A DNA stretch of 64,000 nt. Source: a virus (Duplodnaviria > Caudoviricetes). The stretch is taken from positions 6,990-70,989 of the IMG/VR virus record IMGVR_UViG_2922696095_000003; one strand, written 5' to 3'. The notes under the pieces were generated by a model. It did not search any database and was not told the origin of the DNA. It was given only the letters and a program-made list of their open reading frames with translations. A program made the translations under genes and the position numbers. Shown here one piece after another: positions 1-64,000 of the stretch (position 1 is its first letter; each line of letters opens with the position of its first letter).

Positions 1-1191
1 CCTACAAGGCAGCAGCTACATGACGTGTTATGGGCTGAGATTAATAAATGGCAATCTAAAAGTCCGGTGCTGAAACGAATCCTTAAGTGGACAAAGACCA
101 AAATATACATGAAGAATTATGAGGAACGCTGGTTCGCTACAGCTCGGACAGCAACCAAGCCTGAAAATATGCAGGGCTTCCATGAGGACTACATGCTATT
201 TATTGTGGATGAGGCATCGGGTGTTGCTGATCCAATCATGGAGGCTATTTTAGGTACGTTGTCTGGTGAGTTCAATAAAATATTGATGTGCGGTAACCCA
301 ACAAAAACGTCGGGAGTTTTTTATGATTCGCACAATAAGGATAGAGCGGATTATAAAACACGCAAGGTGTCATGCTTAGACAGCCCAAGAACCAGCAAGG
401 ATAATATCGCTATGCTCAAGCGGAAGTATGGCGAAGGCAGTGATGTATGGAGAGTCCGGGTTGAAGGTGAATTCCCCCGTGGAGAATCGGATACATTTAT
501 TTCGTTGGAAGTGGCTGAATTTGCAGCTAAAGAAGTGAAGCTGGAACCGAGCGGAGATATGCTAACCATAGGCGTTGACGTTGCACGATTTGGTGATGAT
601 GAGACCTCAATGTTTGCTGGTATAGGCCCAAGAGTTGTAGGAGAACACCATCATTTCAAGAAAGACACAATGGTAACTGCCGGATGGGTGATTAACCTGG
701 CTAAAGAGTTGCACGTTGCTCATCCCGGTTTGAACAGAATCAGAATTAGGGTGGATGATAGCGGTGTAGGTGGAGGCGTAACAGATCGGCTTAATGAAAT
801 CGTAGCTGAAGAAGGGCTACCATATGAAATCATACCAATTAACAACGGCTCCTCTTCATTAGATGAGCACTATGGAAACCTAGTTACTGAAATGTGGGCA
901 TCTATTAAGGATCAATTGGAACAGAATATGAGTAATTTCATAAATGGAGATGTGAGCGTTCTACAATTGCCTAATGATGATGTTCTTATAACCCAACTTA
1001 CAGCACGTAAATGGAACATGACCAGCAAGGGTAAAATGCTGCTTGAAAGTAAGAAGGATATGAAAAAGCGTGGGCTCAAGTCACCAGATAGAGCTGACGC
1101 TTTTGTTTTGACATTTGGGGAATATTTGATGGAACCAGATACACATATTATGATTCCTTCAATAGGTAGTGTGTTAGTAAAAAGAAAATAA
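1..1191 (+). CDS. terL: Terminase large subunit (starts upstream of window)
   Basis: Frame open from base 1; Walker B FIVDEASG, GNP coupling motif, nuclease motifs GVDVARFGDD and SPDRADA. Confidence 0.93.
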   Translation, partial: PTRQQLHDVLWAEINKWQSKSPVLKRILKWTKTKIYMKNYEERWFATARTATKPENMQGFHEDYMLFIVDEASGVADPIMEAILGTLSGEFNKILMCGNPTKTSGVFYDSHNKDRADYKTRKVSCLDSPRTSKDNIAMLKRKYGEGSDVWRVRVEGEFPRGESDTFISLEVAEFAAKEVKLEPSGDMLTIGVDVARFGDDETSMFAGIGPRVVGEHHHFKKDTMVTAGWVINLAKELHVAHPGLNRIRIRVDDSGVGGGVTDRLNEIVAEEGLPYEIIPINNGSSSLDEHYGNLVTEMWASIKDQLEQNMSNFINGDVSVLQLPNDDVLITQLTARKWNMTSKGKMLLESKKDMKKRGLKSPDRADAFVLTFGEYLMEPDTHIMIPSIGSVLVKRK

Positions 1192-1324
1192 GAGGTTAAG
1201 CAATACTGTTCAGTGAAAATAAAGTATTGGACTGACTGTGCTGATCCAACGCCCATCATAATGGTATGAACCATCAGGTTCTTAAAAATAAGTTTTAGAC
1301 TGGCTTGAATATTAAATAGACACA

Positions 1325-1363
1325 GAGGCAGCCTGGGACTGAAAAATAAGTCCTAGGCTGCCT
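1325..1363. terminator. Hairpin at left edge of protease moron
   Basis: gaggcagcctgggact...agtcctaggctgcctc inverted repeat. Confidence 0.5.
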
Positions 1364-1641
1364 CTAATTGATAGAACTAACGTTATTCGTTTAGTGTAAT
1401 GGCAATTCAAACTATCTAACGCCATAAAGGTTAGGATAATCTTCTATCTTATTTTTCATATCCGGTATATTTCTTCACAAAGTTAAAGAAGAACAATTTC
1501 ATAACAGTATAGTTACGGAATCTTTATCATTAGTAACGCTTAATGCGTAATGGGCATTTTTTCTTTTGCCAATGGGTGGGATTTACTCCAGGTCAATACC
1601 AGCAGACAGACTGCTTTCTTAGAGGAAAGAAGGGGCGGAAT

Positions 1642-1704
1642 AAACAGCTCCATCAGCGTCCCCTTCTGGGTCCGGGACACATAACTGCGGCTGATGCCCA
1701 GCTT
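1642..1704 (-). pseudogene. Fragment resembling the C-terminus (region 4.2) of sporulation sigma factor SigK
   Basis: Translates KLGISRSYVSRTQKGTLMELF; compare SigK LGISRSYVSRIEKRALMK. Confidence 0.55.
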
Positions 1705-1822
1705 CTAGGTGATTATAATTACCTTTTATTGGAAATAGAATATTTTCACCTCTTCAAGGGATAACTAGAACTGCTTCTTCAGCGTCCCATTTGATAGGAG
1801 TTTACACAGGAGGTGAAAATAA

Positions 1823-2710
1823 ATGCCGGACGTTACTCACAAGCAGACAGTCAGAGCAATTGACAGTCCTGAGATCCGAAATCTGGTTCAGCGCATAGAC
1901 AGGGAGCCATATGCCACAGTCTTAAAGCATCTGGCAGCTTACCCTACCCGTCATTCCGCAAGTGAATCCTTTAGAGAAGCAGCACTGTGGAGCAGAGAAC
2001 AATTCCGGAAGATGGGTTATGATCAATGGACCGAGCAATTCACCCTTCCGGGCAGCAGTATCGGTAGTTGGAATATTGTCGCCGAGCAGAACGGCTCAGG
2101 AACTGCACCCCGTAAGTTAATCCTGCTCACTGCCCATCTGGATTCAGTGAATCTTGCAGACAACGGGCTTGGTATTGCTGCACCAGCACCAGGTGCGGAT
2201 GACAATGCCAGCGGAAGCGCAGGGGTGCTTGAACTTGCGCGGATATTGGCAGGTGTCAAATTCAGGAATGATGTGAGATTTGTGCTTTTTGGAGGAGAAG
2301 AGCAAGGATTATTTGGAAGCAAGCATCACATTGAGCAGTTAACAGCGGAAAACCGAAATCGTATCCAAGCGGTAATCAATATGGATATGATCGGGTGCAT
2401 CAATGTGAATCCCCCATCGGTTCTGATTGAAGCCGCAACTATTTCCGAGGCCCTTATGGAGAGCCTGCAGGCTGCTGCCTCTGCTTATACATCATTGGAA
2501 GTCCACACATCGCTGAATCCTTTTGCAAGTGATCATGTATCATTTCTGGATGCCGGAATCCCTGCAGTCTTAACCATCGAAGGGGCGGACGACCAGAATC
2601 CTTTTGAGCACTCTGAAAAGGATACCGTAGAACGTATTCATTATGATCTGGCCTCAGACATTCTTAGAATGAACGCAGCCGTCCTGATACAACAGCTAGA
2701 CATCATCTAA
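1823..2710 (+). CDS. M28 family zinc aminopeptidase
   Basis: AHLDS, GADDNASG, GEEQGLFGS, NMDMIG and SDH motifs; SD aggaggtg. Confidence 0.9.
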   Translation: MPDVTHKQTVRAIDSPEIRNLVQRIDREPYATVLKHLAAYPTRHSASESFREAALWSREQFRKMGYDQWTEQFTLPGSSIGSWNIVAEQNGSGTAPRKLILLTAHLDSVNLADNGLGIAAPAPGADDNASGSAGVLELARILAGVKFRNDVRFVLFGGEEQGLFGSKHHIEQLTAENRNRIQAVINMDMIGCINVNPPSVLIEAATISEALMESLQAAASAYTSLEVHTSLNPFASDHVSFLDAGIPAVLTIEGADDQNPFEHSEKDTVERIHYDLASDILRMNAAVLIQQLDII

Positions 2711-2713
2711 TCC

Positions 2714-3733
2714 ATGGAGGTAAATACAATGAATGATTCCAACAGAGCAGCCTCAGACGGTTCCAACGAAGCCGCACCCGTTACTGTTCCATCCCACAGA
2801 AGATGTGCCACCGACGAAAAGCACCGTTTGTTGCTTGCCTCTTCTCCGGAGTATGCAAACAACCGCAAGCAGTTGCAACAGACGGTTATGGCTGCGCGCA
2901 ATAATGCCCGTTCCAGTAACCGTGAGGTCGTCACCATTCCAGTGGTGGTGCATGTGGTTTGGAAATTACCCGAAGAGAACATCTCAATAGAGCAAATCAA
3001 CAGCCAAATCGATGTGCTGAATCGTGATTTCCGCAAAAAAAACAGCGATGTGTCAAAGGTGCCCGATGTATGGAAGCCACTCGTAAGCGATGCACGGATA
3101 GAATTCAAGCTGACTTCTACAGATCCCAACGGAAATCCTACGGATGGGATTACACGGACTCAATCGAATAAAAATAGTTTTGATGTTAACGGAGATGATG
3201 TAAAATTCTCGGTAAGTGGCGGTATCGATGCCTGGCCTTCCGACCGTTATCTTAACCTTTGGGTATGTAGACAGATTAAGAGTGGAGACCAAGATGGAAT
3301 TCTAGGTTATGCCCAATTTCCCGGAGGTGCGGCCGAGACGGATGGCGTTGTCATTATGACTAATGCTTTTGGCACCATTGGGACGGTTAATTTGCCCAAT
3401 AACCCTTATAACCTGGGCCGTACAGCCGTACACGAAGTTGCGCATTATCTGAACGTGTACCACATTTGGGGTGATGAAATGCCATGGGAGGATGAATGCA
3501 GTAAATCCGACAAAGTAGATGATACCCCCAATCAAGGCCGGCAGAACGTCGGAAAACCTGTATACCCCCACATCAGCTGTAATAACGCCCCCCACGGGGA
3601 TATGTTTATGAACTACATGGATTATGTCGACGACGACACCATGTATATGTTCACGAAAGATCAGGTGGCCCGCATGGATATTTGCCTAAGTACGATTCGC
3701 TCCTCCTTTCTGAATCAGCCGGTTCATAGCTAA
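2714..3733 (+). CDS. M43 (ulilysin/pappalysin-like) zinc metalloprotease
   Basis: Cys-switch [26 protein letters not shown], Met-turn NYMDY. Confidence 0.92.
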
Positions 3734-3766
3734 TCTTTAGAACATATTCGAAATGGAGGCCGGAGG

Positions 3767-4084
3767 ATGAAGCAACTTCAGAAGGAAGTTTTTGGAATAT
3801 GGCGGCATTCGTATGAAGAAGATGACGAAGACATCACCGTTTTTCGCCCTGCTGGTTATTCTTTCGCACCCTCCCGTGGACGGGACAGGCTGGAGATCAA
3901 GCCGGACGGTACCTTCGAACGATCGGTTCCTGCCCGTGGGGACGGATTAGACACGATAAGCGGGGAATGGAAGCTTGAGGAGAATAACCAGATTAAATTC
4001 AATTATGATAGCAAAGGCTCCTCACCACAGAAGGTTGAAATTACCGAATGCTCAGACGATATCCTGAAGGTACGTAAAGTGTAA
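3767..4084 (+). CDS. Small beta-rich protein in protease operon
   Basis: SD ggagg; GIWRHSYEED motif; co-oriented with proteases. Confidence 0.7.
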   Translation: MKQLQKEVFGIWRHSYEEDDEDITVFRPAGYSFAPSRGRDRLEIKPDGTFERSVPARGDGLDTISGEWKLEENNQIKFNYDSKGSSPQKVEITECSDDILKVRKV

Positions 4085-4094
4085 GCAGGCCCTA

Positions 4095-4150
4095 AAGGGG
4101 TGTCCCAAAAGCCATGAAATGGCTTCTTGGAACACCCCTTATTTTATTTT
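4095..4150 (+). terminator. Intrinsic terminator of protease operon
   Basis: aaggggtgt...acacccctt hairpin followed by T-rich tract. Confidence 0.6.
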
Positions 4151-4282
4151 TTCACTTTGTTTTCATTGTTATATCATTGTATGATTTTCAATTTGCTATA
4201 TATCAGAGTATTGTGCAGGTCCCCACAAGTACGGATCTCTGATGGCTCGCGCCTTTGCGACGGGGGAGGGCGAATTACGTGA

Positions 4283-4599
4283 CATCCAGTGGTTTCACAC
4301 TGATAATGGAGTGAATTTAAAAATCATGAGTTGCTGAACACCTTCCACATAGGCCATTCCCTCCGTATGAAAGGCCACCCTAACGATAACGCTGTGGCAG
4401 AAGCCACGTCCAAAGTCATGAAGGCCGAGTTTGTGTATCAGATGGATTTTCAGAGTCTTCATCATTTGGAATTGGAGTTTTTTGATTATATCAATTGCTA
4501 CAACAAACATCGCATACACGAAACAGTGGACTACGGCTTCCTGTTCTTTATCGAAACGCATCCCTTAAAATAGTCTTTTGATTAACTGGTGACAATCCA
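4283..4599 (+). pseudogene. IS3-family transposase C-terminal remnant
   Basis: FHTDNG, KGHPNDNAVAE, MKAEF, DYINCYNKHRIH motifs; frameshifted, N-terminus missing. Confidence 0.8.
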
Positions 4600-4812
4600 C
4601 AAATGTGCCTGAGGAGTAGCGAAAAGAGGAATATAGAGGGTCAGGAAACTTTTCCTGATCTTTTCTGGCTGTTTAGGAGTTCAGAATTATCTTCTAAAGG
4701 AGGTTGCTATGGCGAGAGTAATCATTTATCTAGTAGAAAATCAGTAGTAAATCTGAATAAAACTGATGTTATTCTGTATTCATAGAAGTTTGCCAAGAAA
4801 GGTGGTGAAATC

Positions 4813-6273
4813 TTGAAATGGTATCATAAAGTCATATATTCATTAGCAAATTCAGTTCTTCCAGTTGTGGTAAAGCGACAGATGATGGGTGTGGGCAGGA
4901 CGACAGTCCCAAAGAACTCTAACCCATGGGGGATATTTAATTGGCTACCCAAAAAGTATCAACAAGCTCACAACATTGACCTCACCAAGTTGCAGAGCTA
5001 TACGGCTGAGGAATTACTTGAGCTTCTAATATCTGTTCATCCAGACGTATCCTATGCTTTATACACATACTTACGTATGGGAGATACCGACTTAACATTT
5101 ACAGCTAAGAAGCCAAACGGGAATGCAGATAAGAGTGGACAACTGGTTTTGGACGAACTGAAGGCCATGCTGAATACACCGTTACCTTCGCCGGGATATC
5201 AACACGGACGGTCGCTGGAAAAGTTGGACACCATTCAGCGAATGATGATTATGGTTCGTGGCGCTTGTGCTGGTGAAGTTGTGCTGAACGAGCAGTGTAA
5301 TGATGTAGTTGATATTGTTCCGGTTGATCCGGCTTTAATTTGGTTCCGCAGGGAGCCGAATACAAATCGGCTTACACCATGGCAATACGTGAAGAATCCA
5401 CGAAGGAGCGCGAATGAAGAGTGGTTCGGTAATTACAAGAAAATCGACACTCCAACGTTCATCTATGAAGAGTTCGATCCTATGGTAGATGATCCATATG
5501 GTCGAACGCCAATGTTGCCGGTGCTTAAGGTAGTGTTCTTTCACCTACAGGTCCTGTCTGATTTAAAGGCTGTTGTTCATAACCAAGGATATCCACGGCT
5601 TGATATCTCCATGTTGGAAGAAATCATGCTGAAGAATATGCCGAACAACTTAAAGAGTAATCCAGATGGACAGCAAAAATGGCTTAAAGAGCGAATGGAT
5701 GAGATGCTAAACCATTTCAACTCACTTAATCCAGATGATGCTCTTGTCCACTGGGATAGTGTAAAGGTCGAGTATCTCAAAGGGGGCAATTCGGGGCCGA
5801 TGATTGATATTAAGAAGCTGATTGACATCATTGATACCCAAATGGCTACTTCATTAAAAACGCTGCTTACTATCCTTTCCCGGCACCAAGGGTCAACTGA
5901 AACTTACAGTTCGATTGATACTCAAATATATATCAAAAATGTAGAGTCCGCGCGGAGCGTAACCAAACGTTTCTGGCAGCGGGCTTTTTCGTTGTCCGCA
6001 AGAGTAAAGGGGACTCAAACAAAAGTTGAAGCTGACTATCTCCCTATTGATCTACGCTCAGAAAATGAGATTGAACGCGACCGACGTTCAAAGATCGACA
6101 ACTACATCACAGCAGAGAAGAATTTCTACATCACACCGTTGGAAGCTGCTGAGGAAATACGTTGGACACTTGGTATTAATGCCAAAATTCCTGCTGAATT
6201 ACTTCCTTTACTTGTAAAGAAGCATGAACCTGATTCGAATGAAGAAAATACTCCACCGGAGGGAGGTGAATAG
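4813..6273 (+). CDS. Portal protein
   Basis: 486 aa, first head gene after terminase; DDPYGRTPM motif. Confidence 0.8.
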   Translation: MKWYHKVIYSLANSVLPVVVKRQMMGVGRTTVPKNSNPWGIFNWLPKKYQQAHNIDLTKLQSYTAEELLELLISVHPDVSYALYTYLRMGDTDLTFTAKKPNGNADKSGQLVLDELKAMLNTPLPSPGYQHGRSLEKLDTIQRMMIMVRGACAGEVVLNEQCNDVVDIVPVDPALIWFRREPNTNRLTPWQYVKNPRRSANEEWFGNYKKIDTPTFIYEEFDPMVDDPYGRTPMLPVLKVVFFHLQVLSDLKAVVHNQGYPRLDISMLEEIMLKNMPNNLKSNPDGQQKWLKERMDEMLNHFNSLNPDDALVHWDSVKVEYLKGGNSGPMIDIKKLIDIIDTQMATSLKTLLTILSRHQGSTETYSSIDTQIYIKNVESARSVTKRFWQRAFSLSARVKGTQTKVEADYLPIDLRSENEIERDRRSKIDNYITAEKNFYITPLEAAEEIRWTLGINAKIPAELLPLLVKKHEPDSNEENTPPEGGE

Positions 6274-6278
6274 ACAAT

Positions 6279-7583
6279 ATGGCAAAACCTACAGCTGAGC
6301 AATTAGTGAAGATCAATCAAAAATCATTGGTCCCTTTAACCGATGAACAAACTCATGTGTTTCAAGCGAGGATTATTGGAACCAAGCGTATTGATAAGTA
6401 CAAAATGAAGATTACTCCAAACTTCCTACGTAAAATGGCTGATCAAGTTAAAGAGGGAGTAGCCTTGCTGGTTGATCATCCGTGGCAGAAATGGGAAGCC
6501 TTATCGTTCCCTTATGGTCGAACCTTCGACAGTAGAATCGTAGAGGAAGGCGGGGAATTGGAACTCTACGGTGATCATTACATGGCAAAAGGGCTAGAAG
6601 CTAATGGGATCTCAACGGATCAACTAGCTACCGGTATTGATTCAGGAACTATATTTGACACCTCGGCAGGATTTGTAACAACGAAACATATTTGTGGTAT
6701 CTGTGGCGGTGACTACTACGGACCTTCAGCATGCTCTCACATCCGTGGACAAATGTATGACGACAAAGAATGTCTTGTTCTAGCCGATGACGGATACATC
6801 ATGGAGAACTCTATTGTATTTGATGGAGGTTATGAAGGAGCTGGAATTACTCGCGAATCCCTCTCGATGAAACAACATAGTGAAGGCGAGCAGCCAAAGC
6901 AAACTGAATATGAACCACTACCTTTAGATGCTAAGTCGCTAGATGGCGATGGACGCGTCTTTTATTTTTTCAGCAACAAAGGCGGCATGTCTGCTTTTGT
7001 ATCTAAACAGCATCAAACAAAAGAACAGGCCGAGACACTGGCTCAAGGAGATGACACTATGAATGAAGAACAAAAAGCTGCTTTGGCAGCAGCGCAAACC
7101 CAAGCAACTGCTCTGGCAGCGGCTAATGGTGTGCTTGGACAAATACGGGCTGCACTGGGCGTTGAAAGTGACGCAGAAATCCCAGCGAAGCTTACGGCGC
7201 TAAGTGTTCAAGCTGCTGATGGAGCAATGTACAAGGTGAAGGTCACTGAACAAGCATGTGGAGCTGGCATCCGCGCTCTTGGTGAAGCCTTTAATGTAGA
7301 AGCTATGAAAACTGCATTAGCTAATTTGCCGATATCTGAAATTGAAAAGATCGGCGCAACGTATGAAGCGCAGGCACAAGCTGCTTTGGGTGGTGGTGGT
7401 CGCCATACACAAGGTGACGATGTAAATCTTCCTGAAGGAGCACTGAATGGAACACCACCAACTAACTCACAAAATGATGGTAGCGAGAAAACGCCAGAAC
7501 AACTTAAAGCATTGGCTCGTGAAGAAGCTCGGGCGGCTCTTAAGAATACAGGCAGAGGTAATCTGCTGAAGGAGGATAAATAA
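6279..7583 (+). CDS. Prohead protease/scaffold protein
   Basis: Between portal and capsid genes; CxxC...CxH motif, Ala-rich helical C-terminus. Confidence 0.65.
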   Translation: MAKPTAEQLVKINQKSLVPLTDEQTHVFQARIIGTKRIDKYKMKITPNFLRKMADQVKEGVALLVDHPWQKWEALSFPYGRTFDSRIVEEGGELELYGDHYMAKGLEANGISTDQLATGIDSGTIFDTSAGFVTTKHICGICGGDYYGPSACSHIRGQMYDDKECLVLADDGYIMENSIVFDGGYEGAGITRESLSMKQHSEGEQPKQTEYEPLPLDAKSLDGDGRVFYFFSNKGGMSAFVSKQHQTKEQAETLAQGDDTMNEEQKAALAAAQTQATALAAANGVLGQIRAALGVESDAEIPAKLTALSVQAADGAMYKVKVTEQACGAGIRALGEAFNVEAMKTALANLPISEIEKIGATYEAQAQAALGGGGRHTQGDDVNLPEGALNGTPPTNSQNDGSEKTPEQLKALAREEARAALKNTGRGNLLKEDK

Positions 7584-7585
7584 TT

Positions 7586-7966
7586 ATGATGCAATCTCAG
7601 TATAATGGTGCTCCTGGTCCCGGTCAGGTTATTACTCAAGAGTTTACGGAGGTTCTAGCATCTACTGATCTTCAAGCTAAACTACCAGGAGGGATTTTGC
7701 TGAAACAAGGGCAAGGAATACTGAAAAAAGGTACGGTTATCGGCAAGATAACAGCAGCAGGAGCGGATAAGGATAAAGCGGTAGCTTATAGTTCCGCAGC
7801 AACCAACGGCTCCGAAGTGGCTTTGTGCATCCTTGATAATGATCATGACACAACACTTTCTGATATTGGGGCATCTGCGTGGATTGCAGGTGTTTTTGAT
7901 TCATCCAAATTGACTGGCTTAGATGCAGCAGCTAAAACAGCGCTGAAGCTTTGCTACTTTGTATAA
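7586..7966 (+). CDS. Head decoration protein (lambda gpD-like)
   Basis: GILKKGTVIGKIT and GSEVALCIL motifs; directly before capsid gene. Confidence 0.8.
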   Translation: MMQSQYNGAPGPGQVITQEFTEVLASTDLQAKLPGGILLKQGQGILKKGTVIGKITAAGADKDKAVAYSSAATNGSEVALCILDNDHDTTLSDIGASAWIAGVFDSSKLTGLDAAAKTALKLCYFV

Positions 7967-7980
7967 GGGGGATAAAATAC

Positions 7981-8994
7981 ATGGCAAACGTACTTGATCC
8001 ATATTTCCTTACGGAAGTCGTCCAGAACATTCGGACGGATATTAACAGTTTTCGCGGCGCCCAACTCCTGACGAATGGCGTGGATTTCAAACCGGAACTT
8101 GGACTAACGATCGAATATGACATTACCTATGACGACACAGGTATGACACCACCTACAGGACTGAATGACCCTTCACCTATTCATACTCCACCTGTGGTGA
8201 AACACATGAACTTCACAAACCAAGAATGGAGAGAAAAGGTTGTTATCGACCGTGAAAAGATTGCTACTTTGAGAAAGCCAGGGAACAGTCTTGAGCAAAA
8301 GTGGGGCGAAGAATACATGATCGAGAAAATGGTTGGTCTGAACCTTCGCCTCGAAACTCGGTTTGAGTGGATGAGATGGCAGTCATTAACAGGAAAACTT
8401 ATTGTACCAGCCACATCCACCAAACCAGCCAGAACGATTGACTATGGTGTTCCAGCTAATAACAAGCCAACAGCATCCGTATTGTGGAGTAATACCGAAA
8501 CAGCAGATCCATTGGCTGATTTGGATGGCTGGTCACTTCGATTCCGAGGAAGTGGGGCTCGTCCTGTTAAAATTATTGTTAATAAGAAAGTCGATATCTA
8601 TTTGAAGCAGAATGCTAAAATCCGCGAATTGATCAAGTACACTTTTGGTAAAGATGTTGTCACTGACGGTTCGCTTGCTGAAATTGTCAGCCAAAATTTG
8701 AATGGTCTTAAGTATGAAGTTTACGATGGTGGTTACATTGATGACTCTGGCGTATTCTATCCGTTCATTCCAGATAATGCAGTAATCATAATCGGCCAAG
8801 GTATGACAGGCTCAATTATGGATCTTGTGACCGGCCCGAATAACTATGAAGACATTTTCACCGGTCATACAGGGAAGTTTGCACTGACTAAGTTGATCCA
8901 AGGAGACCCCGATCAATGGCAAGCCATCAATGGTGCAACAGTGCTACCGCGTCTGAAATACGTCAACTGGCATATCTTCGCAACAGTGGCGTAA
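7981..8994 (+). CDS. Major capsid protein (lambda gpE-like)
   Basis: RFEWMRWQSLTG, IDYGVP, DPLADL motifs; SD aaggggg before ATG 7981. Confidence 0.88.
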   Translation: MANVLDPYFLTEVVQNIRTDINSFRGAQLLTNGVDFKPELGLTIEYDITYDDTGMTPPTGLNDPSPIHTPPVVKHMNFTNQEWREKVVIDREKIATLRKPGNSLEQKWGEEYMIEKMVGLNLRLETRFEWMRWQSLTGKLIVPATSTKPARTIDYGVPANNKPTASVLWSNTETADPLADLDGWSLRFRGSGARPVKIIVNKKVDIYLKQNAKIRELIKYTFGKDVVTDGSLAEIVSQNLNGLKYEVYDGGYIDDSGVFYPFIPDNAVIIIGQGMTGSIMDLVTGPNNYEDIFTGHTGKFALTKLIQGDPDQWQAINGATVLPRLKYVNWHIFATVA

Positions 8995-9011
8995 GGGAGG
9001 AGATCGAATTT

Positions 9012-9401
9012 ATGACAACTGTAAGAGTATTGGTTGATGCTGTTGGGCAATACAATTCGGGGGACATCGTAACAGATGCCCCTGATGGTCTTGTAGATAT
9101 CGCAAAGAATGAAATCCGTAATGCCGCAACTGGACAATTGCTTGCGGAGATTGTAGATGGTAATGGGGCTCTTGATGGTTCTCCTTCAGAACGGGAGTTG
9201 CAACTTCAGGCCGAATTAGAACAGTCCAAAGCGCGAGAAGCAGAATTACTTGAGCAAATTGATATTCTTCAGTCCGATGGTGAGTTGAAAGAATTGAAAG
9301 CCTCAGCTAAGGAATTGAAAATACCTGGATACACCAAAATGAGTATTGAAGAATTGAAACAGGCTATCAGTGCTGCAGGCGGTGCAGCAGATGGCAACTA
9401 A
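9012..9401 (+). CDS. Head-associated protein with Rho-N-like C-terminus
   Basis: ELKASAKELKIPGYTKMSIEELKQAI motif. Confidence 0.65.
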   Translation: MTTVRVLVDAVGQYNSGDIVTDAPDGLVDIAKNEIRNAATGQLLAEIVDGNGALDGSPSERELQLQAELEQSKAREAELLEQIDILQSDGELKELKASAKELKIPGYTKMSIEELKQAISAAGGAADGN

Positions 9402-9828
9402 TAAGATACTCACTACAGAAACATATCACGAGGAGATTAGAGGGCGTCTAGGCGTTGGTGAGGATGTAATATCCGATGCTGACATAGACGCTCTTTCTGT
9501 TTTGTCCATTGGAGAATCGAGGATTGTAAAAGCCGTTCCTGATTATGCTGAGTTAACTGGTGATGATCAAACTTATATGTATGCAGCAACCGTTTGTATG
9601 GTTGCTGCCATACTGGCCCCTTCCATGACAGCGAGAATCAAGAAGTCTAAAAAGGACTTTGACTTCTCTTTTGAAAATCAGGTTGTTGATTGGAAAAAGT
9701 ATGCTGTTCAGCTTGTTGATGAAGCCTATGAGTTTATCGAGTCCATATCAACAGTACAGCAAGGGACAGATGTTCCGGTATTCGGTGTAGCTGGGCCGAC
9801 TCGGGCGAGAGAAAGGCGGCGTCACTAA
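9391..9828 (+). CDS. Head-tail connector (adaptor)
   Basis: Position and size; overlaps neighbours. Confidence 0.55.
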   Translation: MATNKILTTETYHEEIRGRLGVGEDVISDADIDALSVLSIGESRIVKAVPDYAELTGDDQTYMYAATVCMVAAILAPSMTARIKKSKKDFDFSFENQVVDWKKYAVQLVDEAYEFIESISTVQQGTDVPVFGVAGPTRARERRRH

Positions 9829-10403
9829 TGTTTAAAGACTTCGCTCATAGGCATTCACCTTGTACTGTCAATGGTGAGCCCGATGTCGTTATATTGTCTA
9901 GGGAAACGAAAGCCACAACGGTTATCGGAAAAGAGTATATGTACAATGGTTTGTTTTCTTCGAAATCATCTATAAAGCCGGGAGATATAGTTCAGAACGA
10001 ATCTTCGTATGTGGTACAGACTCTACGTACAACAACTGAGAAGGACAAGTACTGCTCTCTGATTAAAACGAACGCTTTAATCGAGGTTCAGAGATACCAG
10101 CAAGCTTATGATGCAAACGATAATCCGGTGGACGATGCTGAATTTACATCGGTCGCTGCTGATGTTGTTTGCTTTGCACTGTATGTCACAGCACAATTGC
10201 GACAACAGGAGCCGGGCTTGCTGCCGAGTACCGTGTTTACCTTGCAGTTACAGACGACAGTCGATGTAAGAGACCCTCAAGACTCAAGTCTATCCGCGCC
10301 TGACCGGATTGTAATGGGCGGGAAGACATACCAGGTAGATGTGGTAGATAGGATCAAGTATCCTAACTTGCTGCATGTTCAGCTTTCAGAGGACCGCCGA
10401 TGA
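9828..10403 (+). CDS. Head closure protein
   Basis: Position; DRIVMGGKTYQVDVVD beta motif. Confidence 0.55.
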   Translation: MFKDFAHRHSPCTVNGEPDVVILSRETKATTVIGKEYMYNGLFSSKSSIKPGDIVQNESSYVVQTLRTTTEKDKYCSLIKTNALIEVQRYQQAYDANDNPVDDAEFTSVAADVVCFALYVTAQLRQQEPGLLPSTVFTLQLQTTVDVRDPQDSSLSAPDRIVMGGKTYQVDVVDRIKYPNLLHVQLSEDRR

Positions 10404-10978
10404 TTACAGGGTATGATTCAGCGAAAGCGGCGAAGGATCTGGAGAATAAGCTCGCTGTTGAAATTACCGGGCTAACGAAACTGGTCATGCTGACAGCCAA
10501 AAGCGGCATACGGTACTATCCGGCAGTTCGGGACCATTTGGAAATGCACATGTTTGTACTTGCTAATCAAATGATTTCAGGAGATATAACCGCTGACTAT
10601 TGGCAGGCATGGCTTGAACAGTTTGGCAAAGGGTCCAAGATGGCAGACAGCAGTCAAAACCCCGGATTGGTGACCTATATGAACAGTGAAGCATGGAACC
10701 GACTGAGGTCCAAAGGTGATCGTATTATTGTAGGTCGTTCCCGTGGAAAGTACCAGGCAATTGACGGCACCATGAAGGAATCAGGCGGTGGCTATGCTGG
10801 AGTAGATTTAGAGGAGTTGGCGGAACGCGGCGATATTGATGCGTCATTCAAAGCTACACCGCCGACCTACTTTTTGCGTATCGCAATCCAGTCCAACCGC
10901 AAACGGATTTTGGATGGTATTAGCCGTGTCATAACTGAGTTTCCTTATCACAGATACTTCAAGGAGGTAAAGGAGTGA
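10400..10978 (+). CDS. Neck/tail completion protein
   Basis: Position; ATGA overlap with upstream gene. Confidence 0.5.
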   Translation: MITGYDSAKAAKDLENKLAVEITGLTKLVMLTAKSGIRYYPAVRDHLEMHMFVLANQMISGDITADYWQAWLEQFGKGSKMADSSQNPGLVTYMNSEAWNRLRSKGDRIIVGRSRGKYQAIDGTMKESGGGYAGVDLEELAERGDIDASFKATPPTYFLRIAIQSNRKRILDGISRVITEFPYHRYFKEVKE

Positions 10979-11409
10979 GCCTGCAACTTGTTGATGCTGT
11001 TCAGAATGCCTTAAAAGCAGATACAGAGCTTATGACCATGCTAAAGCTTACTCCTTCATCACCCTCTGCGGAGGTCGTTAAGCGATTTACGAAAGGCATG
11101 GAACCTGAGATAACAGTTAGCAAGGATACAGTTCCACATATCTGCCAATATGTCATGCCGGGACGATATGCCACTAATCCATTGGTGTTTGAGGGTAAGT
11201 TCTGCATTGATTTCTACGGCAAAACAGCTTATGAAGCGAAGCTACTGTTCGAACGTTCATTCAAGCTTTTACATGACAGACGATTGATTGCTCAGGGTTT
11301 TGCTTCATACTTGTGTGTTCTGACCTATGATGCAGACTTTGCTACTGGCATCCAAGGAGCCAAAGGTTATAAGGCGATTTATGATGTGGATTATCTTAGA
11401 ATGAATTGA
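10975..11409 (+). CDS. Tail terminator protein
   Basis: Position; AVQNALKAD N-terminal helix typical of this slot. Confidence 0.55.
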   Translation: MSLQLVDAVQNALKADTELMTMLKLTPSSPSAEVVKRFTKGMEPEITVSKDTVPHICQYVMPGRYATNPLVFEGKFCIDFYGKTAYEAKLLFERSFKLLHDRRLIAQGFASYLCVLTYDADFATGIQGAKGYKAIYDVDYLRMN

Positions 11410-11420
11410 GGTGAACTAAA

Positions 11421-11867
11421 ATGGCAGAAGCAGCAGTATGGAAAGCAACGGGAAGATCCGGTGATCACAATGGCGTTAATCACGTTGAATATGAGTTGCT
11501 TGATTCAGCGCAAAAGCGAGTTTCCTTGGCTAAAACAAATGTGTCCAGCATTGAAAAAGATGGGGTTAAAATTGAACCCGATGATCAAGAGACTCTATGG
11601 TTTAGCGAAGTAAACACAACCAAGAAGTACAAATTTAATGTGCTTACTCTTGCTGGTACAACTTATGAGGCCGAATTGAATTGGACTCAACCTAATCCTC
11701 CTAAACCAGAACCTACCGAGTGGGATACGCTGATTGCTGAAAAAATCACGCTTGCTAAAGGATTGGGTATTATGGGTGTCTGGAATCCAAAACAGGGTTA
11801 CAAGCTAACCAAAGAGTACAGTCGAATTTCAGAAATTGATAAGCGTTTATGGGAACTGGTCAAATAA
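11421..11867 (+). CDS. Hypothetical virion-module protein
   Basis: SD gaggtg; followed by hairpin ctggtca...tgaccag and T run. Confidence 0.6.
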   Translation: MAEAAVWKATGRSGDHNGVNHVEYELLDSAQKRVSLAKTNVSSIEKDGVKIEPDDQETLWFSEVNTTKKYKFNVLTLAGTTYEAELNWTQPNPPKPEPTEWDTLIAEKITLAKGLGIMGVWNPKQGYKLTKEYSRISEIDKRLWELVK

Positions 11868-11910
11868 GCTGACCAGTTCTTTTTGTTAACTATGAGGAGG
11901 ATGAAATTTT

Positions 11911-12699
11911 ATGGAACCATTAGTTTTTGATGGAGTCGGCACTATCCAGGTGTACGAGCCGGGAGGAAAGCTTAAATTTTTGGATGATAAAATCACAAAG
12001 GTAACGCTTCAACTCCAATTTGATTGGGACAAAGTCATGGGTGGAGATAGTGGTTATGCATTCCACTACACAGCGAAGGATCTGGCTGACAAAGCCAGTA
12101 TCGAAATTCCCCGTTACTCAGATATTTTGGCTGAATTGTCTCAGGGCGCAGAGTCAGAAAAGGGGGCAGTTACGTTTGATGAGACAGAGCAAGGATTCTT
12201 AGATGTAACGAACGGTTATAAGATCAAAGCTCTTTCGAAATTCGGCGGGACTTTAGTTTCCCTTAGCGAAAAAGTGTACTTGAAAGATATAGATACAGGA
12301 AAACTTACGGAACTAACGCGTGTGGCAACCACACCAACAGCAGAGCAGTACGTTATTTCTGCCGACGGTAAGATCACATCCGACACAGCGAATGACAACA
12401 AGTTGATTATTATTACATTTAAATGGACAAAAGAGAATGGCACACGAAGCGGATTGAGTGGTAAGCGCCGTCCGAAGCCGTTTAAATTTGTTCACCGTTT
12501 CTCATTGACTGATGACCGAAATGGTGGGGAGGTACCCTGCCAATTGACAATTTGGAAAGCGCTCGGCGGAGGTACATTGGACGTATCTCAAGAACGTAAA
12601 AAACCAACTAGTAACTCATTGGCGTTGGAAATCATGGAACCGGACATCACCCCTGATAATCCAGAAGGATATGCTGCTGAATTGATCTTTGGTATCTAA
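11911..12699 (+). CDS. Major tail tube protein
   Basis: Position before chaperone and tape measure; strong SD gaggagg; hairpin at 12714-12740. Confidence 0.7.
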   Translation: MEPLVFDGVGTIQVYEPGGKLKFLDDKITKVTLQLQFDWDKVMGGDSGYAFHYTAKDLADKASIEIPRYSDILAELSQGAESEKGAVTFDETEQGFLDVTNGYKIKALSKFGGTLVSLSEKVYLKDIDTGKLTELTRVATTPTAEQYVISADGKITSDTANDNKLIIITFKWTKENGTRSGLSGKRRPKPFKFVHRFSLTDDRNGGEVPCQLTIWKALGGGTLDVSQERKKPTSNSLALEIMEPDITPDNPEGYAAELIFGI

Positions 12700-12763
12700 A
12701 TGAAAAATAATACAACCCCTTACCATAAAGGTAGGGGGTTACTCACATTGAGGAGGAAATTTA

Positions 12764-13102
12764 ATGAGTACAGACAAACAGTTAGATAAAACACTTAATA
12801 TCGGGACGGAAATACCTCTTGGTGAGGGAATTGTAAAACACGTTAAAATCGGAACTATTGCTCTGATCCGTCAGGTGCGGCAACTTATGAGTGGAAATGA
12901 GTATAAGTTCTCTTTTTCAATTGGACGTGAAAAATGGGATGCCACAGAAGATCGAGCCGAGGTCGATTGGCCTAAAGTTGAGGCATTGCATAAGGAAGCC
13001 TTTAATCTTGTGCTGGTAGAAGGACTGACGGAGGAAGAATACGAGAATGTAGACGAAGAGGGCATTAAGGAGTTGGACGGCCTCTTAGAACGATTTCTAT
13101 AA
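12764..13102 (+). CDS. Tail assembly chaperone (gpG analogue)
   Basis: Between tube and tape measure genes; acidic C-terminus. Confidence 0.7.
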   Translation: MSTDKQLDKTLNIGTEIPLGEGIVKHVKIGTIALIRQVRQLMSGNEYKFSFSIGREKWDATEDRAEVDWPKVEALHKEAFNLVLVEGLTEEEYENVDEEGIKELDGLLERFL

Positions 13103-13388
13103 GGAGTCGTTTCCACCTGATGAAGATTATGAGCCTGACGACGAAGACGACCAAGAGGTTACTGAGGATGATCGGGAAACGGACTGGATAGAACTTTGGG
13201 CTTTATGCGTGAGTAATGGTATTTCTGATTCAGAGTGGCCTAATATGACCATTCCAAAGATTAGAGCGCTCATGAAAGCCAAGAACAGAAACCGGGAATT
13301 TGAAATTATTCTTCACGGTGGCAATGTGGAAAACAAAAAACCGAAGAAGGTCAAGACGTTATCTGATCTTGGTTTCTTCGCCAAGTAA
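13089..13388 (+). CDS. Frameshift extension of tail chaperone (gpT analogue), +1 frame
   Basis: Open frame FYKESFPPDEDYE...DLGFFAK* overlaps chaperone stop; no convincing own start. Confidence 0.6.
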   Translation, partial: NDFYKESFPPDEDYEPDDEDDQEVTEDDRETDWIELWALCVSNGISDSEWPNMTIPKIRALMKAKNRNREFEIILHGGNVENKKPKKVKTLSDLGFFAK

Positions 13389-13477
13389 ATTAAGAGGCAT
13401 CCGCAATCATGCAGGATGCCTCTTTTTCTGTATTCAGGGCAGGAAAAGTTTCCTGAACTCTATGAGAGGTGAGCAAA

Positions 13478-16400
13478 ATGGCAGATTTAAGTAAAGATGT
13501 AGTAGGCGCACGAATAAATCTGGATACCAGCAAGATACTTCCGGCATTCAAGGTTATCGATAATGGAGCAAGAGCCAATGCAGAATCGTTTAAAATACTG
13601 AATGCTGAATTAGATACAAGCGAAAAGAACTATAAGTCTCTCGCCAGTAGCGCGGATAAGTTTGCTCTATCAGCGGAGGAAAGAAGAAAGAAGATCCTTG
13701 CTGAATCCGAAGCGCTTGTTAAGCAGCGCACCGCGCAGGCCGAATTGAATACTGCTCGAAAGAATCAGTTAGATCAGGCCAATAAGATAACTGACGAAAA
13801 GCTAAGAGCGCAGCAGGCTATTGTTAAAAAGCGTGAAGATGCAATTGAGCAGCAGGAACGAGAGCATCTAAAACGAATGGAAGCCCTTCAGAATAAGGCG
13901 ACATCAACCGGACAGAGAGCTGCTAAAGTTTCAGGGGCAGGAACGGATGATAAGACGCGTGAGCGTGTTCTCATGCAAGAACAGGCTATCCGTATGAAGT
14001 TACAGCAAATGGCTGATAAGGAAGCACAGCAAGCAAGGAAGAACGCTCAAGACTATGAGAAGTTCTGGATTAATGCTTTACGGACCAGGGAGCAGAAGGA
14101 GGCACAAGTACGAGAGAAAGTCCTTCAGGAAGAACAGAAAATCAGGCGTTCATTAAGTCAAACCGAAACGCAGATGAAGCAAACCTTTAACATTACGCCA
14201 AGTTGGATAGGCAAGCTTGGGGATATGGCTACCCATGCCGCTGTATTCCACACGGCATATGCAGCTATGCATAAGGTTCAGGAAGCCTTAAGAGAGGGCA
14301 TAGTCGGTATTGAATCTAATATGGCAGGCTACGTGCAGACGAATGAGCATTATTTCCTTGAGTACAACGAGGGTACTAAGGAAATGGTGATGAACACTGA
14401 GAAGTTGCACGACGAGACAACCAAGTTTATCCGGACGGCTCATGATCTTGGTTCAGAAATCATGGATGTTACCGAATCAGCACGTCTGTGGGGCCGGATG
14501 TATAAGGATGCAGGCGTTGTTCAGGAGATGGTACGCAAGTCAACAATGCTCAGTACCGTTGACCTTGTATCCTTGGAAGATGCGACGAAATCTATGGAGT
14601 CTACCTTTGCTCAGTACGGTGTACAAATCAAGGACAGCAATGACGCTATGGTGCTTGGTGGGCGCGTACTGGATTCTTGGTCCAAGGTTGCCCATGACAC
14701 GATGGCCCCGGCTAGAGACTTGGGAGCTGCCTTTGAACGAACAGGTAAGATAGCGGCGGAAACTGGCGTTTCATTTGACTTTATGAATGGCTTGATTTCG
14801 GCAGGTATACGTAACACGGCGCTGAGTGGGGAAAACCTGGGTAACATGTGGAAAACAGTCTTGGGTACGATCCGTACAGATAAAGCTGTTGCAGAGATTG
14901 AGAGATTAGGAGTTCATACAAAAGAAGTTGTAAATGGTACAGAACAGTGGAAAAAGGCAGAAGATATCCTGTTAGAGTTATCGACCAAAGTAATCGACAA
15001 AAACTATGACCTTACGAAATCCTACGCGGATATTTCCCGCGGTGTTTACCAGTACGCTAAATTGGCTGCTTCCTTAAACGCAGGGGATATCTTGCTGGGT
15101 ACAGCAGCGTCTATCGGTTCCACCGGATCAACAATGGAGTACTTGAAAGTTCAGATGGATACCATTCAGCGTAAAGCAGCTCAGACCAAAGCTTCTTTGC
15201 TTGAGATATTTAACAATGCAGGCGACGATGGCTTGAGAAGAACAATCAAGGATGTATTGGATGCAATTGACCAACTACTTATTGGGCTTACAAAAGTTCC
15301 TTCCGGCGTGTTTGAGGGAACGGCAGCAATCGGTGGTCTACTGCTTGCCTATAAAGCTCTGAGCGGCCCGATCATGAATGTAATTGCTGCTGTAAAAGTA
15401 TTGACGGCTGCAAAGGCTGCGGAAACTGCCGCTATTGGCGCTAATACGGTAGCTAACAACGTTAATATCGTTTCCTCGCAAGGAGCAACTCTTTCAACAG
15501 TTCAGAGAGTTGCCGCTACCGAAGGAGCTACAGTAGCACAAGGAGCTTTAACGGTAGCAACCGAGGGAGCTACAGTTGCTACGAAATCATTGTCTGTCGC
15601 TCAAGCCACAGCGACTGTGACAACAGCAGCCGCTACAGCAGGATTAAGTTTACTTGTTGGTGCAATTGCTCTGGTTGCAATGAATAGCGGTAAAGAAGAA
15701 AAGGCTGCTCGTGATCGAATCCAGAACTTAAAAGATGAAGATTCGGCATCTCAACAAATGGTTAGCCAATATCAAAGACAGATTGAATTAGTACCTAAAT
15801 TGGCTAATGCGCATCGTTCTCTTGAACAGTCACTTAAACTAAGTACTGGCTCGGCAGAAAAGGAAACCCAAGTAAAAAAACAACTCGAAGAGATTTCGAA
15901 AGCGCTGGTCATTACTCTTGGAAAAGAAGGGGCCAAGCAACTTGAAGCTGCTGGTTATACGGATGAGGCTGTACAGGTGCAAGTTGCTGCTTTGAATAAA
16001 CTCATTGAGAAACAAAATGAAGCCCGAAAAAATGTATTGAAAGATCAACAATCGCAATTAATCGAACAACAAAAGCAAAAAATAAATGAGATTACAGAAG
16101 CCACCAAAGAACTAGAACGAGTGAAGAGAGTCATCAATAATGATCTTGTGAATTGGGCTGGTGTAGGAGAATTCAAGGAAGATGCAGCAAGTCTTGAAGA
16201 AAAAATCAAATCGTTAGAACAAGAAAACAATAAGCTTACTTTGTCTATAACGGAGGTAGGTGTGGCTTTAGGTCAGACAGCTGTTGAAACTGACCAATTC
16301 GCGGGGAAAGCCGGAACAGCAGCCGAGAGTGTTAGAGCTCAGGAAGAAGCTCTTGCTGATTTAAGAGAACAGATTGAGGGTAACGCCAAGTCTGTTTCAG

Positions 16401-18862
16401 ATATGAATACACTTTTGAGTGAGTTGACGAGTGGACAATCTCTAAATGCGTCAGAAGTTGCTGATTTAATATTGAAATATCCAGACCTTGAAGCGAAGAT
16501 TTACAAGACAGCCGATGGATGGAAATTCGAAACCGAAGTGGTAGAAAAAGCTCGTCAAGCAAAAGTTGATAAAGCAATTTCTGATATCAATGCAGAAAAA
16601 ACATCGACTTTTAACACGAAAATAGCTTCTGACGAGAGGTTGAAAATTTATGGAATTGAAGCCCAGGCTATTAAAGACTTGGCGCAACTAAAGGCCAATC
16701 TAAATGGCGTGATGGTTCGAAGTTCTCTTGAAGCAGTGAAGGTGCAGAAAGAATTAAATAATATGACAGGAGTTAAGTCATTTCTAAATACTCCATTTCA
16801 AAATCAACTTAATACAGACAAGGAAAAAATAAAAATATATGACGAGTACGAAAAGGAGATGCATGCTTATGATCAAAAAATTAATGCTCTAACCAAACTT
16901 TATAAAGACCCTAAATTTGGCGCGGGTTCTAGCTCTAAAAAAGAGAAGGGAAGTGGGAGGAAAAAAGGTAAGAGTGATGCGGAGAAAGCTGCTGAAAAAG
17001 CAGCGAAGGAAGCTTCTGAAGCCCGTAAGGATGCTTACTCTGACGACTTAGATAATTTCAAGTATATCGCTGAACGAAATGAATGGTCTGTAGACCAGCA
17101 GATTGCAGGATACAAACGATTGGCTCAACGACATAAGCAGTATCTATCTGAAGATAAGGATGCAATGAAGCAATGGAGCCGCGATGTTCAGAAACTGAAT
17201 GATTCCAGATTTCAAGAAGACGTTGAGAATCTTGAGCGAAGAACCGAGCGCATGCGGCAGGCCAATAAACAGGAAATTGAGATGGTTAAAACTAGCCTGG
17301 ATTTCTACAAGAAGGAGCAAAATAAAAATTATCTGCTTCCTGCTAACCGTAGAGAGATCGCCAAACAAATCTATGATTTAACCGTCAAATACAACGAGCT
17401 TCGATATCAAAATTCAGAAAAATGGATTGATAAAGAGACTTCTAAAATGGAAATGGCGGGACAAAGCCAGATTGCTATGCTGAAAATGGAATATGACGCT
17501 TATATGCGTATGAGTAAGGCAAAGGATCGTACCGCCGAACAAAGTTTTGAGTTGCAGCAAAAGATTTATGAGAAACGTAAAGCTCTGGAAGATGAGTTCC
17601 TATCCGACTTCCAAAAAAGAATCAATTACCAGAAGAGTATGGAAGCCATATCTGTTTCCGATCAGCTTAATGCATGGACGAAAATGCAGGCTCTTTACAA
17701 AGAAGGATCGGATCAGCGAATGGAAATTGATGTACAGGTCCATGACTTGAAGAAGCAACTCATAGAGGATCAAAAGAAGGTTGCTGCCGAAGCGGCTAAA
17801 AAGGAGAAGGAAGCACTTGAAAAGACTCGAGATGAGGAAGTAAAGCGTATTGAGGCGGAACGTGATGCTTTTATCGAAGCTCAGGACGCTAAAATTAAGG
17901 CCATAGACGACTTGCTTGCCAAGATGCAGACAGCTAATGAAGACGAGGACTATGATCGTGCTATGGCTGAAAAACAAGCACGCCTTGCCTTGCTACAGTC
18001 TGCTGCCGGTCCCGAAGGTATTGCCGAACGAAAGCAGACTGAAAAAGATATTGAAGACATACAGCGGGAACATAACCGAACGCTTGCTAAGCGTGGATTG
18101 GAGGATCAGAAGAAGAAGCTTCAAGACGAGAAGACTGAGCGGGAAAAGGATTACAATGACCAGATTGAAGCTGCCAAACAGCATTATGATCAGCTTGCTG
18201 AGAAATATGATGAGTATTCAGACGGAGTTGAATCCAAAGCCGAAGACTTGAAAAACACGCAAATCAGCAAAGAATCTGAGAAGAACGCGGAGATTTTGCG
18301 TCAGTTAGATCAGTTTATTGCTGACTATCAGATGAAAATGGCTGAAATTAATGCAACCTCGTTGTCTGCTTCTTTAGATACAGGTTCCTCAATCTCTGAA
18401 AAAGACAGTGACTTGGCGCGATATAATTCCAATATTGATAAATGGTACTCGGCAGGCACTGCTGAGAAGGGCAAGCTGCACGAAGAAAATGCTGCTCTGC
18501 GGAATAAGTATGGCATTAAGAAGGATACAGGCAAGCTTCAAAAATTCCATTCTGGCGGGATCGTTCAGGGGGATCGAGGTGCAGAGGTTCCGGTAATTGC
18601 AAAGGCTGGTGAAATGTATCTGAACGATCAACAGCAAAGTAACCTGTTTAACCTCATTAGTTTCAAAATGCCAAGGCTTGATTTCTCTATGCCGAATTTC
18701 TCCATGGCTTCGGGGGAGGGGACAAATCCGCAGTATAACAACAATTACTACACAGTAACTTCAGGAGATACTTATATTGAAGATGAGTCCGCAGCAAAGG
18801 TGTTTTGGACCGAACGAGATAACCTGGTGCGGAGGTTGCAAGCGAGGGGAGGAAAATCCTAA
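13478..18862 (+). CDS. Tape measure protein
   Basis: ~1790 aa helical Ala/Lys/Glu-rich; TP901-like core; C-terminal FHSGGIV motif. Confidence 0.93.
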   Translation: MADLSKDVVGARINLDTSKILPAFKVIDNGARANAESFKILNAELDTSEKNYKSLASSADKFALSAEERRKKILAESEALVKQRTAQAELNTARKNQLDQANKITDEKLRAQQAIVKKREDAIEQQEREHLKRMEALQNKATSTGQRAAKVSGAGTDDKTRERVLMQEQAIRMKLQQMADKEAQQARKNAQDYEKFWINALRTREQKEAQVREKVLQEEQKIRRSLSQTETQMKQTFNITPSWIGKLGDMATHAAVFHTAYAAMHKVQEALREGIVGIESNMAGYVQTNEHYFLEYNEGTKEMVMNTEKLHDETTKFIRTAHDLGSEIMDVTESARLWGRMYKDAGVVQEMVRKSTMLSTVDLVSLEDATKSMESTFAQYGVQIKDSNDAMVLGGRVLDSWSKVAHDTMAPARDLGAAFERTGKIAAETGVSFDFMNGLISAGIRNTALSGENLGNMWKTVLGTIRTDKAVAEIERLGVHTKEVVNGTEQWKKAEDILLELSTKVIDKNYDLTKSYADISRGVYQYAKLAASLNAGDILLGTAASIGSTGSTMEYLKVQMDTIQRKAAQTKASLLEIFNNAGDDGLRRTIKDVLDAIDQLLIGLTKVPSGVFEGTAAIGGLLLAYKALSGPIMNVIAAVKVLTAAKAAETAAIGANTVANNVNIVSSQGATLSTVQRVAATEGATVAQGALTVATEGATVATKSLSVAQATATVTTAAATAGLSLLVGAIALVAMNSGKEEKAARDRIQNLKDEDSASQQMVSQYQRQIELVPKLANAHRSLEQSLKLSTGSAEKETQVKKQLEEISKALVITLGKEGAKQLEAAGYTDEAVQVQVAALNKLIEKQNEARKNVLKDQQSQLIEQQKQKINEITEATKELERVKRVINNDLVNWAGVGEFKEDAASLEEKIKSLEQENNKLTLSITEVGVALGQTAVETDQFAGKAGTAAESVRAQEEALADLREQIEGNAKSVSDMNTLLSELTSGQSLNASEVADLILKYPDLEAKIYKTADGWKFETEVVEKARQAKVDKAISDINAEKTSTFNTKIASDERLKIYGIEAQAIKDLAQLKANLNGVMVRSSLEAVKVQKELNNMTGVKSFLNTPFQNQLNTDKEKIKIYDEYEKEMHAYDQKINALTKLYKDPKFGAGSSSKKEKGSGRKKGKSDAEKAAEKAAKEASEARKDAYSDDLDNFKYIAERNEWSVDQQIAGYKRLAQRHKQYLSEDKDAMKQWSRDVQKLNDSRFQEDVENLERRTERMRQANKQEIEMVKTSLDFYKKEQNKNYLLPANRREIAKQIYDLTVKYNELRYQNSEKWIDKETSKMEMAGQSQIAMLKMEYDAYMRMSKAKDRTAEQSFELQQKIYEKRKALEDEFLSDFQKRINYQKSMEAISVSDQLNAWTKMQALYKEGSDQRMEIDVQVHDLKKQLIEDQKKVAAEAAKKEKEALEKTRDEEVKRIEAERDAFIEAQDAKIKAIDDLLAKMQTANEDEDYDRAMAEKQARLALLQSAAGPEGIAERKQTEKDIEDIQREHNRTLAKRGLEDQKKKLQDEKTEREKDYNDQIEAAKQHYDQLAEKYDEYSDGVESKAEDLKNTQISKESEKNAEILRQLDQFIADYQMKMAEINATSLSASLDTGSSISEKDSDLARYNSNIDKWYSAGTAEKGKLHEENAALRNKYGIKKDTGKLQKFHSGGIVQGDRGAEVPVIAKAGEMYLNDQQQSNLFNLISFKMPRLDFSMPNFSMASGEGTNPQYNNNYYTVTSGDTYIEDESAAKVFWTERDNLVRRLQARGGKS

Positions 18863-19417
18863 ATGATTGATGCTACTGTCGATGGCAAGTCCTTTAAATC
18901 CATTGGATTAGGGCTTAAAACTCACAATATACCTGTGTTACCGCCAACAAAGGACCATTCTCTTGAAATAGCCGAGAGGGATGGGGAATTAGACTTTGGC
19001 AGTACTTACGGAGCGAGGACAATCAATCTCGAATGCGTCCTAATGGCTGATGATACAACCCTTGATTACCATAGGAGAGTCGCCCAAGTGGCGGCTCTTT
19101 TTAATGCCAAAAAAGGGGATATCGTATTCACGTTTTCGGACTTACCAGGAAGGCGATATATTGGACGCTATGCCGGAACATTGGATATCGAAAAAATACT
19201 TTGGGACGGAGAGTTAACTATACCAATCAAAATGGGTGAACATCCGTTTCCCGAGAGTGACGAGAACATTAGAGAGATAATCATTACGCAGTCGCCGCAG
19301 ACCGTTTCAGTTACATCAGTTGGCGACGAAAGGGCAAGTCCTGTTATTGTCCTGACCAACATCGGTAATAACGACATACGGAATTTCCGAATTGCGAATG
19401 AGTACCAAGTAGAATAG
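18863..19417 (+). CDS. Distal tail protein (Dit)
   Basis: Directly after tape measure; EIAERDG...YGARTINLEC motif. Confidence 0.8.
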   Translation: MIDATVDGKSFKSIGLGLKTHNIPVLPPTKDHSLEIAERDGELDFGSTYGARTINLECVLMADDTTLDYHRRVAQVAALFNAKKGDIVFTFSDLPGRRYIGRYAGTLDIEKILWDGELTIPIKMGEHPFPESDENIREIIITQSPQTVSVTSVGDERASPVIVLTNIGNNDIRNFRIANEYQVE

Positions 19418-19429
19418 GAGGTTTTTATA

Positions 19430-19840
19430 TTGGCAGACATATTACTAAGTAAGTCGAACTGGTGGAAAACAGCCTGTATTAATGCAGCTTTACGGGGGGT
19501 GAATCTTACATCGCCGCAGACGCTGTATATTGCTCTGTATACCAGTAATCCAACAGATGCAGATACAGGTCAGGAAGTAAGTGGAGGGGGCTATGTACGG
19601 CGTGCTGTGACGTTTTCCGAGCCTGTTATTGAAGACCGTAGAGCAGTTACGTTCAGTGTAGGCGATGTACCTTTCCCAATTGCTGGAGCAGATTGGGGCT
19701 TGGTAACTCATATCGGCATCCGCACAGCGGCAACCGGGGGCAATCTTGTGTATCACGGCGCAGTCAAAACACCGCGCACGGTGCAGACCAATGATACTGT
19801 GCGCTTTTTGGCTGGGCAAATAAAAGTGAACGAAGGGTAG
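19430..19840 (+). CDS. Tail/baseplate protein
   Basis: LYIALYTSNPTD, EVSGGGYVR, WGLVTHIGIRTAATGGNL motifs. Confidence 0.7.
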   Translation: MADILLSKSNWWKTACINAALRGVNLTSPQTLYIALYTSNPTDADTGQEVSGGGYVRRAVTFSEPVIEDRRAVTFSVGDVPFPIAGADWGLVTHIGIRTAATGGNLVYHGAVKTPRTVQTNDTVRFLAGQIKVNEG

Positions 19841-19849
19841 GTGTAAAGC

Positions 19850-22075
19850 ATGGAAAAAATGTATCCACCAGTGGTGAACTCTCCTAAAACAGAGTTGACC
19901 GAATTGATTACGGACACACAAACGGAAATTACCGTGGCTAACGCGTCCGTACTGCTTCAAGGCGAGGGTATTGCTGTTTTGGGCAATGGAGATGCAGCAG
20001 AGACGATTACGTATACAAGTCTGGAAGATAACGTGCTAAAAGGCTGTGTACGCGGTTTTGAAGGTGTTGCCCGTGCGTGGCCTACTGGTACACGAATCGC
20101 CCGTAACTTCACGGCAGCGGACTGGAGAGCAGTTATAAACAATATCCAAGCTTTGCATGAGGAATCAAGCTCGGAATCTCGTAAACCCATTACATTACAA
20201 CCAGGTGTACAAATCGTAAAAATAGAAAAACAGACTGTATTTAATTTAGCTGGACTGACAGGTAAAACGGTAATCGACTATGACGGTCAAAAAGGTGTAT
20301 TTGGTGTCCGTAACCCTTATGTAATTCGGTATGGAGAAAATTTAATACCAAGCTTTTTTGAGTGGGTACAGACAAGCGGTGGGATCGTAACCATCCAAGG
20401 GGCATACAAAGCCACAGCTAGCCGTAATACGGCGGATATTATTGCCCCGCTAAAAGTCGTTGTGCCTGTGCTGCCTAACACAACTTATACCATGTCAAGC
20501 GTGGGCGATGGTCTACAATACATCGAGAGACGGGACTCAAACGATTCAGACCCGAGCGGAGAAGTTGCGACAGGAGTGGTTGTGGTAGGAACCAAAACAT
20601 TCACCACGTCCGCGCAAACTCATTATCTTTCAATCCGACTTAGATATGACAAAGCCGGTACATTCACACATGAAAACCCGATGCTTAATATCGGCAGCAC
20701 AACCAAGCCCTTCAAGCCGCGTGAAGACTCCATGCTTGCGATACAAACGGATTTGTACGCGGACCCAGTTACAGGGGCGAATGCAGACGTAGTATTCGAA
20801 CGTGATGGTCAGTATTTCAAGTCCAAGAAATGGCAAGGTGTAGTGTTAGACGGTAGTTTGCCGTGGGTATACTTCGACACAGCAGCGGGGTATAAAGTTG
20901 TAAGGCTTCCTATAATTGACAGTCTATCAAACAGTGAGAGAGTAACAAAGTTTGACGGGAAACTTATCCAGCGCGCTTTTCCTGTTAGCGGGGCAGATCA
21001 ATCATACCTGAGCGCTTCGTCTAACGTTCTTGGCTTGACTATCTCTGTAGCGGACAGTGGATGGGGTGACGGTTACATGCCGACAGTAGACGACATCAAA
21101 GCCTACTTTTTTGGCTACAAAGCTTACGACGCTAACACCATTACTCCTGCCACCGCTCAAGCAGCCACAACGGCGACATGGACAGGTACGGGAACTAAGT
21201 ATTGGGTGCAACGAGTTGGCGCGGCTAATTTTACACAATCCGCACCGCAAACATCCTATGTAGGGTACACGCCTTATAAACTCGTATACCAACTTGCAAC
21301 GCCTACAGTCGAACCTATTGTTTCTGAGGGGCAACTAACCTTTATCGAGGGCGACAATCAGGTTGAAGTAGGCACAGGGATTGTGTTACGCGAAGGTGTC
21401 AAGGCTGCGAGATACGAAGATAATATGTGGATCAACGGAGCAATTGGTGGGTCAACACCACTAAAAAAACGTCCCAAGTCCTTTCTCGCATTTTATAAAG
21501 ATGGAAAAAGGGATAATTGGAAAGTGCGGGATCACTCAAGCGCGCCAAACATCGAAACATATGGATTAGTGCAAGCGAGCACACCTTTATCAAACTTTAG
21601 CGATGCGTCTTCATATTCTGTGACATACATGGAAATGGTGTATTCGCCCACTGTGCCGTTTACAGGCTCTTACGCAGCCAACGAAAAGTCGCTGCTGTCT
21701 GACTTGGTGGAAAGCGTACAGCAGAACACGGCGCGCCTATCCGTGGTAGAGAATAAGAAAGCGGAGAAGGATGTACCTGCTTGGATTAGTCCATCTATAT
21801 TATTTAATGGCTGGGTGAGCATGGGTGTACTGGGCTATCGAAAAATAGATAACAAGGTACAGCTCAAAGCTCGAATAAAAAGCGGGGTTATAGGGCAACC
21901 GTTTATGGCCCTGCCAGAAGGATATAGGCCGCTTGTAGGTCAGATACGGCCTGTACATTCTTACGGGACTTCGGATGTTTTCGCTTCCGTGTTAATTAAT
22001 GCAGATGGTAAACTAATCGTATCAGGAGGAAGTAATAGCGAGGTAAATATTTACTTGGAGTTCACCACTGATTAA
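19850..22075 (+). CDS. Tail fibre / receptor-binding protein
   Basis: 741 aa beta-rich; C-terminal LFNGW...LPEGYRP fibre motif. Confidence 0.7.
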   Translation: MEKMYPPVVNSPKTELTELITDTQTEITVANASVLLQGEGIAVLGNGDAAETITYTSLEDNVLKGCVRGFEGVARAWPTGTRIARNFTAADWRAVINNIQALHEESSSESRKPITLQPGVQIVKIEKQTVFNLAGLTGKTVIDYDGQKGVFGVRNPYVIRYGENLIPSFFEWVQTSGGIVTIQGAYKATASRNTADIIAPLKVVVPVLPNTTYTMSSVGDGLQYIERRDSNDSDPSGEVATGVVVVGTKTFTTSAQTHYLSIRLRYDKAGTFTHENPMLNIGSTTKPFKPREDSMLAIQTDLYADPVTGANADVVFERDGQYFKSKKWQGVVLDGSLPWVYFDTAAGYKVVRLPIIDSLSNSERVTKFDGKLIQRAFPVSGADQSYLSASSNVLGLTISVADSGWGDGYMPTVDDIKAYFFGYKAYDANTITPATAQAATTATWTGTGTKYWVQRVGAANFTQSAPQTSYVGYTPYKLVYQLATPTVEPIVSEGQLTFIEGDNQVEVGTGIVLREGVKAARYEDNMWINGAIGGSTPLKKRPKSFLAFYKDGKRDNWKVRDHSSAPNIETYGLVQASTPLSNFSDASSYSVTYMEMVYSPTVPFTGSYAANEKSLLSDLVESVQQNTARLSVVENKKAEKDVPAWISPSILFNGWVSMGVLGYRKIDNKVQLKARIKSGVIGQPFMALPEGYRPLVGQIRPVHSYGTSDVFASVLINADGKLIVSGGSNSEVNIYLEFTTD

Positions 22076-22090
22076 AGGAGGAAAGCGTAT

Positions 22091-22552
22091 ATGAAGGCTG
22101 TAGCAAAAGTAAATACAGACGGCCTCTATTTGGGGGAAAAGTTGGTGGACGATGCCTTCAATGGTGTCGTCCCTTTTTATTCGGACAACTTAGAACAAGA
22201 GTTTGAGAAAACCGAGCAAGACGCTGCGGACGTACCACAGGAACCAGTAATAGCCGGATACATCGTTGGGGTGCCGTTTCCAGAAGGATTCAGCGCATAT
22301 GTGACAGAGCATAAGGGGTTTCGGTTTAACTTGGAAACCTTGTCATGGGAAGAAGGTCTGACGGTTGAAGAGATAGCGGAGCTGACCAAACCAACGAATC
22401 AAGTTCAGGATGCATCGGAGGTTGTGGGCCAGCAGCTTGCGGAGCTGAAGATTCAGGCCATGCAGCAAACCCAGCTTTTAGCCAGCATGGGCGCTGAACT
22501 GGCGGCTACAAAATTGGAACTAATTAATCTGAAAGGGGCTAATCAATCATGA
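22091..22552 (+). CDS. Tail fibre-associated protein
   Basis: Follows fibre gene; coiled-coil C-terminus; precedes XkdX-like gene. Confidence 0.6.
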   Translation: MKAVAKVNTDGLYLGEKLVDDAFNGVVPFYSDNLEQEFEKTEQDAADVPQEPVIAGYIVGVPFPEGFSAYVTEHKGFRFNLETLSWEEGLTVEEIAELTKPTNQVQDASEVVGQQLAELKIQAMQQTQLLASMGAELAATKLELINLKGANQS

Positions 22553-22689
22553 CATTTTGGACTCTTGCTTTTAAGTGGAACTGGGTAACGGCAGAGAAAT
22601 TGAAGGGCGCAGTAATCACGGAGACAAACCGTTTCGGAGAAATCACACCGGAAGAATTCAAGACCATTACAGGCTTGGACTTTGCGTAG
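22549..22689 (+). CDS. XkdX-family small protein (not in ORF track)
   Basis: MTFWTLAFKWNWVTAEKLKGAV...GEITPEEFKTITGLDFA*. Confidence 0.75.
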   Translation: MTFWTLAFKWNWVTAEKLKGAVITETNRFGEITPEEFKTITGLDFA

Positions 22690-22721
22690 GAAAAGTTTCC
22701 TTGGCAAGTTAGGAGGACGCT

Positions 22722-23351
22722 ATGTTTAATGGTGGATTTAATAGCCTTGGTTTTAATACAGGAGATGTAGAAGGGAACATTATTGACCTTTCTGCATCTC
22801 TTTCTGGTTCAGGACAAATGTATTCAAGGAAGGTGGAGACGGCTGGAGCAGAAAACGATAATGTGTTTAACCTTATGTCGTTTAATGTGGACGAACCCGG
22901 TACCGTAACGGAATACATTTTGGAATTTGTTTTGGATATGACTGCCGCTGCGGAGTTGTCCGGTGAAGGTCAGGCGCAGGCTGATTTTGTCCGTGAGTAT
23001 GCTTTGGAAGCCGTTCCTATGTCTGGCGAGGGACGCATAACTAACGCAGAATACGTTCGAGAAATTCTGATGCAAGCAGTACCCATGTCTGGGGAAGGAA
23101 GGATATCGGCGGAACTGTCAAAATTCCATACCGACTACATTGAGTTCACAGATGTGTTCAGACCAGGAGAGGTAATTGTCATTGACTCAGGAAAATTCAA
23201 AATAACGAGAAATGGTCAGAACGTTTCCCATCTATATAACGGAGACTTTTTCGATCTGAATCTCGGAAACAACAACCTGACCTGGACAGACCCAGAGACA
23301 GGCCGAACGGTTTTGTTCCGTATTACACACCGAGATAAATTCTTATATTAA
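22722..23351 (+). CDS. Tail protein with Dit C-terminal-like domain
   Basis: PGEVIVIDS...GDFFDLNLGNNNL motif; internal xSGEG repeats. Confidence 0.65.
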   Translation: MFNGGFNSLGFNTGDVEGNIIDLSASLSGSGQMYSRKVETAGAENDNVFNLMSFNVDEPGTVTEYILEFVLDMTAAAELSGEGQAQADFVREYALEAVPMSGEGRITNAEYVREILMQAVPMSGEGRISAELSKFHTDYIEFTDVFRPGEVIVIDSGKFKITRNGQNVSHLYNGDFFDLNLGNNNLTWTDPETGRTVLFRITHRDKFLY

Positions 23352-23363
23352 GAGAGGTGGACT

Positions 23364-25508
23364 ATGCCTACTCCAACTATGCAAGTGTTTGATAAGAATA
23401 TGCGGCGTGTTGGAACGCTAGTGGACTCTTATGACATTCAGCGCCGCCGCAGGATTAACAGTGACTACGAGTTAACTTTTATGGTCCCAATGACCAGCGA
23501 AGACTATAGGGAGAAGATAGCAATCAAGGGCCACGTTCAAGATGAGCGTGGTCAATTTTATGTCATTCAGTCTCGTAGCCGATCACGCGAGGGAAAAAAG
23601 CTGACTGCAAATATCTACTGCAACCACATCATGTTCAAACTTAATGATTACAAGTTTCCTTATGCTTCATACATTGCAGAAGCCTATGGTATCCATATAA
23701 ACCAGCTTACAGACCTGATTACAGCTGCTACAGGCGGACGGTTTAAGTTCGTTATCCACGACACATTTGATTTGCACGATGTTAAGGACTTTGGGCGAGG
23801 CAATTGTCTTGAAGCGCTTAATAAAATCATTCAGATGTATGAGTGTGAAGTCGAGCCAGATAACTTTGTAATCAACCTTAGAAAAAAGATCGGGACTGAT
23901 AGTGGGCTTCAATACAGACTCAAGAAGAACATCGTATCCAGTTCCTTCAAAGACAAAGGCGAGTCTCTAGTGACGCGTATGTTCGCTCAAATGAAGGACG
24001 GGCGAACTTTCATCGGAATGGATGCGTCCAAGCTAACCAACGAGGAACGAAGTTTGCTATCCGGCGTGCCGGGAACCATTGTAAACGGAAAGCTGGCAGT
24101 GAACTATCTGATATCACCATACGCACAATATTGGGCCAGTGATTCCGTGCCGTTTTATGATGGCGAGATTATAGAGCAGGACATAGAGGAACCGGAGGAC
24201 TTGTTGAAGGCTACGCGGAAGGCTCTTGCTGAACAGGAGAATGTAACACTGGAGGTAACAGTATCAACAGCAGACTTGTTTAAAATTGATAACTCGGAAC
24301 CGGAGCCACATTTGGGTGATGCTGTAATGTGTATTGATCCAGCAATGGATATGAACAAACTCAAAGCCCGAATCACAGAGCTTACAGAGTATCCGTATAG
24401 CCGTGACAAACATAGTGAGCCTACGATATCCAATGTCAATTTACGAGACTATGCGGATATCATTTCTGACCTTGAGCGGAACAAGAATATTATCAATAAC
24501 TTGTTTAGTAATGGAAAGATCCGAACGGAAGTATTTGAATCCTTTGCAAAGCAGGCCGTGATTGACATTGATAATTCCAAAACGGAAATCAAGTACGATC
24601 AACGGGGCATCGTCTTGCAGGATCAAAGCAACGCACTGAACCAGGTTATTATGACTTCAAACGGCGTTGTCCTGACAACAGATGGAGGTAAAACGGCAAG
24701 AACGGCTATTACAGCGCGCGGGGTAGTAGCCGAGCAGATTGTCGGACAACTGGGTAACTTTGTATCTTTGGTTATTGGTAGCGGTAATAATGTAACCAAA
24801 ATCAATACGAATGGAATAAGTGCAGGGAATGACGACTATACCATTGCGCCATTCCGTGTAGACATGCAGGGGAATGTTGTAGCTCGTTCGATTAAGTTGA
24901 CTGGGCAGATAGACAACTCAGAAATGAATGCTTCAGATATTAGGGCTAGTACAGTTAATGCAAGTACCATACGAGGTAGTAAATTAATCGGTAATGAGAT
25001 CGAGGGCGGTATTATTACTGGAGCTTTATTCCGTACAGCCAAGGAAGGCAGACGAATAGAGATAAACTCCAATGGCTTGACTGCTTATAACTCAAGGGGT
25101 GGGGAGTCCATTTCTTTAGGTCAGTATAATGATGGTGCTGCTCTTTTGTTTATGGATAACGGAAGTCCAAGAGGATCGGCTTACGGAGATTCAGATGGGT
25201 TCCATTTAGGGAATATGGCTGGAGTTTATATCAAATCCACAGATGACATGGTTTATTTTGACGGTGAAGTAGATTTCAGTAATGCGACAGTAAGCGGACT
25301 AAAGATAAGTGCCATTGAAGGCGTTCAGAACAAATTGACCAGTTTACAAAATGAAATTGGAGAAATTCGCGGCGATCTTTTTAGCGGTTTAATCATTAAT
25401 GCAACTTTTGATCCTGGTACTAGAAATTTAAAACTATACAGTCAAGGAAGAACGGTAGTCACCGTTAATATTCCAGCAGGCGGAAGTTCTAGTAGCTCGA
25501 CAACATGA
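23364..25508 (+). CDS. Tail spike / Tal-like baseplate hub protein
   Basis: Prophage-tail-like N-terminus; TTDGGKTARTAITARG motif; beta-repeat C-terminus. Confidence 0.8.
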   Translation: MPTPTMQVFDKNMRRVGTLVDSYDIQRRRRINSDYELTFMVPMTSEDYREKIAIKGHVQDERGQFYVIQSRSRSREGKKLTANIYCNHIMFKLNDYKFPYASYIAEAYGIHINQLTDLITAATGGRFKFVIHDTFDLHDVKDFGRGNCLEALNKIIQMYECEVEPDNFVINLRKKIGTDSGLQYRLKKNIVSSSFKDKGESLVTRMFAQMKDGRTFIGMDASKLTNEERSLLSGVPGTIVNGKLAVNYLISPYAQYWASDSVPFYDGEIIEQDIEEPEDLLKATRKALAEQENVTLEVTVSTADLFKIDNSEPEPHLGDAVMCIDPAMDMNKLKARITELTEYPYSRDKHSEPTISNVNLRDYADIISDLERNKNIINNLFSNGKIRTEVFESFAKQAVIDIDNSKTEIKYDQRGIVLQDQSNALNQVIMTSNGVVLTTDGGKTARTAITARGVVAEQIVGQLGNFVSLVIGSGNNVTKINTNGISAGNDDYTIAPFRVDMQGNVVARSIKLTGQIDNSEMNASDIRASTVNASTIRGSKLIGNEIEGGIITGALFRTAKEGRRIEINSNGLTAYNSRGGESISLGQYNDGAALLFMDNGSPRGSAYGDSDGFHLGNMAGVYIKSTDDMVYFDGEVDFSNATVSGLKISAIEGVQNKLTSLQNEIGEIRGDLFSGLIINATFDPGTRNLKLYSQGRTVVTVNIPAGGSSSSSTT

Positions 25509-25572
25509 TGTTTACTGTATCTTCTGCCGATGGTAATATTAGGACATATATACTATGCAGGAGGTACGGTTA

Positions 25573-26154
25573 ATGAAGAAATGGTCTTATTTGCTTAGTG
25601 GTGTATTGATTGGTGCGGTTGTTGCTACGGCTGGCAGTGCATTTGCGGATCAAATCAAATCTTTAGTCGGAGAGAAGGTCGCTGGGGAATATGTAGTCAA
25701 GGTAAATGGAAATTCACTTTCCGAAAATGCCATAGTCGTTGACGGGAAGGCGCACGTACCTTTGCGAGCTGTAACCGACTCTTTAGGAGTGAACTTAAAA
25801 GTGGATGGAAAGACAATTCAAATTGATTCATCGAATAATTCTTCTTCACAACAAGCAAATGCTGAAGTGAAAACTGTCTCAGGTAAATACCAAGGATGGC
25901 CTATTTCTAAGTTGGAAGAGAGGAAAGCTGAACTTGAGAAATTTGTAACAGATACAGAAAGTGACAAGGGAAATATGGTTAAGTCTCTTGAGATTTCTTC
26001 TAAGAAGACGGAATCTACTTCAGATAAGTTTGCGGAAATCAGAGAAAAAAATGTTGAAGAAACGAAGAAAAATATACAAGAAGCTGAAACAAATATAGCT
26101 AAATATAAGACTGAACTAGAAGAAATAGATAAAGCTATAGCTTCACTGAAATAA
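25573..26154 (+). CDS. Secreted protein: copper-amine-oxidase-N-like domain plus coiled coil
   Basis: Signal peptide; DGKAHVPLRAVTDSLG motif; possible own promoter TTTACT-17-TAATAT at 25511-25539. Confidence 0.7.
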   Translation: MKKWSYLLSGVLIGAVVATAGSAFADQIKSLVGEKVAGEYVVKVNGNSLSENAIVVDGKAHVPLRAVTDSLGVNLKVDGKTIQIDSSNNSSSQQANAEVKTVSGKYQGWPISKLEERKAELEKFVTDTESDKGNMVKSLEISSKKTESTSDKFAEIREKNVEETKKNIQEAETNIAKYKTELEEIDKAIASLK

Positions 26155-26189
26155 AATAGAAACGAATAGACCGTTAGCGGAGGCATTAG

Positions 26190-26783
26190 ATGAATAAAAA
26201 GATGTATATGTTTATAGGTGCTTTACTTGGAGTACTGCTAGCTACTTCTGGTGGAGCTGCGGCAGATCAAGTGAAATCACTAGTGGGGAAGACTGTTGCA
26301 GGGGTATACAATGTGAGAGTAAATGGAACAACATTGTCTGAAAACGCTATTGCCGTCGATGGTACAGCGTATGTACCTTTGCGTTCGATCTCAGAATCTT
26401 TGGGGGCGAACCTAGCGGTGAAGGGGAAAACTATTGAAATTGCAACAGGAACTCCTTCTTCTAATGTGGTTGTTAAAGAGCAGTCACAAGCAATAGCTTT
26501 GAAAGATAACCCATATACCAATTGGTCCAAGGAACTAATTGTAAAGCACATTGGAACTGTGGAGGAATTGATCGAAATACTTAATAATAATATTAAAAAA
26601 TATGAAAAGTCATTGACTGATATCGATAGAAAAATAGGTGCGGCGGGCCACGATCAAAGACTTATTGAGCGATTTGAAAAAAGCGCCACTAAGACAAAAA
26701 AGGAATTACAAGAATCCAAAGACAGTTTATTAGAGCATAAAAAAGAGCTAGAACAACTTAAAGCAGCATTAGCTACTAAATAA
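26190..26783 (+). CDS. Paralogous secreted copper-amine-oxidase-N-like/coiled-coil protein
   Basis: Signal peptide; DGTAYVPLRSISESLG; terminator hairpin ~26830-26857. Confidence 0.7.
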   Translation: MNKKMYMFIGALLGVLLATSGGAAADQVKSLVGKTVAGVYNVRVNGTTLSENAIAVDGTAYVPLRSISESLGANLAVKGKTIEIATGTPSSNVVVKEQSQAIALKDNPYTNWSKELIVKHIGTVEELIEILNNNIKKYEKSLTDIDRKIGAAGHDQRLIERFEKSATKTKKELQESKDSLLEHKKELEQLKAALATK

Positions 26784-27059
26784 ATATGTAGTAATCTAGC
26801 AGCAAACAAAAATTATATACTGTATACACAAAAGCCCTCTTAAACAGAGGGCTTTTACTCTTATATAAGGGAATTAGTATTAGACTGCACTCAAACAAAA
26901 TAAACGGCAGCTATGGACGAGAAAATAAAATCCTAGACTGCCGTTTTTTTATTGAACTATTGTGTCCCTTTAGTCAATCTCTTCCCTTTTCATAAAGGTT
27001 GTTGTGCAAAGCTTTCTGTCGTTGAAATCATGTCTTACTCCAAGTCACTTTGTAAAATT

Positions 27060-28547
27060 CTAATCCCCACCGAGTTCAACCGTTTTCGTAGCGACACGGT
27101 CATGAAATTCCCGATCATGCTCCACGAATACAATGGTCGGCGTGTACTCAAGCAGCAGCTCTTCAATTTGCATCCGGGAAATCACGTCGACAAAGTTGAG
27201 CGGTTCGTCCCAAATATGCAGATGAGCCTCCTCACATAGGCTTCTCGCGATTAGAACCTTCTTCTTCTGACCGCCGCTAAACGCCGATATATCCTTCTCA
27301 AACTGGATGCGGGCGAAATCTAGCTTACGCAACACGGCCTTAAATAAGCTTTCGTCAATTCTGTGCTCTGCTGCATAATCGGAAAGCGTTCCTCGCAGAT
27401 GAGAAGTATTCTGGGATACATAGGAAACGCGAAGCTGCGGCTCCCGCTGAAACGTTCCTGTATAGTGTAGCGCCTCATCGTTGAGCAGGCGAAGCAAGCT
27501 AGACTTACCTGAACCATTTGGACCTGAAATTGCAATCCGATCTCCTGGTTCGATCGTCAGACTAACGTTCTTGCAAACCGCTCTTTCCCCGTAGTAAATC
27601 GTGACGTGATCCAGTATCGCCAGTTCCGATTTGGGATACACGAGCTGAGAGATCGCAAGGCTTTCTGACTGTTCGATATTTCGGAGCAGTTTCGATTTTT
27701 CCTCTAAAGCGGCGTGTTGCCGCTGTTCGATGGATTTCGAGCGTTTCATCATTTTCGCTGCCTTATGCCCGACGTAACCCTTGTCAAGCTTGGAACCGGA
27801 ATTTCGTGTGCCGTTTTTTGATTTTTCGGTCTCGAAAGACCAGCCGCTAGTACGTTTAGCAGAAGCTGATAAACGCTGTATGTCTTTGTACAGCTTTTCG
27901 TTTTGTGCCATTTCGAACGTGTCCTGGCGAGTTTTGTTCGTCCACCAGCTGGAGAAGTTGCCTTTTTGGATTTCGATATTCGTTTTGTTGATCGATAGAA
28001 TATGATCCACGCAGCGGTCGAGAAAAGCCCGGTCGTGTGAAACAAGAATAAAACCGCGCTTCGTATTCAGATAATCGGCGACAAGCTTGCGTGCGTGCAA
28101 GTCGAGATGATTGGTCGGCTCGTCGATGAGCAGAAATCGATTGTCTTGGATGAATAGCACGGCCAGCAATACCTTCGTCTGTTCTCCTTGGGACAGCGAT
28201 TCGAATGGCCGGTACAACACGTCTTCTGAAACCTTAAGCAGGTTCAGTTCGCGCATCAACTTCCAGTTCTCATAGTTTGGCACGATCTCTTCGACGACGT
28301 CTAAGGTCAAATACTCAGGATGTTCGACGGGAAACGGAAAATAATCAAAGGCGACTGGTGTGGAGATCGTACCGCTGTATTCGTACTTCCCCTGAAGCAG
28401 GTTTAAGAACGTCGTTTTCCCCCGACCGTTTCTCCCCGTAAAGCCCAACTTCCAGTCTGTATCAATTTGAAAATGAACATTTTCGAATATGGGGTCATAG
28501 CTGCCTGGATAGGCAAAAGTAAGATTGGTCACCTGAATGGCGGGCAT
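27060..28547 (-). CDS. lsa: Lsa-type ABC-F ribosomal protection protein
   Basis: 495 aa; NLTFAYPGSYDPIFENVHFQIDTDWKLGFTGRNGRGKTT; two ABC domains, no TM; more GC-rich than flanks. Confidence 0.85.
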   Translation of the reverse strand: MPAIQVTNLTFAYPGSYDPIFENVHFQIDTDWKLGFTGRNGRGKTTFLNLLQGKYEYSGTISTPVAFDYFPFPVEHPEYLTLDVVEEIVPNYENWKLMRELNLLKVSEDVLYRPFESLSQGEQTKVLLAVLFIQDNRFLLIDEPTNHLDLHARKLVADYLNTKRGFILVSHDRAFLDRCVDHILSINKTNIEIQKGNFSSWWTNKTRQDTFEMAQNEKLYKDIQRLSASAKRTSGWSFETEKSKNGTRNSGSKLDKGYVGHKAAKMMKRSKSIEQRQHAALEEKSKLLRNIEQSESLAISQLVYPKSELAILDHVTIYYGERAVCKNVSLTIEPGDRIAISGPNGSGKSSLLRLLNDEALHYTGTFQREPQLRVSYVSQNTSHLRGTLSDYAAEHRIDESLFKAVLRKLDFARIQFEKDISAFSGGQKKKVLIARSLCEEAHLHIWDEPLNFVDVISRMQIEELLLEYTPTIVFVEHDREFHDRVATKTVELGGD

Positions 28548-28559
28548 GGCAATCATCCT

Positions 28560-28837
28560 TTCGTTTGGAAATAAAAAAAGAGCCGCAAGAAAGGTGCTTT
28601 CTTGCGGCTCTAATCCATACGAGGAAATACGGCCCCATTCCAAGGGGCCGTATGACTGTCCGGAGAGGGAGCGCAAACGAAACGCAGAGCTTTCTTGCAG
28701 AGATGAAATAAAACGACCACAGCCGATCGCTGAGTCCGTTCTTTTCGTGATCTCGAAGCAAGAAAGTCCTACATGTATCCGTTCAACTCCCATCATCAAA
28801 TTACATTCAGTTTATCACAATGGTAATTTAACTACAA
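28560..28837 (-). promoter_or_regulatory. SigA-type promoter and attenuator leader of lsa
   Basis: TTGTAG-17-TAAACT (28837-28809); 14-bp-stem terminator plus U7 (28610-28573) before the SD; alternative pairing blocks at 28766-28758 and 28698-28690. Confidence 0.75.
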
Positions 28838-29041
28838 CCTGCGTAGTCTCGTTCGTAGGTCGACATGCTCCTTAGGTTGATTACTGTTATTCAACTATCC
28901 TGCTCGTTCGTATTAGCTTAATAACATATGGGTTTTTAAAATCCGTAGCGTTATAGCAGCAGAACCAATTTAAGATATAAGTATGAAAGCCTCTGATAAC
29001 TCAGGGGCTTATTTTGCGTGCAAAGAAAGGTGAGATCAGTA

Positions 29042-29785
29042 ATGGATATACTTACAATTCACGGAGTAAGAGGGTTTATTGATGGTAACGGCACGGCGCA
29101 ATTGAATTTAGAAGATGTTTCTCGCGGGTTGGGTTTTACTCAAAGAGCTGCGAGTGGAAATGAGGTTGTGCGCTGGGAGAGAGTAAATAAGCACTTGTCG
29201 GAATTTGGGTTCATCCCCACAAGTGGGGACGCTGATTCTTCCCAACAAGCTGGGAAAGGGGATTATATTTCTGAAAACATCTTTTACCGCTTGGCGATGA
29301 AGGCAAGAAACGAAGTAGCTGAAGCATTTCAGGCCAAGGTAGCTGATGAAATACTGCCGTCAATCAGGAAGCATGGAATATATGCTACGGACAATGTGAT
29401 TGATAATATCCTTAATAATCCTGACTTTGGAATTGAACTACTTACTAAGCTCAAGGAAGAACGCGCTGCCAGAGTACAGGCGGAAAGGACAAATGCAATC
29501 CTAATGCATGTAAACAAAACGTATACGGCTACGGAGATTGCCAAGGAACTCGGATTTAAGTCAGCAATTGCGCTTAACCATGATTTAGGCAATCGAAAGA
29601 TTCAATTCAGACAGAATGATACATGGCTACTGTACAGCAGATACGCAGATTGTGGTTATGTTGAAATCAAACAAGAAGTTCTTGATAACGGAAAAGTGAT
29701 CTATCACCGTAGATTTACTCAGTTAGGTCGTGAATGGCTTTTGAAAATTTATAATAAGGAACAATCAAAGGCATCTGTAAGTTAA
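29042..29785 (+). CDS. Phage antirepressor (Bro-N-like plus KilAC-like)
   Basis: LNLEDVSRGLGF, ENIFYRLAMKA, EILPSIRKHGIY, FTQLGREWL. Confidence 0.85.
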   Translation: MDILTIHGVRGFIDGNGTAQLNLEDVSRGLGFTQRAASGNEVVRWERVNKHLSEFGFIPTSGDADSSQQAGKGDYISENIFYRLAMKARNEVAEAFQAKVADEILPSIRKHGIYATDNVIDNILNNPDFGIELLTKLKEERAARVQAERTNAILMHVNKTYTATEIAKELGFKSAIALNHDLGNRKIQFRQNDTWLLYSRYADCGYVEIKQEVLDNGKVIYHRRFTQLGREWLLKIYNKEQSKASVS

Positions 29786-29823
29786 AGGTGTCTTTTTTGC
29801 TGTCCAAGGAGGTGATGAAACCC

Positions 29824-30045
29824 ATGGCAAAAATAAAATCTACATTGGATATACAACTAGATCTAACCAGACCTGTTGAGGATTTGACTGAGGTCATTTC
29901 CGCTGTAATTGCTTCACAGCCACATAAACGTAAAGAAATACTTAAGGGGTTGGATATAGCTGTAGGGAATGCATTAGCAGAGATACAGACCCAAGAAGAA
30001 AAGGAACAGAAAGTAGACGATGATAGCTCAGGAAAAGTTTCCTGA
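29824..30045 (+). CDS. Small hypothetical phage protein
   Basis: SD aaggaggtg; homologue at 56771. Confidence 0.7.
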   Translation: MAKIKSTLDIQLDLTRPVEDLTEVISAVIASQPHKRKEILKGLDIAVGNALAEIQTQEEKEQKVDDDSSGKVS

Positions 30046-30067
30046 ACGGAGAGACGGGGGAAGTAAG

Positions 30068-30535
30068 GTGGATAAGTGGGAGGTTTTTAAGTTCAGTACT
30101 GCTTTAGGAAGCAGCGCTGTGACGTATTTTTACGGTGGGTGGTCGGGAGTATTGGGGGTGTTACTTGCTCTGGTCATTATTGATTATGTGACTGGATTAT
30201 TTGCCGCTGGCGCAGAAGGTAAGAAGGGGACCGGACCCGGTTTAAAAAGTAAGATTGGTCTTATCGGTATAGCTCGAAAGGTATTTATTTTTGCAATGGT
30301 AGCAGTATCCCATCTAATTGATGGAGTCTTAGGCGATTCGCACCTATTCCGGGATGCAGTCGCCTATTTTTATATGGCAAATGAACTGCTGTCGATAGTT
30401 GAGAATGGTGGCAGGCTTGGCGCGCCGGTCCCGTCGATCATTCGGCAGGCTGTTGAGGTGCTAAAGAGCAAAGGCGGTAACCAGGGAGGAGATAGTAAGA
30501 ATGATAACACTGGAGCAGATAAAGAAAAAATCTGA
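30068..30535 (+). CDS. Holin (phage holin 4-like family)
   Basis: IDYVTG, GIARKV, ANELLSIVEN motifs; TM segments. Confidence 0.88.
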   Translation: MDKWEVFKFSTALGSSAVTYFYGGWSGVLGVLLALVIIDYVTGLFAAGAEGKKGTGPGLKSKIGLIGIARKVFIFAMVAVSHLIDGVLGDSHLFRDAVAYFYMANELLSIVENGGRLGAPVPSIIRQAVEVLKSKGGNQGGDSKNDNTGADKEKI

Positions 30536-31268
30536 TAAGCGCTTGAGCGGGCTTCATCCGGTTTTTAAGATGACTCTTGAAAAACTGATAGACCGCTGTT
30601 ACGCCCGTGGAGTCTGGTTGTTAATTACGCAAGGATTACGAACGTATGCGGAGCAGGATGCTTTATATGCTCAAGGGCGTACGAAGCCAGGGCAGGTGGT
30701 CACTAAAGCACGGGGTGGATGCAGCAATCATAATTTTGGTTTTGCGGCCGATTTCGCGCTGCTGTTGCGTGACGGTCGTACGGTATCCTGGGACACCTTA
30801 AAGGACGATGATAAGGATTCGCTTCCTGACTGGAGCGAAGTCGTTGATGAAGCTAAAAAGCTTGGCCTTGAATGGGGCGGCGATTGGCGTAGCTTTAAAG
30901 ATATGCCTCACCTGCAGATGGTCTTTGGAATTACGACGGCTCAATTTCGGGCGGGCAAGCACCCAACTCAGGCCCAGCTTGATGCAGCTTTAATGAAGAT
31001 TAATAAAACGGAGGATGAGGAAATGACAGCAGAAGAAAAGGCAGCGTTTAAGGAGCTGCAAGCAATCGTTCAAAAGCAGGCTGACCGTATCAAAACGCTG
31101 GAGACAGCAGCTAAACAGCCTAAAGTACCAGCGTGGGCAGAACAAGCCTGTATCAACGCCAAGGCCTCAGGTGCCCTGGATACCGCTAATGATGGATCTT
31201 ATGACTTTTACCGCATGGTCACGCTACTTGATCGAACAGGTATTTTCAACGGGAAAGGGGATAAATAA
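30501..31268 (+). CDS. Endolysin, M15 L-Ala-D-Glu peptidase (CwlK-like)
   Basis: GLRTYAEQDALYAQGRT, SNHNFGFAAD, WGGDW, DMPHLQ. Confidence 0.9.
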   Translation: MITLEQIKKKSDKRLSGLHPVFKMTLEKLIDRCYARGVWLLITQGLRTYAEQDALYAQGRTKPGQVVTKARGGCSNHNFGFAADFALLLRDGRTVSWDTLKDDDKDSLPDWSEVVDEAKKLGLEWGGDWRSFKDMPHLQMVFGITTAQFRAGKHPTQAQLDAALMKINKTEDEEMTAEEKAAFKELQAIVQKQADRIKTLETAAKQPKVPAWAEQACINAKASGALDTANDGSYDFYRMVTLLDRTGIFNGKGDK

Positions 31269-31270
31269 TT

Positions 31271-31612
31271 ATGATTGAACAATACATTACAACCATTGCA
31301 CTGTCCGTTATCTGCTTGATTACTATCGGAGCTTTGACATTAGGCACGGTAGTATATCGCAAGCTCAAACCAATTTATGAGGCTCGTTTCAGTATTGAGC
31401 AGCGCAACCGGATCGGGCAACTGGCAGGGGATGCATACGCTTGGGTAGAGCGTAATTATGCTGGAGCTGGCGCGAAAAAGTTTCACGAGGCTGTTAAGTA
31501 CCTAACCGTCAAGCTGGACCAAATTGGCGTATCCATCAAACCGGAAGAAATAGAGGCAGCCGTTCAGAAGGCTTGGGAAGAATTTAACCCAAACAAAATT
31601 AAATCAGTTTAA
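31271..31612 (+). CDS. LL-H-like holin
   Basis: Single N-terminal TM; GAKKFHEA...IEAAVQKA. Confidence 0.6.
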   Translation: MIEQYITTIALSVICLITIGALTLGTVVYRKLKPIYEARFSIEQRNRIGQLAGDAYAWVERNYAGAGAKKFHEAVKYLTVKLDQIGVSIKPEEIEAAVQKAWEEFNPNKIKSV

Positions 31613-31730
31613 GTATTTACAGAATCACCCAAACCGATTATACTTTCCATATAAATCCGAAAGCATCGGTGATACCCTGCTGGCATACGCTGGTGGGGTG
31701 TTTTTCTGTTTTATAGGGGGAGGAATACAT

Positions 31731-32180
31731 ATGTTTAAATGGATATTCACCGTACTAATTACAATCCTATTAGCTGGTTGTAGTGTGCAACAACAGGAAG
31801 CAGCCAGACCCAGCAAAACAGACCCTGTAGCCGTTCCGGTAACCCAAGTATCGGCGGACACGGTTAAGCTGGAATTTCCGTCAGATCGCTATCCTGAAAC
31901 GGCCCAGCACATCAAGGAGGCCATTGCAGCAGGTAAGTCACCAGTATGCACCATAGACCGCGAGGGGGCAGACCATAACCGTGAGTTGTCATTGAAAGGT
32001 GTACCCACCAAGAAGGGCAAGGATCGCGACGAGTGGCCTATGGCGATGTGCTCCGAAGGTGGAGAAGGTGCAGACATTAAGTACATAAGTCCAAAGGATA
32101 ATCGTGGGGCAGGTTCATGGGTAGGCCACAAGTTGGAAGAGTATAAAGATGGAACGAAAGTGGAATTTATTATTAAATAA
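31731..32180 (+). CDS. NucA/NucB-family DNase lipoprotein
   Basis: Lipobox LAGC; [26 protein letters not shown]. Confidence 0.9.
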   Translation: MFKWIFTVLITILLAGCSVQQQEAARPSKTDPVAVPVTQVSADTVKLEFPSDRYPETAQHIKEAIAAGKSPVCTIDREGADHNRELSLKGVPTKKGKDRDEWPMAMCSEGGEGADIKYISPKDNRGAGSWVGHKLEEYKDGTKVEFIIK

Positions 32181-32297
32181 AATTCTCTTCCAATGTCTTT
32201 TGACAAATTTTATAAATGGACTTATCATTGTAATGATGTCCGGCCAAAATATAAAAGCTCCTAAAAGCATGCAATATTGCGATAAAGGAGACTGGAA

Positions 32298-32411
32298 ATG
32301 AATAAATATTTCTATAGACTATTTGTCTTACTAATTAGCGGAGTATTATTGATAACGCTGGTGGGAATCCTGGGGAATAGTCTTCTGTTCTATTTTTTTA
32401 TGAAGAGTTAA
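32298..32411 (+). CDS. 37-aa single-TM peptide (not in ORF track)
   Basis: SD aaaggag; MNKYFYRLFVLLISGVLLITLVGILGNSLLFYFFMKS*. Confidence 0.5.
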   Translation: MNKYFYRLFVLLISGVLLITLVGILGNSLLFYFFMKS

Positions 32412-32961
32412 AGTGAAAATAATGAATGGGTACAAAAAGTATAAGAAGCTGTGTTATCGAAATTAGTTAAAAGATATTAAAGATACGCGATTAGACTTTT
32501 AGGGGTGTTTTGGTCGGCTCCCTAAATGGGGGCTGATCATGGCACCTTATAAACAAATATAATTATCTAATCGATTAGATAGTTGCAAAAAGAACTCTAC
32601 TGGCCTTAATAGGTCGTTAGAGTTCTTTTTGTTTAAGGAATTATCAAGTCAAACACCGAATAGCTAATTAAGGGGATCAGCATAATCTATATATAGTATT
32701 TACAGAATCACCCAAACCAATTTTACTGATAACAACACATACGGAAGCACCGTTGTGCAATCCGAAAGCATTGGTAACACCCGACTAGCTAAGCTAGTCG
32801 GGTGTTTTGTGTATTTCTACAATTAAATTCAATAAATAAAGTTCAAAAATATGTTAAAGTGTAAAAAAGAACATAATTGTATAATAATTCAAGTTGTATT
32901 ATTATTGTAAATATTGGTTGGCCAACCATACTTGCTAAAAATAAAACATAGAGGTGCTAAC

Positions 32962-33573
32962 TTGAAGAGAATAGCTAAGTATTTTGCCGCAATTTTATCC
33001 GTTATTTTATTATTTAATATTTTTGGTTTGACTGCAAGTTCAGCTGAAGAAATTACTCATCAGTCTGAAGAAGTTACTAAGGAATATGACAGACAATTGG
33101 ATAAAGTGTATGAAGAATACAAGGAAAATCAGTCTGGCGTTCAATCTGAATTTGATCAAAATCACATTACTCCGTTTGCAGCTCAACCAGCATCAATTGG
33201 TCATATAATTAAGTTTACAATACAACAACTTTTCAAAAGAGGTAGTTCTGTTGCTGTTCAAACCACAACAAGAAATGTTATAACAAACTTAACTAAACAT
33301 GCCATTGAAGAAGCTATTAAAGATGGAATTACTACTCTTATGATTGACAATCTGCTTGAAGGCAAAGCATCCGGTATGCGAGCAGTTGAAAAATATGTTG
33401 ATATTCAAACAGGAGCTCGTGTTGTCTATGACCCTAATAATAAAATAATAGCCATTTTGGATAATAGCGCGAATGATGTAATCACAATTTATAGCGATAA
33501 CGGTAAGGACACTATTAATTATCGAGTAAATGTGAAAAAACGTTGGTTTAAGTCTATGTGGAATTTTAAATAA
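32962..33573 (+). CDS. Secreted protein with putative C-terminal RNase-like toxin domain
   Basis: Signal peptide; LTKHAIEEAIKDGIT...VVYDP...VITIY pattern. Confidence 0.55.
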   Translation: MKRIAKYFAAILSVILLFNIFGLTASSAEEITHQSEEVTKEYDRQLDKVYEEYKENQSGVQSEFDQNHITPFAAQPASIGHIIKFTIQQLFKRGSSVAVQTTTRNVITNLTKHAIEEAIKDGITTLMIDNLLEGKASGMRAVEKYVDIQTGARVVYDPNNKIIAILDNSANDVITIYSDNGKDTINYRVNVKKRWFKSMWNFK

Positions 33574-33586
33574 AGAGGAGAGAACA

Positions 33587-33982
33587 ATGGCTATTCTTAA
33601 AGACAAAAATGAAGAAGGGACATGTGTTGAATTTACATTCAAATATCATATCCCGGGTGAACGTGAAGGGTGTCAGCTCAATTTTAAATACTTCAAATCG
33701 GATAAAAAGATATATGATTTGGATTTTGGGTGGACAAATATCACTGTTAAGAATTATATTGAAGCCACTTCGCAATTCCCCGTAAAAAGTTTAAATGGAT
33801 CGTATTCATCATTCGAGAAAGATCTTTATGAGTTAAACTGGGAAGAGGTTGACTCCGGCACCCTATACAAGCTGAATTTTTACGGTTCTCAACAAGATTT
33901 CTGTCTTTTTGCTACTAAAGAAGCAATAAGACAGTTCGGTGTCGATTTGCAGGCGGATTGGGATCAGGCTCCATTACATTAA
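33587..33982 (+). CDS. Putative immunity protein (WapI-like)
   Basis: Acidic 131 aa, 13 nt after toxin-like gene; FEKDL...TKEAIRQFGVDL pattern. Confidence 0.5.
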   Translation: MAILKDKNEEGTCVEFTFKYHIPGEREGCQLNFKYFKSDKKIYDLDFGWTNITVKNYIEATSQFPVKSLNGSYSSFEKDLYELNWEEVDSGTLYKLNFYGSQQDFCLFATKEAIRQFGVDLQADWDQAPLH

Positions 33983-34078
33983 ACTTAAAATTAAGGCTCG
34001 CTAGGTAACTGCGAGTCTATTTTTGTCGTTGGAGGAATTACCACATTATTCATCGAATAAATGACCGAGGTGATCAGC

Positions 34079-34312
34079 ATGAACCATACATATAAAGTGT
34101 TAAAGTCGGATATAGAATTATTTGCAGCTGCATTAAGCCAGGTGAGAGTATATGTTGTTCAGCCGCTGGGTGAGGGTTTGATAGATATCGTGGACTACGG
34201 CGGACCGGTCGAGAAATACACACCGGAGTCGATCAAGATTAACGGATCTTATTTCTTCCGTAAGCAATTTGAATTTAGAGTAGATGTGAAAAAGGACTCC
34301 GCTGGTATGTAA
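34079..34312 (+). CDS. Small conserved hypothetical protein, copy 1 of 3
   Basis: Near-identical copies at 38390 and 62720; SD gaggtg. Confidence 0.75.
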   Translation: MNHTYKVLKSDIELFAAALSQVRVYVVQPLGEGLIDIVDYGGPVEKYTPESIKINGSYFFRKQFEFRVDVKKDSAGM

Positions 34313-34533
34313 CCAGTATGGAGTCTTAAAAATTACAGATGCTTTTATAAAATATTTTAACAATCAAAAATCGACACATATATACATAATATTACAATAT
34401 TAAGCATATTGAACCGTTGTGAAATGGGTATTTATTCTTATTCAATTCTAGTATATTTTGATTATAATGATCCTTTATCCATAATATTCAATTTTGTGGG
34501 TGTAAAATAATGAATAAGAATAGGAGATAATAC

Positions 34534-35100
34534 GTGAAAAAGAAATTGAAAAGTTTATCTTTGTTAGGTGTAATAGCTTTATTGTCATTAGGTTCTAGTT
34601 CAGTTTCTGCAGAAAGTGTTACTGAAGCAACTTATGAGAAAGCGATCGACCCTTCGGGAATAGTAATTTTTGCAGAGGCTAAATATCCCGGACCAGGGAC
34701 TTATTATGAGCCCTATATGACAACGAGAGAAAAATCTACAGATTTTTCTATGGAAGTATCTAATACTGGAGCGGGCACAACTTCGGTAACGAGAACGGTA
34801 AGTATACGCAAATTTGCAGATGTCTCCATTGGTGGTGAGACTGAGCTGAATGTTATGGCCCAAAAAGTTAAAGCATCTCTTGAGGTAAAAGCCGGAGTAG
34901 ATTCTACTAAATCAGTTAGCATTACATGGTCTATTCCAGCGAAAAGTGTTTATACTATTAAAGCTGGGAGTGTAGTGGTAAAAACAAGTGGCTATATCGA
35001 AAGAGCTAATAGTTCTGGTGTGGTAGTTAGCAGCACTTATAACTCTGGACATTGGACTACTTCCGAGTTTTCCGATAGTGTATTTGTAAGAAGTTTGTAA
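34534..35100 (+). CDS. Secreted Ser/Thr-rich beta protein
   Basis: Signal peptide; alternating polar/hydrophobic strands. Confidence 0.7.
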   Translation: MKKKLKSLSLLGVIALLSLGSSSVSAESVTEATYEKAIDPSGIVIFAEAKYPGPGTYYEPYMTTREKSTDFSMEVSNTGAGTTSVTRTVSIRKFADVSIGGETELNVMAQKVKASLEVKAGVDSTKSVSITWSIPAKSVYTIKAGSVVVKTSGYIERANSSGVVVSSTYNSGHWTTSEFSDSVFVRSL

Positions 35101-35156
35101 TAATTTTATAGGAAACCAATATCCAATCTGGTTTCCTTTTTTTATACTTCAAGGGG

Positions 35157-35792
35157 GTGACAGAGATCATTTTAAGAAAAACTAGTTTATGGATTTTAGT
35201 ATTTGTAATTATAACTCTGGTTGCCTGTAGCAGTAATAATAAAGAGATGGTTACAGATAATAAAAAACTTAATCCTAGCAATAATGTAAACAATGGGACA
35301 ACTAAGAGCAAAAGTGAAGCAAGAAAGGAAGATCAGAACAATGAAAAGAGTGAGCCTTTTTTAACGGGGACTCATTTTGAAGACCCTAACGCCTTTCTTG
35401 TCTATGATTTTAAAATGTCACACGATTCCTCTGATAACTCAGTTTCCTTTCGTGTAACTTATAAATTTGGAGACACGCCTAGAAAATATATATTGGAGGG
35501 TAAACATCCATATTATTTTTATATAAGTGTTCCAGAAAGTTTAGCTAAATATTATACTTTGCCTGAAACTATACCAGTGAAGGGTGAAGAATTAATTTCA
35601 GATGACGATAATCTGAAATACCAAGTTGATATCAAAGCCTCGCTAAAAAAAGAGTTACCAAAAGATGTTATTAGTTCTATAATTAATAAACCACAAGGAT
35701 ATTCCATAACTGTATTTGAAAATCCGGATTACCCGGCTAAGCGTATAGTAGGTGTTTATGAGTTTGTGAGCACACTCCCTCCTAATACCTAA
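35157..35792 (+). CDS. Lipoprotein
   Basis: Lipobox LVAC followed by Asn/Lys-rich linker. Confidence 0.7.
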   Translation: MTEIILRKTSLWILVFVIITLVACSSNNKEMVTDNKKLNPSNNVNNGTTKSKSEARKEDQNNEKSEPFLTGTHFEDPNAFLVYDFKMSHDSSDNSVSFRVTYKFGDTPRKYILEGKHPYYFYISVPESLAKYYTLPETIPVKGEELISDDDNLKYQVDIKASLKKELPKDVISSIINKPQGYSITVFENPDYPAKRIVGVYEFVSTLPPNT

Positions 35793-35922
35793 ATTTAATC
35801 TCAGATAGGGCTTATATTAGTTTGTAATAATAACTGGTATGAGTCTTTTTAATTTTCTACAATACGCCCGACATACCTTTCAGTATAGGATTCAGAAGAT
35901 TAACATATTTCGGAGGTGCCAT

Positions 35923-36348
35923 ATGGTAAAAGGATTTGTAAGAGGATTAATTGTGTTTTTATTGGCATCCATTTTTTCCGTTCAGGGCGTTTACGCTGAA
36001 CCGGCGGTAATCAGCCAACAAGCAGCTGGGTATACGTTGGAGTTCCCAAGTTCACGTTACCCTGAAACCGGAGCACACATTAGGGATGCCATTGAAGCCG
36101 GACATTCTGCTGTATGTACAATTGATCGGGATGAAGCTGAGGAAAACAGGAAGGAGTCTCTAAAGGGCTATCCGACTAAAAAAGGATATGACCGCGATGA
36201 ATGGCCAATGGCAATTTGTGCTGAAGGCGGTGCAGGTGCAGATATCCGATACATAACCCCTAGTGATAACCGGGGAGCAGGATCATGGGTAAGTCATCAG
36301 TTAGATAAGTATGCTGATGGAATAAAGGTAAGATTTATAGTGAAATAA
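35923..36348 (+). CDS. Secreted NucA/NucB-family DNase
   Basis: Signal peptide; [24 protein letters not shown]. Confidence 0.9.
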
Positions 36349-36517
36349 AGAAGAGAGACTCTAACGGTTAGCGGCCAATAGAGTCTTTTTTATACCCATT
36401 AAAAAATAATTATGCAAATATTTAGATTATATTTATAGATTAGCAAGTTTATGTTTAGACACATTTCCTCAATTAAATTATTCTTAGTTCTATTAAACAT
36501 ATTGGAGGATTACCTTA

Positions 36518-37321
36518 ATGAAAAAAGCATGTATAACAATTTTATTTTTAGTTCTTTTATCTCTTCCGGTGTCGAATGCTTTTGCAGCCGAGACAGAGTA
36601 TTCAGAAAATTTAATTCCAAAAATGACATCTAACAATTTGCCATCTGGAGTGGCAAGTGCGAGCAACGAATTTTCATACGCATATAGATCTTTTGATGGG
36701 GATTTTGCTACTATCTCTAGTGCTTGGGGATCTAACGAAAACACTGCATGGTTAAGATATGACTTTCCTAAACCTGAAGTTATTGAACAATACGTTATAT
36801 ATCCACAGACAACGGCAACCGACCGGGCCCCTAAAGATTGGACTTTTGAAGGCTCAAATGATGGGGTTACTTGGAACGTGCTAGACACTCAGTCAAATAT
36901 CACAGAATGGGTAGATAGCACTCCAAAAAAATTCACTTTTTCTAATTCTAATTCATACAAGGACTATAGAATTAATATTACAGCAAACAATGGAAGTCAG
37001 TATATAACTCTTGGCGAATTAGAGATGATGTCTAAGGTCTCAAGTTCCACTCCTAACCCAGGAACAGAGGAACCGACTCCGAACGGGGATCGTGCAATTC
37101 TAGTAGTCACCATGACAACAGGATTGGAAAAAGAATTCGACCTAAGCATGAAAGAGGTCAATGACTTTATCGCATGGTACGAAGGTAAACAGGCTGGTTC
37201 TGGATCAGCATCCTATGCCATCAATAAACATGACAACAATAAAGGCCCGTTTAGCAGCCGAAAGGATTACATGCTATATGATCGTATCCTTACATTTGAA
37301 GTAAGTGAATATTCTAAATAA
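36518..37321 (+). CDS. Secreted discoidin/F5-8-like protein with conserved C-terminal domain
   Basis: Signal peptide; SFDGD, PKDWTFEGSNDGVTW; C-terminus shared with 38766 and 63410. Confidence 0.8.
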   Translation: MKKACITILFLVLLSLPVSNAFAAETEYSENLIPKMTSNNLPSGVASASNEFSYAYRSFDGDFATISSAWGSNENTAWLRYDFPKPEVIEQYVIYPQTTATDRAPKDWTFEGSNDGVTWNVLDTQSNITEWVDSTPKKFTFSNSNSYKDYRINITANNGSQYITLGELEMMSKVSSSTPNPGTEEPTPNGDRAILVVTMTTGLEKEFDLSMKEVNDFIAWYEGKQAGSGSASYAINKHDNNKGPFSSRKDYMLYDRILTFEVSEYSK

Positions 37322-37326
37322 AATTG

Positions 37327-37363
37327 AAAAGCTCTGCTAACCTTATGGTCGGCAGAGCTTTTT
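37327..37363. repeat. Palindromic repeat family A (gctctgctaaccttaattggtcggcagagc)
   Basis: Further copies at 38301-38336, 39901-39937, 62629-62663, 62925-62963, 63615-63652. Confidence 0.9.
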
Positions 37364-37369
37364 GTTTTA

Positions 37370-38233
37370 TTAGACTATAAACTCCGTAAACACCGGACTC
37401 CGCAGTAGCCCCGCCTTAGTCCAGTTCCGTATTTTAACGCGTGCTTTAATCTTCGGCTCCACGTAAACATACTCGCGATCCTCACCAGTTATTAACTGCT
37501 TGCTAACGCCATAGAACGCTTTTTTATGCGTTGGTGTGGCTCCAAACTCAATGATACCGGATGGACGCATCTTTCCACCACTCGATGTCGGAACTCCTGC
37601 CAGCCATCCAAACTCAGCTTTCCGATAACCTGTTATGAATACGTCGGCATAGGACCAGTTAATAACCTTCTGCCACGCGGCTGAACGGCGACTGACGTAC
37701 GTACTATCCTTCCGTTTAGCAACTACGCCTTCCATATTGCGCGCTTGTATCTGATCGAATAATGCTTCCCCAGCACCTTCGATATAAGGAACAATCCCGA
37801 AATTAGCGTTAGGAAGTGTCAGTTCGGCGAGTATAGCCTTGCGCTCCATTAGTGGTAGAGAGCGTAAGTCTTCGCCTTTATAGCTCAGAATATCGAATAC
37901 AACGAATGTAACCGGCAGGGAAGCGGTTAGTTGCATGATCTTGTCCGTTTTCTTCGCCTGGAAGCGTGACATAACGGATTCAAAATCGGATATGCCAGCC
38001 ATCGGATCAACGCAGGCAATTTCACCATCCAGTACGACATCATAGGGGAACAACGCGCTAGATATCTCAGGATACTGGCGCGTGCAATCGTTGTTATGGC
38101 GCGTGAATAAGCGTACAATGCCGTTCTGTTGCGAATATATTAAGCGGTGGCCGTCTATTTTCGGCTCAAAAATATAACGCGAATCTGAGAATGGACCCGC
38201 TGCTGTTTCAAGTAACATTGGAGAAATAAACAA
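37370..38233 (-). CDS. ATP-dependent DNA ligase (LigD/LigB-type ligase domain)
   Basis: EPKIDGHR, LDGEI, VFDIL, EGVVAK, LRSPVF motifs. Confidence 0.92.
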   Translation of the reverse strand: MFISPMLLETAAGPFSDSRYIFEPKIDGHRLIYSQQNGIVRLFTRHNNDCTRQYPEISSALFPYDVVLDGEIACVDPMAGISDFESVMSRFQAKKTDKIMQLTASLPVTFVVFDILSYKGEDLRSLPLMERKAILAELTLPNANFGIVPYIEGAGEALFDQIQARNMEGVVAKRKDSTYVSRRSAAWQKVINWSYADVFITGYRKAEFGWLAGVPTSSGGKMRPSGIIEFGATPTHKKAFYGVSKQLITGEDREYVYVEPKIKARVKIRNWTKAGLLRSPVFTEFIV

Positions 38234-38389
38234 TTAGACCACCTCAAGTTAATTATAACGCTCATTTATGCAGTAGTAAGGCGGTAAGTATTGGAGAGAA
38301 AAAGCTCTGCTAACCTTAATTGGTCGGCAGAGCTTTGTGTTGAAGGGATTACCATACCGTTCATCGAATAAATTATTGAGGTGATCAGC

Positions 38390-38617
38390 ATGAACCATAC
38401 ATATAAAGTGTTAGGGTCGGATATAGAGCCGTTTGCAGCAGCATTAAGCCAGGTAAGAGTATATGTGGTACAGCCGTTGGGTAAAGATTTGATAGATATT
38501 GTGGATTACGGTGGAGTAGTGGAGAAGATTACACCGGAGTCGATTAAAATTAACGGATCTTATTTCTTGTGTAAGCAGTTTGAATTTAGAGTAGATGTGA
38601 AAGGCTCAACCGGGTAA
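38390..38617 (+). CDS. Small conserved hypothetical protein, copy 2
   Basis: Paralogue of 34079. Confidence 0.75.
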   Translation: MNHTYKVLGSDIEPFAAALSQVRVYVVQPLGKDLIDIVDYGGVVEKITPESIKINGSYFLCKQFEFRVDVKGSTG

Positions 38618-38765
38618 CTGGTATGAGTCTTACTAATACCCAATAAAAAATAAATATGCAAAAATATAGATTATATTTATAGATCAGCAAGTTTATGTTT
38701 AGACAATATGAGAGTGTTAATCTATCTTTATGGATATAGAAGATATTCATAGGGGGCTAATAATC

Positions 38766-39896
38766 ATGTCAAAGAAATTTTTGACTACCGTTCTAACTTT
38801 TTTTCTAATTAGCATCATGTTACTACCATCAGTTACACATGCAGCAACTAAAACAGTCGAGGGAATGCTTGGGTTTTCACCTCCAGATGGAACTACTGTA
38901 AAATCTAGCAGGAATTATACAACGGATTTCAATGCAGAAAAGGCAATTGATGGAAATATACAAACGCCTTGGAATGCCGGGACCTACAAAGGAAATATTG
39001 AATTAAATTTTCCAACTGCTATTGAGTTTAATTTTGTCCATATCACCACTAATGCATCACCACCAAGAGCAGTTTCATATACAATCTACGGACTAAAAGA
39101 GGGTAAATGGGTTCAAATAAGCGAAAGTATAACTCATACTTTGAAAGCTGCAAATACAACGCCACCCCCTATTAAGGTAAAGCAGGGCGCGTATAGTGGT
39201 ATAAAAATTGATGGAGATGGTGGTTCGTCTTGGTTAGCAATTACCGAAATCACTCTGGGAACGTTTGAAACCATAGATCTTACAGGCCAACCACAGAATG
39301 CGTCTGCTAACTTGAACTGGAATACAATTAAAGAAGCTACGAACTACAAAATTAATTATGGAACCCAATCCAATAAATATTCTGACTCAATTTCTGTAGA
39401 AAAAGATTCAGAAGGTAACTATGTCATTCCAAATTTGACGAACGGGACGACTTACTATTTTCAAGTAGTAGCTATTTTTAATGGAGTCGAGACTGTTGTT
39501 TCTAATGAAGTTGCAGTTACACCAAATGAAGCTAAAACGACTGAGCCGACAACACCTGACAATCCTTCAACGGGGGAGCCAAGTAAACCAAGCGAACCTG
39601 GTACAACAAATCCTGGCGAACCATCGACTGGTGAGCCTACTAATCCTCAATCACCATCAGGTAACCGCGCTATTTTGGTAGTTACTATGACATCAGGATT
39701 GGAGAAGGAATTTGACTTAAGCATAAAAGAGGTCAATGACTTTATCTCCTGGTACGAAAGTAAGCAGGCTGGTTCTGGATCAGCATCCTATGCGATAAAT
39801 AAGCATGACAATAATAAAGGTCCATTCAGCAGCCGTAAGGACTACATGCTATATGATCGTATCCTAACATTTGAAGTAAGTGAATACTCTAAATAA
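38766..39896 (+). CDS. Secreted discoidin plus FN3 protein with conserved C-terminal domain
   Basis: Signal peptide; KAIDGN; NLTNGTTYYFQVVA; Pro/Thr linker; shared C-terminus. Confidence 0.8.
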   Translation: MSKKFLTTVLTFFLISIMLLPSVTHAATKTVEGMLGFSPPDGTTVKSSRNYTTDFNAEKAIDGNIQTPWNAGTYKGNIELNFPTAIEFNFVHITTNASPPRAVSYTIYGLKEGKWVQISESITHTLKAANTTPPPIKVKQGAYSGIKIDGDGGSSWLAITEITLGTFETIDLTGQPQNASANLNWNTIKEATNYKINYGTQSNKYSDSISVEKDSEGNYVIPNLTNGTTYYFQVVAIFNGVETVVSNEVAVTPNEAKTTEPTTPDNPSTGEPSKPSEPGTTNPGEPSTGEPTNPQSPSGNRAILVVTMTSGLEKEFDLSIKEVNDFISWYESKQAGSGSASYAINKHDNNKGPFSSRKDYMLYDRILTFEVSEYSK

Positions 39897-40150
39897 ATTA
39901 AAAGCTCTGCTAACCTTAATTGGTCGGCAGAGCTTTTATCGTTTCTAACAGGTCTGTGTTAGGCTAGCATATATTTCGTTTTAGCTTCTTCATATAATTT
40001 GCCGAGGTTACGAAACTCTATTGTCGCCCTTTACCATGTTGAAAATATGTTTACTATTTAATATTTTTCGTATATATTAATATTTGGAAATTAGTTTTTC
40101 ACAAATATTTCCTACAAAACTAGATTGAATTAACAGAGGAGATTATTTCA

Positions 40151-41296
40151 ATGAGCATTTCATTAAGAATAGAACGCAAATCCGGTGGTGAACCAATCGA
40201 GTTTGTAAAAGGTGAAATCATTGGCTTTACTTATAAGAATAATAGTTCCATAAACCTTTCAGCTAAGTCTCCAAACTTGGCTCATTCGCTACATATTCGA
40301 AGCAAAATTCCGCTTCATTCGCTTCCTTCAGTTATAGACAATGCGGATAATTCCAACATGCTGTATACATGGGCAAACACAGAATATAAACCTGATAGTG
40401 AGGATTACTATCGCAAATGTAATATCCAAATCGTTAGAAATGAAAACACAATCCGAGATATTACGTTTACACACGCTTATGTAGATAAGTATCAAGAACA
40501 GATTGATACCAGCAAAGAGATCCTTGAGTTTGAACTTGTTTTAAAACAAAAAGAAGATCAATTGGGAAAAATTCAATACAGTCCTCAGTTAGAACCTAAG
40601 GAAACAAGAGAAAAGGATCAGTCTGATGTCTCGCCAAAAGTACTGGAAGGTGCATATAGTAAGAATATGTTAGTGTATGCAGGAAATAATACTTTTCCGT
40701 TTGAAAATCCTATGGTAGAACTAGAAAAGACTTGGGTACGAGGCGTAGAGAAGGTAAAAGATTCGACAGACACTGTAATACATTTTCCTGATCGTAAAGC
40801 ATTTACATTAGTAGCTGTTCCTATAGCTCGAAAGAAGTACGGGGACATCACAGCCAATTTACTTCAACATTCCCTTGATTACAAACCAGGACATTTACAC
40901 TTTAACGAGTGGTCGTATGAAGCGCAGCAAATTAAAAAATCCAAAGAACATAATATGTATGTAATTGATAAAGCAGTACAAAAAGCTAACGACAAAAAAG
41001 TTAAAAGTTTTTCAAGTGATGGGTCTATTGCAATTGAAAGTGACAGAGATTTGTATAACGCTTTTCACAAAATGAAGTACAAAATAGATGGAACATATGT
41101 AAAAGGACAATGGGAAATTACTACAATATATTATGATAAATATAATTTTGAATATAATTTTAAACAAATGTTTACTGGGGACAACAAACTCGGTTGGGCT
41201 GCGGCCAATCTAACAAATTTAATGGAATCATGGGGAACACTCAATGAGTATACATCTTATGTTACAGTAACTGATACAAAAAAGGCTTGGAAGTGA
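40151..41296 (+). CDS. Hcp/TssD-like N-terminal domain fused to putative toxin domain
   Basis: WANTE...YYRKCNIQI...IRDITFTHAYVDKYQEQID...FELVLKQK pattern; unrelated C-terminal half. Confidence 0.5.
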   Translation: MSISLRIERKSGGEPIEFVKGEIIGFTYKNNSSINLSAKSPNLAHSLHIRSKIPLHSLPSVIDNADNSNMLYTWANTEYKPDSEDYYRKCNIQIVRNENTIRDITFTHAYVDKYQEQIDTSKEILEFELVLKQKEDQLGKIQYSPQLEPKETREKDQSDVSPKVLEGAYSKNMLVYAGNNTFPFENPMVELEKTWVRGVEKVKDSTDTVIHFPDRKAFTLVAVPIARKKYGDITANLLQHSLDYKPGHLHFNEWSYEAQQIKKSKEHNMYVIDKAVQKANDKKVKSFSSDGSIAIESDRDLYNAFHKMKYKIDGTYVKGQWEITTIYYDKYNFEYNFKQMFTGDNKLGWAAANLTNLMESWGTLNEYTSYVTVTDTKKAWK

Positions 41297-41310
41297 GGTG
41301 TGAATTGCAG

Positions 41311-41700
41311 ATGAAACGCAGATACAAGATTTACATCTTGATCTCTCTACTAGTTATAACTACTACTATAATTTATCTGGCAAATTCTGGAGACGACACG
41401 ATGAGGAAGTACCCTTATGGAAAAGATACGTTAGAGTTTTTTGGAGATGGGACTTTTCAGATTTACAGGGGGGAAGGAGCGGGTGAGCCTCCAATACTAT
41501 ACACTCATCAAATTGAAGCTCCTAATTCAGTGATTGATAACGTTCTGTCTTATAAAATAGAAAAAAATATCGTATATGTGGTTGGTGAAAATAGCTTCAT
41601 TAAATTGGACTCAAGTACCAACACATATGAGAAAAAGAAACGGATTTCCGACTTTACTTCCAAAGATAGAGAGATATTTAATAAATTAACGGAAAAATAG
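41311..41700 (+). CDS. Membrane-anchored putative immunity protein
   Basis: N-terminal TM; 14 nt after fusion gene. Confidence 0.5.
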   Translation: MKRRYKIYILISLLVITTTIIYLANSGDDTMRKYPYGKDTLEFFGDGTFQIYRGEGAGEPPILYTHQIEAPNSVIDNVLSYKIEKNIVYVVGENSFIKLDSSTNTYEKKKRISDFTSKDREIFNKLTEK

Positions 41701-41837
41701 AAGCTATCATAAACAAATGTGGTAGCAAGGGAGATTTAACTTGTTCACAAAGGTTAACTTAACATGCGCTTTAGTTGAGCTATTGTTATGTAAGTATTCT
41801 AAATTTATAAAGAATGGTTACCACCAGTGGTGATATT

Positions 41838-42074
41838 ATGATTATTAAAATTGAAGGTTACTTTTTTCAGAATTTGATTACTGGTCCCCTATGCACACAA
41901 GAAGAACTATATCAAAAGTATATACAAGCAAAAATGCTGAGTCTTAATATTAGAGATTTACCTGATATATTTTGTCGACTTCATAATTTTGATCGATTAC
42001 GTTTTGAAGATGACACAGAGGTTGGTTTCGTGATTGATACAGATACGGACAGGATATACAGACCGATATATTGA
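41838..42074 (+). CDS. Hypothetical protein
   Basis: ORF ending FVIDTDTDRIYRPIY; start uncertain. Confidence 0.5.
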   Translation: MIIKIEGYFFQNLITGPLCTQEELYQKYIQAKMLSLNIRDLPDIFCRLHNFDRLRFEDDTEVGFVIDTDTDRIYRPIY

Positions 42075-42197
42075 TGTTTAAAGCGGTTTATCCAAAAGAT
42101 ATGTTCCTATCTCCTTTAATTACAAGTAATGAAGGACTCACATAACTAGCTAACGGAACAAAAAAATAGATACATAATAAGGAGAGGTCTTATAGCG

Positions 42198-42404
42198 GTG
42201 GGAAAATATACTTGTCCTTGCTGTGGTTACAAAACCTTAGACGATGAACCGCCTGGAACCTATGATATTTGTGAAATTTGTTTTTGGGAAGATGATGGTA
42301 TTCAGTTTGCAGATCCTGATTATGATGGAGGGGCAAACATAGTATCTTTAAGACAGGGCCAGCAAATTATAAAGTATTTGGCGCTTGCGAAGAAAAATGC
42401 ATAG
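42198..42404 (+). CDS. CPCC cysteine-rich protein, C-terminus possibly frameshifted
   Basis: YTCPCCGYKTL...YDICEICFWEDD...GGAN. Confidence 0.75.
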   Translation: MGKYTCPCCGYKTLDDEPPGTYDICEICFWEDDGIQFADPDYDGGANIVSLRQGQQIIKYLALAKKNA

Positions 42405-42608
42405 AGTTTGTGAGAAAAGCCTTAGATAAAGATATACGCGACCCGAACTGGGAACCCTATAACTAACTGGAACGCTAGTTCAAAATTGAATTCTATTAAT
42501 TAAACAAGCTCGGGACCTACCTGGGGCTTGGTTGTGGTATAATCTGGATTGTGCGACAAAACGGCTATAAAGGGCGGTCGGCTAATCTCCCGGAAGGGAG
42601 GTGACGCC

Positions 42609-42692
42609 ATGGAAGTTAAAGACACGCTGATGTTGATGATTCAATTCGCAACGTTGGTGATTCTGATACTTTCTTTCCATAAACGGAAATAG
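42609..42692 (+). CDS. Type I toxin-like hydrophobic peptide (not in ORF track)
   Basis: MEVKDTLMLMIQFATLVILILSFHKRK*; SD gggaggtg; TGgTATAAT at ~42535-42543. Confidence 0.75.
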   Translation: MEVKDTLMLMIQFATLVILILSFHKRK

Positions 42693-42913
42693 ACCGCCCT
42701 GGCGAGGATACGGTCTATTTCTGGATCAAACCTCAATTGCTGACCGCTCTTATAGCGGTAAGTCGTACAGGGGAGCGGTAGTAGCCGTTCCCTTTTTCTA
42801 TTCTTATGTTATCATATTCATTTTATACAGGCAATGGAATTACCTCTGTTGACAATAGTCATAATGGTTATAGAAATATTAAAACCCCGGATTGCTCCGG
42901 GGCTCTTTGTGCA

Positions 42914-43588
42914 TTACTTCTTCTTTTCAGTAATTTTAAGACCGACTTTCTCTTTTGCTTGCATTAGTTTAAGAACACCTTGCATTGTGTCCTGATCTGC
43001 TAATTTGATATTCTCTTCGAAGTCATTCATATAACTAGGTTTTTGTTCATCAAGATATGAGAGTACTGAATTAAATGCTTCACTTTTAGAGTAATAGGCA
43101 GTTGCCAAGTGTCTTTTGGATTGTTCAAGAAGATCTTTAACCTCAGAAGGCAAAGCATTTGGAACTTCAAGCTCATTATATTGTGACATTAACGATAAAG
43201 CTGTATCTTTTGCGTCCTTAGTTGATCCATATACCGTCAACACGTCAGTCTTACCTTTACCTAAGGAATCCATGTCTGATTTATATTTATTGAATACAGT
43301 TGCTCCACTGTTCTCAACACTAAAAAATGTGTTCTCAAAATTAATAACCAGTTGCTGCTTCATTTTTTTATCTGCTGCTTCTTTCTTAGGATCAGAAACA
43401 GCGACAGGCGTTTCAATTTTCTTTTCTGGTGTGGATTTCTGCGTGGCATCTACCGGAGTGGATTGTTTTGTACCCGTATCACTAGCGTTCTTATTCTCTT
43501 CTTTATCTTTACCCATATTACCTATTCCGCTAATCACAATAACAATAATGACCCAAAACCACCACTTCTTATAAACAGGTTTCTTCAA
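42914..43588 (-). CDS. Membrane-anchored hypothetical protein
   Basis: KKPVYKKWWFWVII anchor; helical ectodomain. Confidence 0.75.
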   Translation of the reverse strand: MKKPVYKKWWFWVIIVIVISGIGNMGKDKEENKNASDTGTKQSTPVDATQKSTPEKKIETPVAVSDPKKEAADKKMKQQLVINFENTFFSVENSGATVFNKYKSDMDSLGKGKTDVLTVYGSTKDAKDTALSLMSQYNELEVPNALPSEVKDLLEQSKRHLATAYYSKSEAFNSVLSYLDEQKPSYMNDFEENIKLADQDTMQGVLKLMQAKEKVGLKITEKKK

Positions 43589-43701
43589 GCTTTTTTTCTC
43601 CCCCTAATGGATCAGTAATATATTCCATATATAGTCTATCAGACCTAGGAATATTTTTCTAGCAAAAAAGTTTTAGATACAGCATGCAAAAAGTCTTGTC
43701 T

Positions 43702-43715
43702 AGAACATATGTTCG
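43702..43715. promoter_or_regulatory. LexA (SOS) box upstream of yolD-like gene
   Basis: AGAACATATGTTCG versus Firmicutes consensus CGAAC-N4-GTTCG. Confidence 0.85.
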
Positions 43716-43754
43716 GAATATAATTTCTACATAACACATCAGGAGGCTACATAC

Positions 43755-44090
43755 ATGTCGAAAAAATTAGAAGGTAACGGCTTATGGGAAAGCAGTCGGA
43801 TTATCATACCAGAACACAAGGAAGCATACTTAAAACTCATGCAAGACCGCCAGCGGAGAGGCAAGCCGGAACTTGACGATCAGGAAGTCCGGTTGATCGA
43901 GCAAGCGCTTATAGAGTCCTACAACACACGTCAACCTGTAACACTGGTGGTTTTTAGCCCGTTCGATGACGAAGAACTCAAAGGTGTAATCACGTCTATA
44001 AATACTGCTCGCAGGGAAGTAAAACTGTTTCGTGGCGAAGATGATTATAGTTGGATCAAGTTGGAGGATATTATTTCAGCAAGTATCTAG
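43755..44090 (+). CDS. YolD-like protein
   Basis: LWESSRIIIPEHKE, KPELDDQE, WIKLEDIIS; SOS box upstream. Confidence 0.85.
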   Translation: MSKKLEGNGLWESSRIIIPEHKEAYLKLMQDRQRRGKPELDDQEVRLIEQALIESYNTRQPVTLVVFSPFDDEELKGVITSINTARREVKLFRGEDDYSWIKLEDIISASI

Positions 44091-44203
44091 CAGATAAATC
44101 TAGAGAATAGTAAAATATCCGTGCGATTTTTGTAATAAAAGTATATATATTGGAAAATGTTCATGGTATATTTATCCTAGAACTAAATACCTAGGGGGAT
44201 ATC

Positions 44204-45271
44204 ATGAGAAGTAATGGAAAGGGAAAAATCATAGGAATTATCTTTGCAGTAATTGTAGCTGTTGCAATTATTAAGTATTTAGGATTGCTTATTATAGCAG
44301 GAGGGCTTGGCTACTGGGGGTATAAAAAATATCAGAATGCTAAGAGAGAAAATCAGAAGAGTAAACTAGCCATAGTTTTATTTTCACTTGCCGGGATTTT
44401 CTTTTTAGCGTTCATCGGGAATCTAACGAATGTTAAGCAGCAGGAATTAGTGAATAAAGCACCAGCTGTTCCAGCTAAAGTAGAACAAACTTCTGTGGTA
44501 CCTACTACAACTAAATCTGAGCAAACTTCAAACATTGTTTCTACCTCAGCATCTAACGAAAAGGCGGATTCTGAACAACCAAAACGTATTCCTATAACTT
44601 TAATAGCGGGAACGGATGGAGATACATTTAAAGCATCAGTTCAAGGGAAAGAGGAAAAGATTCGACTACTCCTAGTAGATACGCCAGAAAGCGTAAAACA
44701 GGGTACACCAGTCCAACCGTTCGCAAAAGAAGCTTCGGCTTTTACGCTGAAGCAATTAAAGCAGGGTAATCTTTCCCTAGAGCTTGATGTTTCAAAACGA
44801 GATAAGTATGGTCGTCTACTTGGTTATGTATGGGTTGGAGATAAGATGTTGAATGCAATGTTAATCGAGAAAGGTTATGCTCGGGTGGCCTACATAAATC
44901 CTCCAAACGTTAAATATGTCGATCAATTCAAGGAGATTCAAGCTACTGCTCAAAAGAGTGGAACAGGCATCTGGAGTATTGAAAACTATGCGCAAGAAGA
45001 TGGATTCAATCAGAAGGCAGCTCAAAAGGCAACTGCAAAGACTGAATCTAAAAGTAATGATTCAAGTGTAAAAGAATCTAAGCCTAAAGTAGTTACTCCT
45101 AAAAAGGAAGTCGTCCAAACTTATTCTGAACCAAGAGAATCATCAAGCAATGTATACTATAAAAACTGTTCTGCGGTTCGTGCTGCTGGTGCCGATCCAA
45201 TTTATGAAGGTGAACCAGGTTATAGTAGGAAACTGGATCGTGATGGTGATGGAGTAGCTTGTGAAAGATAA
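44204..45271 (+). CDS. Membrane-anchored thermonuclease with Excalibur domain
   Basis: DGDT, IRLLLVDTPES, DKYGRLLGYV; C-terminal YKNCSAVRAAG...LDRDGDGVACE. Confidence 0.92.
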   Translation: MRSNGKGKIIGIIFAVIVAVAIIKYLGLLIIAGGLGYWGYKKYQNAKRENQKSKLAIVLFSLAGIFFLAFIGNLTNVKQQELVNKAPAVPAKVEQTSVVPTTTKSEQTSNIVSTSASNEKADSEQPKRIPITLIAGTDGDTFKASVQGKEEKIRLLLVDTPESVKQGTPVQPFAKEASAFTLKQLKQGNLSLELDVSKRDKYGRLLGYVWVGDKMLNAMLIEKGYARVAYINPPNVKYVDQFKEIQATAQKSGTGIWSIENYAQEDGFNQKAAQKATAKTESKSNDSSVKESKPKVVTPKKEVVQTYSEPRESSSNVYYKNCSAVRAAGADPIYEGEPGYSRKLDRDGDGVACER

Positions 45272-45355
45272 TCTTTGTTAAAAACTATTCCTCGGTGCAT
45301 ATCCGAGGAATTTTTATGATTTCATTAATTAATACTACACTCTACAAAAAGAGGG

Positions 45356-45625
45356 ATGAGAATTTTGATTGAGATTAGTATAGATGAAAAGGAAGCGAAA
45401 AAACTTATATTGAAAAAAGTTTCGGAGTTGGTGGAAGTAGTTGATGCTGAATATATATTTTGGGATACAAAAGAATTGAAGAAGAGAACTTGTATGAGTT
45501 GGAATGCAATCCTCGATACCTTTTTTTACGATCCGAGATTTATCAAACGGAAAATAGGGAGGAAATGGTATTTTCCGGCTCGTGAAACGAGAGCCTTCTT
45601 AGAACAATGGCTTTTAGAACAATAG
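45356..45625 (+). CDS. Small winged-helix/excisionase-like protein
   Basis: WDTKELKKRTCMSW...RKIGRKWYFP. Confidence 0.6.
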   Translation: MRILIEISIDEKEAKKLILKKVSELVEVVDAEYIFWDTKELKKRTCMSWNAILDTFFYDPRFIKRKIGRKWYFPARETRAFLEQWLLEQ

Positions 45626-45810
45626 ATATTTTAAGAGGCTTGTCTATAAGGTTATTTTTGCTTGAATTTTATATAACTTCACGTAAAAAAATTACCTTAC
45701 ATATGCACAATTTATACCAAATTACACTGCTAATTGGATTGCCACTCATTGGTAGCAAATGTAGTATTAAAAGTGTGCTTGTTACCAATTATGCGAAGGG
45801 GTTATGTGAT

Positions 45811-46443
45811 ATGTGGGAGCCTATAAGGTTCTTGCTTTTTTCAACTGTAGAAACTTTTGCAGCGTTCGTTTTAATGTTAACTATTTTCAGAGTTAGGGCA
45901 TTAGACTATGTATGGCCTGCATTGTTTATTGGATTAATAATGAATTTGCAGAGCTTTATTTTGAGGGAAGAGACATCGTTATCTTTCTTTGCTCCAACCA
46001 TAAACATTATATTGTTCACATTATTGATAACCACTGTTGTTAGAATGCCAATTATTTGGGCAGCTATAATATCCATTACAGGCACATTTCTATATACGTT
46101 ATTCCAAGCGGTAATTATATTGATGCTCTTTGGTACATTAACAACTGAAATGCAGACTTCAGCAGAAGGATCATTGGCGCAAGCAGTAACTAGCGCATGG
46201 GTGTTAGCTGTTTCGTGGTTTCTGTATAAATTTAATATAGGCTTTACAGCAGATTATGAAAATCTCCGTTTTAGGTGGGAACATGTACTTGTTGTTATCT
46301 TAATAATCGGGGTACTAGCTGCTTGTACATTTATGTTTTACTTTAACAATTTCTTTCTGAGTATTTTATTCATAACCCTAGCATCTGTAATGTTTTTGTA
46401 TTATGCATTAAAAACGGAGCGTGATTACCATAAAAAGTCTTGA
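45811..46443 (+). CDS. Multi-TM protein, AgrC-sensor-like but without kinase domains
   Basis: 210 aa, about 6-7 hydrophobic segments, ends right after last TM; overlaps agrB. Confidence 0.65.
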   Translation: MWEPIRFLLFSTVETFAAFVLMLTIFRVRALDYVWPALFIGLIMNLQSFILREETSLSFFAPTINIILFTLLITTVVRMPIIWAAIISITGTFLYTLFQAVIILMLFGTLTTEMQTSAEGSLAQAVTSAWVLAVSWFLYKFNIGFTADYENLRFRWEHVLVVILIIGVLAACTFMFYFNNFFLSILFITLASVMFLYYALKTERDYHKKS

Positions 46444-46975
46444 CTCCATCGCTCTAGATATAGCAACACACATCAAAACTGTTGTCCCCGATCATCCAGC
46501 ACCCGTAAATGTTTTAAAACATGGGATAGCCGTTACGATCAACACAGTTTCAATTGTTTTGCTAACTATTGGTATTTCAGTTTTTACGGATAAGATACAA
46601 GAAGCTGTGCTGGCAATGATATCTTTTTCGATGCTACGTCAAACTGTAGGAGGCATACATTTAAAGAGCAATATAGCGTGTATTATTGTATCTACAGTTC
46701 TACTTACCGCTTTATCTTTTGCAAGTTTTAATTACAATTGGATCGTCATTACTTCGATAATAAGTATTGTACTTGTCTTGGTTTACGCACCATCACGGCT
46801 AGAGGGGAAGACACGCATATCAAAGCGACACTACCCATTGCTAAAATTTTCGGGAGTTGCAATTATTGCACTTAATTTGTGGTTGGCTTTACCGGTAGTA
46901 GGCGCTAGCTTTTTTGTTCAGAGTTTAACACTAATAGGAGGAGGTGTGAGAAATGAAGAAAAACAAACTGAGTAA
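46421..46975 (+). CDS. agrB: AgrB-family peptide-processing membrane protease
   Basis: LRQTVGGIHLKSNIACIIVS with catalytic His/Cys; YAP motif. Confidence 0.88.
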   Translation: MITIKSLDSIALDIATHIKTVVPDHPAPVNVLKHGIAVTINTVSIVLLTIGISVFTDKIQEAVLAMISFSMLRQTVGGIHLKSNIACIIVSTVLLTALSFASFNYNWIVITSIISIVLVLVYAPSRLEGKTRISKRHYPLLKFSGVAIIALNLWLALPVVGASFFVQSLTLIGGGVRNEEKQTE

Positions 46976-47099
46976 AGTAAAGGCTGGTATGTATTACAAT
47001 ATTGCTGCAATGCTAACAACACTTGCTGTTGCGTCAGTTAGCACAGCAAGTCTTTCTTGGATTCATAGCCCCGAGCCACCGAAAGAATTGTTGAAATAA
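46953..47099 (+). CDS. agrD: AgrD-like autoinducer propeptide (not in ORF track)
   Basis: SD ggaggaggtg; MKKNKLSKVKAGMYYNIAAMLTTLAVASVSTASLSWIHSPEPPKELLK*. Confidence 0.85.
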   Translation: MKKNKLSKVKAGMYYNIAAMLTTLAVASVSTASLSWIHSPEPPKELLK

Positions 47100-47114
47100 G
47101 CGAGGAATGACAAA

Positions 47115-47510
47115 ATGCTAAGTTTAACAGTATCGGCAGACCCTGGAGGTATTGATCAAGGCGAAAACGTACAAGTGGATAAGGTTCTTTTTATATCTAA
47201 AGGGCGTAAGAGAGACCAGATTTTAGTTCACACAATTGAAAAGACTTACTACATGATTGGAACCCTTAGACATTGGGAAAACTTTTTGAACAGTAACGGA
47301 TTCCGTTTTTTGAATGTGGACAGAAGTAACACTCTTAATGTAGAAAAAGTAAAAATCGTTAATGGTATTTTCAAAGATGCTTACTTTGAGTGTGATATAA
47401 CAAAAACCTCAAAAAGGTGCCCTATTGCGTATCATCGGTTTGAAGAGGTTATAAAAGAGATGGGTTTCATTAATTCAGACATAATATTCACGGGAGTTGC
47501 TACTAGATAG
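47115..47510 (+). CDS. LytTR-only DNA-binding regulator (no receiver domain)
   Basis: VLFIS...ILVHT...GTLRHWENFL...FLNVDRSNTLNVEKVK; 131 aa. Confidence 0.8.
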   Translation: MLSLTVSADPGGIDQGENVQVDKVLFISKGRKRDQILVHTIEKTYYMIGTLRHWENFLNSNGFRFLNVDRSNTLNVEKVKIVNGIFKDAYFECDITKTSKRCPIAYHRFEEVIKEMGFINSDIIFTGVATR

Positions 47511-47524
47511 CAACTCTTTTTTTT
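47492..47524 (+). terminator. Terminator of agr-like operon
   Basis: gagttgcta-ctaga-tagcaactc followed by T8. Confidence 0.8.
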
Positions 47525-47942
47525 GTTGAAAATATTGTATTTAAATGTCGAAAAATGATACACATCCAGCGCCTGAATTTATGTTGCCAAAGAACCTAAT
47601 AATGGGATTTAATATATGTTAGTGGATATAATTCTTAAACAAGGAATAAAGTAGAGGAATGATGAATGTTATTGCTCCGAATATAATATGGGAAAAGTGA
47701 TTACTAATTACTACCCATTCGTATAGATCTTTCATCCTACAACCGAAGAATTGAGCAGCGTGTACATATCTTTTAGATTTTATTACCGTCATTTCTTAGA
47801 AGTGAGAAATAATGCGCTGTGGTCAGTAGATCTTCGCACATATTCCGTTGGGATCCAACTTTTCTGTTTTAGAAGGAAGTAAATAAGATTTTAGCTTGTC
47901 AGTAAACAACGATTTAATTATACGATTTAGGAGAGGTCTATT

Positions 47943-48146
47943 ATGGTAATTTTATTAAATGAAGAAAACCAGATGAAAATCAAAGGAAATGATACTTTTA
48001 CTTATTCTGTTGAAAACGGAGGTATTAAGGAAGTACAAGTACAGTCAATAGTGAATGAAGTTTGGAGATATGGCGGGAAAGAAATATCACACGAACAACT
48101 CATAAAAATACTAAATCACATAAAAGTTCTTGCATCACAAGGATAA
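47943..48146 (+). CDS. Hypothetical protein
   Basis: SD aggagagg; hairpin at ~48150-48184. Confidence 0.55.
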   Translation: MVILLNEENQMKIKGNDTFTYSVENGGIKEVQVQSIVNEVWRYGGKEISHEQLIKILNHIKVLASQG

Positions 48147-48184
48147 AAAAATAGCTTTAGCATATGACCACTAAAGCTATTTTC

Positions 48185-48475
48185 TTGACCGCATTTTGAC
48201 CGCGCTTTTTAAAGATTTAAGTGTATTTGAAAGTATATTGATAATCTGAACATAATATATTTTGCAGTATACTCAAGAGAGAAAATATGTTGAAACCCAA
48301 AGGAATACTGAGTGCTTTTGTATCGCACCCAAGTACATCAATGGGAACGCGATCAATATCTGACTCTTTACTAAAATGGGAAATCCCTTGGCGCTCTAAG
48401 CGTTGAGGGATTTTTTGTGTGTGGTAGGTAAAAAAATTTATTAAGTTGATTTATAATTGCCCCCTAATTGCCCCC
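48185..48475. other. Putative att junction between the two prophages
   Basis: TTGACCGC x2 (48185, 48196); short gene-end-like segment ...PKYINGNAINI* plus terminator 48381-48416; TAATTGCCCCC x2 (48454, 48465) beside integrase remnant. Confidence 0.5.
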
Positions 48476-48489
48476 CAAAATTTTTATTA

Positions 48490-48654
48490 TCAGAATAAAT
48501 TTTCAGTAACAGACTCATAGTTCTCCATGCTATTCATCTCTATTTTTTTGGAGATGTGTGCATAAACGTCGGCTGTTATTTGGATGCTACCATGTCCAAG
48601 CCACTCCTGTACATACTTCATTGTAGCCCTAGCTTCAAGTAGCAATACCGCATG
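48490..48654 (-). pseudogene. Tyrosine integrase C-terminal remnant
   Basis: HAVLLLEARATMKYVQEWLGHGSIQITADVYAHISKK. Confidence 0.85.
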
Positions 48655-48707
48655 ATTTTATATATGCGTTTGCCCGAACAGAAAGCATAACGCCAATCGC
48701 TTTCAAG

Positions 48708-48830
48708 GGAAAAAATTTCAAACTAACGTTGAATGCAAAATATGTGTTGGATGTCTTGAAAGTCTTAGAAAACGAAGTGACTACACTCGGGTATACTGGC
48801 TCTTCTAAACCATTCACTCTCGAGAGTGAC
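48708..48830 (+). pseudogene. DnaN (beta clamp) C-terminal fragment
   Basis: KLTLNAKYVLDVLKVLENEVTTLGYTGSSKPFTL. Confidence 0.55.
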
Positions 48831-48959
48831 AGGAAGCTATGGATAAGAGACAGATTTCTGTTTTTGAAAATATGCTAAATGATATTTTAGGAGCTTCAGC
48901 TAAACAGCAAGTGTCTTTTGGATAAGGACATTTTGAGGATTGAAAACAGATAGTAGAAC

Positions 48960-49181
48960 TTACAGGAATATAACCAAAAGTCCACATGTTAAAAAGAAGA
49001 ACCCAAAGAGAATCGATACAGAGCCTCTAAATTTCATGTCATCAATGTAAGCATCACTTGGTTCTGAGTCCCCTTTGATCTTCCAGGCTTCGTTTGCACG
49101 CCATCCCCAAGTGGGATTTCGTTTACTTAAAATACCAAGCGAGAAAAAAATAATCGCAATAAGAATAAGCATGAATCCCAT
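48960..49181 (-). CDS. Small 2-TM membrane protein (DUF6199-like)
   Basis: NPTWGWRANEAWKIKGDSEPSDAYI motif. Confidence 0.7.
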   Translation of the reverse strand: MGFMLILIAIIFFSLGILSKRNPTWGWRANEAWKIKGDSEPSDAYIDDMKFRGSVSILFGFFFLTCGLLVIFL

Positions 49182-49299
49182 TGGATCAGCCCCTTTAAGT
49201 AAACTATACCAAAAAAGAACGATAGATGGAAAGTATCGTCCCTCAAGGAAAGATAGAAGAAAAATAAGAGGGCTTTGCCCTCCATGTGATGGTGCAATT

Positions 49300-49734
49300 T
49301 TAATCTGAGTAGGCAACAGCATTAAAACTCTCTATTCCTATTCGGGTAGCATCTGCTGTGCAAAATAGATATAAGGTATCCACCAATTTATTTGATGGTG
49401 GTAGAGGGACATTGTAATCGGAAGCATTTATGGTGACGACCTGTACAGCGTTTGGGTTTGCTTCGGAGACACTTACAGAGTAAAGGGCGTAAGCAACAAG
49501 CGAATCGAAATTGCCTCTAACAATGGAAAAAGAAATAACGGAGTCAAATGGTGGAGGGGTAGGAAATGCAAGCTCAGCTATCCCGGATAATTGTACACGC
49601 ATGTTTTCCCCTGCGCCCGTTACATCTAAGCCAAGCTCAGCAATGGCAACGGGAGTATTGGCTGGCAAGGGAATAGAGATTGTATTACCGTAACTTGCGT
49701 TTTGAGATGTTCGAGCATCTAACAATCTAGTCAT
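49300..49734 (-). CDS. Putative exosporium/spore-surface protein
   Basis: MTRLLDARTSQNAS N-terminus; beta-sandwich pattern; divergent from collagen gene. Confidence 0.5.
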   Translation of the reverse strand: MTRLLDARTSQNASYGNTISIPLPANTPVAIAELGLDVTGAGENMRVQLSGIAELAFPTPPPFDSVISFSIVRGNFDSLVAYALYSVSVSEANPNAVQVVTINASDYNVPLPPSNKLVDTLYLFCTADATRIGIESFNAVAYSD

Positions 49735-49975
49735 TATCTCATCTCCCTTTTTGGGTAAAGGATTTGCAAGCTGGAAATATAAAAATACAGACAGTGTAGG
49801 ATTTGGACCGGTTAATTGAACTGGATATTAAGCTTCAGAAGGATGAGCTGTAATAATGCTAACACGATAGGGTCAGACCTATGCCTATTTTCCCGAAATG
49901 AAGTCAACAGCCCAATCTTTTTGGTTAATTGCACAATAAGCTACTTTGACTAGACTTTGGAGGTGACCATTAATT

Positions 49976-50746
49976 ATGTTTCGACATTATTGTTGGCAGA
50001 AGAGTATGCATCGGAGAAAATTTAGAAGATGTGTAGTTAAAAAAGTCAAAGTGTTACCGAAAGTTATTGTTAAAGGGATCCGAGGACCTCAAGGACCTCA
50101 AGGACCTCAAGGACCTCAAGGACCTCAAGGACCTCAAGGACCTCAGGGACTGCCGGGTCCACAGGGAGTTCCAGGTGCTCAAGGCCAGCAAGGGCTACAA
50201 GGTTTTCAAGGAATTCCCGGACCAACAGGACCAGCAGGAGCAGTAGGGCCAGCAGGACCAGTGGGACCGGCAGGAGCAGTAGGGCCAGCAGGAGCGGTAG
50301 GACCAGCAGGAGCAACGGGGGCAGCGGGACCTGCAGGCGCCGGTATAACAGACTTCTTAAGTGTTTTCCGAGCAGATCCTGGCACGGGAACTGACACAGT
50401 TCCGGGTAACTCACCAATTACCTTTACTGGAGTTTTAGCTAATGTTGGTGGTGCATTTACTTTCACTCCTCCATCTACAACGATAACAATCAACGAAACG
50501 GGGAGCTATCTAATAAATTTTACAATTCATAACCAAGGTGATGCTGACTTTAACCTTACCGTAAATGGAATCCCTGTTACCCCTGTTCCCTTCACGGGTA
50601 ACGGTGGCGGACCAATTTCGGCAGAAGTCATTATTACTGTAGGGGTCGTTCCTACAACTATTCAATTGGTAAATGCAAATGCAACCCCAGCCCAACTTCA
50701 TAACTTTACCAATACCACTCTTACTATATTAAAGTTGACTGTTTAA
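49976..50746 (+). CDS. Collagen-like protein with BclA-type C-terminal domain
   Basis: About 29 GXY triplets; [15 protein letters not shown]-terminal domain. Confidence 0.82.
50084..50146 (+). repeat. 9-bp tandem repeat ggacctcaa x7 (GPQ)
   Basis: Directly visible in sequence. Confidence 0.95.
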
Positions 50747-51032
50747 GCCATTCTTAATGATATATAGAACATCATATGTAGCCGCCTTAGAAAAGACTGT
50801 ACGATTTCCATCGTCAGTTTGTCTAATTCCACTCATATTAAGCAGACGCAATTGTGTAGCATGGCAAGAGAATGTAGTGGCAGTAATAAGATCCATTAAA
50901 CACTACCACTACTCCAAAGCCTATTTTCAAAGTTGAACTGGATAACATTGTAAAAATTATATTATTCAGACATAGAAATATGAATGCTAAGAAGGTAAGG
51001 AAACTTTTCCTACCTTCTTTTTTATTGTGACA

Positions 51033-51570
51033 AATCGGAACTATTGCTTTGATCCGTCAGGTACGACAACTCATGAGCGGCAATCAATATAAATTTTCTT
51101 TTTTGTTTAGTCGCGAAAAATGGGAAGCTACAGAAGAACGGGCCGAGGTCGATTGGCCTAAAGTTGAGCATTGCATAAGGAAGCCTTTAACCTTGTGTGG
51201 GTAGAAGGACTGACGGAGGAAGTATACGAGAATGTAGACAAAGAGGGCATTAAGGAGTTGGATGGCCTCTTAGAACGATTTCTATAAGGAGTTGTTTCCA
51301 CCTGATGAAGATTATGAGCCTACGACGAAGAAGAGCAAGAGGTTCCTGAGGATGATCGGAAAATAGACTGGATAGAACTTTGGGCTTTATGCGTGAGTAA
51401 TGGTATTTCTGATTCAGAACGGCCTAATATGACCATTCCAACGATTAGAGCGCTCATGAAGGCCAAGAACAGAAACCGGGAATTCGAAATCATTCTCCAC
51501 GGTGGTAAGTTGGAAAATAAAAAACCGAAGAAGGCCAAGTCACTATCTGATCTAAGTAAATTAAGAAGCA
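51033..51570 (+). pseudogene. Tail assembly chaperone and extension, pseudogene copy
   Basis: High identity to ~12845-13390; 5' truncated with indels. Confidence 0.9.
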
Positions 51571-51580
51571 TCCACAATCA

Positions 51581-52853
51581 TGAAGTGACCCCTGTCAAGT
51601 AGACAGCTATCAAAAAGCAATAATTAAGCAGCCTGAAAAGGAGTCAGGTTGTTTAGTTTCTCTTGAAAGCGTTCATGGTTGTAGAAATGGATATACTTTT
51701 GAACAGCATGCTCCACCTGTTGAGCTGAATGGAAGGAATGGAGATAGAAACACTCGGTTTTAAAATTGCTGAAGAAGTTCTCTATACATGCCTTGTCCCA
51801 GCAGTTCCCTTTTCGGGACACCTGTATTCCGTATCGCTTGAGCAGGTTGGTATATTGGCGAGAGGTTGAAATCCTTGGTCGCTATGTAGTATAACACCTC
51901 GAGCATCTTGTCGCTTCCTTGCCTTTTTCACCGTAACTAACACCAGGCTCAAATCGTTTCTGCGGCTGATCTGTTAGGCAACAATTACGTTGTTAAAAAG
52001 ATGCTGAATCGCGGAAGGGTAGAGTCTCAGTCCATTGAACATTAGGTAAGTGATGTCTATTACCTACTTCTTATTCGGCTGGTCAGCCTTAAACTCCTAG
52101 TTCAGATGATTGCCAGGAATGACGTAGGGTTCTTTCTTGCAATAATAGGGTTTTTTCCTACGAATGATCGCATTGATCCCCAGTTCACCATAAGTACGTG
52201 GCTTATGATTCATATGTATGCTGTAGATTTAATTCAATTAAACCTTTACCCTGCGGTAACCGTATATTCCCTTCAGTTCCTCGTCACATGCCATGATTTT
52301 TAGCTTCATAGCTTCATCTTCCCGCTGTTTGGGTGAAACAAACATCTTTCATGTTATCCACTTATAAAAACCACTTTTGAACACTCGGGCCAGTTTATAT
52401 AGTAGTACTATGCTATGTCCCTAACTAAGCAATTCTTGGATCACCGCAAACTTTGTACTCTTGGGTACAGCCTCCATTCCTCCGTTGACATCTGCAAGAG
52501 CTTTTTTAGCATTTCATTTTCTGCTTCGAGGCGTTTCAGCTTGACCTCCGGATCTTCGGGGCGTGTTCGAGGTCTGCCGATGCCTGGCCCTTTTGCTATG
52601 TCTCGTTTTCCTCTAGATCTTTCATTCCCTCGGCTTTAAAGTGTCTCGCCCATCGGCGAACCAGCGAAGCGTCAATCTCCATTTCTCGTGCCACGTTTTT
52701 ATATCCGATTCCCTTTTTGAGGTACAGATCCACTGTCTTTATCTTGAAGCTCACATCGTAAGTTTTTCTTATTTCTCCTATAAAAAAATCCCCTCCATAA
52801 TAGACAGATTAGATGGCTTGCTCTTTTCTGTCTACTATGAGAGGAACATATCA
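51581..52853 (-). mobile_element. Degenerate IS3-family (IS150-like) element
   Basis: 26-bp imperfect terminal IRs ending agtagacag; SRKGNCWDKACIENFFSNFKTE; fragmented orfA/orfB. Confidence 0.85.
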
Positions 52854-52921
52854 CACTTGGAGAGGTTTTTACTTTTGTACGAATGAAAGGAGCCAATTGG
52901 GGGCCAGTGCAAGCCTAATAT

Positions 52922-53170
52922 ATGTATATCTCAGATTGCGAAAACATGAGAAAAGGAAATAATATGATGAAGCGAATCGGAGTTTTTTTATTGATATCAC
53001 TGCTGCCAGCACTCGCTATTTTATTCGTATGTGGTTTCCATATAAGCGGATTGATTTTACTTTTTTCATTGATCTTACTGGCATACATGTATGTGCTTAT
53101 AAATGAACAGATTCATTTTGCTCAATACGCAAAGTCCTCTATGGAAAGATTTAATCGTGACGTAGAATAA
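52922..53170 (+). CDS. Small 2-TM membrane protein
   Basis: Hydrophobic ORF; start may be the later MM. Confidence 0.5.
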   Translation: MYISDCENMRKGNNMMKRIGVFLLISLLPALAILFVCGFHISGLILLFSLILLAYMYVLINEQIHFAQYAKSSMERFNRDVE

Positions 53171-53304
53171 TTTTCTTCTTGTAACTATAATAAGTGGTTT
53201 CAACAATGTTCCTAACTACCTCGGCTTGTTTAGAAATTACAATTTTCTCCGGGATATATACCTCCACCAGGGCCTAATAGTTTTGTCTGGCAGTTGGAAT
53301 CATT

Positions 53305-53474
53305 TTACAGGTAAGACAGGTCGAAGAATTAAGGTTGATTCATTCGGACTTGTGGCTTATGCCTTAACAGGACAAGAGACCATTTCTTTAGGTCGAAGAG
53401 GTTCGGGTGGTAGCTTAATGCTCTTGGGTCGTAGAAGTCCTGTAGGTGGGGGTAGCAGTTCATGTTCAACATAA
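53305..53474 (+). pseudogene. Remnant of tail spike C-terminus
   Basis: TGRRIKVDSFGLVAY...ETISLG matches EGRRIEINSNGLTAY...ESISLG of 23364 gene; ends GGGSSSCST*. Confidence 0.65.
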
Positions 53475-53539
53475 TTGTTTACGACAATATCTTCCAATGG
53501 TAATATGAGAACGAATAAACCGTTAGCGGAGGCATTTAG

Positions 53540-54133
53540 ATGAATAAAAAGATGTATATGTTTATAGGTGCTTTACTTGGAGTACTGCTAGTTACTTCTG
53601 GTGGAGCTGCGGCAGATCAAGTAAAATCACTAGTTGGGAAGACTGTTGCAGGGGAATACAATGTGAGAGTAAATGGAACAACATTGTCTGAAAACGCTAT
53701 TGCCGTCGATGGTACAGCGTATGTACCTTTGCGTTCGATCTCAGAATCTCTGGGGGCGAACTTAGCGGTGAAGAGGAAAACTATTGAAATTGCAACAGGA
53801 ACTCCTTCTTCTAATGTGGTTGTTAAAGAGCAGTCACAAGCAATAGCTTTGAAAGATAACCCATATACCAATTGGTCCAAGGAACTAATTGTAAAGCACA
53901 TTGGAACTGTGGAAGAATTGATCGAAATACTTAATAATAATATTAAAAAATATGAAAAGTCATTGACTGACATCGATAGAAAAATAGGTGCGGCGGGCGA
54001 CGATCAAAGACTTATTGAGCGCATTGAAAAAAGCGCCACTAAGACAAAAAAGGAATTACAAGAATCCAAAGACAGTTTATTAGAGCATAAAAAAGAGCTA
54101 GAACAACTTAAAGCAGCATTAGCTACTAAATAA
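53540..54133 (+). CDS. Near-identical copy of secreted protein 26190
   Basis: Only a few substitutions over 197 aa. Confidence 0.85.
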   Translation: MNKKMYMFIGALLGVLLVTSGGAAADQVKSLVGKTVAGEYNVRVNGTTLSENAIAVDGTAYVPLRSISESLGANLAVKRKTIEIATGTPSSNVVVKEQSQAIALKDNPYTNWSKELIVKHIGTVEELIEILNNNIKKYEKSLTDIDRKIGAAGDDQRLIERIEKSATKTKKELQESKDSLLEHKKELEQLKAALATK

Positions 54134-54272
54134 ATAAGTAGTAATCTAGTAGCAAACAAAAATTATATACTGTATACACAAAAGCCCTCTTAAACAGAGG
54201 GCTTTTACTTTTATAAAAGAGGATAGTATTAGACTGCTTTCAATAATAGAAACAACCTATATCTTAATACGT

Positions 54273-54727
54273 CTATTGAATCGGAACGCAAATTTCGCAA
54301 TAATGATTATTAATAAGTTCAACTGTATATCGCTCCAAGATAGGTCTGGTTTCATCTAAGCTGAACCTTTGATTATCCAACTCCAGGAATATTTCAATCC
54401 AAGCCTTTTGAACAGCTTCTGCTGTATGATTTATTTTAAAACAGCGTATCTTCCTCCACTAATGTTGCTTAGACTTACTTCATCAGTATTAACACAGTAA
54501 TCATCAGAAAGAACCAAACATGCATCGTAGCGACAATTTTCTGGCTTCACAAATGCAGGATTATCTTGGGCAATACCAAGGATAATAGACGTATTATTAA
54601 ATAAATTATTCGATTTAACCCAACCTTTAAATTTCTCCATTATTTGTGAATTTGCAATTCCATAAGGACCAATCTGTCTCATGTATGCAATTCTACAAGA
54701 CGGTATTTTTTCAATTTCAGCCTTCAT
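54273..54727 (-). pseudogene. GyrI-like small-molecule-binding protein, frameshifted near 54435
   Basis: IAYMRQIGPYG...CRYDAC...GGRYAV; continues NHTAEAVQKAW...CEICVPIQ* in another frame. Confidence 0.8.
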
Positions 54728-54908
54728 ATTTTCTTCTCTTTCTTTTTAAAGTACATCGATGTCTGAAACCATCTTATAATGCTTTAAAATGATAAACAAC
54801 TCAATTTAAAAATAGTCAAATTAGCGCCTAATACCCAAAGAGAAGACATATGCGCCTTCTCAACAATGTGTGAATGATAGTGGAGATATTTCTTTAATAA
54901 TAAATTGG

Positions 54909-55712
54909 TTACTGTATGACGATTAAATAGAAGAGAGCTGCTAAGACAAAACGGTATAGGGCAAACCATTCCAATCCGAGTCGCTTAATTAGTTTGATGA
55001 ACGTCACTACTGCAATCATCGCCACAAGAAAGGATGTCGTAAAGCCAATTAACATTAGATAGATATCGTCAGAATTTAGCAACTCGCGACTATCGTACAA
55101 ATCCAACAAGCTTGCACCAAACATAACAGGTACGGAAATAAGGAACGTAAAGTCTGCGGCGGCTTTTTGGCTAGTGCCAAGTAAAAGGCCACCTGAAATC
55201 GTCGAACCCGATCTCGAAAATCCCGGCCACAAAGCCAAACATTGGAACAGGCCAATCCCGAAAGCCTGTTTATAATTAATCCCATCAATCGTATCAGTGG
55301 TTTTAGTTCTCCTACTCCGTGCTGCGATAATCATCAACAAGCCACCGGCAACTAAACCGATCAAGACGGGAGTTGGGCCGAATAATTGGCTTTTTATTGT
55401 GTCCTTGAAGAGAAGATATACGATTAATGCTGGTAACATAGCCAAAATCATATGAATTACATTTAATCCTTTACTTTGGGAAAAATCCATTCTAATCAGA
55501 TTAGCCCCAATCTCCAAATATCTTTTCCAATAAAGAATTAGAACTGCCATCACTGCACCTAACTGTATAACAATTTTAAAAGTTATTGCAGCGTCACCAT
55601 CAAAGCTAAGCAAATTGCCTGCTAAAATAAGATGTCCAGTAGACGATACCGGTAAAAATTCAGTTAAGCCCTCTATTATGCCAAGTATTATTGCTTTGAT
55701 TACATCAGTCAT
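54909..55712 (-). CDS. uppP: Undecaprenyl-diphosphate phosphatase (bacitracin resistance, BacA)
   Basis: GIIEGLTEFLPVSSTGH and PGFSRSGSTI motifs. Confidence 0.95.
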   Translation of the reverse strand: MTDVIKAIILGIIEGLTEFLPVSSTGHLILAGNLLSFDGDAAITFKIVIQLGAVMAVLILYWKRYLEIGANLIRMDFSQSKGLNVIHMILAMLPALIVYLLFKDTIKSQLFGPTPVLIGLVAGGLLMIIAARSRRTKTTDTIDGINYKQAFGIGLFQCLALWPGFSRSGSTISGGLLLGTSQKAAADFTFLISVPVMFGASLLDLYDSRELLNSDDIYLMLIGFTTSFLVAMIAVVTFIKLIKRLGLEWFALYRFVLAALFYLIVIQ

Positions 55713-55804
55713 CAGTGGCTATCCCCCTTCAAAAATAACAATTCCCAGTATAAGGGGGACATTTACATATTCCCATCGATCAACATAACAATATTCTATT
55801 CAGA

Positions 55805-55820
55805 GTGACATAATTGTCAC
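55805..55820. promoter_or_regulatory. Palindromic operator upstream of uppP (BceR-like)
   Basis: GTGACA-TAAT-TGTCAC. Confidence 0.55.
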
Positions 55821-56019
55821 ATTTCTCATTTATAAGTCTTTTTAGAGTTAACCTGCCTTTTAGCCTAATGACGTATATTCAGTCTAATGCTCTATTTCCA
55901 CGAACAATACTTCTCTAAAATCCGCAGCGTTATAGTAACAAAACCAATTTAAGATATAAGTATAAAAGCCTCTGATAACTCAGGGGCTTATTTTGCGTAC
56001 AAAGAAAGGTGAGATCGTA

Positions 56020-56732
56020 ATGGATATACTTACAATTCACGGAGTAAGAGGATTTATTGATGGAAACGGCACGCCGCAATTGAATTTGGAGGATGTGGCT
56101 CGAGGATTAGGATTTACAGACAAATCAAATGTACAGAGTATGTCAAATAGGATAGAGTGAGGCAGTATTTATCGGATTTGAAGTTTTCGACAGAAGTGTC
56201 GAAAGATACTTTTATTCCCGAAAACATCTTTTATCGACTGGCAATGAAGGCAAGAAACGAAGTAGCCGAGGCATTTCAGGCCAAGGTAGCTGATGAAATA
56301 CTGCCGTCGATCAGGAAGCATGGAATATATGCTACGGATACTGTGATTGATAATATCCTCAATAATCCTGACTTTGGAATTGAACTGCTGACTAAGCTCA
56401 AGGAAGAACGTGCTGCCAGAGTACAGGCGGAAAGAACAAATGCAATCCTAATGCATGTTAACAAAACCTATACTGCCACAGAGATTGCCAAAGAACTCGG
56501 ATTTAAGTCAGCAATTGCTCTTAACCATGATTTAGGCAATCGAATGATTCAATTCAGGCAGAATGACACATGGTTGTTGTATAGCAGATTTACGGATTGC
56601 GGCTATGTTGAAATCAAACAAGAAGTTCTTGATAACGGAAAAGTGATCTATCACCATAGATTTACACAGTTAGGTCGTGAATAGCTTGTGAAAATTTATA
56701 ATAAGGAGCAATTAAAGGCATCTGCAAACTAA
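56020..56732 (+). pseudogene. Antirepressor pseudogene
   Basis: Homologue of 29042; frameshift near 56130; TGG>TAG at 56682. Confidence 0.85.
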
Positions 56733-56770
56733 AGGTGTCTTTTTTTGTGTCTGAGGGAGGTGATGAACCC

Positions 56771-56986
56771 GTGGCAAAAATAAAATCTACATTGGATATA
56801 CAACTGGATCTAACAAGGCCAATTGAAGAATTGACTGAGGTCATTTCTGCTGTGATAGCTTCGCAACCAGCGCGCCGGAAAGAAATACTTAAAGGTTTGG
56901 ATATAGCAATAGGAGATGCATTAGCCGAGATACAGGCGCAAGAAGATCAGAAAACAGACAATGATAGCTCAGGAAAAGTTTCCTGA
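56771..56986 (+). CDS. Homologue of 29824
   Basis: AKIKSTLDIQLDLTRP identity. Confidence 0.7.
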   Translation: MAKIKSTLDIQLDLTRPIEELTEVISAVIASQPARRKEILKGLDIAIGDALAEIQAQEDQKTDNDSSGKVS

Positions 56987-57009
56987 ACGGAGAGACGGAG
57001 GAAAGAAGG

Positions 57010-57461
57010 TTGGATAAGTGGGAGATTTTTAAGTTCAGCGCAGCTTTAGGTAGTAGCGCTGTGACGTATTTTTACGGTGGGTGGTCGGGAGTATTGGGGT
57101 GTTACTTGCGCTGGTCATTATTGATTATGTGACCGGATTATTTGCTGCTGGCGCAGAAGGTAAGAAGGGAACTGGACCAGGTTTAAAAAGCAAGATTGGT
57201 CTTATCGGTATCGCTCGAAAGGTATTTATCTTTGCAATGGTAGCAGTATCCCATCTAATTGATGGAGTCTTAGGCGATTCGCACCTTTTCCGGGATGCGG
57301 TCGCCTATTTTTATATGGCAAATGAGCCGCTGTCCATTTTGGAGAATGGCGGCAGACTCGGCGCCCCTATCCCGCCTGTGATCCGACAGGCCGTAGAAGT
57401 TTTGAAAAGTAAAAGTGGTAAGGAAGGAGAGAAAGAGGATGCAACAACGAAACAGCTGTAA
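57010..57461 (+). pseudogene. Holin, frameshifted
   Basis: G5 run of prophage 1 holin is G4 here (57096-57099). Confidence 0.8.
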
Positions 57462-58444
57462 TGCTCAAGGGATTGACGTATCCCGTTATCAAGGAAAGAT
57501 TGATTGGAAGGCAGTGAAGGAAGACGGTTTATCGTTTGCCTTCATCAAAGCCAGTCAAGGGAAGTCAAGGGAAGTCATACCGGGACAAAACATTCATCGG
57601 TAATGCACAGGCTGCACGAGCTGTAGGAGTCCTGGTTGGAGCTTATCACTATGTAGACGACTCTGCGAAAACGCCGGAGGATGCCCGAAAGGAAGCTGCA
57701 AACTTTGTGAGCGCCATTAATTCAGCCGGAGGCATCGCGTCTTTCGATCTGCCACCAGTAATGGATTATGAGTCCAACAAGTCCGGCTTAAGCAAAGCGG
57801 CGCTTACAGCCGTAGCCAGGACATTTCTGGCGGAAGTTGAGCGGCTTACTGGAGTACGACCAATCGTGTACACATATCCTTCGTTCATCGGTAATTTCAG
57901 CGGCTTATCCGATTACCCATTGTGGATTGCCCGGTACAGCGCCACACAGGTTCCGCCTGGCGCATCTGGTTGGTCACGCTGGGATTTCTGGCAGTATAGC
58001 AATGGCTCGGCTGGTGGCACATTGCCGTCCGGCACACGTAAGGTGGCTGGCATAGCGGGTCCAGTCGATTTGAATGAATTTGACGGTACGGCAGATGAGC
58101 TTCGGACACGGTTTAGGAAGAAGACATCCGTACCCAAAGAAGAACCTGCGATTGTTGCGGATGGATCATTCCAGATCAACGGAGAGAATGTGGGTAAAGC
58201 TCTGCTGTTTGATGGAAAGAATCACGTTCCGTTGCGCGTGCTGGCGAATGCTCTTGGTATTCCTTTACGTTGGGACAATGCTAAAAAGGTCGCATATCTG
58301 AACAATCGCAAATTGCAATCAGTTAAATTGGTTGAGGGAACTGCTTATGTACAATTACAGCCCATTGCTGAATCTTACGGAGCCGAGATTTCATGGGATG
58401 CTAAAAATAAAATTGCTGTTCTGAAAACGAAAGGGGATGAGTAA
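57439..58444 (+). pseudogene. GH25 muramidase endolysin with copper-amine-oxidase-N-like domains, frameshifted
   Basis: GIDVSRYQG, FIKASQG, MDYE, WQYS, VDLN; 10-bp tandem duplication agtcaaggga at 57553-57572. Confidence 0.88.
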
Positions 58445-58446
58445 TC

Positions 58447-59001
58447 ATGCAAACATTAATTGAAGGTGTACAACCATACGTGACCACTATTGCTACAGCT
58501 GCCGTAGGAGTACTTACGACATTCGTTTTGGCTGGACTGAACACAGTTAAAGGTAAAGCAAACGCATGGCTTGAGGCGCGTACTACGGCGGCACAGAGAG
58601 AAGTAATCCATAAGATTGCTGGAGAGGGCTTTGCCTTTGCTCAAACAGCTTTCAAGCAGGCTGACGGTGAACGAAAGCTTCAGGAGGCTTTGCAGTATGT
58701 TTCACTTACTCTTTCTAGTCAAGGTATCGTAGTATCCCAAGTAGAGCTAAGGTCCGCGATTGAAAAGGCATATCTAGAGTATAAGGCTAAGACAAAAACA
58801 ATGTTTGCTACCGAAGCACAGCCGAGTGAAGAAGCTACTCAAGCGGCTGCTAAGGAAGCTGTATCTTCTTTGGCAGCTAAGGTAACGGAGATACTTATAC
58901 AGGCTACAGGACCAGAAGCGACGGAAAGCGCGGTGCCTAAGTCGTTGCAAGAAACCGCTCCAGCAGAACGGGCAACTGTAGCGGGTTTAGCAGTGGAATA
59001 A
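58447..59001 (+). CDS. LL-H-like holin
   Basis: N-terminal TM; GERKLQEAL...LRSAIEKAY. Confidence 0.65.
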   Translation: MQTLIEGVQPYVTTIATAAVGVLTTFVLAGLNTVKGKANAWLEARTTAAQREVIHKIAGEGFAFAQTAFKQADGERKLQEALQYVSLTLSSQGIVVSQVELRSAIEKAYLEYKAKTKTMFATEAQPSEEATQAAAKEAVSSLAAKVTEILIQATGPEATESAVPKSLQETAPAERATVAGLAVE

Positions 59002-59044
59002 ATGACTAGATTTATATAGGTATATTATATATAATAATATATAG

Positions 59045-59077
59045 GGAACATACGTTCTACAGAAGAACATTTGTTCC
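59045..59077. promoter_or_regulatory. Two tandem LexA boxes
   Basis: GGAACATACGTTCT (59045-59058) and AGAACATTTGTTCC (59064-59077). Confidence 0.7.
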
Positions 59078-59162
59078 AATTGCCAAACGTTCCATAATCA
59101 GGGATCATAGAACTATGAAAATAGTATAAATTTCCTAGGTTACAGGACGGAGGCAATTGAAG

Positions 59163-60203
59163 ATGGCAAGAAAGTTTCATTATTATAATGTCGTAATAAC
59201 ACTAAACGGAACCGCAACTACTTTATATTTTTCTGATTTTCTTGAAGCAGTTATGAATATTGATTGGCATAATCGTCTTAGAAAGATTAAATTTCACCCT
59301 ACTGCCTTGTTTCATGTTAAGATGCCACATCACGATTTGGATCAGACCTGCAGAGTAGCTTGCATTGGAAAGTATAGACAGTCAATTAAACCATATGCTG
59401 GTGATATTAATTCTGATCAAGCGAGTATGATTGACAAAGATATCATTGAGATGGTTACTTTGGTTACGGTACCAATGGTAAGGACTGTATTAGTAGAGTT
59501 TAATTATTTTGGAGTAAAAGTACAGGATATTGAAGATTATCTTAATTCATTTTTCCCTATGGATAATCCAAGGAAACAATGGGCGGTTAGTTTCCTGCCA
59601 GTTGACTCTGAACTTAGTTTAGCTGACATTAGAAGATCTAATGACATCAAAAGCGTAACTTTAAAAATGAATGCTGAAGATGAAGATTTTGCTGCGACGT
59701 TACTTCGCTCTCAAAATCCATCACAAAGTAGCTCTGTGTTCGGTGGATTAATGAATCTAGCTGGTACAATTAATGAGGAAACTGACGCGCCCATAGTGGA
59801 GCTTAGTTTTGGAAAGGGCCGTAAAAGAAAAGTTGATCTAGATAGTGTGGAGATTTTAAGGCTCATTGATCTACTGCAAATCAATGAGAACGATTCAATC
59901 TTATCTTGTAAAGTAAAGTATAAAACTCCGCAAAGCAAAAAAACTCAAGAACTGGAACTGAAAAATATAGGCGTGAAAAGCGATTCAGTTCTCGAAGGAG
60001 ACAAAGCTAATCATGGCTGGGAATTCATAGGAGATAAAATTTTAGAGCGTTATATTGAAAAGGGTAGACAGGGCTCTATCGCAATCCGAAGAATGCCTTA
60101 TGATGAAGAAGCAAATATGCCTGCTTTGGTGCCTTTGCCAGGGGAAAAATATTTTGTACCAATTCAGCAAGGTCAAAGAGATGAAGATGAACAGTCAGCT
60201 TAA
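59163..60203 (+). CDS. Soluble hypothetical protein (DUF6731/DUF4747-like), candidate defence gene
   Basis: Intact; EFNYFGVKVQDIEDYLN motif; SD ggagg. Confidence 0.6.
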   Translation: MARKFHYYNVVITLNGTATTLYFSDFLEAVMNIDWHNRLRKIKFHPTALFHVKMPHHDLDQTCRVACIGKYRQSIKPYAGDINSDQASMIDKDIIEMVTLVTVPMVRTVLVEFNYFGVKVQDIEDYLNSFFPMDNPRKQWAVSFLPVDSELSLADIRRSNDIKSVTLKMNAEDEDFAATLLRSQNPSQSSSVFGGLMNLAGTINEETDAPIVELSFGKGRKRKVDLDSVEILRLIDLLQINENDSILSCKVKYKTPQSKKTQELELKNIGVKSDSVLEGDKANHGWEFIGDKILERYIEKGRQGSIAIRRMPYDEEANMPALVPLPGEKYFVPIQQGQRDEDEQSA

Positions 60204-60231
60204 TAATTAGTTATGAAGCTATGAGAGTGAA

Positions 60232-60855
60232 GTGATTTTAATGAGAACATCTCGTTGGGCCGATCGAATTGGATGGTTTCTTGAAAAAGGGCTAATCTGG
60301 ATAGTGTGCTCTCTTTTTGTTTTGATATTTCTAGGTAACAAGCTATTAATTCTTTTTAATATGAGTTATGGGCTTTATTCACTGGAAAAATTTCTTTATC
60401 ATAGTTATGACTTGATTATAGAACCTAATATCGGAACGATTACAACGATTGCTTCAATCTTTGTGGGCATCTATATTACGGTTTTATCTGTACTTGGTAG
60501 TATTAAAGCTAATTCAGTTATGGCGTTACTGAGTGATAATCTTTTGAAAAAGATTATTAAATATATTATTACTGGATTGATCGCTTCTTTTGTTGTTGTT
60601 TTTTACTCCTTTTTCGCCATTTTGATTACTAATGAGTTTATAAAATCGTTTTTTTTCTTCTTATTTGTTTTTTACATGCTTCTTACATCTTTAAGGCTCG
60701 GTATTAACTTATCTGTAATTTATAGCGTTGATTTGCACAAAATTTCTGAGAATATTGAAAAAGAGAAAGATGAAGCAGAAAAGTATAAACGTGTGATGTC
60801 TAGACTGGAAAAATATTTAGATGATCGAGAGGCAGAACGGTTTAGACAAAGGTAG
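60232..60855 (+). CDS. 4-TM membrane protein with C-terminal coiled coil
   Basis: Four hydrophobic segments; 28 nt after 59163 gene; very AT-rich. Confidence 0.7.
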   Translation: MILMRTSRWADRIGWFLEKGLIWIVCSLFVLIFLGNKLLILFNMSYGLYSLEKFLYHSYDLIIEPNIGTITTIASIFVGIYITVLSVLGSIKANSVMALLSDNLLKKIIKYIITGLIASFVVVFYSFFAILITNEFIKSFFFFLFVFYMLLTSLRLGINLSVIYSVDLHKISENIEKEKDEAEKYKRVMSRLEKYLDDREAERFRQR

Positions 60856-60958
60856 CTTAAAAGGATGTGACACCCTACTGGCTAAGCTGGTGGGGTGTTT
60901 TCAAGTGTGTGAAAGCAATATTGTATGTTTAATATTAATATGCGTAAGGGTGATTGTA

Positions 60959-61360
60959 TTGAGTATTAGAAGAGAAGTAGCGGAGGGTATTAAAGATTAC
61001 AAAACTGCGGGTTTAGCAGAAATATTTGTTCTATGCGAAATCCTGATGGTGTCTGTAGTCGCTGGTAGATGGGCTAATAGAACTTGGTGGCCAGAGGGAG
61101 AATGGTGGGTTGGTGCTTGGGTTTTTATCGTGTGCCTACTTCTTCTTTTTGTTCCTGTAACATGTCTAATTATGACTGTTGTATTTGGTCTAGCTTGTGG
61201 TGTAGCGGGCTGGATGATAGGTGACTATTTATTTGAGAATTTAGGTGCTTCTGTTGTGATTGCAATCATATCTGGAGTATTAGGGCTAATGATAAATATT
61301 GTAGGCTGTCCTAGATTTACTTCAAAGCGTTTAGCCCAAGAGTTTATTGATAAACTTTAA
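60959..61360 (+). CDS. Multi-TM hypothetical protein
   Basis: SD aagggtga before TTG; hydrophobic, Gly-rich. Confidence 0.55.
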   Translation: MSIRREVAEGIKDYKTAGLAEIFVLCEILMVSVVAGRWANRTWWPEGEWWVGAWVFIVCLLLLFVPVTCLIMTVVFGLACGVAGWMIGDYLFENLGASVVIAIISGVLGLMINIVGCPRFTSKRLAQEFIDKL

Positions 61361-61469
61361 AATATTTAGAGGGAGCGAAATTTATTCTATAGAATGACCA
61401 TAAAGTATAGGTGATACTCTACTGGCCACGCTGGTTGGGTGTTTTTTTACGTTATGGGGAGGAATACAT

Positions 61470-61916
61470 ATGTTTAAATGGATATTCACCGTACTAATTA
61501 CAATCCTATTAGCTGGCTGCAGCGTACAACAAGATGTTGTAAAGCCTACTAAGAGCGACCCTGCAGCCGTTCCAATATCACAGGTATCGGCAGACACGGT
61601 TAAGCTGGAATTTCCGTAAGACCGTTATCACGAAACGGCACAGCATATTAAGGAAGCCATTCAGGCGGGAAAATCACCAGTATGCACCATAGACCGTGAT
61701 GGAGCCGACCATAATCGTGAGTTGTCCCTAAAGGGCGCGCCCACCAAGAAGGGCAAGGATAGGGATGAATGGCCTATGGCGATGTGTTCCGAAGGTGGAG
61801 AGGGTGCAGACATTAAGTACATAAGTCCAAAGGATAATCGTGGAGCTGGATCGTGGGTTGGTCACAAGTTGGATGACTACGAAGATGGTACCCGAGTGGA
61901 ATTTATCATAAAATAG
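61470..61916 (+). pseudogene. NucA/NucB DNase lipoprotein pseudogene
   Basis: Homologue of 31731; TCA>TAA at 61617-61619. Confidence 0.88.
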
Positions 61917-62110
61917 CAAACGCCCCTCTTACCGTATAGGTAGGACGGAGCATATTACTAAAATTTTCTGGTAAATCCTATAAATAATAGAACTACAGAA
62001 TCATTTTTATGTCGAAATACCAGTTTATTTGTCCAATAGAAAACCAATAATGGAATAAGGTGTATAATATAAACTGTAAATACAAATACAAAAAGTGGAG
62101 GCAAGTTATC

Positions 62111-62563
62111 ATGAAAAAAATTATTGGACTAGGATTGGCTGCAACTCTTTTTTTATCTTTAAGCCCAATAACTTCTGCGGCAAGTTTTGACAATGAACCA
62201 GAGGTGGTAACAGGAGTTGGTGAATTGGAGGCAAATCCAGGAGACACACACTCAATTATCACACCCTTCAGCTCGGTTCCTATACAATACACAAACTTTC
62301 GCGGTTATGATGATTATCAAACTACATTTGAACTAGTCCCTTCAAATGGTGAATCGTTTAATATAAATGTAGTGAATAATGGTTCGACAGATATTATACT
62401 TACATTATCTGGTGGTCTTAGTACAACTCAAAAAATACCAGCCGGGGAGCAAAGAACTATATCGGGTTATAGCACTAGACAAACTAAATACACGGTAGTA
62501 GTCAGTAACACGTACGGAGCATATATGAATTTTATTATACAGGCAAGACAGTTTGATGCCTAA
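62111..62563 (+). CDS. Secreted hypothetical protein
   Basis: Signal peptide MKKIIGLGLAATL...; SD ggagg. Confidence 0.75.
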   Translation: MKKIIGLGLAATLFLSLSPITSAASFDNEPEVVTGVGELEANPGDTHSIITPFSSVPIQYTNFRGYDDYQTTFELVPSNGESFNINVVNNGSTDIILTLSGGLSTTQKIPAGEQRTISGYSTRQTKYTVVVSNTYGAYMNFIIQARQFDA

Positions 62564-62719
62564 GTTATCTACTGGAATAGTAGTTACTAATTAAACGGGA
62601 AACCACAATTTTGTCTAACGTACAATCTAAAAGCTCTGCTAACCTAATTGGTTGGCAGAGCTTATTTCGTTGAAGGGATTACCATACCTTTGACCGAATA
62701 AATTATTGAGGTGATCAGC

Positions 62720-62925
62720 ATGAACCATACATATAGAGTGTTAAAGTCGGATATAGAACTATTTGCAGCTGCATTAAGCCAGGTAAAGGTGTACGTTGTT
62801 CAGTCGTTGGGCGAGGATTGGGTATCGGTTATAGACTATGGAGGATCCGTAGAAGTTTTCTCCCGATACGATTAAGATTGCCGGAGTGTATAATATGCGG
62901 AATCAGTTTGAATTTAGAGTATACA
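62720..62925 (+). pseudogene. Third, frameshifted copy of 34079 gene
   Basis: MNHTYRVLKSDIELFAAALSQV start, then frame lost. Confidence 0.75.
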
Positions 62926-63045
62926 AAAAGCCCTGCTAACCTTAATTGGACGGCTGGGCTTTTGTTAGACACTGAGTAAGGCAACATTGAATACATAAAG
63001 CGCCTTGGATTTAACTCCAAGACGCTCCCCTGCTTGTAGTAACGG

Positions 63046-63330
63046 TTAGTTAATGTCTCCTGGGTACTGACCAGTAGTACCCCAAGCTTCGCCTTCAACT
63101 TTGTTACCGTTGGCTCTGAATTGAATTACGTATTCCCCTGAAGGCATCCCATTAGGGAATGAATTAAGACTAGTCCACGTTAATGTGTCTTCTTTGCCAA
63201 CAGTTTTATAGACATATTCTCTCCCGTTACCCTGCAAGCTCCAAGTGAGATTTGATGTTCCTTCATTCCGAACTTTAATCTTTACATGTCCATAACCTTT
63301 TTTAACAGTTGTTGAATTTATCGTTAAATA
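63046..63330 (-). pseudogene. C-terminal part of a secreted-type beta protein, probably 5' truncated
   Basis: GYGHVKIKVRNEG...GMPSGEYVIQF; no credible start or signal peptide. Confidence 0.45.
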
Positions 63331-63409
63331 ACGGAAAAAGATTCTATCTGCCAAAGTTTGATAGAATCTTTTTTTGCAGGACAAATTCCCCCTAACTTCG
63401 ACACTAATG

Positions 63410-63606
63410 GAATGACAACAGGATTGGAGAAAGAATTCGATCTGAGCATGAAAGAGGTCAATGAATTTATCACATGCTACGAAAGCAAGCAGGCTGGATC
63501 TGGATCGGCTTCATATGCCATCAATAAGCACGATAACAATAAAGGACCATTCAGCAACCGCAAGGATTACATGCTATACGATCGTATTCTGACGTTTGAA
63601 GTTTAA
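63410..63606 (+). pseudogene. Orphan copy of the conserved C-terminal domain of 36518/38766
   Basis: MTTGLEKEFDLSMKEVNEF...YDRILTFEV. Confidence 0.85.
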
Positions 63607-63667
63607 ATAAATCGAAAAACTCTGCTAACCTTAATTGGTCGGCAGAGCTTTTAACTGTTCACGGCTT

Positions 63668-64000
63668 TTAGAATATATCCAGGTATTCTTTCTGGAATTT
63701 GATGAAATCTTGCACACTGTCGTGATAGGTAAATCTACCGCCATTTTTATCAATAATCCAGTTGATCTTCTCGTCATTTAACAAGATTCCATACATGCAG
63801 TGATTAAGCAGTTCAATTTGCTTTTCATCCCTAATTCGGATCAAATGTTTTTCTTGTTCGACAATGAGGTACCATTTCGTTTCTGTTTCATCTACATCCG
63901 CATCCGCATCCGCATCTACATACAGTATTGATACCGACAAGGGGAATGGCCAGTCAAACCAATGTCCTCGCTTGTCTTCTCTATAACCTTCAAATGCCAT
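63668..64000 (-). CDS. Hypothetical protein, may extend beyond window
   Basis: Open to window edge; contains short gatgcg repeat (DADADAD). Confidence 0.5.
   Translation of the reverse strand: MAFEGYREDKRGHWFDWPFPLSVSILYVDADADADVDETETKWYLIVEQEKHLIRIRDEKQIELLNHCMYGILLNDEKINWIIDKNGGRFTYHDSVQDFIKFQKEYLDIF

Follow-up and report, generated by a model that had tools for sequence, protein, structure and literature searches.

The 64,000-nt window analysed here, taken from an IMG/VR provirus record, carries a compact four-gene cassette in which the peptide-making half of an agr system is joined to the pairing of regulator and membrane protein that characterises LytTR regulatory systems, a combination borne on temperate phages. 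The four genes, all on the + strand at 45811-47510, encode a 210-aa, seven-helix membrane protein without a named family (TM210; 45811-46443), an AgrB-type peptidase/cyclase for AgrD (46421-46975; PF04647), an AgrD precursor of 48 aa (46953-47099; TIGR04223) and a LytTR-only DNA-binding protein of 131 aa (47115-47510; PF04397). Together they may constitute an agr-like module for peptide signalling that is carried by phages and works without phosphorylation, and in which TM210 would act as the peptide sensor that controls the LytTR protein. This reading, which we drew from gene content and sequence comparison, appears to us about evenly poised between right and wrong.

The genes are closely packed. 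TM210 and AgrB overlap by 23 nt, as do AgrB and AgrD, and a gap of 15 nt separates AgrD from the LytTR gene; TM210 is translationally coupled to AgrB and not to LytTR. A consensus scan identified a promoter-like site (TTGCCA-17-TAGTAT; 45739-45767, + strand), and its hexamers are conserved in the aligned upstream regions. The upstream 130 nt are conserved in the alignment of loci, and an AT-rich element located 5' of the -35 hexamer (45684-45738, + strand) can be aligned over 13 loci, including those with a different upstream gene. At the other end, a strong intrinsic-terminator-like hairpin of 11 pairs with a T run (47492-47518, + strand) spans the LytTR stop codon. The coupled open reading frames, the hairpin and the one conserved promoter-like site bear out the description of a tight four-gene operon with a single terminator that was given in the earlier note. 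Upstream in the window, we detected no 9-mer pair with at least 7/9 matches at a period of 19-23 nt; weak direct repeats were present upstream elsewhere, with 8/9 matches at 21 nt in loci L013 and L014 and 7/9 at 20 nt in loci L002 and L005. A conserved upstream word, when searched across the window, matched no more often than expected by chance. In addition, an Rfam scan of positions 43000-50000 gave no match, hence no RNAIII-like RNA.

The two proteins of the peptide-making half were assigned with confidence to known families. AgrB matched PF04647 with an E value of 1.2e-17 (64.4 bits against a cut-off of 23), and the His and Cys that had been reported as intact are H80 and C87, spaced by seven and invariant in 13/13 aligned AgrB proteins; we take them to be the equivalents of the S. 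aureus catalytic pair. A search of AgrB against PDB sequences returned no match. AgrD matched TIGR04223 with 32.3 bits (cut-off 19) and shows a pattern of an invariant Ala-Ser, five variable residues and then [S/N]-P-x-[P/A]-P-x-E-L. The Ser is conserved in 18/18 type I cassettes (the class defined below by the presence of TM210, AgrB and AgrD, with or without LytTR). Because AgrD contains no Cys, we infer that its product is a five-residue Ser lactone, S-L-S-W-I in this copy. PHROG families exist for three of the cassette proteins (phrog_15604, phrog_10353 and phrog_15081).

The fourth protein matched PF04397 with 26.4 bits (cut-off 22.6), and its AF2 model has a pLDDT of 92. The best Foldseek matches of this model were the LytTR domains of AgrA (prob 1.0; target-normalised TM 0.79-0.85) and ComE, and a B. 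cereus LytTR domain was also matched. The protein has no receiver domain, and its close homologues (n=9) are of 117-132 aa. As had been read from the letters, the operon is devoid of kinase and receiver domains: searches of Pfam and NCBIfam found no HisKA, HATPase or REC match in any of the four proteins.

TM210 is the least familiar member of the cassette. It has no match above cut-off in Pfam or NCBIfam, and this includes the families of the known LytTR-system membrane proteins in Pfam; the PHROG match is to phrog_15604, annotated 'membrane protein' (E 2.4e-9). Its conserved start, MWEP, sits within a longer frame of 278 aa, and all of the 20 close homologues share this start and have lengths of 206-217 aa. 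The AF2 model (pLDDT 75) shows seven long helices, and the C-terminus lies 8 residues beyond the last predicted helix, in agreement with the earlier observation that the protein stops shortly after it. A word-based search for longer forms returned none. We searched 1.84 billion representatives exhaustively with a profile and obtained 351 relatives, of which the best 150 measure 75-242 aa, and there was no relative of kinase length among these 150; the relatives sampled come from Paenibacillus, Cohnella, Brevibacillus and Priestia. Neither a fold search (best E 0.34 in the PDB and 0.57 in BFVD) nor a sequence-profile search of the PDB produced a match, and all that the ESM Atlas yielded were unnamed Bacillota clusters. 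TM210 was not recognisable as a relative of AgrC sensor domains, the comparison that the earlier note had suggested: the hhalign probability was below 1% against two Paenibacillus AgrC-type kinases, a comparison made with single-sequence templates from the same genus, in which a very distant relation could be missed.

The loops of TM210 differ markedly in conservation. A hand count of Lys and Arg from the sequence gave about 10 in the inside loops and 2 in the outside loops for an N-out, C-in topology. On this hand-read topology, on which the assignment of inner and outer loops rests, column entropy peaks in the predicted outer loops L2, L4 and L6, and among the loops it is lowest in the cytoplasmic ones (L1, L3 and L5), in both shallow and deep alignments. 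Only TM1 equals the cytoplasmic loops in conservation in the shallow alignment. Furthermore, the polar residues S11, E14, Q99 and Q124 are conserved within predicted helices.

The surroundings of the cassette are those of a prophage, and the host is, judging by the names of homologues, a member of the Paenibacillus polymyxa group. The first 32 kb of the window contain genes for terminase, portal, major head protein, tail proteins, holin and endolysin; the holin and endolysin pair lies at 30020-31268 on the + strand (PHROG matches with E 1.6e-25 and 2e-43, respectively). This part is followed by a low-GC cargo region with a Sie-like gene, an ATP-dependent DNA ligase, a YolD-like gene (43755-44090, + strand; PF08863, E 8.7e-23) and a secreted nuclease, and the cassette is located in this region, 14.5 kb downstream of the endolysin. 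In other loci, too, the cassette usually has a YolD-like gene as its neighbour on the upstream side. The adjacent orf89 (45356-45625) had been described as excisionase-like, a label that we do not retain: its Pfam match to DUF771 reached 17.2 bits against a cut-off of 22.9, and its best PHROG, phrog_9848, is without function. When a phage collection was searched with the DNA of the cassette, orf89 was the sole match, and a tblastn search with TM210 gave none.

Beyond the cassette, at 48490-48645 on the - strand, there is a fragment that corresponds to the C-terminus of a tyrosine integrase (PF00589 at E 0.0012, short of the cut-off), which is likely an old prophage junction; joints in other assemblies fall at 48416-48959, so that the differences occur right at this fragment. 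The IMG/VR record holds neither an integrase nor a left end. The earlier note had suggested a survey of whether the four genes co-occur near prophage ends; among IMG/VR viral contigs the full cassette was present in the same order in 15/16 (in the 16th the contig stops within it), and 9/16 contigs end less than 4 kb past the start of TM210, these provirus ends being computed predictions. In loci L013, L015 and L076 the cassette is situated a few kb past the lysis cassette, and in L076 it is directly followed by XRE-type repressor-like genes. With its own promoter and terminator and a position past the lysis genes and near a prophage end, as in phage morons and other cargo, the cassette in the window looks like a self-contained moron.

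The four genes stay linked, and are under purifying selection, in many prophages of Paenibacillus and in Brevibacillus phages. Across 15 Paenibacillus genome loci the cassette is complete in 12/16 copies, one of which (L016a) is rearranged to AgrB-TM210-AgrD-LytTR; LytTR is lost or broken in the other 4/16, and in one of these AgrB is split as well. The four-gene order is retained down to 41% TM210 identity. The dN/dS values from eight pairs, with saturated dS left out, were 0.05-0.07 for TM210, 0.08-0.21 for AgrB, 0.04-0.21 for AgrD and 0.05-0.11 for LytTR. The Brevibacillus phages Abouo (gp44-47) and Emery (gp53-57) have the order membrane protein-AgrB-AgrD-LytTR as in the window. Abouo gp47, named 'peptidase' in record NC_029029, has a LytTR match of 29.4 bits; that of Emery gp57, at 19.1 bits, is under the cut-off of 22.6, and in phage Davies only an AgrB match was seen.

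To place the cassette among its relatives, we surveyed 24 AgrB loci in six genomes, which have 2-6 AgrB loci each. Eleven loci are of type I and contain TM210-AgrB-AgrD, with LytTR in 8 of them; one genome has four type I copies. Five loci are of type II, a chromosomal TM210-AgrB-AgrD trio without LytTR that adjoins rsmD and coaD, a site conserved in five genomes. The seven type III loci combine a more distant membrane protein with AgrB, and three of them have a protein of 236-244 aa with LytTR matches in both halves. The remaining locus is an AgrB fragment. A multi-helix membrane ORF lies directly 5' of AgrB at 23/24 loci over the six genomes, and the TM210 profile detected it in 21; at L024 and L039 only an ORF of 238-253 aa was seen upstream of AgrB. 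These counts show that TM210 is tied more tightly to AgrB than to LytTR. We found no gene for an AgrC-type kinase (PF14501) within 60 kb of 21 AgrB loci in five genomes, which indicates that the kinase-free arrangement is the normal layout in this group.

Two observations concern the type II loci themselves. An ORF of 116 aa that follows the type II AgrD belongs to no family and looks spurious. We also considered whether the type II locus is the published P. polymyxa Pp-AIP locus (acyltransferase adjacent) and rejected this identification, since Pp-AIP is ICFGLF, with a Cys, and the AgrD of type II carries a Ser together with different residues.

The cassettes diversify in a manner that bears on the role of TM210. 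On the basis of the ring-region residues of AgrD they fall into four groups (SLIYVY, SLFYVY, SIAFIY and SLVFVH). Between the four groups the AgrB distance is 0.21-0.31, the TM210 distance 0.42-0.56 and the LytTR distance 0.59-0.69, the latter two being comparable to those of unrelated groups. Pairs from the same group, available for two of the groups, show a difference of at most 0.13 in TM210 and 0.12 in LytTR. When AgrB is controlled for, the distances of TM210 and LytTR correlate at 0.65 (partial correlation, 11 cassettes), the highest of the six values tested. The co-variation of ring and candidate receptor that the earlier note had envisaged was therefore observed, in that TM210 and LytTR diversify with the ring residues while AgrB stays similar, a pattern that rests on few independent events. 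Such a pattern fits a receptor that needs to match both a peptide and a regulator, and the need for matching would be felt in hosts with several cassettes. It favours TM210 as a candidate peptide receptor that is paired with LytTR, as in the streptococcal LytTR systems, and the split into specificity groups would give each phage lineage a private signal.

In the mechanism that we propose, AgrB would cut AgrD and close the five-residue Ser lactone ring. The exported peptide would bind the variable outer loops of TM210, and TM210 would hold or release the LytTR protein through a conserved cytoplasmic loop at residues 141-157 and its tail, like the streptococcal membrane inhibitors. The freed LytTR protein would then alter the transcription of the cassette and of further phage or host genes. 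The output might be control of lysogeny or induction, or alternatively a trait of the lysogen. The cassette may have a part in the choice between lysis and lysogeny, given that it sits next to genes for an integrase or repressors in Abouo, Emery and L076. In its fullest form the proposal describes a second family of phage peptide communication, in which lineage-specific cyclic lactones in temperate phages of Paenibacillaceae would be sensed by a kinase-free, seven-helix anti-regulator and the released LytTR protein would set lysogeny or induction; we put this extension forward tentatively and lean towards doubting it.

The main rival to this mechanism follows from the tighter tie of TM210 to AgrB, which keeps a biosynthetic or export role alive. 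TM210 could be a partner of AgrB and AgrD in maturation, export or self-protection, for example by making the second cut in the precursor, with the LytTR protein controlled otherwise or acting as a simple autoregulator. In favour of this stand the type II trio without LytTR at the conserved rsmD/coaD site in five genomes, the 23-nt overlap with AgrB, the membrane ORF directly upstream of AgrB at 23/24 loci and the polar residues conserved within the predicted helices of TM210. However, TM210 diverges with LytTR and not with AgrB over four groups whose AgrB proteins are close, its most variable part is the outer loops, and neither Pfam nor NCBIfam assigns it a protease family or motif. We treat a partnership in peptide production as possible, though not probable. 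A very different view, that the cassette is what decay has left of a canonical agrBDCA operon after loss of the kinase and receiver domains, draws on the resemblance of its gene content to agr less two domains and strikes us as scarcely credible. The frames are intact, dN/dS is 0.04-0.21, and one layout recurs in about 30 loci as well as in isolated phages; the homologues of TM210 are stand-alone proteins of about 210 aa whose gene order is maintained over the range of identity given above, and neither the word search nor the best 150 of the 351 profile hits contained long relatives. The gene order also differs from agrBDCA. The relic reading, which the earlier note had named as the outcome that would overturn its proposal, thus failed this comparison.

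The cassette might also be a moron directed at the host, with its peptide or its LytTR-only protein interfering with agr-type systems of the host, for instance by competing with an AgrA-like regulator at promoters. Host genomes do contain separate pairs of an AgrC-type kinase and a REC-LytTR protein, the cassette has a promoter and a terminator to itself and lies among cargo genes, and in P. polymyxa a Cys-type cyclic peptide is described as controlling antibiotic synthesis (PMC12180512). The AgrD of the phage, on the other hand, has Ser instead of Cys and ring residues unrelated to the P. polymyxa peptide, and a LytTR protein that diverges in step with TM210 is unexpected if its target were one conserved set of host promoters. 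Interference with the host is improbable in our view. Overall, of the interpretation given in the earlier note, the real, intact, phage-borne module free of kinase and receiver domains stands, control of the LytTR protein by the membrane protein gains indirect support from the co-diversification and the loop pattern, and the excisionase-like neighbour is not supported.

Comparison with characterised systems helps to define what the cassette shares with each of them. Like canonical agr of Staphylococcus and Listeria and agr3 of the C. difficile phage phiCDHM1, it has AgrB and AgrD for a cyclic peptide, a LytTR fold in the output regulator and diversified specificity groups. The AgrB His/Cys pair is in place, as is the ring-forming Cys or Ser position of AgrD (the ring is predicted), and an AgrC kinase and a receiver-bearing AgrA are absent. 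Unlike canonical agr, the cassette in the window has no histidine kinase, no receiver domain and no RNAIII-like RNA, its operon opens with the membrane gene, and no relationship of TM210 to AgrC sensor domains was detectable. In arbitrium, an imported linear peptide binds a cytoplasmic receptor. The cassette resembles arbitrium (AimR/AimP/AimX of Bacillus phages) in having a lineage-specific phage peptide in temperate phages of Bacillales, with a function that we infer here, and differs from it in its expected parts, a cyclic peptide and a membrane protein, and in the lack of an AimR-like gene in the cassette; none of its four proteins had a family match to an AimR-type receptor or a linear AimP.

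The closer parallel on the regulatory side is with the LytTR regulatory systems HdrRM and BrsRM of Streptococcus mutans, which the sections of Zou et al. (2018, PMC6193735) devoted to them describe as a REC-less LytTR protein together with a membrane inhibitor. According to the same sections, these systems use a pair of 9-bp direct repeats that are separated by 11-13 bp and lie immediately 5' of the operon's -35 hexamer, and they are widespread, with input signals that are unknown (PMC6193735). The cassette shares with them a receiver-less LytTR regulator that is encoded in one operon with a multi-pass membrane protein (a pairing seen in the 15/16 viral contigs that hold the full cassette) and the lack of phosphotransfer, which in the window is read from the genes alone. 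The streptococcal systems differ in consisting of two genes with the regulator first, whereas here AgrB and AgrD intervene and supply a candidate signal; in addition, TM210 is of another family, and the defining repeats are not evident in the window.

Relatives of the cassette have been glimpsed before. Hargreaves et al. (2014, PMC3901668) noted in passing an agr cassette of the Brevibacillus laterosporus phages Abouo, Davies and Emery, and the passage concerned names AgrB, AgrD and membrane proteins and does not name the LytTR gene. In Abouo and Emery the cassette is flanked on one side by a recombinase gene and on the other by XRE or repressor-type regulators, and in Abouo an integrase is adjacent and a YolD-like gene (gp40) is nearby. 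The Abouo cassette is therefore found on the integrase side, and that of the window comes after the lysis and cargo genes. The AgrB proteins of the Brevibacillus phages have only 29-32% identity to the AgrB of the window, and their membrane protein matches TM210 weakly (HMM E 6.6e-5 to 2e-9; hhalign probability 54%). Supplementary files aside, a literature search found no study of this cassette beyond the 2014 note. Within the literature searched, the occurrence on phages was thus already glimpsed in 2014, and the LytTR pairing, the breadth of distribution, the specificity groups and the mechanism appear to be unreported.

A LytTR system that carries its own peptide-making genes would render the question of the input signal testable. 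If the proposed role of TM210 is true, the cassette would represent a phosphorylation-free way of reading an agr-type peptide, and its lactone would be the first known type of ligand for the class of LytTR regulatory systems. If the output touches lysogeny, these temperate phages would possess a communication system besides arbitrium, and the presence of specificity groups within polylysogenic hosts suggests that co-resident prophages may be provided with private channels.

The region to the right of the cassette in the window contains an integrase C-terminal fragment on the minus strand (within 48416-48987), which is adjoined by short out-of-frame ORFs. In other assemblies, positions 48416-48506 and 48416-48959 are replaced or skipped, and the region 48416-48987 as a whole looks like an old prophage junction. 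Further to the right, at 54909-58444, a minus-strand gene for BacA (undecaprenyl-diphosphatase) precedes genes for an antirepressor (ANT/Bro) and a GH25 lysin; this segment seems to represent either another, incomplete prophage or a prophage remnant, located to the right of the first prophage. The product of the gene at 49976-50746 contains collagen repeats and a C-terminal BclA domain, which scored 37.5 bits, slightly below the cut-off of 38. This domain is of a type found in proteins of the spore surface. In two related loci, L068 and L070, this gene is also present downstream of the cassette. Elsewhere in the window, a 579-aa ABC-transporter-like gene (27060-28799, minus strand; phrog_293, E = 9.7e-88) sits between the prophage tail and lysis genes, on the opposite strand to them.

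Two pairs of identical cassette loci, L002/L003 and L013/L015, occur in one genome. The members of each pair share a contig and are separated by about 60 kb in the first pair and 38 kb in the second, which suggests duplicated or tandem prophages. At locus L016, the cassette has the order AgrB-TM210-AgrD-LytTR (L016:7248-9161), with a possible remnant of TM210, the seven-helix membrane protein, upstream of AgrB, and a second cassette in the normal order lies 3 kb downstream. The reordered cassette looks like the product of a rearrangement between the two. In the Brevibacillus phage Emery, two tandem TM210-family genes, gp53 and gp54, are located upstream of AgrB (L019:2547-3948; HMM E = 1e-7 and 2e-9). 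In phage Abouo (NC_029029), gp47 (L018:4645-5013) carries a LytTR domain (Pfam, 29.4 bits); because of this match, the label "peptidase", which is attached to both gp47 and phrog_15081, is probably wrong.

A chromosomal TM210-AgrB-AgrD trio without LytTR was found in five genomes (L022:7933-9201; also L031, L034, L036 and L044), flanked by an Acyl_transf_3 gene on one side and by rsmD/coaD on the other. A third Paenibacillus cassette type (L024:813-2841, L026:597-2653 and L039:610-2695) consists, in order, of YolD, a membrane protein of 237-253 aa, AgrB, a peptide of 40-47 aa and a protein of 236-244 aa. No receiver domain is present at these three loci. The LytTR matches in the 236-244-aa protein fall in its N- or C-terminal half, and this protein probably contains two LytTR domains.
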